64,000 nucleotides of DNA from an uncultured Actinomycetes bacterium (GTDB taxonomy: Bacteria; Actinomycetota; Thermoleophilia; Gaiellales; JAICJC01): assembly GCA_963718315.1 (NCBI GenBank), contig CAVQZC010000006.1, positions 262,065-326,064 on the forward strand, read 5' to 3'. The position numbers were made by a program, and so were the translations under genes. Positions 1 to 64,000 of this stretch are shown in pieces; the stretch's first letter is position 1, and the number at the start of each line of letters is the position of its first letter. The notes beneath the pieces are model-generated. The model saw only the letters and a list, made by a program, of their open reading frames with translations, did no database searches and was not told the DNA's origin.

Positions 1-1709
1 ACGAACAGCTCGATGCCGTCGATCTCGAAGGGCGCCTCGAGGGCCATCTTGATCTGGCCGCCGATCGCCTGCGCGATCTGGAGGGCGTCTGCCAGGTTGG
101 AATCGGTGCGGCCGTCGCTGGTCGGCTCGAGGTCGGCGATCAGGATCAGGAACTCGTCACCGCTCTGACGGGCGACCACGTCGGCGGCGCGGGTCACGCG
201 CCGTAGCCGGTCGGCGGCCTGCCGCAGCAGCTCGTCGCCGGCGGCCAGCCCGAAGCTGTCGTTGACCAGCTTGAAGCCGTTGATGTCGACCAGCAGGACG
301 GCGACCACCAGGCCCTGGCGGGCGGCGCGGGCCAGCGCCAGCTCGAGGTGCTCGGTGAACATCAGCCGGTTCGGCAGGCCGGTGACCCCGTCGTGATAGC
401 TCAGGTGCTGCACCTGTTCCTCGGCGTGGCGGCGGGCGGTGATGTCGCTCATCACGGCGACCCAGTGGGTGGTCATCCCGTCGGAGACCACCGGGGAGAG
501 CGACACCTCGTTCCAGAACGGGGTGCCGTCCTTGCGGTAGTTCACGAGCGTGGCCTCGTGCTCGCGGCCCTCGGCGATCGCCTGCTTGACCTCCTCCACC
601 GTTGCCTGATCGGTATCGGCCCCCTGGAGCACCGCCAGGTTCCGGCCCACGAACTCGTCCTCGGCATAGCCGGTGATGCGCTCGAACGCCGCGTTCGCGT
701 AGACCACCGGCAGGTGCTCGGCGAGTGCGTCCATGATCACGATCCCGCTGTGGGCAGCAGCCAGAGCGCGGTCGTGCAGCCGCAGCGTCCGCCGCGCCGC
801 CACCCGGCGGCTGATGTCGCGGAGGTAGATGGTGAAGGCGGCCGGGCCGTCCGTGCCGACCGGGGTCAGGGTCAGCTCGGCCGGAAACTGCGATCCATCG
901 TGGCGGATGGCCGTGACCTCGAGCCGCGAGCCCACCGCACGGTCGGCGACATCCTCGGTGCTGCAGGCCAGCCCCAGCATGTCGCCGTGCTCGTCGGGGA
1001 TCAGGGCGAGATCGAAGAAGGACGTGCCGATCGCCTGTTCGCGGGTGCGGCCGAATGCCTGCTCGGCGGCCGGGTTCCACTCGACTACCCGGCCCTCGCT
1101 GGTGATGGTGACGATGCAGTCGGAGGCGCCGTGGAGCACGGCCCGGGTCATCGCGTCGCTGCGGCGGGCGGCGCCGCGGGCCCGCTCGCGCTCGATGTAC
1201 TGGCCCAGCTGGGCGCCGACGGAGGCGAGCAGCGCCAGCCGGTGCTGGTCGGGCTCGCGGACGTCGGTGGAGAAGAACTCGATGGCGCCGACCACCTCGC
1301 CTGCCACGACGAGGGGGAACGCGAATGCGGTGTGCAGGCCGAGCTGGGCGGTGTTGCGGACGCGCTCGGAGCGTGCCATGCCGGCGACGTCCGGCACCCA
1401 GACCGCGCTGCGCTCGTGCCACGCGCGGCCCGGAATCCCGCTGCCCTCCGCGAACGTGGTGCCGCGCGCGAGGAGCTCGAACTGGGTGGCGTCGATGCCC
1501 TCGGCGCTCCACACCTCGAGGCAGCTCAGCCGCTGCGTCTCGCGGTCGACGACCCACATTGCCCCCAGCTGCCAGTCCAGGTAGGTGCCCAGCGACTGCA
1601 GCGCGCGAGGCGCGGCCTCTTCGAGGCTCGCGGACTCGGCCAGCGCATGCGTCGCCGCATCCTGTACGGCGAGGCGTGCAGCAGCTTGGTGCCCTTCCCT
1701 GGGTAGCAC
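1..1709 (-). CDS. GAF-PAS-PAS(LOV-like)-GGDEF diguanylate cyclase; 3' end runs off the left window edge
   Basis: Own translation of a minus frame that is absent from the ORF track because there is no stop inside the window. GAF motif GIPGRAWHERSAVWVPDV, PAS motif NYRKDGTPFWNEVSLSPV, cyclase motifs HLSYHDGVTGLPNR and RQSGDEFLILI. GTG at 1709 lies just downstream of the in-frame TAG at 1718-1716. Confidence 0.8.
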   Translation of the reverse strand, partial: MLPREGHQAAARLAVQDAATHALAESASLEEAAPRALQSLGTYLDWQLGAMWVVDRETQRLSCLEVWSAEGIDATQFELLARGTTFAEGSGIPGRAWHERSAVWVPDVAGMARSERVRNTAQLGLHTAFAFPLVVAGEVVGAIEFFSTDVREPDQHRLALLASVGAQLGQYIERERARGAARRSDAMTRAVLHGASDCIVTITSEGRVVEWNPAAEQAFGRTREQAIGTSFFDLALIPDEHGDMLGLACSTEDVADRAVGSRLEVTAIRHDGSQFPAELTLTPVGTDGPAAFTIYLRDISRRVAARRTLRLHDRALAAAHSGIVIMDALAEHLPVVYANAAFERITGYAEDEFVGRNLAVLQGADTDQATVEEVKQAIAEGREHEATLVNYRKDGTPFWNEVSLSPVVSDGMTTHWVAVMSDITARRHAEEQVQHLSYHDGVTGLPNRLMFTEHLELALARAARQGLVVAVLLVDINGFKLVNDSFGLAAGDELLRQAADRLRRVTRAADVVARQSGDEFLILIADLEPTSDGRTDSNLADALQIAQAIGGQIKMALEAPFEIDGIELF

Positions 1710-1773
1710 GACCCGCTAATCGGCTTTGTTACGAGGTAATTGAGCGTGAGCAGGGGGTCTCGCGTAGCATCGA

Positions 1774-2940
1774 GTGATGCGCCGGCTGACCCTGCTGATC
1801 GCCCTCCTGGTGATGTTCGACCTCGCGATGTTCTCGGCAATCGTGCCGCTGGTGCCGAAACTTGCCGCCACCCTCGGCCTCTCGAAGTTCGAGACCGGGG
1901 TGCTGGTCGGCGCCTACAGCGTGTCCGTTGTGCTGGCGGCGGTGCCCGTCGGCCACCTCGCAGACCGGGTTGGGCCAAAGCCGGTGACGCTGGTCGGCGC
2001 GCTGGTGATGGCGTCCGCCACCGTCCTGTTCGCCGTGGCGGGAACGTTCTGGGTCGTGCTCGTGGCGCGGGTGCTGCAGGGCCTCGGCTCGGCGATCGCC
2101 TGGAGCGCCGGCCTGGCCTGGCTGGCCGGCCGGACGCCGGTGGAGCACCGCGGCCGGGCACTGGGATTCGCCAACTCGTCGGCCACCATAGGCATGATCG
2201 CCGGCCCGCTGCTGGGCGGGGCGGCCGCGTCGCAGTTCGGCGTCCGCGACACGTTTCTCAGCGTCGCCGTTGTCTGCCTGGGCCTGACGGCGTGGGCGGC
2301 GATCGAGCCCGGCGCACCGGCGTCGGCGCACCGCGAGGGAGCCCTGCGGCCCGCCGTCAGGCTGGCACTCGCCAACCGGCTGATCGTCTACAGCATGCTG
2401 GTGATCGGACTGGTCTCGGTCGTCGGCGGCACGCTGCAGGTGCTGCTGCCGCTGCGGCTCAGCGACCTCGGGGTCTCGCAGTCGGCGATCGGCTGGCTGT
2501 ACGCGGCCGGCTCGATCCTGGGCGCCGTTGCCATCTACACCACGGGCCGGGTCGGCGACCGCGTCGGCAGGCTGCCGCTGGCACGCGTCGACATCGTCCT
2601 GCTGGCGGGGGCGTTGGCGGTGCTGCTGCTGGAGCTGGGCGCGGCCGAATGCGCCGTGATGCTGATCGTTATCAGCCCGCTGCTCTCCGTCCTCTATGGG
2701 GTCGGCTACCCGCTGGCCGCCGACGGTGCCGACCGGGCCGGGCTCGGACACGGACTGGTGCTCGGCCTGATCAACCTGCTGTGGGGGATCGGTGCGGTGG
2801 TCGGCCCGGTGCTCGGCGGCGCCCTGGCCGGGTTGGCCGGGGACGGGGTCACCTTCGCGGCGCTGGTGGCGGTCTGCCTGGCCTCGGCGGTGGCAATCGG
2901 CCGCGGCATGGCCGTGCCCGACCCGCAACGCGCAGCGTAG
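1774..2940 (+). CDS. MFS transporter
   Basis: 388-aa ORF with many hydrophobic segments and the MFS loop motif GHLADRVGPKP after TM2. Confidence 0.85.
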   Translation: MMRRLTLLIALLVMFDLAMFSAIVPLVPKLAATLGLSKFETGVLVGAYSVSVVLAAVPVGHLADRVGPKPVTLVGALVMASATVLFAVAGTFWVVLVARVLQGLGSAIAWSAGLAWLAGRTPVEHRGRALGFANSSATIGMIAGPLLGGAAASQFGVRDTFLSVAVVCLGLTAWAAIEPGAPASAHREGALRPAVRLALANRLIVYSMLVIGLVSVVGGTLQVLLPLRLSDLGVSQSAIGWLYAAGSILGAVAIYTTGRVGDRVGRLPLARVDIVLLAGALAVLLLELGAAECAVMLIVISPLLSVLYGVGYPLAADGADRAGLGHGLVLGLINLLWGIGAVVGPVLGGALAGLAGDGVTFAALVAVCLASAVAIGRGMAVPDPQRAA

Positions 2941-2952
2941 AGTCAGCCCGGC

Positions 2953-3957
2953 GTGCGCATCCTGCTGCTGAGCAACATGTACCCCAGCGAGTCCCGGCCC
3001 GACTACGGGGTGTTCGTCGCCCGCATGGCCGACGCGCTGCGCGGGGCGGGGCACGAGGTCGACGAGGCGGTCATCCGCGACGACCGGCGGGGGCGCCTGC
3101 GGACGCCGCTCAAGTACCTGCGGCTGCTGGGCACGGCGCGGGCGCTGGCCCGTCGCACCAGCCCCGACGTGGTCTACGCCCACTACCTGGTGCCGACCGG
3201 GATCGTCGCCGCCCTGACCGGGGTGCCGTTCGTGGTCACCGCCCACGGCGGCGACGTCGAGAACGCCCGCGGCAGCCTGCCGCTGCGGTGGGCGACGCGG
3301 TGGGTGATCCGGAGGGCGGCAGCCGTGATCTGCGTCTCGGAGTACCTGGCGCTGCGGCTGCCGGAGGCGCCCCAGCGGCTGGCGGTGATCGACTCCGGCG
3401 TCGACACGCACCGGTTCGCGGCGGCGCCCCGCCACGCCGACGGCGGCCCGCGGTTCCTGTTCGTCGGCTCGCTGACCGAGCGCAAGAACGTCGGGCGCCT
3501 GATCGACGCCTTCGTCCGCCTCGGCGAGGGGTCTCTGGTGGTCGCCGGCAGCGGGCCGCTGGAGGATGAGCTGCGGGCGCGGGCGGCGCCCGGCGTTCGC
3601 TTCGCCGGCAGGCTGAACCGGGACGAGGTCGCCTCGGCGCTGCGAGACGCCGACATCCTCTGCCTTCCGAGCATCGTCGAGCCGTTCGGCCAGGCAGCCC
3701 TGGAGGCGCTGGCCAGCGGGCGGCCGGTGGTGGCCACCAGAGTCGGCGGGCCGCCCGAGTACCTGACCGAGGCGTGCGGGGTGCTGGTGGATCCGCTCGA
3801 TGTTGACTCGATTGCCAACGGGCTGCGGCGCGCGATGACACTCCCCGTGCCGTGCCCGGCCGCGCTGACGGTTGCCCGCGAGCACGATGTCGACCGCCAG
3901 GCGGCGCGTGTCGCGGAGGTACTGCGCGCGGTATCCTCCAGTCACGATGACGGGTAG
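2953..3957 (+). CDS. Glycosyltransferase, GT4 / GT-B fold
   Basis: 334-aa ORF. N-terminus MRILLLSNMYP. C-terminal EPFGQAALEALASGRPVVATRVGG signature typical of GT1/GT4 enzymes. Confidence 0.85.
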   Translation: MRILLLSNMYPSESRPDYGVFVARMADALRGAGHEVDEAVIRDDRRGRLRTPLKYLRLLGTARALARRTSPDVVYAHYLVPTGIVAALTGVPFVVTAHGGDVENARGSLPLRWATRWVIRRAAAVICVSEYLALRLPEAPQRLAVIDSGVDTHRFAAAPRHADGGPRFLFVGSLTERKNVGRLIDAFVRLGEGSLVVAGSGPLEDELRARAAPGVRFAGRLNRDEVASALRDADILCLPSIVEPFGQAALEALASGRPVVATRVGGPPEYLTEACGVLVDPLDVDSIANGLRRAMTLPVPCPAALTVAREHDVDRQAARVAEVLRAVSSSHDDG

Positions 3958-3963
3958 GCTGGC

Positions 3964-4392
3964 TTGACCGCGCTCGTCTTGGGGACTGTGGTCGCGGTGA
4001 TCGTCGCGCTCGTGGTGTTCGATGGGCGGCGCAGGGCTGCGCGCATCCGGCTGCCCGCTGTTGTCAGCGCAGACGAGCTGGGACTGCCTGACCTGCCGCC
4101 CGGTGGCGTCCTGCTGCAGTTCTCGTCGCCGGCCTCGCTGCCCTGCCGGGTGGCGCTGAACCGGCTGGCGGCCGTCGCCGCCCCCTCACAGGGCAGGGTG
4201 CGCGTGATCGAGATGCAGGCCTACCGGCGCACCTACCTGGCCGAGCGCCTCGGCGTCCGCTCGACGCCGACCATCTACTTCGTCGGGTCCGACGGCGTCG
4301 TCCGCTGGTGCTGGTCGCGCGCGCCGGAGCGCTGGGAGCTGCTGGAGCTGCTGGGCTCGGTTCAGGCGCCGGCGCCGGCCGTGCTCAGGTAG
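3964..4392 (+). CDS. Membrane-anchored thioredoxin-fold protein (CxxC degenerated to SLPC)
   Basis: N-terminal TM helix, then FSSPASLPCRVALNRL and STPTIYFVGSDG, resembling the TlpA/thioredoxin pattern. TTG start. Confidence 0.5.
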   Translation: MTALVLGTVVAVIVALVVFDGRRRAARIRLPAVVSADELGLPDLPPGGVLLQFSSPASLPCRVALNRLAAVAAPSQGRVRVIEMQAYRRTYLAERLGVRSTPTIYFVGSDGVVRWCWSRAPERWELLELLGSVQAPAPAVLR

Positions 4393-5349
4393 AAGTCGTT
4401 CGCGTACAGGTCGGCGACCTGGGCCAGCTCCTCGGCGGTCAGCTCCGGCGTGTCCGGCGCGGCCGCGAACTCCTGGAGCTGCTCGGACGTGTAGATGTTG
4501 GGCAGCACCGACGTCACCGACGGGTCGGCCAGCAGCCACTGGATCGCGGCCTGGCCGAGCGTGCGGCCGTCGGTCAGGAACTCGAGCCGCTCGATCTTGC
4601 GCAGACCCTCCTCCAGCCACTCCTGGCTGCGGTGGCGGCGATGGTCGTTCTCGGCGAACACGGTGTCGCGCGTGTACTTGCCCTCGAGCATCCCGGAGGA
4701 GTGGGGGACGCGGACGAGGACGCCGACGTCGGCGGTGTGCGCCATCTCGAGCAGCTCCGCGGCCGGGGTCCTGCTCGAGCATGTTGTGGATGATCTGGAG
4801 GACGGCCATCCGCCGGTTGCGAAGCGCCCAGACGCCCTCGTCGCGCCAGCCGATCGCCGGGCCCAGGGCGGCGCCGTAGCCGCGGATCTTGCCGGCCGCC
4901 TTGGCCTCCTCCAGCACCTCGAACACGGTGTCGGACTGGAGGGCGTCGAGCCGCGGGTTGTGCAGCTGGTAGAGGTCGATGTGGTCGGTCTCCAGCCGCT
5001 GCAGGCTCTGCTCCAGCGCGAAGCGGATGAAGTCGGGCGTCCAGTCGTGCGGCCGCTCGACGTGCCCCTTGCGCTCCCACGGCGAGTAGATGTCGTACCC
5101 GAACTTGGTCGCGATCGTGATCTGGTCGCGCTTGTCGCCGAGCGCCTTGGCGAGCAGCCGCTCACCGCGTCCCTCGCCGTACGTGTCGGCGGTGTCGTAG
5201 ACCGTGATCCCGAGGTCGAACGCCTCGCGGATGAGCGCGACGGCCTGGTCGTCGGTGACGTCGCCCCACCAGCCGGTCGACACCGTCCACAGGCCGAACC
5301 CGACTTCGGAGCCCTTGATGCCGCTGGTGCCGAACTCGCGCGTCTTCAC
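4362..5349 (-). pseudogene. Aldo/keto reductase with one frameshift near 4761-4770
   Basis: The N-terminal 190 aa of ORF 4186-5349 (YDTADTYGEGRGERLLAKAL, DHIDLYQLHNP) continue in the frame of ORF 4362-5165 (AAELLEMAHTADVGVLVRVPHSSGMLEGKY ...). The switch lies in the run gaccccggccgcgg. Confidence 0.8.
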
Positions 5350-5353
5350 GGCT

Positions 5354-5584
5354 TCATTCTACGTCGGTGTTCTGCGTGGCGAGCCGGTCGAGGCCGGCCA
5401 GCCGGGCCTCGATGAAGGGGCGGAAGTGGTCGCCCACCCCAGCCTCCTCGGCCAGCCGCAGAGCCTGCGTGAACGTGCCCCGGGCCTTCGCGACATCGCC
5501 GCCGCCCTGCTTCAGGCGGTTGTCGCCGACGATGATCAGCTTGCGGATCCGGTCGGCCGCCTGCTCGGGATCGATGTCGGGCAC
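5354..5584 (-). CDS. Small conserved hypothetical protein, upstream of and co-oriented with the AKR
   Basis: C-terminal 76 aa of ORF 5354-5653 read like a real protein (DPEQAADRIRKLIIVGDNRLKQGGGDVAKARGTF...). Start is uncertain: GTG 5584 was chosen to avoid overlap with selD. Confidence 0.4.
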   Translation of the reverse strand: MPDIDPEQAADRIRKLIIVGDNRLKQGGGDVAKARGTFTQALRLAEEAGVGDHFRPFIEARLAGLDRLATQNTDVE

Positions 5585-5607
5585 CCGGCTGAACTGTAAT
5601 GACAGCG

Positions 5608-6631
5608 ATGACGATCGAGCAGGCGACCCGTCCGCCTGACCGAGCTGTCCCACGGCGCCGGCTGCGCCTGCAAGCTGCCGGCGGGGTCGCTGTCCGAGGT
5701 GCTGTCGCGGCTGCCGATGCCGGCGCGCCGCCGGAGCTGATCGTCGGCAACGAGACGCTGGACGACGCCGCTGTCTGGCGCGTGTCCGACCACCTCTGCG
5801 TGATCAGCACCATCGACTTCTTCACGCCGCTGGTCGACGACCCCTACCAGTTCGGGCGGATCGCGGCGACCAATGCGCTCTCCGACATCTACGCGATGGG
5901 CGGCCGGCCCGCCTTCTGCCTGAACGTGGTCGCCTTCCCCAAGACGCTGCCGATGGAGCTGCTGGGCGAGATCCTGCGGGGCGGGGCCGACGTGGCCGCC
6001 GCCGCGGGCGCGGCGATCGCCGGCGGCCACTCGATCGACGATCCCGAGCCCAAGTACGGGATGGCGGTGGTCGGCTTCGCCCACCCCGACCAGATCTGGA
6101 CGAACGCCGGCGCCCGGCCGGCGACGTGATCGCGTTCAGCAAGCGGATCGGCACCGGCATCGTCGCCACCGCCGTCAAGCGCGGCGACCCGCCGGCGGAC
6201 GTGGTGGCCGCGGCGGTCGACCAGATGACCACGCTCAACGACCGGGCCGCGGCGGAGCTGCGCGAGCACGAGCCGCACGCGGTCACCGACGTCACCGGCT
6301 TCGGGCTGGTCGGGCACACCCGCGAGCTGGCCGCGGCCTCCGGCACTGCAGGCCCGGCTGCGGTTCGATGCGGTGCCGCTGCTGCCGGGCGTGCGGGAGC
6401 TGATCGACGACGGGGTACGTGCCTGGGGGCACGCGCACGAACCTCGAGCTGGCCGGCGCCTACGCCACGTTCGACCCGGGACTGGGCGAGACCGAGCGGC
6501 TGCTGGCCTGCGATGCGCAGACCGCCGGCGGCCTGCTGGCGGCGCTCCCCGCCGACCGCGCAGAGCGGCTCGGGTGGCCGATTCTGGGTGATCTGGTTGA
6601 CGGGGAGCCCGGCACCGTGCTGGTACACTGA
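5608..6631 (+). pseudogene. selD: Selenide, water dikinase (SelD, Cys type) with about five frame disruptions
   Basis: SelD segments lie in alternating frames: MTIEQATR / RLTELSHGAGCACKLPAGSLSEVLSRLP / PPELIVGNETLDDAAVW...GGHSIDDPEPKYGMAVVG / DVIAFSKRIGTGIV...VTDVTGFGLVGHTRELAAASG / LRFDAVPLLPGVRELIDDGV / VPGGTRTNLELAG...GTVLVH. Confidence 0.85.
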
Positions 6632-6637
6632 GCCGCG

Positions 6638-6862
6638 ATGGCGGTCTTCATCTTCTCGTTCCTGCAGCTACTGCTCGGCCTCGGCGTGATCGTCCTCGTG
6701 CTCATGCACTCGGGCAAGGACGCCGGCCTCTCGGGCATGTTCAACCCCGGCCAGAGCTCCTACGGCGGCACTGCGGTGATGGAGCGGAACCTGACCTACC
6801 TGACGGTGATCGTGGCGCTCCTCTTCGCCGTCAACGGGATCATCCTGGGGTTCCTGCTGTAG
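6638..6862 (+). CDS. secG: Preprotein translocase subunit SecG
   Basis: 74-aa two-TM protein with LMHSGKDAGLSGMF motif. The secG-tRNA-Leu arrangement is typical of Actinomycetota. Confidence 0.85.
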   Translation: MAVFIFSFLQLLLGLGVIVLVLMHSGKDAGLSGMFNPGQSSYGGTAVMERNLTYLTVIVALLFAVNGIILGFLL

Positions 6863-6877
6863 ACTCGTCGGTTGCGC

Positions 6878-7098
<221 letters not shown>

Positions 7099-7719
7099 TC
7101 GGTAGCCGACCGGGTCGGTCGCGAGCTCGGAGTCGACCGCGTCTACGCCGAGCAGTCCCCCGAGGATAAGCTCGAAGTCGTCCGCCGGCTGCGCGACGAC
7201 CCGGAGCTGCGCCCAGTGATCATGGTCGGTGATGGAGTGAACGATGCGCCCGCGCTGGCACTGGCGGACCTCGGTATCGCGATGGGCATGGCCGGTGCGA
7301 CCGTGTCCTCGGAGACCGCCGACGCCGTCATCACCGTCGACCGGATCGATCGAGTAGCAGACGCAGTGCACACCGGCCGTCGGTCACTCCACATCGCGCG
7401 CCAGAGCGTGCTCGCGGGGATGGGACTCAGCCTCGCCGCCATGGCCGTCGCCGCCGCCGGATACCTCACACCGGTCGCGGGCGCCCTCTTCCAAGAAGCA
7501 ATCGATCTCGCCGTCATCCTCAACGCCCTACGCGCACTACGCGACTGACCTGCGAAACCCGGATCGGCCACAGAGCTACCAGACCACCGGCAACGGCTAA
7601 CCGAGCAGAGCACAGTCTCCGCACGCTGCAACTCAGGAATGAGAATACGCGTAGACCCCGATGTGCCCGCCGAGCCACCTCGGGGATGATCCTTCCCGAA
7701 CCGACGTCTGGAGATTGAA

Positions 7720-7998
7720 ATGTCCGAGCCGCAGCTGATCAGTGACGACCAAGCACGCGATGTGGGGGAGGCGATCGGGATCGAGTGGGATTCGGCCCCG
7801 TTCGACGTCCACGAGTTCCGCCGAGGGATGAATGTCGAACTCGAGCACGGCCTGCGCGATCCAGCCACCAACGTGACGGATGACGACCCGGAAACCACGG
7901 CGAAGATCGCGCTCGCCCACCTCAACGAGTTCCCCGACTACTACACCCGTCTCGAGCAGATGGAGGAGGAAGCCAAGCGTGAGTTCTCAGGGCGGTGA
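7720..7998 (+). CDS. DUF5661-like small protein
   Basis: 92 aa with motifs ELEHGLRDPATNVTDDD and IALAHLNEFPDYY. Family name from memory. Confidence 0.55.
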   Translation: MSEPQLISDDQARDVGEAIGIEWDSAPFDVHEFRRGMNVELEHGLRDPATNVTDDDPETTAKIALAHLNEFPDYYTRLEQMEEEAKREFSGR

Positions 7999-8030
7999 TG
8001 GGTGCGCTTCCCCCGTAGGGTCGGGCCGGC

Positions 8031-8222
8031 TCAGATCGGCTTGATCGAGAGCGCGCCCAGCGGGCAGACGTCGCACAGAGCCTGCGCGCGTTCCTGGTCG
8101 ATCTCGGCTAGCAGTACATGGGCCGAGCCCTGGCTGTCGAGCTCGATTGCGTCGGGGTCGAGTGCGACGCACTCGGCCGATCCAATGCACGAGTCGAGGT
8201 CAACGATCAGATGGACGGGCAT
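8031..8222 (-). CDS. Small [3Fe-4S]/[4Fe-4S] ferredoxin (P450-type Fdx)
   Basis: Last 63 aa of ORF 8031-8573: MPVHLIVDLDSCIGSAECVALDP...ALCDVCPLGALSI (C-x5-C ... C-x2-CP). ATG 8222 is preceded by GGGAGGA. Confidence 0.8.
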   Translation of the reverse strand: MPVHLIVDLDSCIGSAECVALDPDAIELDSQGSAHVLLAEIDQERAQALCDVCPLGALSIKPI

Positions 8223-8248
8223 GGTGAGGTTCCTCCCTTGGCGTTGTT

Positions 8249-9376
8249 TCAGGCAGCAGATTCGACGAGTTGGCGGGCTTCGAGGAGACGGGTGGGGGCG
8301 CCCATCAGCAGCACACATGTGACCGACCCACCTGCGTCTCGGCCGACGATGAGCGAGTCGTCCTCGCTCCAATCGCAGACCTGGTCGGGCAGGCCTACCT
8401 GCTGAATCCGTAGCGGCCCGATATCGCTGAAGAAGTACGGGTCCCTGACGTAGGGCGCGTTCGAGCCCATGATGGAGGCGGCGACGTGGCGGCCGCTCCA
8501 GATCGCGTGGTCCCAGTGTGGGATTGCGATTCGCCCCCACCGGGGATGGGGGAACGAGACGCAGTCGCCGCACGCCCAGAGCGAGTCATGACCGATCACG
8601 CGGAGCGTCTGGTCGGCGGGAATGGTGAGTGCGCGCGAGTCCCCGCCTGTCAGTTCGGGCGGCAGGCTCGACGCGAACCCCGCTGCCGAGACCAGGACGT
8701 CGCAGCGAAGCTCGCCGTCTGTTGTCGACACGAGCCAGCCGTCGGGGCCGTGCTCGGTCGCCTCGATCAGACATCCGCCGATGAACCTGACACCGAGCTC
8801 GCTAAGGGTTGCTTCGGCGGCTTCGGAGATGCGGGGCAGGAACCGCGCGAGGGGGTGGTCGAGCATGTCGACCAGGGTCACGTGGTGGTCGGATGCGAGC
8901 GTGGCCGCCGTCTCCGTGCCGATCAGCCCGGCGCCGACCACGAGCACTCTCTGGCCGGGCCGCTGGAGAAGGTGGCACAGTGACAAGAGTCCTTCGCCCG
9001 TCGCATTCTGTTCGGCTTGGCCGAAGCCGGGAATCGGCGGCTTCGGGTAGCGCAGGCCGGTCGCCCAGACCATCGAAGGCGCTTCGACCACGACATCGGC
9101 GCTCCCGTCGGAGGGCGACACGGTCAACCGCCTGTGCTCGAGATCGAGGTCGCGCACGATGCCGTCGAGATGGGTGATGCCGATCTGGTTGAGGCGCTGG
9201 GCGTCCGCAAACAGCGGCAGCCGCCCTGTGCGAAGTGCCCGCTTGGAGAGCGGCGGGCGGTCGTGGGGCAGCCCTGGCCCGATCATCGTCACCGGGACGC
9301 CGCGCTCCGCGAGGCGGTGTGCGCAAGCGTGGCCGGCTACCCCGTTTCCGACGACTGTCACGGCGTCTGTGATCAC
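8249..9376 (-). CDS. FAD-dependent NAD(P)H:ferredoxin reductase
   Basis: C-terminal 375 aa of ORF 8249-9976. Dinucleotide folds VTVVGNGVAGHACAHRL and VLVVGAGLIGTETAATL, plus LWACGDCV. The GTG start 9376 overlaps the upstream stop (GTGA). Confidence 0.8.
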   Translation of the reverse strand: MITDAVTVVGNGVAGHACAHRLAERGVPVTMIGPGLPHDRPPLSKRALRTGRLPLFADAQRLNQIGITHLDGIVRDLDLEHRRLTVSPSDGSADVVVEAPSMVWATGLRYPKPPIPGFGQAEQNATGEGLLSLCHLLQRPGQRVLVVGAGLIGTETAATLASDHHVTLVDMLDHPLARFLPRISEAAEATLSELGVRFIGGCLIEATEHGPDGWLVSTTDGELRCDVLVSAAGFASSLPPELTGGDSRALTIPADQTLRVIGHDSLWACGDCVSFPHPRWGRIAIPHWDHAIWSGRHVAASIMGSNAPYVRDPYFFSDIGPLRIQQVGLPDQVCDWSEDDSLIVGRDAGGSVTCVLLMGAPTRLLEARQLVESAA

Positions 9377-9831
9377 GGGCACTTCCCCTGCTTGTAGGCG
9401 GCCCGGTCGGCGGGTGAGAGGATCCAGTGCCAGGTGCTGCCTGCCTTGACCGCGTGCACGGTCGCTGTGGTCACGCCGTTGTCCGAGGTCACCTGCACCG
9501 TCACTGCCTCGGCCTTCTCTGGCGCTCCGGCAACGTCGACGGACTCTGGGTAGGTCTCGAGCACCTTCATGCCGGTCAGGCGGAAGCCCTCGTTCCCCTG
9601 ACACGCCAGGTAGCGTGATCGGCTGACGATCGCCTGGTCGGCAGGGTAGAGCTCGCTCCAGAGCCGCTCCGACTGGCCACGTGAGAACTGGGTCGTGACG
9701 CGCTGTATGAATGCGGATGCCGACTCCTTGCCGCCGGTGGTGCCGCTCGAGCCCGTACCGCCGCACGCCGTGACGAGCGTGACGATCAGCAGCACCGAAG
9801 CCGCGCCACGTGAGAGGTGTCCGTGTGTCAT
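9373..9831 (-). CDS. Lipoprotein of unknown function
   Basis: Signal peptide and lipobox LVTACGG. ATG 9831 overlaps the ApbE stop (ATGA) and its own stop overlaps the reductase start. Confidence 0.6.
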   Translation of the reverse strand: MTHGHLSRGAASVLLIVTLVTACGGTGSSGTTGGKESASAFIQRVTTQFSRGQSERLWSELYPADQAIVSRSRYLACQGNEGFRLTGMKVLETYPESVDVAGAPEKAEAVTVQVTSDNGVTTATVHAVKAGSTWHWILSPADRAAYKQGKCP

Positions 9832-10811
9832 CGCAGGTCTCCAATCGGAGTCGCAAGGTTGATTCGCACGCGGTGCCGCTCTGCGGCGAGCCGCAGAGCG
9901 CCGCACCTGATCGGTGCGCCCGTGGCAGGGACCACCAGAGCTGCAAGGCGCGGTCGTGCGCGCACGTAGGCCGCAACGTCAGGCAACGGCGTGATGGCGA
10001 GCGCCGTCGCGTGCGCCTCCGCGTCCGCCGCGTTGTCCGCGACGACCGTCACCGCCAGGGGTCCGGCTTCAGCAGGTACGCCGGTTGCCGGGTCGATCAG
10101 GTGGTGGAGAGTGCGTCCGGGGCCGAAGCGCCGGGTGTCGCGGCCTGACGTCGCGATGCCGCCGGCCGCCAACCGGATCCTTTCCAGCCGCACGCCGGGG
10201 CGAGAGGGGTCGGCGATGTCGATCAGCCATGCTCCGCCCCCGGGTGGGACGCCGCACACCTCGATGTCGCCACCGAGGTCCACCAGAGCACCGGCCAGCG
10301 ACGGCCACGCGCGCCGCATGGCCGCGATCGTCCTGCCGGCCGACCAGCCCTTGCCGATGCCGCCCAGGTCGGCTGCCGCGCCCCGCTCGAGGCGAGCGAG
10401 TCCGGCGTCCCAGTCGAGCTCGATCGCGGCGCCCGGGCGCCAGCCCGCCGGGGCCGTCGCCGCGCGCTCCTCGAGCAGGTGGTATGAGCGGTCGTATCCG
10501 GCGGCCACGAGTGCGGGGAGGATCGTCGGGTCGAAGCGCCCCGCGGTGGCGGCACGCGCCTCGACGGCTGCGCTGAGTGCGCTCATCAGGCGGTGCCCGA
10601 CGGCGACCCACCGGCCGTCGGCCCGGTTCAACAGCGAGAGATCGCTGGCGGGGTCGAAGCGCGATAGCGCAGTCTCGCAGGCCGCAACCTCCAGCCTGGC
10701 AGCGTCCAGCGCGCGCCCGGCCGCACCCTCGTCACCAGGCTCGCATGTCACGGCCAGCGCGCATGCCGTGCCCATGGCCTGGAACGTCCGCTGCTTCAGT
10801 CGCGGGCCCAT
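9828..10811 (-). CDS. apbE: FAD:protein FMN transferase (ApbE family), copy A
   Basis: C-terminal 327 aa of ORF 9828-11396. FQAMGTACALAV, DLGGIGKGWSAGR, ATSGRDTRRFGPGRTLHHLIDPATG. Confidence 0.85.
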   Translation of the reverse strand: MGPRLKQRTFQAMGTACALAVTCEPGDEGAAGRALDAARLEVAACETALSRFDPASDLSLLNRADGRWVAVGHRLMSALSAAVEARAATAGRFDPTILPALVAAGYDRSYHLLEERAATAPAGWRPGAAIELDWDAGLARLERGAAADLGGIGKGWSAGRTIAAMRRAWPSLAGALVDLGGDIEVCGVPPGGGAWLIDIADPSRPGVRLERIRLAAGGIATSGRDTRRFGPGRTLHHLIDPATGVPAEAGPLAVTVVADNAADAEAHATALAITPLPDVAAYVRARPRLAALVVPATGAPIRCGALRLAAERHRVRINLATPIGDLR

Positions 10812-11431
10812 CAGAGAGCCACCGGCGCTGGTCGTTCGGCCCGGGCCGGCTCGTCCACACGCCGCGGGGGCACGGCGGAACGTCGCGGCGCGGCGCGGGG
10901 CATCAGGATCCGAGCGAACGTGAGCCAGAGCACCGGTGCTGCGGCCACGGCGGCAAACGCGAGGCCGCGCATGGCGATCAGGTCGGAGCCGGCGGTGAGG
11001 GCATGCCAAAGGCCGAGGAAGAACGCGGCGAAGCTGGCGTAGTGCAGGCGCCGCCACCACCGCTGGCTGATCCTCCGCCTGACGTGGAAGGAGACGGCGA
11101 GCGCCAGCATGAGCCATCCGCAGACGATCCCCGCGGCGAGTGTGACGGGTCGCCAGGTGGCGATGCCCGGGACGAGTACGGAGCCGAAGCCGAAGTGCAG
11201 CGTCGGGTCGAGCAGGAGCGCCGTCCCATGTAGCGCCACCATCGAGATGCCGGTCCACATCAGCGTCTGGTGCCAGGCCAGCAGAGACTTGCCCCTCTTC
11301 GCCCCCAGAATCCGGGTGCTGAGAGCCAGGCCGGCTGAGACCGAGAGTGTCAAGAGCGCGAAGGCAACGAGGCCCGCGGCCCGGGCGACGATCCACGCGA
11401 CGGGGATCCCGGTGCCGGCGGCGACGATCAT
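10811..11431 (-). CDS. Ferric-reductase-like transmembrane (di-heme b) protein, copy A
   Basis: 206 aa, 6 TM. Histidine pairs in AWHQTL / VALHGTA and RRLHYASF / GLWHALT. Its stop overlaps the ApbE ATG. Confidence 0.75.
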   Translation of the reverse strand: MIVAAGTGIPVAWIVARAAGLVAFALLTLSVSAGLALSTRILGAKRGKSLLAWHQTLMWTGISMVALHGTALLLDPTLHFGFGSVLVPGIATWRPVTLAAGIVCGWLMLALAVSFHVRRRISQRWWRRLHYASFAAFFLGLWHALTAGSDLIAMRGLAFAAVAAAPVLWLTFARILMPRAAPRRSAVPPRRVDEPARAERPAPVAL

Positions 11432-11628
11432 CCGGCTGCCACCGGAGAGGTTCGGGTGGTGGCGTGGGACGCGCTCGGGACGACTAACAGTTGGCCGTTC
11501 TTCCCTTTGACCACCATCGTCGGCGGCGTGCTCTGCGTCGGGGCGGGCTGCTGCCTCGTCCACGCAAGCACAGCCACAACGCCGAACAGGGCCCAGACTG
11601 ACAAGACGGCTGCCCAAACGGCTCGCAC
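11428..11628 (-). CDS. Small single-TM protein
   Basis: 66 aa. GTG start preceded by GGGAGA. Its stop overlaps the ATG of the ferric-reductase-like gene (ATGA). Confidence 0.4.
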   Translation of the reverse strand: MRAVWAAVLSVWALFGVVAVLAWTRQQPAPTQSTPPTMVVKGKNGQLLVVPSASHATTRTSPVAAG

Positions 11629-11629
11629 G

Positions 11630-11836
11630 TCAGTCTCCCGGCTCCACTCGGGGCGGCGTGGCTTGCACCTGGGGAACGACGGGCGCAGGCTGCGCCGTCG
11701 GCACGCGGGTCAGGCCGGCGATGGCGGCTCCGCCCGTGAGCACCGTACCCGCCAGCGCCGCAGCCAGCAGAAACAACTCCCGCCGGGTGGGCCGCACAGG
11801 CAAGTTGGTGGTCTGGACATGCGGGTCGTCAGGCAT
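11630..11836 (-). CDS. Small protein with a Tat-like signal (TRRELFLLAAALAG) and a Pro-rich tail
   Basis: 68-aa ORF, first gene of the tightly packed minus-strand cluster 11836-8031. Confidence 0.35.
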   Translation of the reverse strand: MPDDPHVQTTNLPVRPTRRELFLLAAALAGTVLTGGAAIAGLTRVPTAQPAPVVPQVQATPPRVEPGD

Positions 11837-12346
11837 ACCCGGACGCTAGGCAGAGGCGCAGAGCGGCGCATCGGTGGCGCTACCGATCCTGCTGCGGGTT
11901 TCCCACAGGCGGTAGACCGAGTAGGTGTCGGTGTGGGCTGGCTTCCAAACGGCGCTGGGCAGCCTGAACACCGGGAAAGGCGGGTCGATCACCTGGACAG
12001 CACTGCACTCCCGTGCGACTTCACCAGGAAGGATCACCATGACCAGTCCAATCTCTGGAGCAAGCGGGCCTTCGCACCCGTATCAGACCGGCACGACACC
12101 ACCGCCGGCCAAGCCGGCCGACCCGGATCACGATGGCGACGTCGATGGGGCAGCAGGCGACAAGCCCGCCAATCCGTTGAGCACAGGTCGGGGGATCGAC
12201 ACCCGGGCGTAGCGACCGATCGAACCCACCTGCCTGGGCCGTCTTCGGAGGTCGGCCCAGGCAGGTAGCGGCACTGGTGGCACTCTGAGTCGATCGGGGG
12301 TCTCGACCGGGCGGGATGTCAGACGCCGCTGGCGTTGGCGGGTTCG

Positions 12347-13324
12347 TCAACCGCGAGGGTGGACGTCGAGCGTTCCCAGGAGGTTTGAGCTGACGCCTGT
12401 CAGCTGCCAGTTGGCTGTCACGTTGCGTTGGCCGCTGCCGTCGGAGAGTCGACAATGGCCGCTGAAGGCGGATTGGGCGACGTGGTCGATCTGACCCGTG
12501 CAGTGCAGGCCGCTGGGGATGTATTCCAACTGGAGCGCCGTCTGCTCGCTTCCGGTCTGGCCGAGCAAGAGGTCGGCGCGTACCAGCACGCGCTGGTCAC
12601 CGTTCGCGGTTCCCGCCATCGAGACGATCGCCTTCGTCGGCGCCTGCTGGCTCAGGATCTGTCCTCGGAGACGGTCAGAGAACGAGGCTGGGTTCCACGG
12701 CTTGGGATGGTAGGACAGTGGGCCGAGCGCCAGCCAGAGCGGCAGTGCCGCGCCTATGAGCGCTCCCAGGACGGCTGCGCTTCCCCGCCAGCTGAGCGTG
12801 CGGCCGAAACGCCACCCGCAGAGTCCTGCCACGGAGCCAACCGCGAGCATGTAGATGGCGAGCATCCACGGCGCAGAGCGATCCGTACCGATGCCGATGG
12901 AGTGCACCGTCGCGGCGGTCCAAACCGCGAAGTTGAGGTAGTGAAGTGTTCGCCAGGTCTTGTGTTCGAGGCGTTTGCGGAGCCGGTTGGTGATCGCCAG
13001 TGCGAGCAGCAGTTCGGCGGCACAGATGCCAAGGCCAAGCCAGATAGGCCGATAGTGAGACGCGAGGGGCACGAGCAGCTCGATCGGTTTGAACGGCAGG
13101 TACGAGTCAGCAGCGATCGTCGCGATGTGGATCGCGATGAAGGTTCCGACCATCAACCCGCCGACGCGATGGATCCCTTCCTGAGTGAACTTCGGCCAGC
13201 GTTTGGTCGGTGCTTTGCCCGCCATCGCCAGGCCGAGGCAGACGACCAGGGTGAGCAACACGTAGGCGACGATGCCCGCGGCCCGCGCGGCGTACCAATC
13301 GATCGGGCTGGTGGTTAGGTGCAT
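12347..13324 (-). CDS. Ferric-reductase-like transmembrane protein with a ~130-aa extracytoplasmic C-terminal domain, copy B
   Basis: ORF 12347-13351. His pairs in GIHRVGG / IAIHIATI and RTLHYLNF / TVHSIG. Start is either 13324 or 13351, overlapping the ApbE copy B stop. Confidence 0.75.
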   Translation of the reverse strand: MHLTTSPIDWYAARAAGIVAYVLLTLVVCLGLAMAGKAPTKRWPKFTQEGIHRVGGLMVGTFIAIHIATIAADSYLPFKPIELLVPLASHYRPIWLGLGICAAELLLALAITNRLRKRLEHKTWRTLHYLNFAVWTAATVHSIGIGTDRSAPWMLAIYMLAVGSVAGLCGWRFGRTLSWRGSAAVLGALIGAALPLWLALGPLSYHPKPWNPASFSDRLRGQILSQQAPTKAIVSMAGTANGDQRVLVRADLLLGQTGSEQTALQLEYIPSGLHCTGQIDHVAQSAFSGHCRLSDGSGQRNVTANWQLTGVSSNLLGTLDVHPRG

Positions 13325-14178
13325 GCCACGTCCGGGAGTTGTTCCCGCCACTGGGCGGTGTGCGAGACGTGTCCGTCATGTCCCACGAATCGACCCGGCA
13401 GGCCGCGTGATTCAAGCCAGGCCGGGCCACGCTCCCCGGATAGGAACGCCGCCTTGGCGGCGACGTCCGCCGCCACCGCGTCTGCACCACAGACGCTGAC
13501 ATAGCTCCAACGCGACGTGGATGGCAGGCCGCTCCACGGGTCGATCAGGTGATGATATGCGGCCCCGCCCCGCCGCCAGCGTCGCCGCAGCGGGCTGGAC
13601 GTCGCAAGAGCGCCCCGTTGGAGTCGGACCGCGCCACCAGCCGGAAGTGCCACCTCGAGTGGCTGGCTGGAGGCGATGTCCCCGCCGATGGACACGAACC
13701 CCTCGCCGATCACGGACAGGGCGTGATCGATCGCGAGCGCCTTGACTACGCCGTTCAGGTCGAGCTGGACATCCTCTGGCAGCCACACGATTCGTGCGGC
13801 GGAGTTGAAACGGACGTCGCGGTAGCGACCCGTGTGCCGTGCCTCGGTCACGGGCTCGGCCCTCGCGTCGGGGGCATCCTGTTCGAGAAGCACGAAGTCC
13901 CGGTCATAGCCGGACGTGGTCAGAGAGCGTCCGAGTGTCGGATCCACGAGGCCGCCCGTTTCGGTAGCGGCGTCAAGAGCGATGCCGAGCACATCTGCAA
14001 AGAGGGGCGAGGTGATGGTCGGATAGCCCGCTCGGCGGTTGACGAACGCGAGCTCGCTGTCGTCGCGAAAGCGGCTGAACGTTTCGTCGTAGCGTTCAAA
14101 CAGTTCGACCAGGGCCGCGTCGAGGGGGCGGGAAAGCTTCAGCTCACAGCCAAAGACATGGTCCGCCGTGATCGTCAC
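13315..14178 (-). CDS. apbE: FAD:protein FMN transferase (ApbE family), copy B
   Basis: 287 aa. FSRFRDDSELAFVNR, LDLNGVVKALAIDH, ATSSPLRRRWRRGGAAYHHLIDPWSG. Confidence 0.85.
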   Translation of the reverse strand: MTITADHVFGCELKLSRPLDAALVELFERYDETFSRFRDDSELAFVNRRAGYPTITSPLFADVLGIALDAATETGGLVDPTLGRSLTTSGYDRDFVLLEQDAPDARAEPVTEARHTGRYRDVRFNSAARIVWLPEDVQLDLNGVVKALAIDHALSVIGEGFVSIGGDIASSQPLEVALPAGGAVRLQRGALATSSPLRRRWRRGGAAYHHLIDPWSGLPSTSRWSYVSVCGADAVAADVAAKAAFLSGERGPAWLESRGLPGRFVGHDGHVSHTAQWREQLPDVACT

Positions 14179-14528
14179 GACGCGCCGGCGTTGACTTGCG
14201 GGGGTGCTTCCGGCGGCGCGATCTGGCCGGCAGCCAGGAAGCTCTTCTTCACCGCCGCCTGGAACGTCTTCGGCGCAGCCAGGGGCGCCATCGGTGCACG
14301 CCGGTGGCTCTGCGCGTAACTGTGGGCGAGCGCCGCGCTTGCGATGAAGAGCGCTCCAGCTCCGATCCCGATGCCGATCTCCACGCGCCGTGCCCGGTGC
14401 TTGGCACGAGCGATCCGGCTCTCTCCGGCGGCTTCTGGCTGTGCGGGTCGGCCCGGAGCAGCGGGTGCGACGGGGTTTCGCTTGCGCTGGGGCTGTGGCC
14501 GGGAGTGTCTCCGGTTTCGCCTACCCAC
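14175..14528 (-). CDS. Membrane-anchored small protein ending in ...QVNAGAS
   Basis: 117 aa with an Arg-rich N-terminus and one TM (IGIGIGAGALFIASAAL). Its stop overlaps the ApbE copy B ATG (ATGA). Confidence 0.45.
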   Translation of the reverse strand: MGRRNRRHSRPQPQRKRNPVAPAAPGRPAQPEAAGESRIARAKHRARRVEIGIGIGAGALFIASAALAHSYAQSHRRAPMAPLAAPKTFQAAVKKSFLAAGQIAPPEAPPQVNAGAS

Positions 14529-14631
14529 AGGATGAGGATAATCGGGTTGGAGTCAACCGACCCATTTTGCCTCCGTGCAGATGTGAGAACGGTAAGAGAG
14601 GCCGCAGGCCGCCGGCAACCCGCCGCCGCCG

Positions 14632-15120
14632 GTGGGGAGGTTCAACGGCGGGCAGAAGATGAATGCGCGGCTGGCCCTGGCAGGACTGACCGGGCTGTAT
14701 GTCACCGGCGTCTACCTGCTGACGTTCGGACGATCAGCGTTCGGGCACTTGCACGGACCGTTCGCCTTTCTAACCACTGCGCTGGTCGTCGGCCACATCT
14801 TCATGGCTGTGGTGAACCCCTCCACCAGGCATGCGCTGCGAGGCATGACACTGGGTAGCGTCGACCGCGACTGGGCGGCCCACCATTTCCCTCGCTGGGT
14901 CGAGGAGATGGATAGGCAACAGGAGGCCGACGGCCGGCCCGGTCCCAGATCCAGACGTCTCGAATCGGCCCGACCATGCATCCCGGGTCGCGAGTTCGAG
15001 CGTGGGGCCGCTACGCGACCCGTCGAGCGGTACACGAAGCTCGGTTCCGGGCAGCCAGCGCGTACCGCCGACCCCGTAGCTAGCCTCCGGCCGGATGGAT
15101 CGCAGGGAGCCGAATCGTGA
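14632..15120 (+). pseudogene. Probable 5'-truncated cytochrome b (formate dehydrogenase gamma / Ni-Fe hydrogenase b-type) remnant
   Basis: FNGGQKMNA ... HIFMAVVNPSTRHALRGMTLGSVDRDWAAHHFPRW matches only the C-terminal half of such proteins. An in-frame stop at 14593 leaves no room for the N-terminal half. Confidence 0.4.
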
Positions 15121-17147
15121 CCCCCGGTACCGGCGAGCGCGCCGGCGGCGGGGGCGGCTCCGGCTCGCAGGCGTGGTGGGGGCGCTGGTGGTGGGCGTAG
15201 CGCTCGTCGCGGGACATTCGATGCGGACAAGCGATGCGCAGACTCAGATACCGCTGGACGCCACGAGGCAGGGCGCCGGATCGACAAGCAAGGGCGGCAT
15301 ACAGAGGACCGGTGCCAGGCGAGTGCTTCGCATCACCAGGCTCCGGCACCTATCCGCCGCCGTGCAGGATGCCGCAGTGACCACCGTCGGCGGCCGTGCC
15401 TACGCCTTTGGCGGGCTGGACGCGGCGGGACGCTCAACCGGCACCGTCCTGGTGCTGCAGGGGTCGTCGATGCGCACCGCCGGGCGCCTGCCTGTGGCGA
15501 TCCACGACGCGGCCGCCGCGACGTCGCCGGACGGAACCATGTACGTCATGGGGGGCGGTCAGATCGCCAGCGCCTCGGGCATCGCAACGTTCGAGCCGGC
15601 CAACAACCGCACGCGGCTCATCGGTGCGCTGCCCACGCCGCTCTCGGACCTGGCAGTGGCCACTATCGGCCGGACCACGTATGTAGTGGGTGGCTATACC
15701 GGCACGCAATGGTCCGACCAGATCTACGCCGTGGTGGCCGGCCGGGCACGTGCTGTTGGCCGACTTCCAGCGGGGCTCCGCTACGCCGCTGTGTCGGCCC
15801 TGTCCGGTTCAGTGATCGTCGCCGGTGGTCGGACGACATCAGGCCCCAGCCGGGCGATCTACCGCTTCTCCCCGGCCACCGACAAGGTCACCCAGATCGG
15901 CCGGCTTCCACAGGCTCTGATGCACGCCGGGGCGGGCACACTGGATGGCGTCATGTACGTGATCGGCGGCATCGGTCGGAGCGGTGCAGCGGTCAGCTCG
16001 GTGCTGGCGGTCCACGCTGATGGCACCGTGAGCCACGCCGCCTCCCTGCCCGCGCCGCTGTCGGATGCCGGAGTGGCCAGCCTGCCCGGCCGGATGGTCG
16101 TGATCGGCGGCGCCGACGGCGGCGGACCCACACCCTCCGTGCTGCAGATCAGCATGGGCGCTCCTGTGGTCGGCCCGCCGCCGGTCAGGAAGGCCCGCGC
16201 CGCGACCCCTGCCATGTTCGGCGGACCGCTGCCAGGCGACCTGCTGATCGCCGACCGCGGCAACAACCGGATCCTGCTCGTGAACCCCCGGCACAAGGTG
16301 TTGTGGCAGTTCCCCGGTCGCCCGGGCCAGCACCACCTGTTCTTCGACGACGACACCTTCTTCACTCCGGGCGGCCGCGCGATCATCTCCAACCAGGAAG
16401 AAAACCATCAGATCGTGATCATCGGCTATCCCGGCGGCCGGCTGCTGTGGAGCTACGGGCATGCCGGCGTCAAGGGGTCCAGCCCCGGCTACCTGAACAC
16501 GCCGGACGACGCTTACAAGCTCCGAAACGGCCTCGTCATCGTGGCAGACGCCTACAACTGTCGGGTGCTGGAGCTGCGCGGGCAACACATCGTGCGCTCG
16601 ATCGGTCAGGCCGGGCACTGCGTTCATGACCCGCCGCGCTACCTGGGTGCGGTCAACGGCGATACGCCGCTGCCGAACGGCCACATCCTGGTCTCCGAGA
16701 TCAACGGCTCCTACATAGACGAGTTCACGCTCTCGGGCAAGCTGGTGCGGGTCTACCGCGCGCCGGTCAGCTACCCGTCCGATCCGCAGCTGACTCGCAC
16801 AGGGAACATCCTGCTGGCCGACTACACCAGCCCAGGCGGGCTCGTCATCCTCGATCGACGCACCGGCCATCTACTCTGGCAGTACCGAGTCAGCTGCCGG
16901 CCCGGGCAGGCTCGACCACCCAAGCCTCGCGGCGATGCTGCCTAACGGCATGATCGCGGTCAACGATGACTACAACCATCGGGTGGTCATCATCGATCCA
17001 CGCACCAAGCGGATCGTCTGGCAGTACGGCCACCTCGGCATCGCCGGCCGAGCGTCCGGATACCTCGACACGCCGGACGGATTCGATTTCGTGCCGGTAA
17101 CACGGGCCGGACGACCCGACCCGGCCGCGATCATGCACGGGCCATAA
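15095..17147 (+). pseudogene. Membrane-anchored Kelch-repeat + NHL/ASST-like beta-propeller protein with a frameshift near 16890-16910
   Basis: Kelch blades (GGRAYAFGGLD, GTMYVMGGG, RTTYVVGGYTG, GVMYVIGGIG), then LLIADRGNNRILLV type blades. The last blade continues in ORF 16935-17147 (NDDYNHRVVIIDPRTKRIVWQYGH). Confidence 0.7.
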
Positions 17148-17204
17148 CAACCCTTGGCATTGCCGGAGTGACCAGGGGTGTCGCCACCGGCCCGGGCCGA
17201 CCCT

Positions 17205-17267
17205 GCTTTCGTGACCTCACCGCTGCCCGCGCTCCACAGCACGCGGTCCAGTGGTCACCGCCTCAGC
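17205..17267 (+). promoter_or_regulatory. Conserved ~65-nt element with nested inverted repeats, copy 1
   Basis: Over 90 percent identical by eye to 43371-43435. Structure GTGACC-N-CCGCG-loop-CGCGG-N-GGTCAC. Lies about 50 nt upstream of an SD + Arg-rich ORF start. Confidence 0.4.
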
Positions 17268-17385
17268 GCGCAACGACTGTGCGGCTGCGGTGAACTACCA
17301 CCCCGGTGGGGAGCACACCGATGCGGCGCCGGCGGCCCCGTGCGACGGTTGCTGTGAACGCGATAACCGACCAGAACGGAGACAC

Positions 17386-17460
17386 CATGGCCATAGGTCC
17401 TGTTCAGTCGTTGGCGCTCGGCTTCAGGCACCCGAACTTCCGCGGCGAAGTGATCGGGAA
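17386..17460 (+). pseudogene. N-terminal fragment of a DUF6325-like gene
   Basis: MAIGPVQSLALGFRHPNFRGEVIG matches the first 24 aa of the 57130-57693 protein (MAIGPVQLLVLGFESPDFHGEIIA), after which homology is lost. Confidence 0.5.
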
Positions 17461-17859
17461 GGCAGTCACAAGCCGAGCACGTGCCAGTCCACAACAAGCA
17501 GCCACAAGACGACGGCGCAGAACGACACCAGCAGGAGCGCCGCGATGATCAGAGCCCCGCTCCAGAACGCGACGCGGGCGGCTCGGACGTAGAACGGATG
17601 CGTTGCCACCGTAGCACCCTACAGAGCCGACCGGAGATCGAACGTATGAGACCAGACAGCAGAGCATCGAGAGCCCGCGCCGCGAATGCCGGTACGCCGA
17701 AAGGCGTCTGTGCCGATCGCCGGCGGGACCGGAGGTCCTACCAAACTTCGCGCCCGGCAACCTGACCAGGCACGATGTCGGCGGCGCGCACTCCAGCAGC
17801 CAGAGGGCCAGGGATGCCTGGTTGCCAGCGTCTTGCCGGCAGTGGCGAGCGCGTGAGCG

Positions 17860-18202
17860 CGCTAGTCAGAGATGACGCGGAGGCGATGCTCCTAGCGACC
17901 TGTTGAACCTGGGTCTTGAACGTGGCGTTGGCGGTCTGGAGCTGGGATTCAGGTCGCCCTTTACGGTTGGCGCTGGTTGGAGATGGTCTTGAGGTCGGTC
18001 TGGATCTGCTGGATGGCGGTCTTGGCGGTGTCGACGAGGACGTCGCCAGAGGCAGACCCTTGAGGGTCGTAACCTGCGTCTTGATATCGGAGACAGCGCT
18101 ACACGCCTGGCTTTTGCCTTATCCGATGCTGATCGGCTGCTGCCATTCGAGTTGAGCGAGCAACGCCAACCCGAGCGTTGCGATCAAACCGATCGTTCTC
18201 AT
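17860..18202 (-). pseudogene. Decayed lipoprotein gene (helical-repeat type, paralog of 57933-58397)
   Basis: Signal peptide MRTIGLIATLGLALLAQ, then CSAVSDIKTQVTTLKG / DVLVDTAKTAIQQIQTDLKTI / LQTANATFKTQVQQV in different frames. Confidence 0.4.
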
Positions 18203-18248
18203 GCGATTGTCCTTCGGGTTTCGGGTCGAACTCTGCCTAGGACTTCCA

Positions 18249-19733
18249 TCAGAGACCCACCCGGGCCTCGACGCGTCCGGCGTCGACCGCCTGTTTGAGC
18301 GTCTGGTAGTCGCGTTCGTTCTGGTCGGCGTAGGCGTCTGCGAAGTCGGCGATGGCCCGGTCGAAGGCATCGCTGCTGCCAAGGTAGGCGGCGATGGCGA
18401 TGCGGTCTCCTGACCGGGCGTGGGCGCGGGCGAGCGTCCAACCGCAGGCTCGGCCGTAGAGCGCCATGCCTTTCGTCAGAGCGCCTGTTGTGTCGAAGGA
18501 GCCCTTCCAGTCCTTGAGCTGGCGTCCGTAGAAGTCGCGGGGTTGATCGTCGATGCCGCGTTGGACGTGAAGCCAACCGAGGAAGATGTCGCTTGATGCC
18601 TGCATCAGGTGCTGGCCGGCCACGACCCGCTCGCCGTGATTGCTGAACTGGCTCTTGGCGGTGAACTCCTCGAGCACCGAGGCTTGGGCCTCTTTGAACT
18701 GCAGGAACAGCGGGTCTTGCCCGTCTCGGCCCAGCATCAGGACGATCCAGGCGCGGGTGCCGACGCTGCCGACCCCGACCACCTTCCGAGCAATGTCAAC
18801 CATTCGGAACTCTTCCAGCAGGATTCGCCGATCGGTTTGCAGCGACCGGCGATAGTCGCGGAGGAGCGCGTGAATCGCTTTTTCCAGTTGCTCTCCCTCA
18901 TGGCCCGGAGCGAGATCGTGGACTCGTTCGATCAGTGGCGGGTCAGACACGATCTGCGGGTCGCCGTCGACCATCTGGGTGAGCTTGGAGAAGGCGGTCA
19001 TGCTGTCGCGCGTGCGCGCCTTCGCCAGCGTCTGGTCGAGGCGCTTGGTCATTCTCTTCTTCATCTGGCTCTGCAGCTCGGCCGCCAGTTCGTCGACATC
19101 CAAGCGGGAGTACCAGACGTCCAACACGCGCATGCCGGCGAACTGGCGCATTGCCTCGCGGTACGCCGCGACCGTCTCCCGTACGATCGACTTGCGATCC
19201 TTGGCCGTGTATCCGTTCTCGCGGCCGGCGACCTCGAAGCTGACCGCCAGCCGCTTTACGTCCCACTCCCACGGTCCCGGGAGCGTCTCGTCAAAGTCGT
19301 TGAGGTCGAACACCAGTCGCCGATCCGGGGACGCGAACACTCCGAAGTTGGAGAGATGCGCATCCCCACACAGCTGGGCACGTAACCCCGAGTGGGGTGT
19401 CGCGGCCAGGTCGGACGCCATGAGTAGCGCCGCGCCGCGGTAGAACGTGAACGGCGACACCAGCATCCGCCCATACCGGATCGGTACCAACTCTGGCACC
19501 CGGGAGGCTGCCTGTGACTGCAGCAGCTCGACTGGATCCGACCTGTGGGCAGCCGGCGTGTACTCGGCGTGACTGGAGCGCGGCACCTCACGCCGCGCTG
19601 CGCGACCGCGCGCCGCCCGCTCCGCGACACTCAGGTGCGGTACCTCCACCGTCTGCGACCCCCGCGGGCGCCCGCCCTTCGTCGCAACCTCCACAACGTC
19701 GCTGGCCCTCATCTGGGGTTCTGTTGTGCTCAT
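18249..19733 (-). CDS. DUF2252 domain protein, copy 1
   Basis: 494 aa. IRYGRMLVSPFTFYRGAA, CGDAHLSNFG, DLNDFDETLPGPWEWDVKRLA. Roughly 80 percent identical by eye to the 55537-57024 product. Confidence 0.85.
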   Translation of the reverse strand: MSTTEPQMRASDVVEVATKGGRPRGSQTVEVPHLSVAERAARGRAARREVPRSSHAEYTPAAHRSDPVELLQSQAASRVPELVPIRYGRMLVSPFTFYRGAALLMASDLAATPHSGLRAQLCGDAHLSNFGVFASPDRRLVFDLNDFDETLPGPWEWDVKRLAVSFEVAGRENGYTAKDRKSIVRETVAAYREAMRQFAGMRVLDVWYSRLDVDELAAELQSQMKKRMTKRLDQTLAKARTRDSMTAFSKLTQMVDGDPQIVSDPPLIERVHDLAPGHEGEQLEKAIHALLRDYRRSLQTDRRILLEEFRMVDIARKVVGVGSVGTRAWIVLMLGRDGQDPLFLQFKEAQASVLEEFTAKSQFSNHGERVVAGQHLMQASSDIFLGWLHVQRGIDDQPRDFYGRQLKDWKGSFDTTGALTKGMALYGRACGWTLARAHARSGDRIAIAAYLGSSDAFDRAIADFADAYADQNERDYQTLKQAVDAGRVEARVGL

Positions 19734-20212
19734 CGTTGTCTCTCCTCGTCGGTAACTGAACTGCCGCCGTCTTGCTCATCGCCCTCGTGCTCAACGCGGG
19801 CGCCTGAGCTTTCGGCGACCGCGTTGAGCACTCGGTTGAGGGTGCGTTTCGAGGCGAGGGAGACGGCCCAGCCGGTGCCCGGCACGAGCGGATTGAACCG
19901 AGCCCTCCAGGTCATCAGCGTGCCGCCTTCGGGCGACTCCTCGAGCGCCACGCCGCTCGTGTAGTCGCGTACCGGAGCACCTTTGGTCATGCGATACCGG
20001 ATCTCGTGGCCCGGCCCGATGTCGGTGATCTCCTCGTGGACCGTTGCCAGGCCGACCTTCACGACCCGGACCAATCCGGTGCCGTCGGCTGCTCCCGCCC
20101 GCTCCACTCGCACGTCCACTCCGCGGCCGGGGGAGGCACCGGGATTGCCGATGATCTCCCAGACGCGGTCGACCGGAGCGTCCAGCGACCTCGTGATCGT
20201 GAAGCGGTTCAC
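19730..20212 (-). CDS. SRPBCC (polyketide cyclase/START-like) family protein
   Basis: 160 aa with N-terminus FTITRSLDAPVDRVWEIIGNP. Its stop overlaps the DUF2252 ATG (ATGA). Confidence 0.75.
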   Translation of the reverse strand: MNRFTITRSLDAPVDRVWEIIGNPGASPGRGVDVRVERAGAADGTGLVRVVKVGLATVHEEITDIGPGHEIRYRMTKGAPVRDYTSGVALEESPEGGTLMTWRARFNPLVPGTGWAVSLASKRTLNRVLNAVAESSGARVEHEGDEQDGGSSVTDEERQR

Positions 20213-20228
20213 GCGGCCTCCCTTGCCA

Positions 20229-23138
20229 CTAGGCGCTCACTCCGTGCGCGACGGCGTGGATGCTTTCGTGCTCGTGCAGCCCTTTCTCGTCGTTGTGCGT
20301 GCCGGGCTTCAGGTCGAAGACGACCTTCTTGACCGTTCCCGTGAACGGGTAGGGCGCCTTGTCCTCGTAGGCCAGGTCGACGACGAGGCCGTTGTCGCGG
20401 CTGACGTCCATGCCGGCGTAGGAGGTGAGCATCATTGGCGCGGTCTTCTCGACTCGGCCCTCGCCGATCTGTTCGCCGTTGGCCCAGAGCGTGACGTTGC
20501 CTCCGCTGCCGGGCTTCTGCTCGTCGGCCTCGAACAGCATCTTCACTGTGACGTCGCCGGTTGGTAGCGGGTTGGTCGACGTCTGCCGGTAGCTTTCGAC
20601 GCCAAGGAACGAGTAGGTGTGGTTGAGCTTGCCATTCTCGTCCACCCAGAGCCCGAATCCGCCGATGAAGTCGGCGTTGGCGAGGATCACGCCCTCCGCG
20701 CCGCCCTTGGGGATCTCGAGCTCCGCCTCGATTGCGTATGAGCGCCCGGCGATACGCGGAACGAGTCCCTTCTGGACGTTCTGGACGTCGCCGGCAAACG
20801 TGTAGCGGGTCACCGTGGGCAACGGTGGCAGGATGCCGAAGAAGACGCAGATGGAGCCCAGCAGCGGCAGCACGCGGTTGCGCTCCGCCTCCTGCCAGAA
20901 CAGCTCCTTCAGCTCGGCGAGCTTCTCCGGCTTCTCGGCTGCCAGGTCCTTCGCCTGGGTGAAGTCGTCCGGTAGGTAGTACAGCTCCCAGGTGTCCTGC
21001 TCGGGGTCCCACTTGCCGGGGGCGAACTTGGCCAGCGCCTCCGGAGAGAACTCCCACGGCGCCTTGTCGAGGCGGGCGCACGCCCACCAGCCGTCCTTGT
21101 AAATCGCCCGCGATCCGATCACCTCGAAGTACTGCACCGTGTGCCGCTCCTCGGCCTTCGGGTCGTCGAACGTGTACAGGAAGCTTGTGCCGTCCATCGG
21201 CTCCTGCTCGATCCCGTCGACGACCTTCGGCTCCGGGATGCCGGCCGCTTCCAGGATCGTGGGGCCGATGTCGATGCAGTGCGTGAACTGGGAGCGGAGG
21301 TCGCCGCTTGCCTTGATCTTGTCGGGCCAGGCGACGACCATGGGATTGCGGGTGCCGCCCAGGTGGCTTGCCATCTGCTTGCCCCACTGAAACGGCGTGT
21401 TCCCGGCCCAGGCCCAGGCGGCTGCGATGTGCGGTGCCGTGTGGTCGTTGCCCCAGGCCTCGATGCCGCCGTACTTGTCGATCAGCTCGAGCTGCTGCTT
21501 GGGCTCGATGTCGACGCCGTTGAGGAACGTCATCTCGTTGAACGAGCCTGTCGTTGTCCCCTCCAGGCTGGCGCCGTTATCGCCCCAGATGTAGAAGATC
21601 AGCGTGTTGTCGAGGTCACCCATCTCCTCGACGGCGTCGAGCAGGCGGCCGACGTTCCAGTCGGCGTTGTCCATGAAGCCTGCGTAGACCTCCATCTGCC
21701 GGGTGTAGAGCTTCTTCGAGGCGTCGTCGAGTGAGTCCCAGGCGTCGAACAGATCGGGCCGCTCCGTCAGCACCGCGTCCTGCGGGATCACGCCCAGCTT
21801 CTTCTGCCGCTCGAAGACCTCCTCGCGGAGTGCGTCCCAGCCCTGGTCGAACTTGCCCTTGTACTTGTCGGCCCAGTCCGCCGCGACGTGGTGCGGCGCG
21901 TGGGCGACAGCCGGTCGAGTAGTAGAGAAAACCACGGCTTCTCAGGATCCTGCGCCCGCACCCCGTGCAGCCACTCAACTGACTTGTCGGTCAGATCGTC
22001 GGGGAAGTAGTACGGCTTGCTCGTCCGTGCCCTCGGGCACGCCGATCGTCGTGTTGTCCTGAGAGATCATCGGATCCCACTGGCCCGCGGCGCCGCTGAG
22101 GAAGCCCCAGAAGTGGTTGAAGCCCCAGTTCTGCGGCCAATGCTCGAACGGTCCGGCGGGGCCTTGCTCGCGGTCCGGCGTCATGTGCCACTTGCCGAAC
22201 CCGCCGGTCACATACCCGTTCTCCTTGAGGATGCGCGGAACGGCGGCGCAGCTCTTCGGCACGGCGCCCGTGTAGCCGGGGAAGGGGCCGGGGAACTCCG
22301 CGGACCGAACCCATGCCGACGCGGTGCTGGTTGCGCCCGGTCAGCGTGGCCGCCCTGGTCGGCGAGCACAGCGCCGACGACGTGGAAGCGGTTGTAGGTG
22401 AGGCCCATCTGCCCGACGCGGGTCAGGTTCGGCGTCGCCACAGGCCCGCCGAACGTGTCGGGCTGGCCGAAGCCGGCGTCGTCGATCAGAATCAGCAAGA
22501 CGTTGGGTGCGTCCTGCGGGGCCTTTGGACCGGGAATGATCGTCCAGTCCGGCACCGACTGGTCGATCGTCCTTCCAATCGCGCCGCCGAAGTTGCGGTC
22601 AGGGAGCGGCAGCGCTGTACGGTCGGGCACGAACTTGCCCATCGCCTCTGCGAGACCGTCCTTGAGCGCCTGCATTCCCTTCTTATCCGTCTGCACGACC
22701 GACTTCGCCAGCGCGCCCGGCAGCGCCTGCTCCACGGCGAGCCGCTGTGAATCCTCGAACGAGGCGATGATCCCCGCCGTCCCTGGCGGCAGGTTCTCGC
22801 CGATCTTGTCGTGCATCTCCGTCTCAAGCCGCTTGTCAACGAACTTCCCAACCAGGCCGCCGGCGACCGCGCCAGCAGCAGTGACCGCCAACAGCGGCGG
22901 CGCCGCCAGCCCAACAAGGACACCCACTCCGCCGCCCCACTCGACTCCCTTGCGACCGCGATGGTCAGCCGTTTGCGAGACGTTCACCGAGCCATCCTCG
23001 GCGTGCGTGATCAGAATCGCGGCCTCCATCTCGACCTTCTTGTCCCCGACGAGCTTGGCCAGCGCGTCAAAGTCCGTCCGTCGCTGCCTGGATGCTCGGG
23101 TAAGCGCCCACCAGGACATCGGTCGGTGTGTCAGCCAT
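20229..23138 (-). pseudogene. DUF1269-like membrane domain fused in frame to an arylsulfatase; about six frameshifts
   Basis: Segments read in order on the minus strand: MADTPTDVLVGAYPSIQAAT / DFDALAKLVGDKK...GVLVGLAAPPLL...NVLLILIDDAGFGQPDTFGG...RFH / TSSALCSPTRAATLTGRNQHRVGMGSV / AEFPGPFPGYTGAVPKSC...KWHMTPD...TDEQA / YYFPDDLTDKSVEWLHGVRAQDPEKPWF / LYYST / AVAHAPHHVAADW... to the end of ORF 20229-21935. Confidence 0.8.
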
Positions 23139-23273
23139 CACTCTCTCCTGTCTGTGTCATAGGTTCCGCCCTACCCACCTCGACCAGCCGGGCGCGGCAA
23201 TCGGGCAGGTGATCAGCGCCGACGCCTTCGCCCTGGCGATCCACCCGCCAGCTCGGCGCAGCTCACGAGCCGC

Positions 23274-23313
23274 CCGCCCTCGCCGAGCGGCGGTTGTGCG
23301 CTCGGCGAGGCGG
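23274..23313 (-). terminator. Strong GC hairpin (about 15 bp, one bulge) directly after micro-ORF A
   Basis: CCGCCTCGCCGAGCG-loop-CGCTCGGCGAGGGCGG on the minus strand. Confidence 0.4.
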
Positions 23314-23332
23314 CGCGGATCTCTGCCGTGGT

Positions 23333-23392
23333 TTAGCGGCGTCGGGCGACGCGCCGGGAGGTGCGTCGGGCGACTCTGCGGGATCCCATCAT
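23333..23392 (-). CDS. 19-aa Arg-rich micro-ORF, copy A (MMGSRRVARRTSRRVARRR)
   Basis: AGGAGG is 7 nt upstream of ATGATG. The peptide is identical to copy B at 57690-57749, while 9 codons differ only synonymously. Confidence 0.5.
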   Translation of the reverse strand: MMGSRRVARRTSRRVARRR

Positions 23393-23493
23393 GGTGTGTC
23401 CTCCTAGCCGAACTGGGCAGCGCTGACGCGATGTCATACTCGGAGTGGCTCAGACGTTATGGTCACGGGCGGCGGCGAGCGCCATTCCACTAG
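23380..23493 (+). pseudogene. C-terminal remnant of a paralog of the 48090-48812 gene
   Basis: ADAMSYSEWLRRYGHG versus ADSMSYAEWLHRQAHG at the C-terminus of the 240-aa protein. Confidence 0.3.
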
Positions 23494-23930
23494 TGGAGTA
23501 GCCTCGACCGTGAGGTGCGCTGGCTGCGGCGACGGTGGGCTCCCAACGTCGATGGGTTGACTGGTTCAGTTCGCTCCCGGGCAGATCGACGTCGGGCGTC
23601 GGGGTGGGTCACTACTCGGTTCGGTCGCCAGCTCGCCGGTTGTCGCAAGTTGGAACGCTCACCAGCGGCGAACCTGCGGGAACCGTCATTCGAAGCGTTT
23701 AGGCATAGGTACCACCGGGACCGGTGACTACGAGCCGGTGGAACAGGCAAGCCGCCCGCGCGTAGGCGCCGGTGCGAAATTCGCCACCAAAGCGAGTCGG
23801 TCGAGTCGAGGCGCAGACCCATCCCTTTAGAGGCGGCAGGTTGCGGTGAACCCGCGCCATCCCTCCGGGAATACGCTGATGCCGCGCCTCAAGACGAGCC
23901 ATACAGTAGAGATATCTAAGGAGGTCCACC

Positions 23931-24143
23931 ATGTTGGAGTTCGCTTCGTTATTCGGATGGCTAGCCTTTGGACTCGTGGGACTCATCATCTGGGTCGCAA
24001 TCGCGTTCTGGCCCGCTCGAGTCGCAGCCCGCAAGGGACACAGCTTCCTGGGCTATTTCCTACTCAGCCTGCTGTTCTTCCCGCTGTCGCTGATCATGGC
24101 CTACGCAGTCCACGACCGCACGGCACCCCCGATGACGGCCTAA
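23931..24143 (+). CDS. Small two-TM membrane protein (FWPARVAxRKGHSF motif), copy 1
   Basis: 70 aa with TAAGGAGG upstream of the ATG. Paralog at 52200-52397. Confidence 0.65.
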   Translation: MLEFASLFGWLAFGLVGLIIWVAIAFWPARVAARKGHSFLGYFLLSLLFFPLSLIMAYAVHDRTAPPMTA

Positions 24144-24596
24144 CGCGGCCGACGGACGGATGACTCACGGCAGCAGGCCCGTCCCGACGGGCCTGCTGCC
24201 GTGGCCCTCCGTATCCGGCACGGCCACACACTGGCGTGGCCCCGTGGCTTGCACGGGCGACCGTGACACCGCGCCTACATCCAATGAGGGGCAGGAGGCT
24301 GGGATGGTGCGGTTTCTCGAGAAGGCGACGCGGAGCGTTAGGCGGGCGACGCGCTCCGCTCTGAAAGTGGTGCCGGTGAGACAGCCAGTACCCGCCAAGG
24401 CAAGAGCGCAACGGCGTGACGAAAGGGGGTGAGTCGATATGGCAATCGGTCCCGCGGGCGATGTGGGGATGACAAGGATCGCGACGGTTCCAAGACGCTG
24501 CGGTCGGACTCATTTGGCCGGTCTGATCCTGGTTTGGACGACTGCGGATTGGAAGCTCGCCCGGTTCGACGTCGTCTGGCCCGCGCGTAGCGGCGC

Positions 24597-25271
24597 ATGA
24601 ATGCGCTTCCGCAGGCGTTCCCGCTGGCCGTCAGCGCGGCCATCTATCCGCCAGTGCTGGTCGTGTTGTTACTGCTCCTGGCCGGGGAGCGTCCTAGGCG
24701 CTTGGTCGTGGCCTTCTACGCAGGCGCGTTGATCCTGACGGCCAGCGTCGGTCTGATCGCTTTGGCGATCGTCAAGTCGGTCGGGCTGACGACCCAGCAC
24801 TCAGCGCCCGCGAGCGGGGCAACCTACGTGGCGCTGGGGTTTGGGTTGCTGGCAACTGCCGGTTGGGCATGGCGACACACGCGCCGGCCTGTCGTCGCGG
24901 CGGAATCCGCGCAGCCTGCCACCGGCCGGGTTGCTGCATGGTCGCAGCGGGCACAGGAGAGCGAGAAATGGGCGTTTGTGTTGGGATTAGCCCTGTTCCT
25001 GCCTTCACCGTTCTATCTGATGGCCGTCAAGACGGTTGCCGACAGCGGAGCGTCGCCCTCAAGCAATGCCCTGGCGGTTCTGATCTGTTCCTTGGGTGTC
25101 TTGGTGTTGGTCGAAAGCGTGCTCATCGCGGTACTGATCCGGCCAGACAGTGTCGGCACCTTCCAGCGCCTCGATGCGTGGCTGCGCCGGAATGGCTGGA
25201 TGTTGACGGTGTGGCTGGCCTTGGCTGCGGGGGTGTATGCACTCGCTAAGGGTGTTGATCTATTGACTTGA
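24597..25271 (+). CDS. GAP/Sap-like (DUF2910-type) polytopic membrane protein
   Basis: 224 aa, 6 predicted TM with a central hydrophilic loop. Family name from memory. Confidence 0.55.
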   Translation: MNALPQAFPLAVSAAIYPPVLVVLLLLLAGERPRRLVVAFYAGALILTASVGLIALAIVKSVGLTTQHSAPASGATYVALGFGLLATAGWAWRHTRRPVVAAESAQPATGRVAAWSQRAQESEKWAFVLGLALFLPSPFYLMAVKTVADSGASPSSNALAVLICSLGVLVLVESVLIAVLIRPDSVGTFQRLDAWLRRNGWMLTVWLALAAGVYALAKGVDLLT

Positions 25272-25578
25272 CAATGCCCCACGCTCGGCCGGAGCTTCTG
25301 CGGGCGCACTCGCGGCAAAGCAAGTCGCACGGCGACTCCAGGCGGCCGTGGGCGCAGTGTGACGGCCGAGCCTGCCGTCGAACTCGCCCAGCACCCCGCA
25401 GGGACGCCCAAGGCTCCATCGTCGCGTCATCAACGTTCCCAGCTCGCGGATGCGGGAGACCCGCAATGCGGTGATCGGCGTGGCCCCCGATGCGGGGCCG
25501 ACCAGGCGCTGCAACGCTGCGGAAGACGCGAGACAGATGCCCTGTCGGCCGCGTTCAGACAACCGAAGGAGCACCATC

Positions 25579-26100
25579 ATGAAGACCACATATGTGCATC
25601 GAGCAATCCGCTCGGCGTCGCGGCATCGGCGGCGAACGGCCCAGATCGGGCTGCTGACCACAACGGTGCTGTCGCGCGGAGCTCATGCTCGTGGGCACTA
25701 CCGGGGGCTGGCAGATCCGGCAAGGCGAGCGGCCACTGACCGGCGAGTGCACCGTCAGTCGCGGCGCGCCGCGGCAGACGTCGCCGGGGCGGTCCGCCGG
25801 GCCGGCCGGGTCGGCATCGCCGATGCCATGACCGACCGAAGGGTCGCCACTGGGCTGCGCAAGGCCGGACGCCACGCTTCGCGGGCACTGGCGCTGACCA
25901 TCTCGCCGCCGCCCTCCCACAAGAAGCGGAATACCGCGATCGTCGCGCTTGGGATAGGCGGCGCGACCGCCGGGGCCATCGTCGCCAAGCGCAGGTTCCA
26001 GCCTGCCGGCCAGACGCCCCCGACTCCAACGCCACCCGACGTTCCGGTTACTGAGGCTCCTGACGTCACGGAATCCGCCCCCGAGCCTGAGACCGCATAG
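25579..26100 (+). CDS. Hypothetical Arg-rich protein with a C-terminal TM and Pro/Thr tail
   Basis: ATG 25579 is preceded by GAAGGAG. TM segment IVALGIGGATAGAIVA. Confidence 0.4.
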   Translation: MKTTYVHRAIRSASRHRRRTAQIGLLTTTVLSRGAHARGHYRGLADPARRAATDRRVHRQSRRAAADVAGAVRRAGRVGIADAMTDRRVATGLRKAGRHASRALALTISPPPSHKKRNTAIVALGIGGATAGAIVAKRRFQPAGQTPPTPTPPDVPVTEAPDVTESAPEPETA

Positions 26101-26359
26101 GCCATCCGCCCGCCCGTCGGGCGTTCGCTTTCCACCCGCCAGCTAGGGGTTCTCCCGCGAGGGTGGGGGTGGTCGCGACGGGCGGGCGAGCTGTGCCATG
26201 CAATCCAGTGGCGGCGCCGTGGGACCGGCCTGGCGAGGCGCCAGTGATGCCCGCGTCACCGACCGGCTTCTTCGATCGTGTGGCGACTCGGTCGTAGCGC
26301 TCGGACGCGGGGACGCCCAGCCGCTGTCGGAGGCTCGCGATGTCTTGCGAGCATCGCGC

Positions 26360-27046
26360 CTAGAGGATCTGGGTGACCAGTACGCCGACGGCGTCAAGCG
26401 CGAACACGGCGGCCAGGAGTTGGAGGGCGTAGATAGTTACGAGCGGCTGACGACGGATAACCTCATCCTGAGCGTGGCTCGTCATCGCGATCGCGCGATC
26501 GCCGAGCAGGATGAACATGACTACCGGTACCCACACGATCGTGGTGGCTATCGCCACGTAGAGGAGGACCAGGAATGCCTGACCGGAGGGGCGGACACCT
26601 GCAGTGTCGATCGTGGTCGCGGTCAGCAGAGCCAGGATGAGCCGTTTCGGCACGCCGATGCCCATTACCACGCCGGCGGTGACCGCGGTTAGCAACCGTA
26701 GCCGGTCGAGTCGCTCCAGCAGTTTCCGTGTCCGCCGGCTCCCGGCCTCCTCCTGGCTGGGAGCCCTCCGGCGCACCCGCTCAGCCAGCCATATCAGCGC
26801 GCCGGCCACGGCGACCTCGAGCCCGAACTGAACGCCGGGATGGTGGTGGCGGGTGGAGCCGGCAACTGCGAAATCCACCCCCACGAAGAGTGAACAGGTC
26901 ACCAGCTGCGCCGCCACGAATCCGACGCCGAAGCCAAGCGCCTTGACTCGCCCTGCCTGCATCACGGTGATGGTCGCTGCGAACGCCATCGGGCTGGCGG
27001 CTGCGAGCACCCCGTACAGAAGGACTTGAGGGAGGGCGTGGAGCAT
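26360..27046 (-). CDS. GAP/Sap-like polytopic membrane protein, second copy
   Basis: ORF 26360-27094 with the same architecture as 24597-25271. Start is 27046 or 27094. Confidence 0.55.
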   Translation of the reverse strand: MLHALPQVLLYGVLAAASPMAFAATITVMQAGRVKALGFGVGFVAAQLVTCSLFVGVDFAVAGSTRHHHPGVQFGLEVAVAGALIWLAERVRRRAPSQEEAGSRRTRKLLERLDRLRLLTAVTAGVVMGIGVPKRLILALLTATTIDTAGVRPSGQAFLVLLYVAIATTIVWVPVVMFILLGDRAIAMTSHAQDEVIRRQPLVTIYALQLLAAVFALDAVGVLVTQIL

Positions 27047-27158
27047 CCCGCCGATCGTACGCTGGAAGCTGGGCAGCGAGGCACCAGGGTGCATGCCTAC
27101 CGATGGGCACGGTTGGGGTCAGCGCCGCCGGCCGTTCCGCGGGACGATCGGTGCCCGT

Positions 27159-27453
27159 CGTGGTAACACCGTGGTACCAATCTGACCTGATCTGAGGTGA
27201 TCTCACCCGACCTGAAATGACTTGTTCAAGCCCTTCCTGGCTCGCTTCGACCCCGCGCGCAATATTGAGGGCCTTGTGACCCGTATGGGTCGTGGAGGTT
27301 CAAGTCCTCTCCAGCGCACTCCCCGGAAGCCGTATGGTTGAGCGGCTTTCGGCGTTTCTGGGGCCAGATGGTTTGTTTGCAAATCGTGCTGATTGCTAGC
27401 GTGTGATAACAGCCGTGGTAACAAAGTTCGCCACCGCCAAGCCGCGCGACCGG
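27159..27453 (+). repeat. Internal junction 1/2 with attP-like layout: right arm 27159-27264, core 27265-27365 (partial tRNA-Leu + terminator), left arm 27366-27453
   Basis: The core differs from 6910-7010 at a single position (C/T in the hairpin loop). The right arm aligns with 42227-42332 and the left arm with 7011-7098. Confidence 0.8.
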
Positions 27454-28115
27454 CGTCGGGTTCCGCACGCCGCGCTCAACGACTGAGCGGTGGGCGCCAC
27501 TCGTTCGTTCTCGAAGGAACGGTTTGCGAGTGATCTGCGGGGCAAAGACTCGAACCCCGATACCTGATCGAGAGTCAGGGCATGGAGAGGTACGGTCGGC
27601 ACCAACCGCCTTGGTTGAGCGAATCTGCTCCATCTCGTGCCGTCCCATGACGCACCCGGTGCGTCAACGGTGTGTCACTGCCGCCCCGCTCTGCACGGCT
27701 CTCGGGGGAGCACCGACCCCGGTCCGCTCGCATCTTTCGCCACCAAGCTGGGTGGGAGAGATGTGACAAAGCGGACGCCGGTCCTCACCCGTGGTACAGT
27801 CGAGGCGCGCGAACGTCCGCTGGGTCGCCTACCGCTTCTCCTTCCTCCCGGGCGCAGATCCTTCAGAGGCGGGAGGCGAGCGACACAATGGTCAGTGCAC
27901 CGGTGAAGCGCGAGTGAACCGCCGAAACCTGCGCGACGCGGTCCTCACGCTGTTTGGCGTGATCTCTGTCGTCAATGGGGCGTTCGGAAATGGGCATTTG
28001 CTGATCGCCGTGCTGGGTGCGATAGCGCTGGTGTTTGTCGCGTGGCAGCGGTTGCCCCGACGAACCGCGTCTCGGTAGGTCGCCCCTGCCAGGATGCCGG
28101 AGAACGGAGAAGCTC

Positions 28116-28877
28116 GTGGACTACGATCGCCCTGTGCCGCCCGAGGAGTCGCGCCGGATCGCGCAGACGTTCGGGGCGCTCTACCTGATCACCTTCATTA
28201 CATCGATCCCTGCGCTGTGGCTGTACCAGCCGGTGCTGGATCACCCCGAGGCGTACGTCGCCGGCGCGGGCCACAACAATAAGATCCTCCTGGGCGCGTT
28301 CCTGGAACTGCTGCTGATCATCGCCAACATCGGCACTGCCGTCGTCGTGTACCCGCTGCTCAAGCGCGTCAACGAAGCTCTCTCGATCGGCTACGTGACC
28401 GCTCGCCTCGTCGAATGCACGTTCATCCTGATCGGGATCCTGACCATGCTTGCCGTGGTCACGTTGCAGCGAAACCCCGCCGCAGGAAGCCAAGCGACGC
28501 TCGGCGCGATCGCATACACCCTGGCTGCAATCAAGGACTGGACGTTCCTGCTGGGTCCGGGCTTCGTGGTCGGCATCGGCAACGGATTGCTGCTTGGCTA
28601 CCTGATGTACCGATCCGAGCTGGTGCCGAGGCGCATGGCCGTGCTCGGTCTCGTCGCAGGGCCGCTGATCATCATCTCGGGCATCGCCGTGATGTTCGGC
28701 CTCGCCCAGCAGGGCGGCCCGCTCCAGGGCATCGCAACGATCCCCGAGTTCATCTGGGAGCTGTTCCTCGGGATCTACCCGCTCGTCTGGGGCTTCAAGG
28801 CGGCGCCGATCCTCTCCGGAACCAACCGACGCGGCTACCTCCCTCCAGACGGGGGTCCGGCGGTCGCGGCCAGCTAG
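28116..28877 (+). CDS. DUF4386-like polytopic membrane protein
   Basis: ORF 28035-28877. GTG 28116 follows GGAGAACGGAGAAG. FGALYLITFITSIPAL and six hydrophobic segments. Confidence 0.6.
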   Translation: MDYDRPVPPEESRRIAQTFGALYLITFITSIPALWLYQPVLDHPEAYVAGAGHNNKILLGAFLELLLIIANIGTAVVVYPLLKRVNEALSIGYVTARLVECTFILIGILTMLAVVTLQRNPAAGSQATLGAIAYTLAAIKDWTFLLGPGFVVGIGNGLLLGYLMYRSELVPRRMAVLGLVAGPLIIISGIAVMFGLAQQGGPLQGIATIPEFIWELFLGIYPLVWGFKAAPILSGTNRRGYLPPDGGPAVAAS

Positions 28878-28923
28878 TCGAGGTACCGCGCGATATACGG
28901 TTACGCCGGGTGTTGGCGGGCGG

Positions 28924-29430
28924 CTACGTGAAGATGATCTGGCCGGCGGCGGCCTTCTCGTAGAACTGGCCGACGCTGATGATGTCTGCGACCTGGGGGA
29001 CGAAGTCGTTCATGGCCAGGCCGAACATGTCGACGGTCGCCTTGCAGGCGTAGAGGTTGGCGCCGGAGTCCGATATGAGTTCGATGAACTCGGGGATCGG
29101 CGGGATGTCGATCTTCTCCATCTGTCGCGCCATCATGCGGGTGGCGAGGGCTGAGAAGCCGGGGAGTGCGCCGAGCAGTGTTGGCAGGTGCATGCCGGGA
29201 TTGCCGACGGTGGCGACCTTGATCTTGGCGTAGCGGTCCTTGCGGATGGCGTCGAGGCCGAAGAACGTGAAGAACAGGTCGGCCTCGATGCCTTCCATGC
29301 GGGCGCCGTTGGCCATGATCAGGCCGGGGTAGATCCCTTCGAGCGATCCCTTGGAGATGACGATCGCAACCTTCTGGATCGTGTCGGGCTCGGCGGTTGC
29401 CGCCGCTTGATAGGCGAGTGTGTCGGTCAT
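28924..29430 (-). CDS. DsrE/DsrF/DrsH-like sulfur-carrier family protein
   Basis: 168 aa. KVAIVISKGSLEGIYPGLIMANGARMEGIEADLFFTFFGLD, and YACKATVDMFG with a conserved Cys. Confidence 0.8.
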   Translation of the reverse strand: MTDTLAYQAAATAEPDTIQKVAIVISKGSLEGIYPGLIMANGARMEGIEADLFFTFFGLDAIRKDRYAKIKVATVGNPGMHLPTLLGALPGFSALATRMMARQMEKIDIPPIPEFIELISDSGANLYACKATVDMFGLAMNDFVPQVADIISVGQFYEKAAAGQIIFT

Positions 29431-29442
29431 CGTGGGTTCCTC

Positions 29443-29760
29443 CTAGATGCAGCCGGTGGGCTTGGGAATGCCGCCGATCCGGGCGGCCAGCTTGGCCGGC
29501 CCCTTGGGGAACAGCTGGTAGAGCTCCTTGACGGGGACGCCCGACTCCTTGCCGAGCGACCGGATTGAGGGGGCGCTGCCGGTTGCGAGGTAGCGGTCTC
29601 GCATGAACCGGACGACCAGCCAGTGCCGGTCGCTCAGCTCGGGGATGCCGTTGTCCTTGGCGATCGCCTCGGCGATCTCCTCGTTCCACTGCTCGGGTTT
29701 GGTCAGGAAGCCTTCGGCGTCGATGTCAACCGGTTGCTGTGCGATCAGTGTGGTGGCCAT
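29443..29760 (-). CDS. TusE/DsrC family sulfur relay protein (single C-terminal Cys)
   Basis: 105 aa. GFLTKPEQWNEEIAEAIAKDNGI, HWLVVRFMRDRY, C-terminus IPKPTGCI. Confidence 0.8.
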   Translation of the reverse strand: MATTLIAQQPVDIDAEGFLTKPEQWNEEIAEAIAKDNGIPELSDRHWLVVRFMRDRYLATGSAPSIRSLGKESGVPVKELYQLFPKGPAKLAARIGGIPKPTGCI

Positions 29761-29771
29761 GACGACTCCTC

Positions 29772-31034
29772 TCAGCTCGTCGTTGGTATCCGGGTCTTGC
29801 CGTGCGTTGGCATCGTCGGTCCGATGCCGGGGATCTCGCGTCCCGGCAGCAGCGCGTGCCAGTAGACCCACTGGAACGCGAGCTTGCCGAGGTGGTTGAG
29901 CCGCGACTCGCGCAGCAGCGGAAGCCCGAACACGGTCGGGAAGTGGCCGGGGAGCGGCTCGGTGTCGTAGTTGAAGTCGATCAGCAGGGCCTTGTGGAAG
30001 CCGGTCTCGATGAAGCAGTTCGCGTGGCCGTCATAGCCCTCGTCGAGATCCTCACCGGCCAGGTAGCGGATCACGTTGTCGCTCAGCACCTCGGCCTCGA
30101 AGTGCGTCACCGAACCGGCCTTCGAGGTGGGCAGGTCGGTGGCGTCGCCGAGGGCGAAGACGTTCGGCGCGGCCTGCGACTGGAGCGTCTGCCGGTCGGT
30201 GGGTACGAAGCCCAGCGCGTCGCCGAGGCCGGGCGACCGGTCAAGGAAGTCCGCGCCCCCGTGCAGCGGCACGGTGACCAGCAGGTCGAAGTCCAACTCC
30301 CGGCCGTCATAGGAGGTGAGCTTGCCGCCGGCGCCGTCGACCTCTCCGGCGTTGAACTCGGTGACCAGCTCGATCTCCTTGGCGGCCAGCAGCGACCCCA
30401 ACCGCTGAGAGGCGACCGGCTTGGTGAACGCATCGTCCAGCGGCGTCGCGTAGATCAGCTCCGACCGCCCGCGGATTCCGCGCTCGCGGAGGTGCCAGTC
30501 AACCAGGAAGACGAACTCCAGCGGGGCGACCGGGCACTTGATCGGCATGTCGATGAGGTTGACCACCAGCCTGCCACCGTCGAAGTCGGTGAGCGCGTGG
30601 CGGAGCGCCTCGGCGCCTTCCGGCGAGTAGAACGTGAACATCCGCTGGTTCCAGCCTGGGCCTGTCAGCCCCTCGGTCTCCTCCGGCTGCAGCCGTGACC
30701 CCGAGGCGACGATCAGGACGTCGTATCGCAGCACCGTTCCGTCGCCGAGCCGGACGTGGTTCTGCCCCAGCTCGACTCCGTCGACCTCGCCCTCGTGGAA
30801 GACGATCCCGCCCGAGAGCTGGCGGCGCCGCGGCCTGACGATCTCGTCGATGTCTGCGAGCCCGAACGGGACGAACAGCAGCCCCGGCTGGTAGATGTGG
30901 CGGTCGTCGCGGTCGACGACGTGGATCTCGGCCTCGTTTGAGTCGAGGCGGCGGCGAAGACGATTGGCGACCATCGTCCCACCGGTGCCGCCACCGAGGA
31001 TCACGATCTGCCGCCGGAAGCGACGGACGCTCAT
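29772..31034 (-). CDS. Sulfide:quinone oxidoreductase-like FAD oxidoreductase (non-type-I)
   Basis: IVILGGGTGGTMVANRL, MPIKCPVAPLEF, FALGDATDLPTSKAG. ATG 31034 overlaps the OsmC stop. Confidence 0.75.
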   Translation of the reverse strand: MSVRRFRRQIVILGGGTGGTMVANRLRRRLDSNEAEIHVVDRDDRHIYQPGLLFVPFGLADIDEIVRPRRRQLSGGIVFHEGEVDGVELGQNHVRLGDGTVLRYDVLIVASGSRLQPEETEGLTGPGWNQRMFTFYSPEGAEALRHALTDFDGGRLVVNLIDMPIKCPVAPLEFVFLVDWHLRERGIRGRSELIYATPLDDAFTKPVASQRLGSLLAAKEIELVTEFNAGEVDGAGGKLTSYDGRELDFDLLVTVPLHGGADFLDRSPGLGDALGFVPTDRQTLQSQAAPNVFALGDATDLPTSKAGSVTHFEAEVLSDNVIRYLAGEDLDEGYDGHANCFIETGFHKALLIDFNYDTEPLPGHFPTVFGLPLLRESRLNHLGKLAFQWVYWHALLPGREIPGIGPTMPTHGKTRIPTTS

Positions 31035-31477
31035 GGCGCACTCTCGACGGCGGCCGGTCGAGTCGTGGCGGCCGGGTCGCACAGGATCGTCTCGGTGAAC
31101 ACGACGCCGGCCTCGAGCGAACGGCGCACCGGGCAGGCGCGCGCGACACGCTCCAGACGCTGCAGCTGGGCGGCGTCGAGCATTGTCCCCAGCGTGATGG
31201 CGATCTCGCACCGACGCGGGGTCGAGCGGTTGTCGAAGTCGACGTCGACCGACACCTCGCCCAGATCCCAGCCATGCGTCCGGGCGTACATCACCAGCGA
31301 GGTCGAAACGCACGCCGCGATCGCGGCCGGAAGCAGTTCATGCGGCGCAGGGGCGCTGCCCTCACCACCAAGCCGAAGCGGCTCATCGGTAACCAGACGG
31401 TGCTGCCCATCGATCACGACCTCCTGTCGGAGTGTCCCTCTGATCGCGTGTGCTGTGGCTGTCAAGCTCATGCACAC
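31031..31477 (-). CDS. OsmC/Ohr family protein
   Basis: 148 aa. PHELLPAAIAACVSTSLVMYA and RACPVRRSL, the two-Cys OsmC pattern. Confidence 0.75.
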   Translation of the reverse strand: MCMSLTATAHAIRGTLRQEVVIDGQHRLVTDEPLRLGGEGSAPAPHELLPAAIAACVSTSLVMYARTHGWDLGEVSVDVDFDNRSTPRRCEIAITLGTMLDAAQLQRLERVARACPVRRSLEAGVVFTETILCDPAATTRPAAVESAP

Positions 31478-31832
31478 AGCATCGCGGGGCAGCGCGCTCC
31501 CGGCATCGGGGCCACCCGGGAACGTGGCTACGGGGAAGTACGTACTCGCGAGTGCTCCGATCGGCGCCCTCTCAGCCGACGGCTGGAGGCCGGTGCTCAG
31601 AGGTCGAGTCGGTCACCTGACCACAAGCACGGACGATCGCGCATGGTGCGCGACCCGTTCGCTCACGCTTCCAAGCGACCGAAACCCGGCGCGCGATGTA
31701 GTAGCGCTGGCGCGAGCGCCCCCGGCGGCGATCCCCTCCGATCGGCTGCGAGCCGCAGAGCCGGGTTGTGGCCGCATCATCGGTGTGCTGCTGGCGGTGA
31801 GTGCGCATCCGGAGTTGGTGCGGGCCGCGGGA

Positions 31833-32588
31833 TCAGAGCAGAGCGGGCGCGTTGGCCGCGAGCAGGAGGGCTGCGACTGTCACGGCGAGGGCGGCGAACA
31901 GGTTGGTGAGTCGGCGGGATGTCGCGTTCTTGGAGAGTCGGGTGCCGAGCAGTGCGCCCACCATCGCGGTGGCGGTGAAGGCGGCGGTCGCTGCCCAGGG
32001 GATGTGGACGGCGGTCACGTGGACGGCGAGCGCCGCGATGCTGGCCACGGTGATCACGATCAGTGAGGTGCCAACCGCGTCGGTGATCGGGACGCCGAGC
32101 ACGAGGACGAGGGCGGGGACGATGAGGAAGCCGCCGCCGACGCCGAAGAACCCGGTCAGCGCTCCAGTGCCGAGGCCGACGAGAATCGTGCGAGGCACCG
32201 TGCGATCGTGGCTCGCGCCGTCGCCGCTGGGCGTTGTGCGGCGCATCGTCCAGGCCGCGACCAGCAGCAGGACCGCGAATCCTGTCAGGAGGAGGCGGCC
32301 CGAGACGGCGTTGTTTGCAACGGCGCCTGCGATCGCGCCGGGTATCGCGAAGCCGGCGAAGAGGGTCGCCGTGCGTACGTCGACGCGGCCGCCGCGGGCG
32401 TGGCTGATCCCGCCGACCACAGCGGCGGAGCCGACGATGACGAGTGAGGCTGCGGTTGCCTGGTGGGGTGTGAATCCGAGTGCGTAGACGAGCAGCGGCA
32501 CGGCCAGGATCGAGCCGCCGCCGCCCACGCCGCCCAGAGCCAGGCCGATCGTGAGGCCAAGCGGCAATGCCAGCAGGACATCGGTCAC
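31833..32588 (-). CDS. TauE/SafE family sulfite/anion exporter
   Basis: 251 aa, 8 TM, with repeated GGGGSILAVPLLV / GVGGGFLIVPALV motifs. Confidence 0.85.
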   Translation of the reverse strand: MTDVLLALPLGLTIGLALGGVGGGGSILAVPLLVYALGFTPHQATAASLVIVGSAAVVGGISHARGGRVDVRTATLFAGFAIPGAIAGAVANNAVSGRLLLTGFAVLLLVAAWTMRRTTPSGDGASHDRTVPRTILVGLGTGALTGFFGVGGGFLIVPALVLVLGVPITDAVGTSLIVITVASIAALAVHVTAVHIPWAATAAFTATAMVGALLGTRLSKNATSRRLTNLFAALAVTVAALLLAANAPALL

Positions 32589-32665
32589 CAGTTAGCGACC
32601 GCTACCGCACCGTCACGAGAGCGTGGCGAGTCCGCAGCGGCGTGTGCGATGCGGCGGTGCCTGCG

Positions 32666-32896
32666 TCAGGCACCAAGAGGGTGGTGGCCTCCGCGGTGCG
32701 TGTCGATTCCGAGCAGGCTGTAGAGCGGGCAGATCCCCACGACCGCGGTCGCGAGCATGATCACGCCAACGGCTGCCAGGAGGATGCCGGGGACGGTGGT
32801 TGCGCCGATGAGGACGGCGGCGATGGCAGCGCCGGGGGCGATGATCAGGCCTCGTGCCCACCGGTCGATGCTTCCCATGTTGTGCGTCAGCTTCAT
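32666..32896 (-). CDS. DUF2892 (YgaP-like) small membrane protein
   Basis: GSIDRWARGLIIAPGAAI ... GICPLYSLLGIDT. Confidence 0.7.
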   Translation of the reverse strand: MKLTHNMGSIDRWARGLIIAPGAAIAAVLIGATTVPGILLAAVGVIMLATAVVGICPLYSLLGIDTHRGGHHPLGA

Positions 32897-32943
32897 GATG
32901 TCGAGCCTCGCTTTCTGGTTCTCGGGTTGGTGGTTCATAGATC

Positions 32944-35055
32944 TCAGGAGTGGCCGAACCTGATGTCGGGCAGGATCCGGTCGGCCCAGTGGGGGAGCCA
33001 CCATGCCCAGGGGCCGAGGAGTCGGAGCGCGACGGGGATCAGGATGAGCCGGACGAGCAGCGCGTCGAGGAGGACGGCGACGCCGAGGATGACTCCCATC
33101 TCCTTGGGTGGCAGCGGGCCGGAGAGGGCGAACGTGAAGAAGACGGCGACCATCACTGCGGCGGCGGCGAGGATGACGCGGCCGGAGTGGGCGACACCGC
33201 CGACCATGGCTTCGTGGGGGTCGCCGGTGCGGTCGTGGTGTTCCTTGGCCGACGCCAGCAGGAAGACGGTGTAGTCCATGGCGATGGCGAAGATCATGGC
33301 GAAGAAGAACACCGGCCCCCAGGCGTCGAGGAAGCCTTGCGATTGGAAGCCGAGCAGCGATGCGCCGTCGCCGTTTTGGAAGATCAGGCGGGCGACGCCG
33401 AAAGCGGCCGCGGTGGCCAGCAGGTTGGTGAGCACGCCGACGAGTGCGATCACCGGTGCCTGCAGCGCGACCAGCAGCAGCAGGAAGCCGAGCGCGAGCA
33501 CGACACCGATCACCTTGGGTGTCGCGCGTGCGAGTGCCGCTTCGAGGTCATGGTTCTCGGCGGCTGCGCCGCCGATCAGCGCGCCGGTGGGAAGCTCGCC
33601 GCGGAGGCGGTCGATGGTCGACCCGACGCTGGGGCTGGAGGGATCGGCTTTTGGAACCGCCTGTATGAGTGCGAGTGTGCCGGTCGCGTTGAGCTGTGCG
33701 GGCATGACGGCTGCGACGCCGTGGTCGGCGGTGAGGATGCGAACCGCGGCGGATTGCTGGGCGGCGGGGACGACGACTTGCAGAGCGCCCGGCGCGCCGG
33801 GGCCGAATGCTGCAGCAACCTGGGTGTAGCCGACGCGGGAGGTGTCGCTGGTTGGCACGACTTTGATCGACGGCATGCCGGTGCGGAGGCCGACGATGGG
33901 GGCAGCCAGCAGCAGCAGGACGACCATGGCTCCGCCGCCGAACGCCAGCGGGTGGCGCCAGAGCCGCTCGGCCCAGGCCGCGAAGCGGGGGGAGCGGTGC
34001 TCGCCGGAGTGCACCCAGCGGAGCGACAGCCGATCGACGCGCGGCCCGAGCCATGCCAGCACGGCCGGCAACAGGGTCAGCGCAGCCCCCAGCACGAAGA
34101 TCACCGAGACCATGATCCCAAGCGCCATCGAGCGGAAGGCGGGGCTGGGGACGAGCATCACCGCTGAGAGCGAGATCAGCACGGTCACGCCGGAGAACAG
34201 CACGGCCTTGCCGGCGGTGTCCATCGTCACCGCCGTTGCCTCCACGGGTGACAGGTTTGAGCCGAACAGCGCTGCCCGGTAGCGGGCGACGATGAACAGC
34301 GCATAATCGATGCCCAGCGCCAGGGCGAACATGAGCGCGAAGTTCATCGCCCAGATCGAGATGTCGGCGACCTGGCTGCCCAGGAAGAGGACGCCGGCGC
34401 TGGCGACCAGGCCGGTGATGGTCAGCATCAGCGGCAGGCCCGCGGCGACCAGGGAGCCGAACGCGATCACCAGGATCAGCAGGGTGACCGGCCAGCTGAA
34501 CAGCTCCGAGCGCATCATGGCGGTGCGGTTGGCGGTGTTGAAGTCAGACCACATGGCCGAAGCGCCGGTCGCGTTGACCGTGACAGCGCCGGAACCCGCC
34601 GCCTGCAGCTCGGCCTTCAGGTGGTCGGCGGCACTGACCATCTGGGTCGGGTTGCGGGCGGCTCCGCCGATGACGAGCGCGGTGTGGCCGTCTCTGGACA
34701 GGGAGACCCCGGGCCGGGGAGGGGTCACGGACGAGATCGCCGGGTCATTGCGGAGGATTGCCTCGACGCGGCTGATGGTGGCGGCGAACGCGGGGTCGGA
34801 GAAGGACTGCGTCGGGGAGTGGACGACGACCATCAGCGCCGATGAGCTCTGTCCCGCGAACTGGTTCTGGATGATGCCGCGTGCCTCGACCGACTGCGAG
34901 CCGTTGGCTTGCCAGCCGGCTCCCGACAGGGCCGTCTCCACTCGCGGCGCGAAGAAACCGAACACGACCGCGATCGTCACCCAGACCAGCACTACCAGGC
35001 GCACGTGGGTGGCGGTGAACCGCCCCAGCCGGCCGACCGGCCCCACCGGGCTCAC
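32944..35055 (-). CDS. MMPL (RND superfamily) transporter
   Basis: ORF 32944-35142 with 12 TM in two 6-TM bundles, each following a large loop. The GTG 35055 start overlaps the ArsR stop (GTGA). Confidence 0.85.
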   Translation of the reverse strand: MSPVGPVGRLGRFTATHVRLVVLVWVTIAVVFGFFAPRVETALSGAGWQANGSQSVEARGIIQNQFAGQSSSALMVVVHSPTQSFSDPAFAATISRVEAILRNDPAISSVTPPRPGVSLSRDGHTALVIGGAARNPTQMVSAADHLKAELQAAGSGAVTVNATGASAMWSDFNTANRTAMMRSELFSWPVTLLILVIAFGSLVAAGLPLMLTITGLVASAGVLFLGSQVADISIWAMNFALMFALALGIDYALFIVARYRAALFGSNLSPVEATAVTMDTAGKAVLFSGVTVLISLSAVMLVPSPAFRSMALGIMVSVIFVLGAALTLLPAVLAWLGPRVDRLSLRWVHSGEHRSPRFAAWAERLWRHPLAFGGGAMVVLLLLAAPIVGLRTGMPSIKVVPTSDTSRVGYTQVAAAFGPGAPGALQVVVPAAQQSAAVRILTADHGVAAVMPAQLNATGTLALIQAVPKADPSSPSVGSTIDRLRGELPTGALIGGAAAENHDLEAALARATPKVIGVVLALGFLLLLVALQAPVIALVGVLTNLLATAAAFGVARLIFQNGDGASLLGFQSQGFLDAWGPVFFFAMIFAIAMDYTVFLLASAKEHHDRTGDPHEAMVGGVAHSGRVILAAAAVMVAVFFTFALSGPLPPKEMGVILGVAVLLDALLVRLILIPVALRLLGPWAWWLPHWADRILPDIRFGHS

Positions 35056-35408
35056 CGACCGCTCCCCGACAGCGCGCCGCCCGCGAACAGCTGCGCCAGC
35101 TCGGCGACCGACTGCTCGAGCGAGCCGCAGACCGTCTCGCACAGAGCGAAGACGGTGTCGTCGGCGATCGCGTAGAGGACGCGGGTGCCGTCCTTGCGGC
35201 GGGAAACGATGCCGGCCGCGTGCAGCACGCCCAGGTGACGGGAGACGTTCTGCTGCGTCGCGCCCAGCGCATTCGTCAGCTCACCGACGGACGCTTCGCC
35301 CCCGCGGAGCCGGTCGAGCAGCTTGATCCGCATCGGGTCGCCGATCACGCGGAAGCGTTCGGCGATCAGCTCGGCGACGGGGTCTGGCAGTGGGTGTGGG
35401 ACGGGCAT
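35052..35408 (-). CDS. ArsR/SmtB family transcriptional regulator
   Basis: 118 aa. RFRVIGDPMRIKLLDRL, ELTNALGATQQNVSRHLGVLHAAGIV. Cys pair LCETVC near the C-terminus. Confidence 0.85.
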   Translation of the reverse strand: MPVPHPLPDPVAELIAERFRVIGDPMRIKLLDRLRGGEASVGELTNALGATQQNVSRHLGVLHAAGIVSRRKDGTRVLYAIADDTVFALCETVCGSLEQSVAELAQLFAGGALSGSGR

Positions 35409-35478
35409 CTGGCGAACTCCTTGATCTCGGTCTGTGAGTATACTACTCTACAACTGAATCCTTGTAAAGGAGTGAAGC

Positions 35479-35892
35479 ATGATCACCACGACGCCCTACG
35501 CGATCACCACCACCGTCGATCTGGACTTCGACTCCGCAGTCAGCCGCGTTCGCGAGGAGTTGGCCACGGAGGGATTCGGCATCCTCACCGAGATCGACGT
35601 CCAGGCAACCATGGAACAGAAGCTCGGCGTCCATGGACAGCCCTACATGATCCTCGGAGCCTGCAACCCGCAGCTCGCCCACCGCGGCCTCGGCATCGAA
35701 CCTGACCTCGGAGTCCTGCTGCCCTGCAACGTCGTGGTGCGCGCCGATGCGGACGCTGTCCACGTGTCCGCGATGGAGCCCGACGCCGCGATGCGCCTCG
35801 CCGGCAATCCTGATCTCGCGCCACTGGCCGAGGAGGCGCGCGAGCGACTCGAACGAGCGCTTCACCGGCTCGCCACGAAGGAGACCCAATGA
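35479..35892 (+). CDS. DUF302 domain protein
   Basis: 137 aa. GFGILTEIDVQATMEQKLG and YMILGACNP. Confidence 0.8.
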   Translation: MITTTPYAITTTVDLDFDSAVSRVREELATEGFGILTEIDVQATMEQKLGVHGQPYMILGACNPQLAHRGLGIEPDLGVLLPCNVVVRADADAVHVSAMEPDAAMRLAGNPDLAPLAEEARERLERALHRLATKETQ

Positions 35893-37145
35893 ACACCACC
35901 GCAACAACGACCGGCGACCACACTGCAGGTTCCCAGCCGGGATCGTCCCGCCCCCGAGTGGTCGTCGTCGGCTCGAGCTTCGGCGGCCTGACAGCGGCGC
36001 TGGAGGTCAAGCATCTGCTGAAAGACCGGGTAGACGTGACGGTGATCGACCAGCGTGACTACTTCACGTTCGTGCCGTCCTTGATCTGGGTGCCGTTCGG
36101 CAAGCGAGACGCAGACGACGTGACCTTCCCCCTGGAGCCCGTCTATCGGAAGCAGGGGATCCGATTTGTGCACGCTCGCGTCACGCGATTCGACCTCGAC
36201 CACCGAACGGTGGAGACAACCAGCGAGACGATCACCTACGACCGGCTCGTCGTTGCCACCGGCCCACGGCTGGCGTTCGAGCGAGTGCCCGGACTCGGGC
36301 CAGATGGAGGTCACACGCAATCGGTGTGCACACTCGATCACGCCCTCCAGACACGCGGCGCGTGGCAGGAGTACCTGAAGAACCCCGGCCCGATCGTGAT
36401 CGGAACTGCACAGGGCGGGTCGTGCTTCGGCGCGTCCTACGAGTTCCTGCTCAACACACGCCACCAGCTCGCAAAGGCAGGACTCTCCGACCAGCCAGTC
36501 ACGTTCATCACCTCCGAGCCGTTCCTGGGCCACTTCGGCCTGGGCGGTGTCGGTGACTCCGAACGACGGGTGGAGCGGTTGTTCGACAGGCTCGCGATCC
36601 GCGGTATCGCCAACTCGTCCATCGACGGGGTCGACGATGGAGAGATCCGCCTCGCAAGCGGTGAGGTGCTGCCGTTCGCCTTCTCGATGGTCGTACCGCC
36701 GTTCACCGGCGTCGATGCGGTGGCGCAGACCCCCGGCCTTGCCAACCCGGCCGGCTTCATCCCGGTCACCGACGAGTACCGACATCCCGATCACCCCGAG
36801 GTGTTCGCCGCCGGCGTCGACATCGCCATCGCACCGCCCCAGCAGACGCTGATCCCCACGGGTGTCCCCAAGACCGGCCACATGAGCGAACACATGGCCA
36901 AGATCGCCGCAGCCAACATCGCCGCCGACTACGGCGTCGGCGACCACCGTCAGATCCCGATCGACCAGCTCGGCGCGATCTGCATCCTGGACGCCGGAAA
37001 CACCGGCCTTGCCATCAAGACCGACCGCGTGCTCGGCGGAGGCAAGCACACCCACGTCATGGCAGGCCCGCAAGCACACTGGGCAAAGCTGGCATTCGAG
37101 CGGGTCTTCCTCGCAGCGCGCAAGCGCGGATCGTTGGTGGTCTGA
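35889..37145 (+). CDS. sqr: Sulfide:quinone oxidoreductase (type I-like signatures)
   Basis: VVVVGSSFGGLTAA, GGSCFGASYEF, AICILDAGN. Its start overlaps the DUF302 stop. Confidence 0.8.
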   Translation: MNTTATTTGDHTAGSQPGSSRPRVVVVGSSFGGLTAALEVKHLLKDRVDVTVIDQRDYFTFVPSLIWVPFGKRDADDVTFPLEPVYRKQGIRFVHARVTRFDLDHRTVETTSETITYDRLVVATGPRLAFERVPGLGPDGGHTQSVCTLDHALQTRGAWQEYLKNPGPIVIGTAQGGSCFGASYEFLLNTRHQLAKAGLSDQPVTFITSEPFLGHFGLGGVGDSERRVERLFDRLAIRGIANSSIDGVDDGEIRLASGEVLPFAFSMVVPPFTGVDAVAQTPGLANPAGFIPVTDEYRHPDHPEVFAAGVDIAIAPPQQTLIPTGVPKTGHMSEHMAKIAAANIAADYGVGDHRQIPIDQLGAICILDAGNTGLAIKTDRVLGGGKHTHVMAGPQAHWAKLAFERVFLAARKRGSLVV

Positions 37146-37468
37146 TGGCTGCCCCCTTCTATACCACAGGATCCTGGCTCCCCTTCCCCGGACATGAGGA
37201 CGCCTTCATCGACGCCTGGCAGGAGTTCGCCAACTGGTCATGCCAGATACCCGGAGCACAAGTCGCCGTGCTCGCCCGCGACCTCCGCGACCCCGCCCGT
37301 TTCGTCAGCATGATCAGCTGGGACAGCATCGAAGCCGTACGAGCATGGAAGACCTCCCCGGACTTCAAACCCCAGATGGCCAAAGTCCAGCAACACATCG
37401 ACAAGTTCGCCCCCACCGAACTCGAGGTCGTCGCCAGCGCCGTGCACGAGTACGCTGCCCACCGGTAA
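37145..37468 (+). CDS. Antibiotic-biosynthesis-monooxygenase (ABM) fold protein
   Basis: 107 aa. FVSMISWDSIEAVRAWKTSPDF. Its start overlaps the SQR stop. Confidence 0.65.
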   Translation: MAAPFYTTGSWLPFPGHEDAFIDAWQEFANWSCQIPGAQVAVLARDLRDPARFVSMISWDSIEAVRAWKTSPDFKPQMAKVQQHIDKFAPTELEVVASAVHEYAAHR

Positions 37469-37863
37469 TGACCATGCCCAACCACATCGTCGTCTACGGC
37501 TCAGCCTGCCCGGCCTGTACCCAGGCCAAAGCCGTGCTCGACCACCACCACATCCCCTACGAATCCAGACCAATCTCCGACCTGCCACGCCGGCATGGCC
37601 CGGTGCGATCCATGCCCCAGATCACCGTCGACGACGAACTGCTGGGAGGGATCAACCAACTGCTGAAGCTCGCTCGCATGGGCGGCCTCGAACACCTGGC
37701 AGCCGGTGACGGGGAGTTGTGGGTTCGCGTCCGCCGCCGCCTGGGCCGCGGATACACCGTCGACCTGCTCGACCACCTGGGGCGCGTCCAGTCACGGCGG
37801 CACGCCTCTAATCGGGCAGAGGCACAGCAGATCCGCGAGGGCTTGTTGCACTCGCCGACGTAG
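37468..37863 (+). CDS. Glutaredoxin/NrdH-like protein (CPAC) with a C-terminal extension
   Basis: MTMPNHIVVYGSACPACTQAKAVL ... MPQITVDDELLGG. TAATG overlap with the upstream gene. Confidence 0.65.
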   Translation: MTMPNHIVVYGSACPACTQAKAVLDHHHIPYESRPISDLPRRHGPVRSMPQITVDDELLGGINQLLKLARMGGLEHLAAGDGELWVRVRRRLGRGYTVDLLDHLGRVQSRRHASNRAEAQQIREGLLHSPT

Positions 37864-38093
37864 TCCGGCGAACGGCGCGAACGAATGGCTAGTTCGAGTC
37901 ATGCCCGAGGTGACGCGCCGCCAGAGCCGCAGCACCCAGCACCAGAAGGCCCAGCACGGTGCTGCAGAACGTCATGAACGTGATGTAAGCCTGCTGCGGC
38001 GTCGCGGCCGTTCCCCTCTTCGAAGAGACAGCCCTGGGTGTCGCGATGCCGAGCAGTAATCGCCTGGTGAGGAGAAGTGTTGTCGGCCACGGG

Positions 38094-39254
38094 CTAGACG
38101 AACTCCTCGCTCTGGTGTCGTGCGATGCGACGGTCAACGCGGTCAGGCTCAGCGGCCGGCAGGAACCAGCGTTGTGCGATCGCGGTAGGCACGACCGCTG
38201 ACAGCACGACCACGCTGATCAGGAGCGAGAACTGGGTCTTGTCGATGATGCCCGCCTGCAGGCCGTAGAGCGATGTGATCGTGCCGAACGTCAGCCCGGT
38301 CGACATCAGCAGGGTGGTGAAGATCGCGTGGGGGGCGGTGTAGCGCCGCGCCAGCGGGTACACGCCGACACCCTTGGGCAGCATCTTCGCCGCGACCAGC
38401 ACGGCCAGGGCGCCGAGGTTCGCCCAGACAGCCGGCAACGACACGTTGAGGCCGCCCTTGACGAAGAAGAACGGCGTCAGGAAGGCGAACGCGACCACCC
38501 GCATCCGTTCCTGCTCGAGGCGGTGCTGCTGGTAGTGGCCGCTCATCGCCAGCCCGAGCACGAACGCGGGTAACACCGCCTGGCTGTCTGCCAGACCGGC
38601 CAGGTACATGAGGATGAACAGGGCGGCGAACACCAGCTTGATCTCGGGCTCGATCACACGGTCGCCGTAGCGCGCGAAGAACCAGGGTGAGAGCTTGGGA
38701 AAGCCCCAGATCAAGAGCAGCGAGACGCCGGCGAAGGGGACGATCCACAGGTTGGGAGAGATGAACAGGATCGAGAGCCCGATTACCGTCAGGATGTCGG
38801 TGACGAACGTCGCCGCCATGATCCGCTTGCCGATCAGCGAGCGGTTCAGGCCGCTCTCGACCAGCACGGCGTACACCACCGCCAGGCTCGTGGTGGAGAG
38901 AGCGAGGCCGCCGATCTCGGCCTGATCGCGCGTCCACCCAAGCAGTTGGTAGGCAACCGCCATCGCCACCACCAGTGGAGCGGCGAACGAGACCGCGCCG
39001 ATCGAGACGCTGGCGCGCCACTCCCTGCGGAACTGGGGCACGTCCACCTCGGCGCCCGCAAGGAAGGTCAGCACCACTCCGGCGAACGAGCCGATGAAGG
39101 TGAGCCAGTCCGGCACCGTGACCGTGAACAGGTTGCCTACCGCAACACCACACGCCAGCTCGACCAGCGCCACAGAAACACCGACCTCGACCGAGACCAT
39201 GCTCGCAAACAGGATCGTGACGGCCAGCACCGCCGCCAACGCCAGATCACTCAC
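38094..39254 (-). CDS. Cation:proton antiporter (CPA1/CPA2 type)
   Basis: ORF 38094-39401, about 12 TM, with LTFLAGAEVD and LPAFVLGLAMS motifs. GTG 39254 is the favoured start. Confidence 0.8.
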   Translation of the reverse strand: MSDLALAAVLAVTILFASMVSVEVGVSVALVELACGVAVGNLFTVTVPDWLTFIGSFAGVVLTFLAGAEVDVPQFRREWRASVSIGAVSFAAPLVVAMAVAYQLLGWTRDQAEIGGLALSTTSLAVVYAVLVESGLNRSLIGKRIMAATFVTDILTVIGLSILFISPNLWIVPFAGVSLLLIWGFPKLSPWFFARYGDRVIEPEIKLVFAALFILMYLAGLADSQAVLPAFVLGLAMSGHYQQHRLEQERMRVVAFAFLTPFFFVKGGLNVSLPAVWANLGALAVLVAAKMLPKGVGVYPLARRYTAPHAIFTTLLMSTGLTFGTITSLYGLQAGIIDKTQFSLLISVVVLSAVVPTAIAQRWFLPAAEPDRVDRRIARHQSEEFV

Positions 39255-39549
39255 CGCGCACCTCCAAGGGATGGGTCTACCAAGTGGGTAGAGGCCATCA
39301 GCCCGAGGGCGGTTAGGCGCGAGCCTCATCGCGCGTCGCAACAGTATACGCGGCATCTCGACCACGCCCGCATTGACCTCCACGGCGCCTACTCGCGCCA
39401 CCTATGCGATAGAACCGAGGTGTCCGCGGCCCCCTCGTGCCCCTCGTGCCCCTCGTAGGCACGCTCGCACTCCAAGCGCTCGCCGAAACCGTCCTGTTGG
39501 CGTGGCAGCGGTTCTGATCCAGCCCAGCTGTAGTCCGCAGGGGATGTGC

Positions 39550-40200
39550 TTAGGGGTCTTGTGGATCTGTCAGGCCGTGTGTGTATGCGTAGCGGACGGC
39601 TTGGGCGCGGTCGCGGGCGCCGGTCTTCTGAAAGATGTGGTTGATGTGGGTCTTGACGGTGGCCGCGCTGACGACGATCGCAGTGGCGATCTCGGCGTTG
39701 GAGAAGCCGGCGGCGATCAGTTTGAGCACTTCGCCTTCGCGGGTGGTGAGCTGGTCGGGGAGTGGGCCGGCGCGGTTGGTCGTGGCGAGGGCAGCAGCGA
39801 CGAGGCGATGCTGGATGGTGGGGTCGAGATGTGTGTGGCCCTTAGCGACAGCGCGGATCGCGCGTTCGATTTCCTCGGCGCTGGCATCCTTGGTGAGATA
39901 GCCACGCGCGCCCGCCTGGAGGGCGGGAAAGAGCGAGTCATCGTCGGCGTAGGTGGTGAGGACGAGGACTTGCGTGTCGGGCAGCGTGGAGCGGATCGTT
40001 TGGGTCGCCTCCGTGCCTCCGATCTCCGGCATGCGGAGGTCCATGAGGACGACATCGGGGCGTAGCTCGCGGGCGAGCTGGAGCGCCTCGACGCCGTTTG
40101 CGGCTGTGCCAACCACTTCGATGTCGTCCGTCAGCCCGACGAGCATCGCCAGGCCCTCGCGCACGGCGCGCTGGTCGTCGGCGATGACGACACGGATCAC
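39550..40200 (-). CDS. NarL/FixJ (LuxR-type HTH) response regulator
   Basis: VVIADDQ, DVVLMDLRMP, LTTREGEVLKLIAAGFSNAEIA. The GTG start overlaps the kinase stop (GTGA). Confidence 0.85.
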   Translation of the reverse strand: MIRVVIADDQRAVREGLAMLVGLTDDIEVVGTAANGVEALQLARELRPDVVLMDLRMPEIGGTEATQTIRSTLPDTQVLVLTTYADDDSLFPALQAGARGYLTKDASAEEIERAIRAVAKGHTHLDPTIQHRLVAAALATTNRAGPLPDQLTTREGEVLKLIAAGFSNAEIATAIVVSAATVKTHINHIFQKTGARDRAQAVRYAYTHGLTDPQDP

Positions 40201-41396
40201 GCGGGCACCTCCAGCCGAACGCGCCACCCGTTTTCGGTGGGGCCGGCTTGCATTTTGCCGCCTGCGTGCTCGAGCCGTTCGCGCATCCCGGTGAGTCCGT
40301 TCCCACCGCCGACTCCGGCGAGCCCGCCGGCATCAATCGGCTGCACGAGCCGATCCTCGACCGTGAGCGAGGTGTGGTCGCCGCTGTAGCGCAGCACGAC
40401 CGTCGTCGTCGCGCCGGGGGCGTAGCGGGCGATGTTGGTGAGTGCCTCTTGGGCGCCGCGGTAGAGCGCGAGACTCGCCTCTGCCGGCAGGGGGCGGGTT
40501 ATGCCTTCGATGGTCAACGTGACGTCGCTGTTGGTGTCGTTTCGGAAGGTTGCCACCAGCGATTCGAGTTGTGTCAGGCTAGGGAGCTCCTCGCCGCGGA
40601 GCGCGACGACCGCCTGCCGGGCGTTGGTCAAACCGTCACGTACGAGCTCGCCCGCCCGCGCGATCGCAGCGTGGACTCGTGGGCTCGCGTGGTCGCGCTC
40701 GGCGAGCTTTCGCGCGCCCTCTAGCTGGATCGCCGCACCGGAGAGAGAGTGGGCGAGCACGTCGTGCAGCTCGCTTGCAATCCGGCCTCGCTCCATGACC
40801 GCCGCCGCGCGCAGCTGCTCCTCGCGTGCATCCTCGAGCTGGGCTAGCAACAACTCGGTGGTGTCCTGGCTGGCACGCGCCTGCTTGATGAAGTAGGCGG
40901 TCAACCCCAGCAGCGCGCACAAGAGCGCGCCCGCAAGAACCGCTGCCGCCGAACCGCCTGAGAGCGCCTGGGCGAGCACCAGCCCCGCCCCCACGGCGAC
41001 TGCCAGCGCGACCCCCAACCGCACCGGCAGGCGGGTGACGGCCATCCAAGTCGCGGCGCCTCCGGCCAGCTCAGTCGCCCCGCGCGGCTGCAACGCAACC
41101 AGCGCCACCCCGGCAGCGCCCATGACCGCGATCACGACAGTCTGGACGACACCGGGGCGCCCGAGGAAGCTGTTTCGGACGGCCACTGCCAGCGACGTCG
41201 CGAACACGACGAGCGCGATCGCGACACCGAGTGCCTCCCCCTGCAGCCCGGGGGCTGGATCCCCGGTGACCGCGCCGATCACGACCGCGGCGATCACCAG
41301 TAGTCCCAGCGGGCGCAGCGTGTCACGCTGGCGGCGAAGCCGCTGACTGGCGCGGGCTCGCGCCTCCGCCTCGCGCGGACTGTCGGCGGTATCCAC
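40197..41396 (-). CDS. Sensor histidine kinase (HisKA_3 / NarX-DesK type)
   Basis: ORF 40197-41558 with 4-5 N-terminal TM, H-box ELHDVLAHSLSG and a GxGLxGMRER ATPase lid. Start is uncertain (41396 chosen). Confidence 0.8.
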   Translation of the reverse strand: MDTADSPREAEARARASQRLRRQRDTLRPLGLLVIAAVVIGAVTGDPAPGLQGEALGVAIALVVFATSLAVAVRNSFLGRPGVVQTVVIAVMGAAGVALVALQPRGATELAGGAATWMAVTRLPVRLGVALAVAVGAGLVLAQALSGGSAAAVLAGALLCALLGLTAYFIKQARASQDTTELLLAQLEDAREEQLRAAAVMERGRIASELHDVLAHSLSGAAIQLEGARKLAERDHASPRVHAAIARAGELVRDGLTNARQAVVALRGEELPSLTQLESLVATFRNDTNSDVTLTIEGITRPLPAEASLALYRGAQEALTNIARYAPGATTTVVLRYSGDHTSLTVEDRLVQPIDAGGLAGVGGGNGLTGMRERLEHAGGKMQAGPTENGWRVRLEVPA

Positions 41397-41464
41397 GCCT
41401 AGACGATAGAACGCCGTCCGGCCCGCCGAAACGGGCCGGACGCAATCTCGCGAGGGATGTGCAG

Positions 41465-41956
41465 TCACGCTGCGACGAGGCGGCGCCCGCGAACCTGAAC
41501 GACCGCGATCCGGGCTCCGACCTCGATCAACGCCATCGAGACCAGCGCGATCGGCCACGCGGTCGTACCGATCTGATGGGCGATGCTAAAGCTGCGGACA
41601 GAAGCCTCGAGACCGTGCCCGATCGCGAATGCGAACGCCATCCGAGCGCCGATTCCAAGCACGAGCAACATGCCTGCGACCCAGCCGACGCGAGCGAGGG
41701 CGACACCGCCTCGACCGGCGCGCAGATGGGTGGCGAGGCCGCCCAAGACGCCCAGAGTCAGGCCGATCGCCCCAAGCAGGACGATCAGCACGAGGTCGTT
41801 CCCCGCGGTTGGAAGAGTGTGCAGGTACTGCAGGCCGACGAAGAACATGAGTGCGAGCGGAACGATCACGCTCCGGCGGTCGAGCTCCCGCTCCCTGGAC
41901 TGGCGGAGCACCAAGAGCACGAATGCCGCGTTGAGGAGATACTCAGGAGTAGTCAT
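41465..41956 (-). CDS. Polytopic membrane protein of unknown function, upstream of the two-component pair
   Basis: 163 aa, 4-5 TM. Confidence 0.5.
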   Translation of the reverse strand: MTTPEYLLNAAFVLLVLRQSRERELDRRSVIVPLALMFFVGLQYLHTLPTAGNDLVLIVLLGAIGLTLGVLGGLATHLRAGRGGVALARVGWVAGMLLVLGIGARMAFAFAIGHGLEASVRSFSIAHQIGTTAWPIALVSMALIEVGARIAVVQVRGRRLVAA

Positions 41957-42226
41957 GCCGTCATCATGCTGCGCAGACTGCTGGCCGTCATCAGCGCACG
42001 GGTTGAAACCAGGGTTGATCTTCCCTCAACCCATATGCTGAGCCGAGTGGACGCCGGGCTGAGGCGGGTGGCGCGGGCCTCGCCGGAACCGGTAGTGGGT
42101 CGAGTCGGAGTTCTTTCACCGTCGGCGCTCATCCCCAGAGCGGGTCGCTTGGGGCCGAGGCTGGACGCCGAAGCGAAGCTCGTCAGAGGGATTTCAGCCC
42201 GCGGTGCCGCGCCCTGTTCGCGCGCT

Positions 42227-42500
42227 CGTGGTAACACGGTGGTACCAATCTCACCCGATCTGAGCTGATCTCAGCTGACCTGAAATGGCTTGCTCAAGCC
42301 GTTCCTGACCCAGGCTGACCCCGTGCTCAATCTTGAGGGCCTTGTGACCCGTATGGGTCGTGGAGGTTCAAGTCCTCTCCAGCGCACTCCCCGGAAGCCG
42401 CATGGTTGAGCGGCTTTCGACGGTTCTGCGGGCGAGATGTTGGCTTGCAAACAGTTGTGTTTACTAGCCCGTGGTAACAGTTGCGATAACAAAGTGCGAG
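42227..42500 (+). repeat. Internal junction 2/3: right arm 42227-42332, core 42333-42432, left arm 42433-42500
   Basis: The core matches 6910-7010 except near its 3' end. The arm octamer doublets are conserved. Confidence 0.75.
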
Positions 42501-42766
42501 CGCGGGCGCTACCGGCGGAGTTATCCTCCGCGGAGACCGTGTTGGTGGAGCACTGGGGCACACCCGACGCGGTCTTCCACGCAGTCGCCGCGGGGGAGAG
42601 CAGCGCTCCACGAACCACAACATCGGGAGACCTGTCGCGGCGACTGCACCGGAGATGCGCCGCGGCCTGGCGGAGACTCGCGCTAGTCGCTGCCCGGACT
42701 GCTTCCCGGCGAGCCGTAGAACCGGCGGGCCAGGGAGCCAGCGTTATCCTCCGTCCCCGCAGGGAG

Positions 42767-43114
42767 TTAGGGGGCCACGACGTCCATGCGCGTGATCGTC
42801 TCGCCATTGAACGTGTAGACGTGGTGAACGACGCGCTGATCGAGCAACTTGCCATCGAGGTCTCGAACGATTTGATCGACCTCGACGTCCACCTTTCCGT
42901 CGGGGAGCACCGTCGTTGCGCGCGGCGTGACCGTCGGGGATATCTCTGTCCATTGTCGGTGCCAGTAGCTTCGGACTTCGTCCTTGCCTTGCACGAATCC
43001 GCCCTCGAAAGCCTTCGGCCACTCGACATGGGGATCCATGAACGCGAGCACGGCATCGGCGTCACGCGCGTTGAACGCGCCATACATCTGATCGAAGCGC
43101 TCGTCATGGTCCAT
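42767..43114 (-). CDS. NTF2/SnoaL-like fold protein
   Basis: 115 aa. MYGAFNARDADAVLAFMDPHVEW pattern. Confidence 0.7.
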   Translation of the reverse strand: MDHDERFDQMYGAFNARDADAVLAFMDPHVEWPKAFEGGFVQGKDEVRSYWHRQWTEISPTVTPRATTVLPDGKVDVEVDQIVRDLDGKLLDQRVVHHVYTFNGETITRMDVVAP

Positions 43115-43370
43115 ACGCCCGATACTACCCGCTACCCGACTGGTCCCCCAGCCGAGCTGCGGCGGCTCGGAGTGCCGCGGGATCTTGAGCGGCCAGAGCC
43201 CGTGTCCACACGCCCTGGCCGCCCAAAGCAGGCACTACTCGACCTTGTAACTCGCGATCGATCTGCAGCACCTAGTTGGTACCGAACTAGCCATCACGCT
43301 ACGCAGTCGGCGGGCGGCGCGCATCGGGGTCATCCCCTAACACGCTTTGGGAGTTCCCCGCAGGCGCTCA

Positions 43371-43435
43371 GCTTTCGTGACCTGACCCGAGTGCCCGCGC
43401 TCCACAACACGCGGTCCAGTGGTCACCGCCTCAGC
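43371..43435 (+). promoter_or_regulatory. Conserved ~65-nt element with nested inverted repeats, copy 2
   Basis: Aligns with 17205-17267. Lies 46 nt upstream of micro-ORF copy C. Confidence 0.4.
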
Positions 43436-43480
43436 CCACGCGATCGAGACGGGCAAGACGACTACAGCCGGAGGTGCACG

Positions 43481-43528
43481 ATGATGGGATCCCGCAGGGC
43501 CGTGGCTTTCTCGCCCCGGTTCGGCTGA
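43481..43528 (+). CDS. Diverged micro-ORF copy C (MMGSRRAVAFSPRFG)
   Basis: Same SD-ATGATGGGATCCCGCAG start as copies A and B, but the peptide diverges after residue 6. Possibly decayed. Confidence 0.2.
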   Translation: MMGSRRAVAFSPRFG

Positions 43529-43726
43529 CCTGGTGGCCCGCTCGAGCGGCGTACCTGTCCTCGCCGGAGGGTGCTGGCCGTCGCCGGTTCGGGCTGGCGC
43601 GTGTTCGCCCCTCAGTTGGTGATTCTCCGCAGCCGGAATCGGTCGGTTCCCCGATGCGGCCGGCACCCGCTCCCGCGAGCATGAGTACCAGAGCAAGAGA
43701 TGACACTCCAAGGCTTGGAGAGGCAA

Positions 43727-44569
43727 ATGAAGACGCTTGGGATAATCGTGATGGTGCTGGTGCTGGTGACGGCCGTGCCGGCCGCAGCGATTGGCATTGA
43801 CTACAGCGCCGCGGACAACAGTGGCGCAAGCGCATCTGTCGCAGATTCCACCGGGTCTGGCGCTCCGGCGCCGGTGAGTGCGGCGTTGGTGATTCGGCAT
43901 CAGACGGCCCACTGCCACGCCTGGTCGTTCAACGGCGGCGCCTTTGCCGCTGACCAGTCCGCTCAGCTTGCCGTTGGTGATTCGATCAAGGTCACCAATA
44001 ATGACGTGATGGGCCACCAGCTGGTCGAGCTGTCGGGTCCGGCCGCGACCATCACCACCGCCCAGATGAACAAGCCGGGCGCCGGCGCCACCGTCATGTT
44101 CACCCGGCCCGGCACCTATGTGCTTGGCACCAAGCCCGGCGAGGACTACACCAAGGGCATCGTCACCACCGGCGCCGACAACGTGCTGCGGATGACGGTA
44201 GTAGTGGCGGCTCCTGGTGCCCCGGCGCCGGTGAGTGCGGCGTTGGTGATTCGGCATCAGACGGCCCACTGCCACGCCTGGTCGTTCAACGGCGGCGCCT
44301 TTGCCGCTGACCAGTCCGCTCAGCTTGCCGTTGGTGATTCGATCAAGGTCACCAATAATGACGTGATGGGCCACCAGCTGGTCGAGCTGTCGGGTCCGGC
44401 CGCGACCATCACCACCGCCCAGATGAACAAGCCGGGCGCCGGCGCCACCGTCATGTTCACCCGGCCCGGCACCTATGTGCTTGGCACCAAGCCCGGCGAG
44501 GACTACACCAAGGGCATCGTCACCACCGGCGCCGACAACGTGCTCAAGCTGCGGGTCGTCGTCTCCTAG
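43727..44569 (+). CDS. Secreted protein with two identical cupredoxin-like domains lacking the Cys-His-Met copper ligands
   Basis: Signal peptide MKTLGIIVMVLVLVTAVPAAA. Each domain has VTNNDVMGHQLVEL and RPGTYVLGTKPGEDYTKGIV where blue-copper proteins have C..H..M. Also an HQTAHCHAW motif. Confidence 0.7.
   Translation: MKTLGIIVMVLVLVTAVPAAAIGIDYSAADNSGASASVADSTGSGAPAPVSAALVIRHQTAHCHAWSFNGGAFAADQSAQLAVGDSIKVTNNDVMGHQLVELSGPAATITTAQMNKPGAGATVMFTRPGTYVLGTKPGEDYTKGIVTTGADNVLRMTVVVAAPGAPAPVSAALVIRHQTAHCHAWSFNGGAFAADQSAQLAVGDSIKVTNNDVMGHQLVELSGPAATITTAQMNKPGAGATVMFTRPGTYVLGTKPGEDYTKGIVTTGADNVLKLRVVVS
43865..44544 (+). repeat. Perfect tandem direct repeat: 323 identical nt (43865-44187 = 44222-44544), period 357 nt, in frame
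   Basis: Compared base by base in the given sequence. Confidence 0.95.
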
Positions 44570-44717
44570 AGGTCACAGCGCCCCGGGCTCCCCGTCGACG
44601 AGGTCACTGTCGCCTGGGAGCCCGATGGCGAACTGTTGCAACCTGTAAGTGCCGACGTTGACGATCTCAGCGCCCGGTGTCGGCTTCGGTATCCAAGCGT
44701 TTGCCTCGTGCTCAACC

Positions 44718-44816
44718 TTGAGGGCCGTGTGACCCGTATGGGTCGTGGAGGTTCAAGCCCTCTCCAGCGCACTCCCCGGAAGCCGCATGGTTGAGCGGCT
44801 TTCGGCGTTTCGGGGC
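44718..44816 (+). repeat. att-like copy 4 (distal; partial tRNA-Leu + terminator) with two substitutions in the tRNA part
   Basis: GGGCCGTGTGACCC versus GGGCCTTGTGACCC, and CAAGCCCTCTCC versus CAAGTCCTCTCC. The downstream sequence is unrelated to the island arms. Confidence 0.75.
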
Positions 44817-44885
44817 TCGCCGGCCAGCTTCGCCAGCCGCTCCTGCAGCTTCTCGTGGTCGGAGTTGGAAGCAGGGGCAGCGTCG

Positions 44886-46247
44886 ATGCGTCAGACTCTG
44901 AGCGTGACCCCAGAGACGCGATATGCAACGACAACCGACGGCGTGCGGATCGCCTTCCAGGTGTTTGGCGAGGGCGGGCATACGCTCGTGCTGTGTCTGG
45001 GAATGATTTCCTGCGTCGACTATCAGTGGGAGGTGCCCGAGGTGCGGGACGCGCTGGAGCGGATGGCGCGGTTCGCCCGGGTGGTTGTGTTCGATCGCCG
45101 CGGCGCCGGGTCGTCGGACAGGTTCTCGGGTGGTGATGTCCCGCCGCTCGAGCTGGGGGTGGAGGATGTGGGCGCGGTGCTGGCCGAAACCGGCGATCGG
45201 GAGGTTTGCCTGTGGGGGCACTACGACGGGGCCTTGGTGGCGGCGCTGTACGCGGCCACGCACCCGGAGCGGGTGCGCGCGCTGGTGCTGCACTGTCCCG
45301 AGCCGTACGCACGGCAGTCACCCGACTGGCCTTGGGGGTGGAACGAGGAGGAGTGGGCCGCGAATGTGGGAGCGATCGCCGCCGGCTGGGGCACAGTCGA
45401 GCACACCCGGGCGACGCTCCAGTGGGTGGCCCCGTCGCTGACGCCAACGACAGCGCGACTCGAGCGCATGGCCCGCTATTTCCGGCTTGCTGGGAGTCCG
45501 CCGGCGATGGCCGCCCTGCAGCGGGTGCTGCGTGACACAGATATCCGCGCGGTGCTGCCGTCGATCCAGGCGCCGACGCTGATCACACACCGCGGGTCTC
45601 CGGAGGTGTATGCCGTCGAGGTGTCTCGCTACGTCGCCGAGCAGATCCCATACGCACGGCTGGTCGAGCTGGATGGACCCGACTTCGCCCTCTGGGCCGA
45701 CCCAGCGCCCATCTGTGCCGAGATCGAGGAGTTCCTGCTGGGCACACGGACCAGCGCATCGTCCGACAGGGTTCTGTCGACCCTGCTGTTCACCGACATC
45801 GTCGACTCCACGACACAGCTCGGACGTGCCGGCGACAGCGCCTGGGCCTCCCTCCTGAGCGAACAGCAGGAACACGCGCAGCGGCTTATCTCCGAGCACC
45901 GCGGTGTGTACTCCGGCGACACGGGGGACGGACTCCTCGCCCGCTTTGACGGACCGGCGCGCGCCGTCCGGTGCGGACTCGCCCTGCAGCGGCACGCGGC
46001 GGAGCTCGGTCTGGGACTGCGAGCAGGCTGTCACACCGGAGAGGTCGAGGTCACCGGCGACGCACTCCGCGGGATCGCGGTGCACACAGCGGCCCGGATC
46101 TGCGCCAGCGCGGCGGCCGGCGAGCTGAGGACATCGGTGATCGTCCGCGATCTGACCGCCGGGAGCGGCCTCGTCTACCGCTCCGCCGGAGAGTGCGAAC
46201 TCAAGGGCGTGCCCGGCACCTGGCCTCTTTACGCGGTCGCACCGTGA
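44886..46247 (+). CDS. Alpha/beta-hydrolase domain fused to a class III adenylate/guanylate cyclase domain
   Basis: ORF 44745-46247. VVFDRRGAGSSD, then LLFTDIVDSTTQLG ... GDGLLARFDGPARAVRC ... GCHTGEVE. The first 47 codons of the track ORF read through the tRNA fragment, so ATG 44886 is preferred. Confidence 0.8.
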   Translation: MRQTLSVTPETRYATTTDGVRIAFQVFGEGGHTLVLCLGMISCVDYQWEVPEVRDALERMARFARVVVFDRRGAGSSDRFSGGDVPPLELGVEDVGAVLAETGDREVCLWGHYDGALVAALYAATHPERVRALVLHCPEPYARQSPDWPWGWNEEEWAANVGAIAAGWGTVEHTRATLQWVAPSLTPTTARLERMARYFRLAGSPPAMAALQRVLRDTDIRAVLPSIQAPTLITHRGSPEVYAVEVSRYVAEQIPYARLVELDGPDFALWADPAPICAEIEEFLLGTRTSASSDRVLSTLLFTDIVDSTTQLGRAGDSAWASLLSEQQEHAQRLISEHRGVYSGDTGDGLLARFDGPARAVRCGLALQRHAAELGLGLRAGCHTGEVEVTGDALRGIAVHTAARICASAAAGELRTSVIVRDLTAGSGLVYRSAGECELKGVPGTWPLYAVAP

Positions 46248-46611
46248 CGGACGCTAGGGCTGTTAGGGAGACGACTAGGGTTCGCCGGTCGAAGCGCCTA
46301 GTGTGACCGGTACACGGCCTCGTCCAGGGTTAGCTCTTCACGGCATTGTCCGGCTCACCAGGGCTCGCTGCGAGGCCGGGAACGAGGCGGCTGACGATCG
46401 CGGCCACCACGGTGACCAGGTAGATCTGCCCCAGCCGGGGCGTGTGTGCTCCCCCATTTCTGGTGATCGGTCGCGCGGCGAGCAGTGGGGGGCTCGTTGG
46501 TTTAGTAGATCTCCGCAGCGACGGTCCGGGGTTCCACGGATGTTCGGCGAGCGCAGTTCCGCGATCCTTGGGAGTGTCGGGATAGACGATCCCAATCGTG
46601 AGGAGAGCCAG

Positions 46612-46755
46612 ATGCCGCCGCTGCCACCGTTCCCGCCACTGCCGCCGACTAGGCCTGGTCGCGGTCGTTTGCTGCCCGTCGCGTTCGGGTTCGTTCTCGG
46701 CTGGCTGGTGCACAGCCGTCGCAATCAGTCGGACTCGACCGATACTCGCCGATAG
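46612..46755 (+). CDS. 47-aa Pro-rich single-TM peptide
   Basis: GAGGAGAG SD before the ATG. MPPLPPFPPLPP... LLPVAFGFVLGWLV. Confidence 0.3.
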   Translation: MPPLPPFPPLPPTRPGRGRLLPVAFGFVLGWLVHSRRNQSDSTDTRR

Positions 46756-46763
46756 TCGCGCCA

Positions 46764-47048
46764 ATGTCCTGGCGGCTCCACGTTGACCATCCGGAGCGCG
46801 GCGTGTCGTCGCGGTCGTTCGCGGTGCCGGCAGAGGTGTGGCATCGGTTGGAGTTGCTGGTAGTCGAGTTGGAATCCCAGGGTTGGGTCGCCGCCGAGTT
46901 GGAGACGATCCGCTACGGAGAACGGTGGGTGCAGCGCCTCGCGCGCGATTCGCGGGAAATGCTGCTCCACATCGAGCAGGCCGACGCTGACGGACCGCTG
47001 CCTTCGAGTCGGCCAGAGCGTCGGCCGAGTTGGTGGCAGACGACATGA
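46764..47048 (+). CDS. Hypothetical 94-aa protein
   Basis: ORF between the peptide gene and the CPBP protease, same strand, with its end overlapping the protease start. Confidence 0.35.
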   Translation: MSWRLHVDHPERGVSSRSFAVPAEVWHRLELLVVELESQGWVAAELETIRYGERWVQRLARDSREMLLHIEQADADGPLPSSRPERRPSWWQTT

Positions 47049-47953
47049 TCCAGACCTCCTCGATGGAAGGTCGCGGGCTCGTTCGAGTGACCGGCGCGCT
47101 ACGGCGTCGGCCGCTCGCCTCGTTCATAGGGTTGGCGTACGCGATTTCGTGGGTGTGGGCGTTTCCGTTCGTAGCCGTCGGCGACGTGGTCGAAAAGGGC
47201 GTTGGTTGGCCGACGACGTTCCCCGCCCTGGTCGGTCCGGCCCTCGCCGCGTTTGTGATGACGGCCGTCGTTTGGGGTCGTGAAGGTGTCCGCGACCTTC
47301 TCGCCCGAATGGGCTGCTGGCGGATGCCTTTGCGCTGGTGGGCCGCGACGTTGAGCCCACTTGCTTTCCTGGCTGCTGCGCTGGTAGTTGCGGCGGCCAT
47401 CGGCAAGCTGCCAAGCGCGAGCGGCTTCGGCCGTTACAGCGGCCTGTCAGCGATTGGCGTCGTGCCTGTCGTCGTCATCGTGGTCGGGCTCACCTTTGGC
47501 GAGGAGACGGGCTGGCGTGGTTTCGCGTTGCCGCTGTTGCAGCGTCGGTACGGTGCTCTCGCCGCCGCCCTGCTCGTCACTCCGATCTGGGCCCTCTGGC
47601 ACCTTCCCTACTTCTTCACGGTCACCACCTACCGTGGCTTCGCTCCGGTCGGGTACGTCGGTTTCGTGTTCGGCCTCGCTTGCGGCTCGATCGTGCTCAC
47701 CTGGCTGTACAACGGCACCGGCGGCAGCATCCTCGCCTGTGCAGTGTGGCACGGCCTCTATAACCTCGAGACGGGCACCGCGGCTGCCAACCCGACGATC
47801 CAGGCGGTCACCAGCGTCTTCGTCTACGTCTTGGCATTCCTGCTCGTCGGGCTCGAGTTGCGGTCGCGGATGCGTGGAGAGCCATCGATCCTTGGTCCTC
47901 GCATTGGCGATGCGCCTCGTGATCCGACGACGCGTGCGCCGCTGTCGGTCTAG
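47045..47953 (+). CDS. CPBP family intramembrane glutamic endopeptidase (CAAX/Abi type)
   Basis: FGEETGWRGFALPLL, ALWHLPYFF, CAVWHGLYN. Confidence 0.75.
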   Translation: MIQTSSMEGRGLVRVTGALRRRPLASFIGLAYAISWVWAFPFVAVGDVVEKGVGWPTTFPALVGPALAAFVMTAVVWGREGVRDLLARMGCWRMPLRWWAATLSPLAFLAAALVVAAAIGKLPSASGFGRYSGLSAIGVVPVVVIVVGLTFGEETGWRGFALPLLQRRYGALAAALLVTPIWALWHLPYFFTVTTYRGFAPVGYVGFVFGLACGSIVLTWLYNGTGGSILACAVWHGLYNLETGTAAANPTIQAVTSVFVYVLAFLLVGLELRSRMRGEPSILGPRIGDAPRDPTTRAPLSV

Positions 47954-48089
47954 CGTGATGCGTAGACCGATACTCGGGCGAGGAGCCAGGCGCGGGGTGG
48001 GTTGGCTGTGCCACAGGCGATGAAGATCTCCGTGGGCCGAGCCGTGCTTGTTGAGCCCGGTCCCCCCACACTGCATGAGAGGACGGCGC

Positions 48090-48812
48090 TCACGGCTGCC
48101 CGTGGGCCTGCCGGTGGAGCCATTCCGCGTACGACATCGAGTCGGCGATGCGCAGTCGCAACGCGTCGGGTAGGGGACTGCTCAACACCAGCGCCGCTGT
48201 GGCGGCGAGCGTCCTCCCAAGCGTGTCGGGAGCCCCCGCCGCCTCGAAGCCGAGTGTCCACCAGTTCTCCTCACCCTTGAGCACTTCTGTGAGTTCCACC
48301 GTGCACGTCGCCTGGTCGCCGGCGCCAACCGAGCTGCGAGCTGTGGCCACACCATGTGCCACCGAGAACCACGTGATTCGCCTCCGCTTGGCGATCTGCA
48401 CCCAGTCCGGAGATTGGGCCTCGATCTCACGAACGGGAGGCATTGGCAGGGACCACTTCTTCCACGACTGGGTGCGTCCGCGCGCATGTCCCGGCAGGTC
48501 GATGACGCCCTCGTCGCCGATGCTGACCTTGATGTCGAGTCGCAACCCTCCGCGGATCTTCACGGAGAGCCCGTCGGCTTGTCCGATTACGAGGTATGTG
48601 TCGGTGCGCGTCTCGAGCTGCCCGACGGATGCGCTGAACCATTCGATCATCGATGTCGGTAGCCCGCCGCGGCGCAGCCAACGCACCTCCAGAGTCGGTG
48701 CTCCCTGGACGACCGTATCTCCGACCCTCGCCTCATCAGCCGATGGCAGACCGCGCGCGTCGACAGGGGGTCGATCGTCTGGGGCGTCTGGTGCGGCGCG
48801 GTGATGTTTCAC
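48090..48812 (-). CDS. Hypothetical protein, possibly with a CYTH-like fold
   Basis: 240 aa. LEVRWLRRGGLP...WF...ETRTDTYL...LSVKIRGG...LDIKV pattern. Assignment is tentative. Confidence 0.45.
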   Translation of the reverse strand: MKHHRAAPDAPDDRPPVDARGLPSADEARVGDTVVQGAPTLEVRWLRRGGLPTSMIEWFSASVGQLETRTDTYLVIGQADGLSVKIRGGLRLDIKVSIGDEGVIDLPGHARGRTQSWKKWSLPMPPVREIEAQSPDWVQIAKRRRITWFSVAHGVATARSSVGAGDQATCTVELTEVLKGEENWWTLGFEAAGAPDTLGRTLAATAALVLSSPLPDALRLRIADSMSYAEWLHRQAHGQP

Positions 48813-48832
48813 GGAGCTGACGGTGGCGTTGA

Positions 48833-49309
48833 TTAGTTGAGCTTCGATTCGATCTGGTCGAGTCGCTGGCCGAGTTCGTCGATGGCCGTTTTGGTGTCGG
48901 TCAGGACGGCGACGATCGCTTCTGTGTTCTGCTGGGCGCGGGTGCGGTCATCCTGCTCGGTGTGTGCGTCTGCGCGTTGGATGACGGTGCTTGTGACGCC
49001 GGCGGTCAAGAACGCGATGAAGGAGACCCCGAGGACCATCTCGACGGCGCCCACCAGTCGACCGGCGGTTGTGGTGGGCACGTGGTCGCCGTAGCCGACT
49101 GTCGTGAGCGTCTGGATCGCCCACCAGAACGCGAGGCCGAGAGATGGGAAGTTCTCTGGATCGGCGATCCGCATGACGATCGCTCCAGCAAGCCCCAGGG
49201 TGACGAACGCGAGCGCCAGCCCGATCGTCACCGACCGTGCGTCGGCGATCCTCGCGACCTGCCGGTCGATGAACGAAGAAGCGCCTTCGGGCTTTCGCTT
49301 CGCGGTCAC
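48833..49309 (-). CDS. Two-TM potassium channel (TVGYGD filter)
   Basis: FWWAIQTLTTVGYGDHVP. Confidence 0.8.
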   Translation of the reverse strand: MTAKRKPEGASSFIDRQVARIADARSVTIGLALAFVTLGLAGAIVMRIADPENFPSLGLAFWWAIQTLTTVGYGDHVPTTTAGRLVGAVEMVLGVSFIAFLTAGVTSTVIQRADAHTEQDDRTRAQQNTEAIVAVLTDTKTAIDELGQRLDQIESKLN

Positions 49310-49311
49310 AG

Positions 49312-50983
49312 TTAGGTGGCGACCGCAGTGCCGGTCGTGGTGGTCGTGGCTCTGTCGTTGGGTGAGACGCCGGCAGTCTGTGTGCCGGGTTGGACGGTGG
49401 GGATGCCTCGGGTGAACAGTTGCGCGATCAGCGCGATCAGCGCGAGGATCGAGAGCGCGGCGCGGAGGCCGGCGATCCGGCTGTCCTGATTCGTCTTGAC
49501 AACGGCGTCTGCGGTGGCCGGTGGGACGTGAGCATCAGCCAGTGCGGCTTTCAGGTCGCTGTCCGACATGAACGCGATACCACCGGCGAGCTGGGTCTGG
49601 GCCTTGGAGTCGACGCTCTTTGGGACGTCTGGGTTGTTCTGGATGCCAGACAGGAAGGATGCGGTCAGCGCGGAGATGAGGATCGCGCCGGCCAGCGCGG
49701 TGCCGATCGAGGCGCCGAGCTGTGTGCCGGTGTTCTGCAAGCCTCCCACCTCGCCGCTCTGTTCGTCGGGTACCGCCGAGACGGTCACGCTGCCGAGCTG
49801 TGACGCCATTGCGCCGAGGCCGGAGCCTGCGATCAGCAGAGGCCAGGTCACGATCTGCGGACCGGCGCCGACGTCGAGCAATGCGACCAGCAGCACCAGG
49901 CCGACGAACAGCGCCACGAACCCGAGTCGCACCACTCGCCGTGGCGAGGCGTTGGGTCGCAGCTTGGGGATGCCGATGGCGAACAGCAGCAGCGTCAGCG
50001 ACAGCGGCAATAGCCGGATGCCGGTCTGGATCGCCGACAGCCCAAGCGCGACCGACAGGAAGAGCGGGACGACGAAGAACGTCCCGGCCTGGACCAGGAA
50101 CATGAAGAAGAACGAGACGACGCCGTCGCGCAGCTGGATGTTGCGCAGCATTGTGGGATCGATCAGCGCCCCCTCACCGCGCGCGATCCGCCGGTTCTCC
50201 CACATCACGAACAGGGCCATCACCACACCGCCACCAAGGACGAGCCAGATCACGGGGGAGATTCCCAGCCAGTGGGGAGCCTCGGGCTTGGGCTGGACGA
50301 AGCCCCAGGCGCCGGACTTGAGGACGCCGATCACGATCAGGCCAAGGCCCAACGCGGAGAGCGCAGTGCCCACCAGGTCGAGCTTGACCCCGGGCTGGGC
50401 CGGGCTGTCGTTGACGCGCCGCGCCAGGGCCAGGATGACGAGCACGATCAGCACCTCGCCGACGAACACCCACCGCCACGATGCATAGGTGGTGAACGCG
50501 CCGCCGATCACTGGGCCAAGCGCGGCCGCGATCGCAGCCGCGGCCGCCACCAGCCCGTAGGCGCGCGGCCGCTCAGCCTTGCCGAAGTTCGTGGCCACCA
50601 GCGCCACGATCGCGGGCATGATCAACACGGCGCCAAAGCCCTCCAGGAATGACCAGCCGATGATCAGACACCGTCAGACTGTGGGACAGTGCGGTCGTCA
50701 ACGACCCACAGGCGTAGATCACGCACCCGATCGAAAACGCGCGTTTGCGGCCGATGATCTCACCGACCTTTCCGCCGGTGATCATCAGCGAGGCCATCAC
50801 CAGTGTGTAGAGCGTGATCGCCGTCTGAATCCCCGTCACGTCTGTCCCGACGTCCCGGGCGACGGTCGCGATCGCGGTGTTCATGACGGTCGTGTCCAGG
50901 GCCATCACGAACTGGCCCGCTGCCAGCGTCAGCAACACCAGACCCGCTCCCGCAGCAACGCCTTTCTGCCCTACAGCCGCCAC
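49312..50983 (-). pseudogene. DHA2-type (14-TM) MFS transporter with a frameshift near 50667
   Basis: ORF 50573-50983 (QFVMALDTTVMNTAIATV...) continues in the frame of ORF 49312-50628 as LIIGWSFLEGFGAVLIMPAIVALV. Confidence 0.75.
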
Positions 50984-51138
50984 CGTGTCCTCTTCTCTCG
51001 ACTGTTCATCGGGACCCCGCGTTTAGCCGCCGCATCGCCAAACGAGTATCGCGGCGTAGAGCTCACTCAGAGCTCGACACGTCAGCTTCGCCGTCCCTCA
51101 CCCCCAACTCGGGCGGGGACGGCGAAGCCGAGTGTGCG

Positions 51139-51471
51139 TTATTCGTCGTCTGCCTCTGCTTCGAGCTCGGCGATCTCGATCTCGATGCCGATCGCCTGCA
51201 TGATCTTGCCTGCCGCCGCAACCACGCGGGCGGTGCCGACGATGGGGGCGACAGCGGCGAGAATGCCTGCGACCTGGTCTGCGCCGAGGTCAAGGTCGTG
51301 TGCCACGCCGAGGTTCATCAGGTACGAGGCCACCGGTGCGTCGACCGCCACCAGCGCGGCGATCCGCACCTGCATCAGCGTCTCGGCGTCGAGGTTGGAG
51401 GCTTCGACCGAGTCTGCGGTCATGCCCGCCAGAAGGTCGAGCACCGGGGTGTCATGTGTCTGGTCTGCCAT
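51139..51471 (-). CDS. Carboxymuconolactone decarboxylase (AhpD-like) family protein
   Basis: 110 aa. VRIAALVAVDAPVASY ... ILAAVAPIVGTARVVAAAGKI. Confidence 0.65.
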   Translation of the reverse strand: MADQTHDTPVLDLLAGMTADSVEASNLDAETLMQVRIAALVAVDAPVASYLMNLGVAHDLDLGADQVAGILAAVAPIVGTARVVAAAGKIMQAIGIEIEIAELEAEADDE

Positions 51472-51520
51472 TGTCGGTTCTCCGTTCTGTCCAGCGCCGG
51501 GAGACCGGCGCCATGGTGGT

Positions 51521-52033
51521 TTAGGCGGTGGTGGCGGCCGTTGCGTCCTTGGCCTGCTCGACGCCGTCCTTGTCGACCTCGTGCTTTGAGACGTCGTTGG
51601 CGCCCTTCAGCGCCTGACCTACGGCGCCTGCCCACTGCTCCTCGAACAGCGCCACGATCCCGGAACTGTTCGGCGGCAGATCGCCTGCCACCTCAGCCTT
51701 GATCTCCTTCTTCTCCTTGTGCGAGACGAGCCCGCCGACGCCGGCGCCAACGCCGGCTCCGACGACCCCCGACGCGAGCAATGCCGGCGGGAAGATCAAG
51801 CCCACCAGCAGGCCGCCGGCTGCGCCCAACGTCGCCGCGCCGCCCACGACATGGAAATCGTCCTTGACGTCGATCTTGCCGTTCGCGTCGCTGCTGACAA
51901 GCACCAGGCCGTCGACCATGATCGCCTTGTCCTTGGCCAGCTGCTTGATTGCATCCCAGTCAGCCTGGGCAGCGCCGGCGTCTGAATACGCAGCGATGTA
52001 GAGGTCGACAGGATTGTCATCGTTCGATGTCAT
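51521..52033 (-). CDS. DUF1269 membrane protein
   Basis: AAQADWDAIKQLAKDKAIMVDGLVLVS, Gly-zipper TM GAAGGLLVGLIFPPALLASGVVGAGVGAGVGGLV. AAGGAG SD. Confidence 0.75.
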   Translation of the reverse strand: MTSNDDNPVDLYIAAYSDAGAAQADWDAIKQLAKDKAIMVDGLVLVSSDANGKIDVKDDFHVVGGAATLGAAGGLLVGLIFPPALLASGVVGAGVGAGVGGLVSHKEKKEIKAEVAGDLPPNSSGIVALFEEQWAGAVGQALKGANDVSKHEVDKDGVEQAKDATAATTA

Positions 52034-52199
52034 CACATCTCCTTCTGTCCCTTTCGGTGTCGGTGCTCGGGTGGGACAACTTGCTGCGACGTTGAAGCAC
52101 CAGGTCAACGTCCTCGATCACGCTACTCAACGCCTGACGCCACCTCATCGGGGGAGTCCCCTAATCGACGCAGGTAGAACCCCGCAGACCAGCGCAACG

Positions 52200-52397
52200 T
52201 CACGCAACGACGCGGCGATCGCCTACCAGGTAGGCGACGATGAGGGCAGCCGGGAAGAAGAACAGGCTGAAGATGAAGAACCCGATGAAGCTGTGGCCCT
52301 TGCGTCCGGCAACGCGCGCCGGCCAAAACGCGATCAGAATCCAGATCGGCACGACGATCAGCCAGAAGACCAACCCGCTGAAGATAGACAGAACCAT
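52200..52397 (-). CDS. Small two-TM membrane protein (FWPARVAxRKGHSF motif), copy 2
   Basis: 65 aa, paralog of 23931-24143. Confidence 0.65.
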   Translation of the reverse strand: MVLSIFSGLVFWLIVVPIWILIAFWPARVAGRKGHSFIGFFIFSLFFFPAALIVAYLVGDRRVVA

Positions 52398-52475
52398 GAC
52401 CCCGCCTCCCTAGACATCGTTTGCGGTTGCACCGTACGCCGCACCACGCACCGATTGCCCGCCACATCGCAACGT

Positions 52476-52487
52476 TCACCTAGGTGA
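52476..52487. promoter_or_regulatory. Perfect palindrome TCACCTAGGTGA, site 1
   Basis: Read directly. One of three identical 12-mers, all intergenic. Confidence 0.4.
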
Positions 52488-52534
52488 TTCGCCCACGCGG
52501 CCGTGGGAGAGTTCGCCGCCGATGGACCACAGAA

Positions 52535-52546
52535 TCACCTAGGTGA
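52535..52546. promoter_or_regulatory. Perfect palindrome TCACCTAGGTGA, site 2
   Basis: 59 bp from site 1, in the interval between 52397 and 52763. Confidence 0.4.
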
Positions 52547-52762
52547 ACCAGCGGATCAGCGCCCTTGATGCGCATCGTTGGCGCGATACTGCGAGCAACA
52601 TTCAGGTGATTCGGGGTTGCGCCGGTCGCCGTGAGGGGAGGGGGTCTATGTCATCCCAGTTTGACCCGAAGTCGGCGGCGACACTGTTGTGGGTACTCAC
52701 TCGTCGGGCGCGGACCTTGAGCGCGTGGACGAATCCGACCGGCGCCTTCGGTGCGGCATAGC

Positions 52763-52984
52763 ATGGAACCCTGCCGATACCAGATCACCGTCGAAGGCGA
52801 ACTCGGCCCCCGCTACACCGCGGTGTTTCAACCGTTCGAACTCGAATGCCACGACGGCAAGACCACCATCACCGGCAATATCCGAGACCAGGCCGAGCTT
52901 GCAGGTTTGATCGATGCGGTCTCGTCCCTTGGTCTGTCGCTGGTCAGCGTTACGCCAGAGGGGTGGCAAGGGCTACGAACGTAG
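52763..52984 (+). CDS. Small conserved actinobacterial-type protein (MEPCRYQI... family)
   Basis: 73 aa. MEPCRYQITVEGELG ... DQAELAGLIDAVSSLGLSLVSV. Confidence 0.55.
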   Translation: MEPCRYQITVEGELGPRYTAVFQPFELECHDGKTTITGNIRDQAELAGLIDAVSSLGLSLVSVTPEGWQGLRT

Positions 52985-55264
52985 CTCGCCGCCGGTCGCC
53001 GGTTTGGCGACGGGTACGGCCGTAACGCCGATCAGCCCTTCCCGGCGCGCGTGCGCGACGGCTTCTTCGCGAGTGTGCGCCCCGAGCTTGGAGTAGATTC
53101 GGCGAACGTGCGTGTGCACCGTGTTCGTCGACAGGCAGAGCTTCTCCGCGATCTCGCGCGCAGACATCTCGGAATCCAACAGTCGCAGAACCGAGAGCTC
53201 GGCTGGGCTCGGCGGCTCGATGAGGCTGCCGCCCCCAGTGCGCGCGGCTTCCAACGCCTGCATCGCGTCGGCGGCCATTCGCCGTAGCCGCCCTGCGTCG
53301 GAAAACGCGCTCAGGAGCTGGTCGACGGCATCGAGATCTGAGGCTGCTGCCCCGAGTTTGCCGCACCCAATGCGTGCGCGGGCGAGCCGAATCAGCGAGT
53401 GCGCAGTGTCGAGGCGAGGCTCGCCCGCCTGCCGAAGGGTGACTGCGCGGCTGAGTTCTCGTTCGGCGTCCCGGGGATGGCCGCCCACCAGCAGCGCCTC
53501 GCCCAGTGCGTGGCGGGCGATTCCGGCGGACCAGGTGCCGCTGATCCCCAGCTCGCGGGCGCGGGCGATCGCGTGGAGCGCTTCCTTCTCCGCGACCTGG
53601 GAACGACCGGCGTCGCATTCAAGCAGGGCGTGAACGGCGTGCGCGTAGACGACGCCGTGGGGCCGCTGAGCTGCTTCTGGCCGGTTCAGGGCCTGGTCAG
53701 CGGTGCTGCGGGCGCGGGCCGCGTCGCCGGCGAGGTAGTGGGCGTAGGCCAGAGTGGCAAGTGCCGCGACCGCGAGCTCCGGAACGTGCTCGAGCGCGAG
53801 GTCGGTCGCCTCAATGCAGTAGGACAGCGCCTGCCCCAGGTCGGTGTCCAGCACCCCTCCCCGCGTGAGCGCGACCAGAGCCTGGGCACGCCACCGATCG
53901 GCTGCTGGGAGGGATTCAAGTCCGGCTTCGGCGAGCGCTGCGTAACGACGGCGTATCGGCGCGGGCTGCGCTGCCATCATCGACATCAGCACACCGCTGG
54001 CGCACAGCACGGGTCGTTCGGTGAGCACAGAATCGGGCAGCCGCTCGAGCCAGCCGGTGAACGTCGTGAACCTTCCCGCCCGCGCCAGCTCCAAGTAATG
54101 CGTCTGGAGCAGGTCTGCAAGCTCAGCTGGGGAGCCCGTCGCCCATGCGTACTCGAGGGCGTCCTCGATCAGGCCATGCTCGATGCACCAGCTGGCGGCG
54201 CGGCGGTTCAGGTCGGGCAGCGCCGCCGAGTCGCTTGCCACGAGCTGAGCCTTCACGAGCTCACGAAACAGGGTGTGGTAGCGAAACCACTCGCCGCGCC
54301 CGTCGAGCGACACGAGGAACAGGTTGGATTGCTCAAGAGCTGTCAGCCGCTCAGCCGAGTCCACCGCCCCAATGACCCAGTCGCACAGCTCGGCCGTGAA
54401 GCGTCTCAGGATCGATGTCTGCATCAGAAACGCCCGAACGTCCGGCGCCAGAGTCTCCAAGACCTCGCTCGTCAGGTAGTCGGCAACGTGGCGGTTACTC
54501 GCCGAGAACTGACGCAGCTGCAGGTGGGGCGCGTCCGTCCCGCCCAGCCACATGCCGGCAAGCGCTACGGCCGCAGGCCAGCCCTCGGTGTGCTCCACCA
54601 GCAGCTCGACATCCTCGTGCTCAAGGCCCGTGATGCCGCGGCTTTCCAGCAGCGCTTCCGCCTCTTCGACTGTGAAGGCAAGCTCTCTGGCGCGCACCTC
54701 TCCGAGGATCCCGCGGCCACGGAACGCGTTCAGCCGGATGGACGGATCCGCGCGCGTGGTTGCGATCACCCGGGTGGAGTTCGGCAGCCGCTCCACCGCA
54801 TACTCGAGCGACGCCAACCCATCCTCGTCGGTCACATGATGGAGGTCGTCAAGAACGATCACGACGTGCCCTGCGTAGCCGGCCAGGCCGAGGAGAAGCT
54901 CGTCGATCGCCTCCGCGACCGTGGAGTCTGGAGCTCGCAGCTTGGCCAGCGCCGGTCGCGCGATCCCCGCACGCAGCCGTTCGACGGCGATAGCCACCGA
55001 CGTCCACAGCTCGCGTCCCGCGGTATAGCCGCGGTCCAGCGTCACCCACGCGACTGACAGGTCACCGCGGGCGCGGAGCCAGGAGGCGACCGCCACCGTC
55101 TTTCCGGATCCTGCGGGTGCGCTGACAAGCGTCAGCCGTGCCCCGTCGAGCCGCTCGAACAGGGCCACCACCCGAGGCCGGTCTAGGACACCAACACGCG
55201 CGGGCGGCTGGGCGAGCACCGCTCCGCTCAAACCTCGTACTAGATCGTCTTCGTCCATAGACAT
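52973..55264 (-). CDS. LAL/MalT-like large ATP-binding LuxR family regulator
   Basis: 763 aa. Walker A SAPAGSGKT, TPR-like middle region, C-terminal HTH LSPAELSVLRLLDSEMSAREIAEKLCLSTNTVHTHVRRIYSKLG. Confidence 0.85.
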   Translation of the reverse strand: MSMDEDDLVRGLSGAVLAQPPARVGVLDRPRVVALFERLDGARLTLVSAPAGSGKTVAVASWLRARGDLSVAWVTLDRGYTAGRELWTSVAIAVERLRAGIARPALAKLRAPDSTVAEAIDELLLGLAGYAGHVVIVLDDLHHVTDEDGLASLEYAVERLPNSTRVIATTRADPSIRLNAFRGRGILGEVRARELAFTVEEAEALLESRGITGLEHEDVELLVEHTEGWPAAVALAGMWLGGTDAPHLQLRQFSASNRHVADYLTSEVLETLAPDVRAFLMQTSILRRFTAELCDWVIGAVDSAERLTALEQSNLFLVSLDGRGEWFRYHTLFRELVKAQLVASDSAALPDLNRRAASWCIEHGLIEDALEYAWATGSPAELADLLQTHYLELARAGRFTTFTGWLERLPDSVLTERPVLCASGVLMSMMAAQPAPIRRRYAALAEAGLESLPAADRWRAQALVALTRGGVLDTDLGQALSYCIEATDLALEHVPELAVAALATLAYAHYLAGDAARARSTADQALNRPEAAQRPHGVVYAHAVHALLECDAGRSQVAEKEALHAIARARELGISGTWSAGIARHALGEALLVGGHPRDAERELSRAVTLRQAGEPRLDTAHSLIRLARARIGCGKLGAAASDLDAVDQLLSAFSDAGRLRRMAADAMQALEAARTGGGSLIEPPSPAELSVLRLLDSEMSAREIAEKLCLSTNTVHTHVRRIYSKLGAHTREEAVAHARREGLIGVTAVPVAKPATGGELRS

Positions 55265-55375
55265 CGCTCTCGACGGTACTATCGCGGATCCGGCGGAGTG
55301 CTTCTAGATGTGGTCGTGCCCTTCGAGGAGCCCATTGAGGACTGCGCACCGCCGCCCCGAACCCGGCACCCGGAA

Positions 55376-55387
55376 TCACCTAGGTGA
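55376..55387. promoter_or_regulatory. Perfect palindrome TCACCTAGGTGA, site 3
   Basis: In the divergent intergenic region between the LAL regulator and DUF2252 copy 2. Confidence 0.4.
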
Positions 55388-55536
55388 ATCGTCCGGTTTG
55401 GGGCGGCGATCCAGTCTGTGTCTGGGACACTGGAGCCCGGCTGCGCTCGCACGACGGCGGCGCTTTCCGGCATCGGCCCGCGAGGGCGGCTTGGCCCGGG
55501 CTGGCACACGATTGAGGACGAATGAGAGGGAGCGTG

Positions 55537-57024
55537 ATGAGTACGACTGGGGCGGATGTTGGATCAGGCGAGGTTGTGAGGAGCGCCGCGAAGGGTGGGC
55601 GCAGTCAGGCACAGAAGGCACCCAGGGTGGTGCCGCATCTGAGCGTGGATGAGCGGGTGGCGCGGGGGCGTGCGGCGCGGGGGGACGTGCCGCGGTCGAG
55701 TCACGCGGACTTCAGTCCGGCCGAGCTGCGGCCGGATCCTGTCGCCCTGTTGGAGTCGCAGGCGGCGTCGCGTGTGCCGGAGTTGGTGCCGATCCGGTAT
55801 GGGCGGATGCTGGTGTCGCCGTTCACGTTCTACCGGGGAGCGGCGTTGATCATGGCGGCGGACCTGGCGTCGACGCCGAGCTCGGGTTTGCGCGCGCAGC
55901 TGTGTGGGGATGCGCACCTGTCGAACTTCGGTCTCTTCGCTTCACCGGATCGCCGGTTGGTGTTCGACCTCAACGATTTCGACGAAACGCTGCCCGGCCC
56001 CTGGGAGTGGGACGTGAAGCGGTTGGCGGTAAGCATGGAGGTCGCCGGCCGCGACAACAACTACTCCGACAAGCAGCGCCGAGCGATCGTGCTGGAAACC
56101 GTCGCCGGGTACCGAGAGGCCATGCGCGGGTTCGCGGGCATGCGTTCGCTGGACGTGTGGTATGCCCGCGCAGAGGTCGACGAGCTGATGGCGCAGATCC
56201 AAAGTCAGATCAACAAGGGGCAGCGCAAGCGCACCGAGAAGACGCTGGCCAAGGCGCGTACGAGCGACAGCATGACCGCCTTTGCCAAGCTCACCCGGAT
56301 GGTGGACGGCGAGCCCCAGATCGTGCCGGATCCGCCGCTGATCGAACGCGTGAGCGACCTTGCGCCAGGCAATGAGGGCGAGGCGCTGTTCGAGTCGCTG
56401 CACGCCCTGCTGCGGCGGTATCGACAGACGCTGCAGACCGATCGACGAGTCCTTCTGGAGGAGTTTCGGCTGGTCGACCTGGCGCGGAAGGTGGTCGGGG
56501 TTGGCAGCGTCGGTACTCGTGCGTGGATCGCCCTCTTGTTGGGCCGAGACGAGAAGGATCCGCTGTTCTTGCAGTTCAAGGAGGCTCAGTCCTCGGTGCT
56601 CGAGGATTTCACCGCTAAGAGCGAGTACGGAAATCACGGGCAGCGCGTCGTCGCCGGCCAGCATCTGATGCAGGCATCGAGCGACATCTTCCTGGGCTGG
56701 GTCCACGTCGAGACCAGTTTCGACGGGCAGCCTCGGGACTACTACGGCCGCCAGCTCAAGGACTGGAAGGGGTCATTCGAGTCAGAGGGAGCACTGCCGC
56801 AGGGCATGGGCCTGTACGGCCGGGTGTGCGGGTGGACGCTTGCCCGCGCGCATGCCCGCTCCGGCGATCGAATCGCGATCGCCTCCTACCTGGGTGGAGG
56901 CGACGTGTTCGACCGCGCGATCGCCGACTTCTCCGTTGCCTACGCCGACCAGAACGAGCGCGACTACGCCGCCCTCAAGAAGGCGGCCGCCGATGGTCAG
57001 TTGGAGGTTCGCACGGGTCTGTAG
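55537..57024 (+). CDS. DUF2252 domain protein, copy 2
   Basis: ORF 55522-57024 with the same motifs as copy 1. Confidence 0.85.
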   Translation: MSTTGADVGSGEVVRSAAKGGRSQAQKAPRVVPHLSVDERVARGRAARGDVPRSSHADFSPAELRPDPVALLESQAASRVPELVPIRYGRMLVSPFTFYRGAALIMAADLASTPSSGLRAQLCGDAHLSNFGLFASPDRRLVFDLNDFDETLPGPWEWDVKRLAVSMEVAGRDNNYSDKQRRAIVLETVAGYREAMRGFAGMRSLDVWYARAEVDELMAQIQSQINKGQRKRTEKTLAKARTSDSMTAFAKLTRMVDGEPQIVPDPPLIERVSDLAPGNEGEALFESLHALLRRYRQTLQTDRRVLLEEFRLVDLARKVVGVGSVGTRAWIALLLGRDEKDPLFLQFKEAQSSVLEDFTAKSEYGNHGQRVVAGQHLMQASSDIFLGWVHVETSFDGQPRDYYGRQLKDWKGSFESEGALPQGMGLYGRVCGWTLARAHARSGDRIAIASYLGGGDVFDRAIADFSVAYADQNERDYAALKKAAADGQLEVRTGL

Positions 57025-57129
57025 GCGTGGCGAAGTACGGACGCAGGTGCCGTGGTAGCCCCGATGCAGCAACAGCGAAATCGATCGACGATACGCGAAT
57101 CAGACAGAAACCAGACAAGGAGTGAGGAC

Positions 57130-57693
57130 ATGGCGATTGGGCCGGTACAGCTGCTGGTGTTGGGCTTCGAGAGTCCAGACTTCCACGGTGAGATCATCGC
57201 GGAGCTCGAGCGGCTACGACAGAGCGACACGGTGCGCGTGATCGACGCCTTGGCGGTCTACAAGGACGCCGAAGGTGAGATGGAGGTCGCGCATCTCAGC
57301 AACCTCTCCAAGGATGAAGCGATCGAGCTTGGCAGCAAGGTCGGGGCACTGATCGGTCTCGGTATCGAGGGCGAGCAGGGCGCCGAGGCGGGAGCCGTCG
57401 CCGGCGCCGAGGCGGCGGAGGACGGCGTCAACGTCTTCACCGATGACGAGGCATGGGACGTCCTGGAAGAGCTCCCAAACGACTCGGCTGCGGCGTTGAT
57501 CCTGGTCGAGCACCACTGGGCGGTAGGGCTTCGCGATGCAGTCGCGCGAGCCGGAGGCTTCCGCATCTCAGACGGCTTCATCAGCCCGCTCGACCTGGTC
57601 GAGATCGGCCTGGTGTCGTCCGAGGAGGCAGAACGACTCGACGCGCTGGAGCGGAGTAGGGAGTCGACTTCAACGACCGGAGGATCGAAATGA
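57130..57693 (+). CDS. DUF6325-like soluble acidic protein
   Basis: MAIGPVQLLVLGFESPDFHGEIIAELERL ... AALILVEHHWAVGLRDAV. AAGGAG SD. Family name from memory. Confidence 0.65.
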   Translation: MAIGPVQLLVLGFESPDFHGEIIAELERLRQSDTVRVIDALAVYKDAEGEMEVAHLSNLSKDEAIELGSKVGALIGLGIEGEQGAEAGAVAGAEAAEDGVNVFTDDEAWDVLEELPNDSAAALILVEHHWAVGLRDAVARAGGFRISDGFISPLDLVEIGLVSSEEAERLDALERSRESTSTTGGSK

Positions 57694-57749
57694 TGGGATC
57701 TCGCAGAGTCGCGCGGCGGACGTCTCGCCGAGTCGCTCGACGCCGCTAG
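57690..57749 (+). CDS. 19-aa Arg-rich micro-ORF, copy B (MMGSRRVARRTSRRVARRR)
   Basis: Its ATG overlaps the upstream TGA (ATGA). The peptide is identical to copy A with only synonymous codon differences. Confidence 0.5.
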   Translation: MMGSRRVARRTSRRVARRR

Positions 57750-57763
57750 ACGGCAAACACTTG

Positions 57764-57802
57764 GGCGACTGGCCAGCGCGATACCCGCGCCGGCCAGTCG
57801 CC
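57764..57802 (+). terminator. Strong GC hairpin after micro-ORF B
   Basis: GGCGACTGGCC-A-GCGCG-ATACC-CGCGC-C-GGCCAGTCGCC. Confidence 0.4.
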
Positions 57803-57932
57803 TGTCCACCCCCGGACGCTGATCGGCGCGCCGTCGCGGCGGGGATGCGTCTCTCGACCCAAAGCGCTCATTGCCGAGGTCGCCCGGCGCACGAAGCGTC
57901 TTGGTCAACCCCCGAATAGAGGGAGTATCACT

Positions 57933-58397
57933 ATGTTTGGAAGAGCCATGAGCGGCAGCTGGCGAGGAACGTCACAGGGCCACACCGGGCGCGTCTCCAT
58001 ACTCCTACCCTTGACCGTGGGCCTTGCCCTTGTCTTGGTCGCGGCGAGCGGTTGTGGCAGCAGCAGCAGCAAGCCCGCGTACTGTACGAACCGCAGCAAC
58101 CTGGAGAACTCGATCAAGTCGCTCTCGGTCCCCACCTCGAGCAGCGACATCAGCAGCCTGAAATCGCAGGTGAAGACGATCCAGGGCCAAGCGACAGCGC
58201 TGGTCAACTCCGCCAAGTCTGACTTCCCGACCCAGACGAGCGCCCTGAAGTCATCAGTAGACGCCCTATCCAGCGCGATCAAGGCGCTTCCGCCGAGCCC
58301 CTCGATGACGGAGATCGCGGCGCTCGCGGTTGACGTGACCAGCGTCACGAGTGCGGTCAAGAGCTTCACCGACGCCACCAGCTCCAACTGCGGCTAG
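57933..58397 (+). CDS. Lipoprotein with Ser-rich helical repeats
   Basis: Lipobox LVAASGC. Repeats of the S-x-L-K-S / SALKSSVDALSSAIKAL type. Confidence 0.6.
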   Translation: MFGRAMSGSWRGTSQGHTGRVSILLPLTVGLALVLVAASGCGSSSSKPAYCTNRSNLENSIKSLSVPTSSSDISSLKSQVKTIQGQATALVNSAKSDFPTQTSALKSSVDALSSAIKALPPSPSMTEIAALAVDVTSVTSAVKSFTDATSSNCG

Positions 58398-58404
58398 GTC
58401 GCCG

Positions 58405-59040
58405 ATGTCTGATCAGCACCGGCCAAGGACGCGACGGTCGCTCGGGAAGGGGCGGATGGAGGCGTTCAGCGACGGCGTGTTTGCGATCGCGATCACGCTG
58501 CTCGTGCTGGATTTCGCGATTCACCCGCCCGGCTCGCCCCTGCACCAGGTGCTGCACATCTGGCCATCGTTCGTCGCCTACATCGTCAGCTTCCTGACCA
58601 TCGGCGCTGCTTGGCTGGGCCACACCGCGCTGACCGACCGACTGGAGCGAACCGACTCGATCTTCCTGCGTATCAACCTGCTGCTCCTGATGGTCGTCAC
58701 CTTCCTGCCGTTCCCAACCGGGCTGGTCGGAGAGGCGCTACGCGAACCGTCGAGTGAGCGCGTGTTCGTGACCATGTACGGGCTGACACTGCTGGCGATC
58801 CGACTGATGGGATTCGCGCTGGACGAGTACGCCGACCGCGAGCATCTCTACACGCAGAGCGATAACGACGATGTGCGCCGGGAGCAGAAGCGCTTCCTAC
58901 CCGTGCTCGCCGCGTATGTGACCGCGATCCTGATCGGAATCGCCTTCCCGGTATTGGCGGTTTGTGTGTACCTCGGAATCGCCGTGTATCTCGTCGTGCC
59001 CTTCCGCGAGGTCCGACGACTCCTGCTCCCACACTCATGA
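58405..59040 (+). CDS. TMEM175/DUF1211 family potassium-channel-like protein
   Basis: RMEAFSDGVFAIAITLLVLD and a second repeat with RINLLLLMVVTFLPFPT. Confidence 0.75.
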   Translation: MSDQHRPRTRRSLGKGRMEAFSDGVFAIAITLLVLDFAIHPPGSPLHQVLHIWPSFVAYIVSFLTIGAAWLGHTALTDRLERTDSIFLRINLLLLMVVTFLPFPTGLVGEALREPSSERVFVTMYGLTLLAIRLMGFALDEYADREHLYTQSDNDDVRREQKRFLPVLAAYVTAILIGIAFPVLAVCVYLGIAVYLVVPFREVRRLLLPHS

Positions 59041-59104
59041 TCCACGACCGGGGTTCCACCTCCACGAGCAAGATCGTGTTCACCTAGTCCCGCAGGCTGC
59101 CCGA

Positions 59105-59464
59105 ATGTCATACGAACACCTCGTCACCTACATCATCAAAGCGATCGAGGCCGTGGGCATCGCGATCATGGTGATCGGCGGCCTGGTCGCGTTGATCGCG
59201 TTTGGCGTCGCAGCGCTCGATCCTCAGCGGCGGCAGAGCTCGTATAACCAGCTGCGCCGCACCTTCGGACGGTGCATCTTGCTCGGCCTTGAGGTACTGA
59301 TCGTCGCCGACATCGTCCGCACCGTGGTCGTCGACCAGACCTTCCAGAGCGTCGTGGTGCTCGGAGTCATCGTCCTCATCCGAATCGTCCTGAGCTTCTC
59401 CCTCGACGTGGAGATCGACGGTACATGGCCATGGAACCGACGGCGGACCGGTGTCCGAACGTGA
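59105..59464 (+). CDS. DUF1622 membrane protein
   Basis: FGRCILLGLEVLIVADIVRTV ... IRIVLSFSLDVEIDGTWPW. Confidence 0.7.
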   Translation: MSYEHLVTYIIKAIEAVGIAIMVIGGLVALIAFGVAALDPQRRQSSYNQLRRTFGRCILLGLEVLIVADIVRTVVVDQTFQSVVVLGVIVLIRIVLSFSLDVEIDGTWPWNRRRTGVRT

Positions 59465-59586
59465 ACCGGAATGGAGCTCGCCGCGTCGAGTTACGCGTCT
59501 GGCAGTTTCCCAGCCCAGCCAGCCAGCCGACCAGCGACCAAGCCGGGACACCACGACCCGTCCCGGCGTTGACATAGGAGCAGCCC

Positions 59587-60258
59587 ATGGACGAGACCAC
59601 CCGGTCGGAGCTCGGGGAATCGCGCTGGCCGATGGCCGGCGCGGTGGTGGCGGTGATTGTGCTCACCTACCTGCTGCCGGCGCAGGTACGCGTGGTCAGC
59701 TTCGGCGGCGTGCGGGTGGTGCCGATTCTGGAAGCTGTGCTGCTGGTCGCCCTGATCATCGGCGATCCGGGGCGTATCGACCGACGCACAACGGCGTTGC
59801 AGCGATTGGCGACGGCGCTGGTGCTGCTCATGCTGGGCGGCGCACTCGTCCAGACCGCGGGACTGACGGTCGACCTGATCAAGGGCGGCGGGGTGACCGA
59901 CTCGGGGCGTCTCCTTCTGGAGGCCGGCTCCATCGTCTGGGTCGTCAACAACATCTCGTTCGCGCTGCTCTATTGGCAGCTGGACGGTGGCGGGGCGCCG
60001 GCCAGAGTGCACCACGTGGCCGTGCATCCGGACTTCGCGTTTCCTCAGCAACTCGCACCTGATCTGGCACCGGCGGGGTGGATCCCCGGGTTCTTCGACT
60101 ACTTCTACCTCGGCTTCACGAACGCGATTGCATTCAGCCCCGCCGATGTCCTGCCGCTCACGGTCAGAGCCAAAGTGCCCATGCTTGTGCAGTCACTGGT
60201 CTCGCTGGCGCTCGTCGGACTGGTGATCGCCCGCGCGGTCAACGTCTTGCCAGGGTGA
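59587..60258 (+). CDS. DUF1345 membrane protein
   Basis: WVVNNISFALLYWQLD and FDYFYLGFTNAIAFSPADV. Confidence 0.75.
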   Translation: MDETTRSELGESRWPMAGAVVAVIVLTYLLPAQVRVVSFGGVRVVPILEAVLLVALIIGDPGRIDRRTTALQRLATALVLLMLGGALVQTAGLTVDLIKGGGVTDSGRLLLEAGSIVWVVNNISFALLYWQLDGGGAPARVHHVAVHPDFAFPQQLAPDLAPAGWIPGFFDYFYLGFTNAIAFSPADVLPLTVRAKVPMLVQSLVSLALVGLVIARAVNVLPG

Positions 60259-60369
60259 CCGCCGCGACCGGCTGGCGCGAAGGGCGCGGTGGGGCGATGC
60301 GCCGCCTGTCGGGGTCGACTGGACTTTGGGCGCGGTCTACGTTAGGCGGATTCGTGGTAACCCGGTGCT

Positions 60370-60607
60370 CAATCTCTTGCTCAGATTCGAGCACCTCGAA
60401 CACGAGACGCTCCGCTGGGTCGGCTTCTACAACCACGACCGGCTGCACGAAGAGCTCAAAGACGTCCCGCCCAGCGAGTACGAACACCGGATGACACGAT
60501 CACCAAAGACGGTCCAGCCGGCGCGCAAGAAGGACGCGCCGGCCAGCGTCAACGATTACAAGGAAACCAAACAACCGAGCCTCCACTAAACCCGGGGCGC
60601 TTCACAC
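60370..60607 (+). mobile_element. 3' remnant of an IS3-family element (C-terminal end of the OrfB transposase plus right inverted repeat)
   Basis: RFEHLEHETLRWVGFYNHDRLHEELKDVPPSEYE is the end of an rve-domain transposase. The terminal sequence reverse-complements to TGTGAAGCGCCCCGGGTTT. Confidence 0.6.
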
Positions 60608-60691
60608 ATTGTATTCCCGGTGAGTTTGGCGGATACTGCTCCGACCGCAACAATCGGCTTGGCTTGGATGTCGTCGGGGAGGGGAACGTCC

Positions 60692-62068
60692 GTGAATCGT
60701 CTTGCCTGGTATTGGATCACGTGCGGTGCGCTGCTGGTGGTCGGGTTTGGAATGCCGGCGACTGCCTCGGCATCGTTGCCGTCGAACGACGACCTGGCCA
60801 ACGCTCAGCGGGTGACGCTGGGTGACTCGTTCACGGCCGACACGACCGGCGCCTCGCTCCAATCAGGCGAGCCCGTAGCGCCGTTCTACGGGCCGATCGC
60901 AGGCCCGACGGTCTGGTATGAGTGGGATGCGCCAGCTGAGCACGACTATGTGCAGCTTGTGGCAACAAACATCTCCTTCCCCAACAACGACGCTTGCGTC
61001 AACGTGTGGGACGCAGGACTCTCGCCGCCGGCTTACGCCTTCGACTCCCTCGGCGGCCCGGACAACGCGAACGGCGACTGTACCCACGCCCAGAACTTCG
61101 TTTCACACCCGGGCCACACCTACTTCTTCCAGGTCGGAAGCGAGACTGCCGCAAGTGTCGGCAGGGTGACGATCGATCTCACCGGCTTCCAACTCGTCGC
61201 AGACATCCAGCTCACCCAAACGGCGACCCCCGCCGTACAGGTCGGCCAGACGATCGTCATAAAGTCGTCGGTGACCAATGCGGGGCCACAACCGACGTCG
61301 GTCGACCTGTCGATTGGCCGCAGCTCCGAGATGCAACTGCTCTCGATCAGCGGCGCCACCTGCGACGACCCCCTCTGCCAGACCGCCAACATCCCACTCG
61401 TATACTCGGGACCTGTGGTGGTGACCACGCTTTGGCGGCCGTTCGCGCCGGGCCCCAACGTCGGCATCGACGTCCAGGCAACACCGCGGGAAGCGGACGA
61501 TCCGACCGCCGCCGAGGCAACCTCATCGACCGACGTCACGCTCCCCAAAGGCGCCGTGGAGGTGCTCCGCCAAGACTCCGGCTTCAACTTCGTCACCACC
61601 CGCCACAGCGCCAGCGCCGGTCACATCTGGCTGTGGTGGAACGCCGGCCCGTCGGGCGGCACGATCACCGACAACACCGGCCTGGGGCTGTTCGACCTGC
61701 CGGTTGACCCCAACCAGGGAACCAGCTTCACATTCTTCGCTGCCGGCAAGTACCAAGTCGTCGACAGCGCCACCGGCGAGGTGATGACCGCCAATGTGCC
61801 GATCACAGCTGGCCCAGCGACGGGCTCTCTGACGACCGTCTACTCGATCAACTGGGCGACCCGCTCGGCACCCGCCGGCCTGACCTACGAGATCGACCTG
61901 CAACGACCAAACGGCGTCTACGTCCCCTGGCTGACGACAACCGCCCGCGGCGCCACGTTCATCGCAGACGACGGCATCGGCACTTACCGGGTCCGGGCGC
62001 GCATGGTCAAGGCAGACGACGACTCCACCGGAACCGGCTGGGTCACCAAGAAGATCGTCGTCAATTGA
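60692..62068 (+). CDS. Secreted protein with a DUF11-like repeat domain
   Basis: ORF 60620-62068. Signal peptide WITCGALLVVGFGMPATASA. DIQLTQTATPAVQVGQTIVIKSSVTNAGPQP. Confidence 0.55.
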   Translation: MNRLAWYWITCGALLVVGFGMPATASASLPSNDDLANAQRVTLGDSFTADTTGASLQSGEPVAPFYGPIAGPTVWYEWDAPAEHDYVQLVATNISFPNNDACVNVWDAGLSPPAYAFDSLGGPDNANGDCTHAQNFVSHPGHTYFFQVGSETAASVGRVTIDLTGFQLVADIQLTQTATPAVQVGQTIVIKSSVTNAGPQPTSVDLSIGRSSEMQLLSISGATCDDPLCQTANIPLVYSGPVVVTTLWRPFAPGPNVGIDVQATPREADDPTAAEATSSTDVTLPKGAVEVLRQDSGFNFVTTRHSASAGHIWLWWNAGPSGGTITDNTGLGLFDLPVDPNQGTSFTFFAAGKYQVVDSATGEVMTANVPITAGPATGSLTTVYSINWATRSAPAGLTYEIDLQRPNGVYVPWLTTTARGATFIADDGIGTYRVRARMVKADDDSTGTGWVTKKIVVN

Positions 62069-62268
62069 CGGAAGCTGAATCGGACTACGACCGTCCCTTC
62101 TTCGACCAGGCGAAACGCCTGCAAGAGCGAACGGTTGTGACGGGAGTCGGCATCGAGCGGGTGCTCCGAATCGCCGAACCAGCCTGAGATTGCTGTGTCC
62201 CAGGCCGACCGGATGGCGCGGTCTCGGGCGGGGGCTGTTCTTGCTCCCCCGCCCGTGTCTCCGTCAGC

Positions 62269-62742
62269 TCATGGCTGGAAGTGGAAGATGAAGTCGAAGT
62301 TCCCGTCGCTGCGCAGGTGCAGCGTCATCCAGCCGCGTGCGTTTGAGTACCCGCCGGTGCCGCCGGTGATGGCCAGCTGGGTGGTCGCACTGGCGTCCAG
62401 GAACGGCCCCTCGACCGTGACCTGACCGCGGGGCAGGTAGGTCGTCCACATGCATTCCCAGCGACCGCGGACGGCGCTGGCCCTGACACAGTTGCCCTGG
62501 TCGATGCCGACCTTGCTGTCGTTGTCAGCATCGAAGATGGGGTTGTTGAACGGCAGCTGGTCGCCGGGCGAATCGCCCTTGGCGCCGATGTCGATCACCT
62601 GGTCGGTGATCGGGTGCTCGACGACGTGGACGGTGGCCGAGGCGGTGAGACCGCTGGAACCGGATCCCAGGGCCACCGCGGCAGCCGTCAGTGCGGAGGC
62701 GGCGACCGCGGCCACCGCCATGAGCACGAGTGTTCGTCGCAT
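62269..62742 (-). CDS. Secreted allene-oxide-cyclase-barrel/dirigent-like protein
   Basis: Signal peptide, then AITGGTGGYSNARG near the C-terminus. Confidence 0.5.
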   Translation of the reverse strand: MRRTLVLMAVAAVAASALTAAAVALGSGSSGLTASATVHVVEHPITDQVIDIGAKGDSPGDQLPFNNPIFDADNDSKVGIDQGNCVRASAVRGRWECMWTTYLPRGQVTVEGPFLDASATTQLAITGGTGGYSNARGWMTLHLRSDGNFDFIFHFQP

Positions 62743-62838
62743 GGTTCCTCCCAGTCGTGAAGAACGGTGAAGCGCGAGCTTACGGTTTACCGGCCGAACC
62801 GGCCAGAATCCCTACACGCAGCCTGGGTTGCCTGTCGA

Positions 62839-64000
62839 TCAGCGGCCAACCACACGTTCGGCGATCTCGGCTGCCTGGTCGCGCAGCTCGGGGATTGCGA
62901 CTGACTCCCACAGTTCGCCGCGACGCATCCAGCCAAGTGTCGACAGCCACGGCTGGGCAGCGCCGTCGGCGTTGCGTACGGCCCCACCGTCGGTGGTGTC
63001 GAGGCCGAGGCCGAGCGGGTGTTGCCTGGCCAGACCTCGCCCGTGTAACTGGTCGTAGAGGAGGTCGCCGTCTCCGAACGGTGAGTCGCCGGGGCCGATG
63101 CAGTTCACCGCCGCGTCGAACCGCATGACCACGGAATCCGTCGCGCCGTGGTGCCTGACGGCTACGTCCAGGCCCGCCACCGTTTCGGTGACGGCGACCG
63201 GCGTCCCGGCGACGATTGTCAGTACCCCCTGCTGCCGCAGCTCCCCGATCCACTCCCACGCCACAGGGGCCATGCGGTTGCGGTTGATCGCCCACACGCG
63301 CGTGTAGGCCCGCAGGGCACGGCGCTGCTCGGTCGCCGAGAACCCTTTCCAGATCGCCTGCGTATAGGGGCGCATCGCGTCCACCACATCGCGGGCGTCG
63401 CCCCCCATGGTGCCGGCAGCGCGCACCGCTGCGCGAAACGCGCGCGCCTGCTCTGTCAGCGAGGTACCCGCGGGCGGCGGCTGGTAGCCGGTGTCGATCG
63501 GTCCCTGCGGCCAGCGGTGCGGGATGGGAAGCAGGCCGGTGCGCGAGAGGCCGACCAGGCGCACGCCGGGGCGTTCGGCCACCAGTCGCAGTGCCACGTC
63601 GACCATGGTCAGCCCGGTACCGACGAGCAGCACGTCGCCGCCCGGCGCGAGCCTCCCGAGCGCGCCGGGTGCCCATGGGTCGCGCACGTAGCGGGAGGAG
63701 TCCTGAGGCCAGCCCCCGGCGACGGCGGCGTCACGGAACGCCGGCGTTCCGGTGGCGAGGACGATGCGCGCCGCCTCCAGGGAGCGGCCGTCGGCCAGGG
63801 CGATCCTCGCCCGGCCGTCCTCCCGGGCGATGTCGACCACGGATCCGCGGACTGTCTCGAGCACACCCGGGCTCGCCGCGGCGGCCTCGGCCAGGAGAGC
63901 AGACAGGTAGCGGCCGAAGGTGACCCGCGGGACGAAGTCGCCGCGATCGACCGCCTCGCCCCGGGATGCGAGCCACTCCACCAGGTGGTCCGGCCGGCCG
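62839..64000 (-). CDS. FAD/NAD(P)-binding oxidoreductase-like protein; 5' end outside the window
   Basis: ORF 62839-63981 stays open to the window edge. DVLLVGTGLTMVDVAL dinucleotide fold. Confidence 0.6.
   Translation of the reverse strand, partial: GRPDHLVEWLASRGEAVDRGDFVPRVTFGRYLSALLAEAAAASPGVLETVRGSVVDIAREDGRARIALADGRSLEAARIVLATGTPAFRDAAVAGGWPQDSSRYVRDPWAPGALGRLAPGGDVLLVGTGLTMVDVALRLVAERPGVRLVGLSRTGLLPIPHRWPQGPIDTGYQPPPAGTSLTEQARAFRAAVRAAGTMGGDARDVVDAMRPYTQAIWKGFSATEQRRALRAYTRVWAINRNRMAPVAWEWIGELRQQGVLTIVAGTPVAVTETVAGLDVAVRHHGATDSVVMRFDAAVNCIGPGDSPFGDGDLLYDQLHGRGLARQHPLGLGLDTTDGGAVRNADGAAQPWLSTLGWMRRGELWESVAIPELRDQAAEIAERVVGR

Follow-up and report, generated by a model that had tools for sequence, protein, structure and literature searches.

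A micro-ORF that occurs twice in the window (the whole stretch of DNA analysed, 64,000 nts) specifies a 19 amino acid arginine-rich peptide, and comparison with its relatives gives strong support to its being a real translated protein-coding gene under strong purifying selection. The gene is genetically locked to that of one acidic protein, named p187 in this analysis. The peptide is probably a translated microprotein, made from the last coupled cistron, which would associate with p187 as its small basic subunit. The family to which it belongs was previously unannotated, and standard gene callers do not see genes of less than about 30 codons.

The micro-ORF and its copies in the window

The features that bear on the micro-ORF are as follows.

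55522..57024, plus strand: DUF2252 gene, upstream of p187; a loose neighbour (15/76 related loci)
57130..57693, plus strand: p187, 187 amino acids, acidic (pI 4.2, net charge −25); the conserved upstream partner of the micro-ORF
57679..57684, plus strand: Shine Dalgarno sequence GGAGGA of copy B, within the final codons of p187
57690..57749, plus strand: micro-ORF copy B, MMGSRRVARRTSRRVARRR and stop; last cistron of the p187 operon, its ATG overlapping the p187 stop (ATGA); orthologous loci are known
57763..57803, plus strand: GC-rich hairpin 3′ of copy B, −37.2 kcal/mol, z −5.2; terminator-like, without a U tail
23400..23405, minus strand: Shine Dalgarno sequence AGGAGG of copy A
23333..23392, minus strand: micro-ORF copy A, same peptide; stand-alone, with no p187 gene upstream
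23267..23323, minus strand: GC-rich hairpin 3′ of copy A, −42.3 kcal/mol, z −3.8
22208..23119, minus strand: ORF with a DUF1269 domain that runs on into a frame-broken sulfatase; it begins 214 nts downstream of copy A on the same strand
43481..43528, plus strand: copy C remnant; Shine Dalgarno sequence GGAGG at 43470–43474, MMGSRR as the first six codons and then unrelated sequence, MMGSRRAVAFSPRFG and stop

Copies A and B have the same translation, MMGSRRVARRTSRRVARRR, up to the stop codon. Of their 60 bases 10 differ, each of them a third codon position: nine synonymous changes, and TAA versus TAG as the stop. The original prediction had already stated that the two encode one peptide with every change silent, and its list of codons proved exact. 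About 31% of sites are synonymous, and the chance of all nine of nine differences being silent is around 3 × 10⁻⁵. The alignment is confined to the interval from ATG to stop; the flanks are unrelated and not alignable.

The signals claimed for the two copies are also present. Copy A has a Shine Dalgarno sequence of its own at 23405–23400, copy B is coupled through the overlap of its start codon with the upstream TGA (its own GGAGGA being 5′ of this), and the GC hairpin following each is real to judge from the folding energies. These hairpins lack U tails; a scan for U-tailed terminators near copies A and B found none, and a sigma-70 promoter scan near them found none either. Copy C was said to retain a Shine Dalgarno sequence and the first six codons before diverging, and it does match A and B over its Shine Dalgarno sequence and first 17–18 bases, beyond which its sequence is unrelated. 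It has no significant hairpin (z −0.07), and is a decayed remnant. Rfam at gathering thresholds gave no match at any copy, nor did an E-value Rfam scan around copy C.

Selection on the peptide

Since the peptide is very short, homologues were sought with degenerate DNA patterns and with longer natural variants, and 146 copies were gathered from public data. They conform to M-[MFLI]-[GA]-x-RRVARRTxRR[VT]ARR followed by R or VSRR(R), and have 19–25 amino acids. The peptide of the window has 9 Arg in its 19 residues (47%), a net charge of about +9 and a pI of 12.0. Lysine is absent from all 146 peptides, the basic residues being Arg only.

Fifty-three copies share an identical peptide by way of 49 distinct DNA sequences, and among these identical-peptide copies the variable sites number 8, 2 and 17 at codon positions 1, 2 and 3. 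Ser codons have switched between TCN and AGY, and Arg codons between CGN and AGR, with position 1 changing only where the change is synonymous. The value of pS is 0.55 and that of pN 0.04–0.06, giving a dN/dS of about 0.04–0.06 at a dS of about 1. Identity of the peptide extends across Actinomycetes and Thermoleophilia, where synonymous sites are saturated, and V7, A8, T11, V15 and A16 vary no more than the Arg positions do. A Shine Dalgarno-like motif accompanies 135 of 143 copies (94%) versus 16% at random control positions.

Decay of the homologues at the neutral rate, by frameshifts and non-synonymous changes, is not seen. The frame is intact, with only one clear frameshift (locus L162) among the 146 copies, and dN/dS is about 0.05. 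A structured RNA overlapping the ORF was also considered. No conserved structure was found, with RNAalifold giving no consensus for the ORF alignment and the fold z-scores of the ORFs being +1.2 and −1.6. It is because of the synonymous saturation, the low dN/dS, the Shine Dalgarno motifs and the lack of a consensus RNA structure that the peptide is deduced to be selected as a protein, and the original claim of a peptide that is probably translated and under purifying selection is strongly supported.

That it belongs to no recognised family also holds up. Four variants compared with Pfam (E ≤ 10) gave no family, and there was no match to NCBIfam models or PDB chains (E ≤ 10) or in PADLOC. None of ten peptide variants is present among about 15 billion predicted proteins, and the searched literature contained no match to the motif.

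Pairing with p187

A scan of 185,579 species genomes (GTDB) with an MMGS-type pattern gave 76 true hits, the matches all being in MAGs and from a limited set of lineages. At 72 of the 76 loci found in this way by the peptide, there is a p187 homologue of 70–93% identity upstream on the same strand, ending at −4 to about +100 nts. Three of the four without it are at locus edges. The reverse test was blind to the peptide: p187 alone was used to find 80 metagenome loci, and of the 71 with enough downstream DNA, 69–70 have the micro-ORF. The module is also carried by a cultured organism, Nonomuraea gerenzanensis (NZ_LT559118.1, at about 8,099,000), in which the peptide has 24 amino acids. Three bona fide DUF6325 loci were examined, and in these the micro-ORF is absent. 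That the micro-ORF is all but invariably paired with a single family of acidic proteins is the decisive feature, and it had not figured in the earlier reading.

An in-frame stop, a spacer of 10–100 nts and a separate Shine Dalgarno sequence lie between p187 and the micro-ORF at most loci (JGI metagenome contigs and the isolate genome among them), and there is a 4-nt ATGA overlap of the two at many. The micro-ORF is almost always the last cistron and is then followed by a terminator-like hairpin, which is present at 76 of 77 family loci and begins 0–30 nts past the stop. While p187 varies by 10–30%, the peptide is almost invariant across the two classes. Seventeen MAGs have 2–3 copies, and the peptide genes of copy A and locus L088 have no adjacent p187.

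Some p187 genes look frame-broken, and long-read assembly, with its indel errors, underlies many of the MAGs used. Apparent fusions of p187 with the peptide (P0012, P0049, P0089) are weak as Rosetta-stone evidence and are not relied on; locus L089 is L032 minus 1 nt, which is probably an assembly indel.

Clustering of the neighbourhoods of module loci revealed no third constant gene, and nothing around the modules suggested mobile elements. Genes for HD_5, DUF7144, PLDc_N/SHOCT, a K+ channel, DUF2252 and LAL regulators recur loosely nearby. The co-occurrence with DUF2252 and DUF1269 that had been suggested turned out to be loose only (about 15/76 and about 8/76 loci). Genes downstream of the module are mutually unrelated; they are convergent in about 20 loci, and in about a third of loci there is a co-directional gene within about 100 nts.

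p187 and its relatives

Proteins of the p187 family have about 185 amino acids, and the nearest relatives of the p187 in the window are from uncultured Actinomycetes MAGs; a search for its exact protein sequence matched no record. In comparisons with Pfam it scored 15.3 bits (E 0.026) against DUF1269 (PF06897), for which the threshold is 26.9, and 10.8 bits (E 0.52) against DUF6325 (PF19850), for which the gathering threshold is 23.4. Thus of the earlier label ‘DUF6325-like’ for the gene before copy B, the distant relationship stands and Pfam membership does not. As judged from its sequence, p187 is a divergent relative of DUF6325/DUF1269 with no Pfam match above threshold.

It has in common with DUF6325 an N-terminal beta-alpha-beta-beta module and EH(H/R)W...LRDA...GG motifs. 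Tandem paralogues that do match PF19850 are 39–54% identical to p187, and DUF6325 genes have the same kind of neighbourhood (LAL/MalT-like regulators, SHOCT, DUF7144 and DUF2252). However, p187 is longer than DUF6325 and DUF1269 proteins, has an acidic Gly/Ala/Glu-rich insert at about residues 68–100, and is the only subfamily with a micro-ORF behind it. DUF1269 proteins are membrane-anchored relatives with a glycine-zipper membrane segment. p187 is described as cytoplasmic; its central G-rich segment is broken by Glu residues, and its overall charge is −25. AlphaFold2 models of p187 were poor, both with a shallow alignment (pLDDT 58) and with a deeper one that included DUF6325 paralogues (pLDDT 55). 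Foldseek of the model against PDB gave no match below E 0.1, and no fold is assigned.

Co-variation of the peptide with p187

In roughly 130 pairs of p187 and peptide that were gathered, the peptides are of two classes, short (19–20 amino acids) and long (22–25 amino acids, with about 2 extra Arg), which are intermingled on the p187 tree with some 14 switches (UPGMA). Of the p187 partners, 80 of 88 in the short class have K/R at residue 61, whereas 38 of 40 in the long class have a non-basic residue there; at residue 54, 34 of the 40 in the long class have Glu and 79 of the 88 in the short class have a non-acidic residue. In close p187 pairs, residue 61 differs in 96% if the peptide class differs, versus 17% if it is the same. 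All nine of nine disjoint short/long contrasts have a change at residues 54/61 in the charge-compensating direction, though some confounding by phylogeny may persist, the comparison being based on two columns and on a UPGMA tree for a protein that is highly conserved.

A probable complex of p187 and the peptide

Because of the almost constant pairing of two conserved genes, p187 and the peptide are likely to form a complex. The scheme envisaged begins with a peptide that is under strong selection at the protein level, with a Shine Dalgarno sequence and start of its own and a stop followed by a terminator-like hairpin, and whose gene is tied to p187. The peptide would bind p187 directly as a small basic subunit, perhaps as a short helix, one face of which would carry V/A/T/S and another, broad one the Arg residues, and the contact would be electrostatic, around p187 residues 54–61. 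The two would then work jointly in the settings in which their genes occur, which are of membrane and stress type. From stand-alone genes like copy A, additional peptide would become available to p187, or to its DUF1269 relative encoded just downstream.

The opposite charges of the two, −25 and about +9, were counted for direct contact. Copy A and L088, without an adjacent p187, were counted against p187 being the only target, and the peptide may have another. [The Arg-only composition also fits a polyanion as target, be it RNA, DNA, polyphosphate or acidic lipid.]

Binding of a larger partner by a small arginine-rich protein has a known counterpart in DUF1127 proteins, which are mainly proteobacterial. 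They are usually of around 45–70 amino acids and have a Pfam domain. Passages in two papers describe such proteins (YjiS and Agrobacterium proteins) as short, as having an Arg-rich segment and as binding a larger partner or RNA (PMC12501420, PMC11707872), and a passage in one of these gives them as often under 50 amino acids, with YjiS having 54 (PMC12501420). The peptide differs in having 19–25 amino acids, in being actinobacterial and locked to one partner gene, and in having no Pfam match at E ≤ 10.

Other explanations

It is possible, if on present indications doubtful, that the real target is a polyanion (rRNA or the ribosome, mRNA, DNA, polyphosphate or acidic membrane lipid), and that p187 is only an acidic carrier or chaperone, or a buffer by which the polycation is kept harmless before its release. 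The two would then be like a protamine/nucleoplasmin pair, or like a small, basic protein of the ribosome and the chaperone dedicated to it. Arginine-rich motif (ARM) peptides and protamines (lambda N, HIV Rev/Tat ARM, salmine) have Arg runs between the small residues V, A, S, T and G, have high positive charge and bind polyanions, and the RRxx periodicity of the peptide resembles theirs. All of these come from viruses or eukaryotes, and occur either within larger proteins or as proteins of sperm chromatin. The peptide has no homology to them, and its binding of polyanions is putative. To our knowledge, there is no bacterial equivalent with a dedicated acidic partner. The 47% Arg with no Lys in any of the 146 copies is consistent with a polyanion target, as are the stand-alone copies, and near-invariance of the peptide versus the variation in p187 suggests a very conserved target. 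The gene order, in which the acidic protein precedes the polycation with an ATGA overlap, is as would be expected if a buffer were synthesised ahead of its cargo.

Tiny ribosomal proteins are already known in Actinobacteria: bL37 (24 amino acids, pI 12.0) and bS22 (33 amino acids, pI 12.75) are extremely basic, highly conserved there and often unannotated (PMC10081302). A 19 amino acid peptide of pI 12.0 that is conserved and unannotated is like them in these respects. However, neither bL37 or bS22 nor any other PDB chain or NCBIfam model resembles it in sequence (E ≤ 10), and its basic residues are Arg alone, whereas in bS22 lysines and arginines are both said to be abundant (PMC10081302). 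Unlike a core ribosomal protein gene, its gene is patchy in distribution, often has 2–3 copies per genome and is almost always with p187. The charge co-variation at p187 54/61, moreover, points to p187 as at least a binding partner. A polyanion target extends the explanation in which the peptide binds p187 rather than excluding it.

A two-gene operon with the acidic gene first and an ATGA overlap or short spacer, products of opposite charge and 2–3 copies in seventeen MAGs are features that a toxin-antitoxin-like module would have, with the peptide as putative toxin and p187 as its neutralising antitoxin. Such modules usually evolve fast, whereas p187 is 70–93% identical between Actinomycetes and Thermoleophilia and the peptide nearly invariant. 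There is no recognisable toxin or antitoxin domain by Pfam or PADLOC and no mobile-element context, and copy A is a stand-alone peptide gene with a strong Shine Dalgarno sequence and no adjacent p187. This explanation is unlikely.

The original prediction had suggested an Arg-codon-rich leader. A cis-regulatory ORF, whether an Arg-sensing leader/attenuator or a ribosome-arrest peptide, would control the hairpin and downstream expression. Like attenuator leaders, the micro-ORF is very short, rich in one amino acid (nine Arg codons) and has its own Shine Dalgarno sequence and a strong hairpin close behind; with the hairpin 0–30 nts after the stop, a terminating ribosome would overlap its 5′ arm. 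Arg6 is specified by the rare codons AGA/AGG in 52 of 65 unbiased copies versus 6% in the background. Copy A is itself upstream of the DUF1269 gene on the same strand, and about a third of loci have the nearby co-directional gene described above. For the family, however, the position is not upstream of a regulated gene. The ORF follows p187 at the 3′ end of the operon and precedes no particular gene, with those downstream being unrelated or, at some 20 loci, convergent. Selection is not on regulatory codons only: Arg codons other than Arg6 vary freely among all six, and it is the peptide sequence and not the codon content that is conserved. A sensor of Arg codons needs no invariance of Val, Ala, Thr and Ser. 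Neither an alternative antiterminator pairing nor a conserved RNA structure was found. Because of the last-cistron position and the invariance of non-Arg residues, an Arg-codon leader is disfavoured, and cis-regulation by the ORF is decidedly improbable.

Least credible of all is a structured RNA or other nucleotide-level element, or an ORF that sequencing errors have cut from the end of p187: long-read MAGs with indels, frame-broken p187 genes, the fusion one base from a split locus, and the preference at the nucleotide level for GGA at Gly3 and AGR at Arg6 are in its favour, but substitutions are concentrated at codon position 3 (with those at position 1 only synonymous), the alignment has no consensus structure, and the stop, 10–100 nt spacer and separate Shine Dalgarno sequence are there at most loci, including in an isolate genome. 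The leader-peptide, structured-RNA and toxin readings are all disfavoured.

Significance

Few sequences in the window are under stronger constraint than the micro-ORF. Homologues of p187 number in the thousands in soil metagenomes, and the pairing with the peptide gives p187 a first functional handle. Residues 54–61 of p187 are the predicted contact region and can be mutated. The two genes constitute a system in which a 19 amino acid polycation has a partner of charge −25 from the uncharacterised DUF6325/DUF1269 superfamily, and it is directly testable, with a cultured host available. A tentative further thought, not very likely, is that the peptide is a bacterial protamine-/ARM-like polycation, delivered or restrained by p187 as its dedicated acidic carrier, that would act on a conserved polyanionic machine in stress or dormancy of soil Actinomycetota. 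This machine would most plausibly be the ribosome or rRNA, and otherwise the nucleoid or polyphosphate. If true, this would make the peptide a trans-acting microprotein regulator of a new class, equipped with its own chaperone.

Copies of the micro-ORF in the window

Two of the three copies of the Arg-rich micro-ORF in the window, the G+C content of which is 67.5%, specify the same 19-aa peptide:

57690-57749, plus strand: copy B, beginning ATGATGGGA and translating to MMGSRRVARRTSRRVARRR and a stop
23392-23333, minus strand: copy A, beginning ATGATGGGA and translating to MMGSRRVARRTSRRVARRR and a stop
43481-43528: copy C, keeping the Shine Dalgarno (SD) sequence and the first 17-18 nt, divergent thereafter
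57130-57693: gene for p187, an acidic 187-aa protein, upstream of copy B
57763-57803: hairpin 3′ of copy B, −37.2 kcal/mol, z −5.2
23323-23267: hairpin 3′ of copy A, −42.3 kcal/mol, z −3.8

As the original prediction had it, the 60-nt ORFs of A and B differ by silent changes only: all 10 differences are at third codon positions, nine being synonymous and one a swap of stop codons (TAA versus TAG). With ~31% of sites synonymous, the neutral probability of 9 silent changes out of 9 is ~3e-5. The two align from ATG to stop exactly, while the flanking DNA is unalignable. Copy A has its own SD, AGGAGG, 8 nt 5′ of its ATG; that of copy B, GGAGGA, is within the 3′ end of the p187 gene, with whose TGA the copy B ATG overlaps in the proposed coupling; and each is followed by a strong GC hairpin, without a U tail. 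Folding of the A and B ORFs themselves is no better than that of shuffled sequence. Copy C, which diverges after its start as had been noted and at which no significant hairpin was found, is regarded as a decayed remnant.

Copy C and a cupredoxin-like gene are on a 2.4-kb segment flanked by a 108-nt direct repeat (42319-42426 and 44704-44811, 94% identical) that holds the apparent T-arm and acceptor 3′ half of a tRNA, though neither ARAGORN nor Rfam called a tRNA there. Such tRNA-like sequences bracketing the segment suggest att-like ends of an old insertion. The cupredoxin-like gene (43700-44569), whose product is secreted, has a 300-nt tandem duplication (43857-44156 and 44214-44513, 99% identical), giving it two near-identical domains.

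Coding evidence from homologues

In all seven loci fetched by homology to p187 (74%-93% identity), the micro-ORF is directly 3′ of the p187 gene; six peptides are identical and the seventh has a single R13C. The Ser12 codon has gone from TCN to AGC in three of the seven. A scan with a degenerate pattern for MMGSRRVARR, the motif originally proposed for searching, of one genome for each of 185,579 species gave 81 stretches, 76 of which are short ORFs of 19-23 aa, every one from an Actinomycetota MAG (uncultured Actinomycetes; Thermoleophilia, among them Solirubrobacteraceae, Miltoncostaeaceae and Gaiellales; Pseudonocardiaceae, Jiangellaceae and Propionibacteriaceae).

The identical 19-mer is encoded by 53 copies, including A and B, in 49 distinct DNA sequences. 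Their variable sites number 8, 2 and 17 by codon position, the first-position variation being synonymous CGN-AGR and TCN-AGY switches. For the 19-aa class (78 distinct DNA sequences), pS is 0.55 (dS ~1) and pN 0.04-0.06, and the dN/dS of ~0.04-0.06 is an overestimate, as paths between six-fold Arg and Ser codons are partly scored as non-synonymous. The non-synonymous drift named beforehand as evidence against a gene is thus not seen, and purifying selection on a predicted translated peptide is upheld. An SD-like motif is within 18 nt upstream of 135 of 143 copies, versus 16% of random positions. RNAalifold found no consensus structure in the 19-aa class. The micro-ORF observation is real and well past chance, and support for its being coding is as good as sequence data alone permit.

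Peptide family and codon preference

Since the scan had imposed an MMGS start, a second, peptide-blind sample of 80 metagenome loci was drawn with p187 motifs alone. Downstream DNA extends for ~140 nt or more in 71 of these, and 69 of the 71 have an intact Arg-rich micro-ORF; in one of the other two it is frameshifted (L162) and in the other absent (L153). The family pattern is M-[MFLI]-[GA]-[SGAT]-RRVARRT-[SGA]-RR-[VT]-A-RR, ending in R in a short class (19-20 aa) or VSRR(R) in a long class (22-25 aa).

The same sample revealed a family-wide preference for rare codons at two positions, exemplified in copy B:

57696-57698 and 57705-57707: codons 3 and 6

Arg6 is AGA or AGG in 52 of 65 copies (80%), versus ~6% of Arg codons in long window genes, and of the 45 copies with Gly at position 3, 33 use GGA (73%, background 15%). 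At other Arg positions CGN is used freely. Selection to keep the start region unstructured may underlie the bias, as may a programmed slow codon.

Gene neighbourhood

A p187 homologue (70-93% identity) is upstream on the same strand in 72 of the 76 loci from the peptide scan, its end −4 to about +100 nt from the micro-ORF. Three of the four exceptions are at locus edges; the other, L088, stands alone, as copy A does in the window. (L088, at 3363-3422 in a Miltoncostaeaceae MAG, is a third copy with identical peptide, no SD and no upstream p187.) A strong GC hairpin (−16 to −52 kcal/mol), not conserved in sequence, follows within ~0-40 nt in 76 of 77 loci. With p187 upstream and a hairpin downstream, the micro-ORF is normally the last cistron.

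Other neighbours vary: HD_5 proteins (~24 loci), LAL/MalT-type regulators (15), DUF7144, PLDc_N/SHOCT proteins and K+ channels recur, and the next gene is convergent in ~20 loci. The suggested co-occurrence with DUF2252 (15 loci) and DUF1269 (~8) exists but is inconstant; it is p187 that is the constant neighbour. In 17 MAGs there are two or three modules of the MMGS type. A second p187 module in the window has apparently decayed, judging from the first two features below:

17384-17461, plus strand: p187-like remnant, first 25 residues (MAIGPVQSLALGFRHPNFRGEVIGK), 64% identical, E 3.5e-7
18249-19733, minus strand: second DUF2252 paralogue, 494 aa, adjoining the remnant
23119..22208, minus strand: DUF1269 ORF downstream of copy A, running on into a frame-broken sulfatase

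The sulfatase frame (20229-23119, minus strand) is in three pieces, 22208-23119, 21975-22262 and 20229-21935: long-read assembly indels could account for this, or else it is a pseudogene, a DUF1269-arylsulfatase fusion that has suffered two frameshifts. A second DUF1269-like paralogue (51545-51967, minus strand) is 34% identical to that downstream of copy A. Small genes of the membrane or stress type (TMEM175, DUF1622, DUF1345, two of DUF2252) are plentiful in the window, and a fluoride riboswitch (crcB motif; 39282-39342, minus strand) scores 41.5 bits, over its gathering threshold.

p187 as partner of the peptide

p187 (pI 4.2, net charge −25) is cytoplasmic-looking and has over 8000 close homologues, with 2342 cluster representatives at E≤1e-3. 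Its description as DUF6325-like holds for distant kinship, as a paralogue 39-54% identical, whose own homologues are bona fide DUF6325 proteins, precedes it in tandem in three loci (L042, L057, L070) ~600 nt upstream of the micro-ORF, but not by Pfam score: 10.8 bits where 23.4 are needed (DUF1269, 15.3 of 26.9). The operon order in such genomes is DUF6325, p187, micro-ORF. Three DUF6325 loci (Streptomyces sp. A7024, a Conexibacter species and a MAG) have similar neighbourhoods and lack the Arg-rich micro-ORF, so that the peptide is confined to the p187 subfamily. AlphaFold2, run twice, yielded models of low confidence only (pLDDT 58 and 55), both ordered beta-alpha-beta-beta, helical acidic insert, alpha-beta-alpha-beta-alpha-alpha; Foldseek found nothing significant. 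The insert, acidic and Gly-rich, is internally duplicated in two p187 proteins (P0009, P0010).

When 128 p187 sequences were paired with their own peptides, the short and long classes were intermingled on the p187 UPGMA tree, with ~14 parsimony switches and mean p187 distances of 0.21 within and 0.23 between classes. Two p187 residues follow the peptide class. Of the 88 partners of short peptides, 80 have K or R at residue 61 and 79 a non-acidic residue at 54; of the 40 partners of long peptides, 38 are non-basic at 61 and 34 have Glu at 54. For p187 pairs at 2-16% divergence, a difference at residue 61 is seen in 96% of those with peptides of unlike class and 17% of those with peptides of like class; no other column shows so large a contrast. 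In all nine disjoint closest short/long contrasts, residues 54/61 are less positive or more negative beside the longer, more basic peptide. In helical projection V7, A8, T11, S12, V15 and A16 are on one side of the peptide, with Arg pairs covering the other ~220 degrees. From the charge compensation at residues 54/61, together with coupled translation and net charges of opposite sign, we infer direct contact: on balance the peptide is probably a translated basic subunit that would bind p187 near residues 54-61. (Three apparent p187-peptide fusions, which would otherwise have lent it strong backing, were discounted, as one of them matches a split locus but for the deletion of one base.)

A non-exclusive extension, possible but unlikely, would have a conserved polyanion (ribosome/rRNA, nucleoid, polyphosphate or acidic lipid) as the peptide's true target, with p187 as carrier or buffer. 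The peptide's near-invariance compared with p187, its Arg-only composition and its stand-alone copies fit, and there is precedent in the ribosomal microproteins bL37 and bS22, like it basic, actinobacterial and left unannotated (PMC10081302). A toxin-antitoxin module is improbable; the operon layout suits it, but such extreme conservation does not. An Arg-sensing leader or arrest peptide, conceivable for the copy A arrangement only (214 nt upstream of the DUF1269 gene), is likewise improbable for an ORF at the operon end with unrelated or convergent genes downstream, invariant non-Arg residues and no alternative pairings found. A structured-RNA element, the refuting alternative originally named, is excluded by the codon-position pattern, low dN/dS, SDs and RNAalifold result, and the chance of this or an assembly artefact is negligible given that pattern and the separate SDs and spacers, isolate genome included.

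A previously unannotated family

The 146 collected peptides are 47% Arg with zero Lys. As first supposed, the peptide is outside recognised families: it had no match at E≤10 in Pfam, NCBIfam, PADLOC or PDB, ten variants were absent from ~15 billion predicted proteins and the motif was not found in the searched literature, so it appears unrecorded before now. The module is also carried by a cultured actinomycete, Nonomuraea gerenzanensis, with peptide MFGARRVARRTGRRTARRVSRRRR. Partner-bound microproteins are already a known kind of system; the present peptide, matching no described family and unusual in composition, represents a family of microproteins that is under very strong constraint, had gone unannotated and is tied to a single acidic partner.
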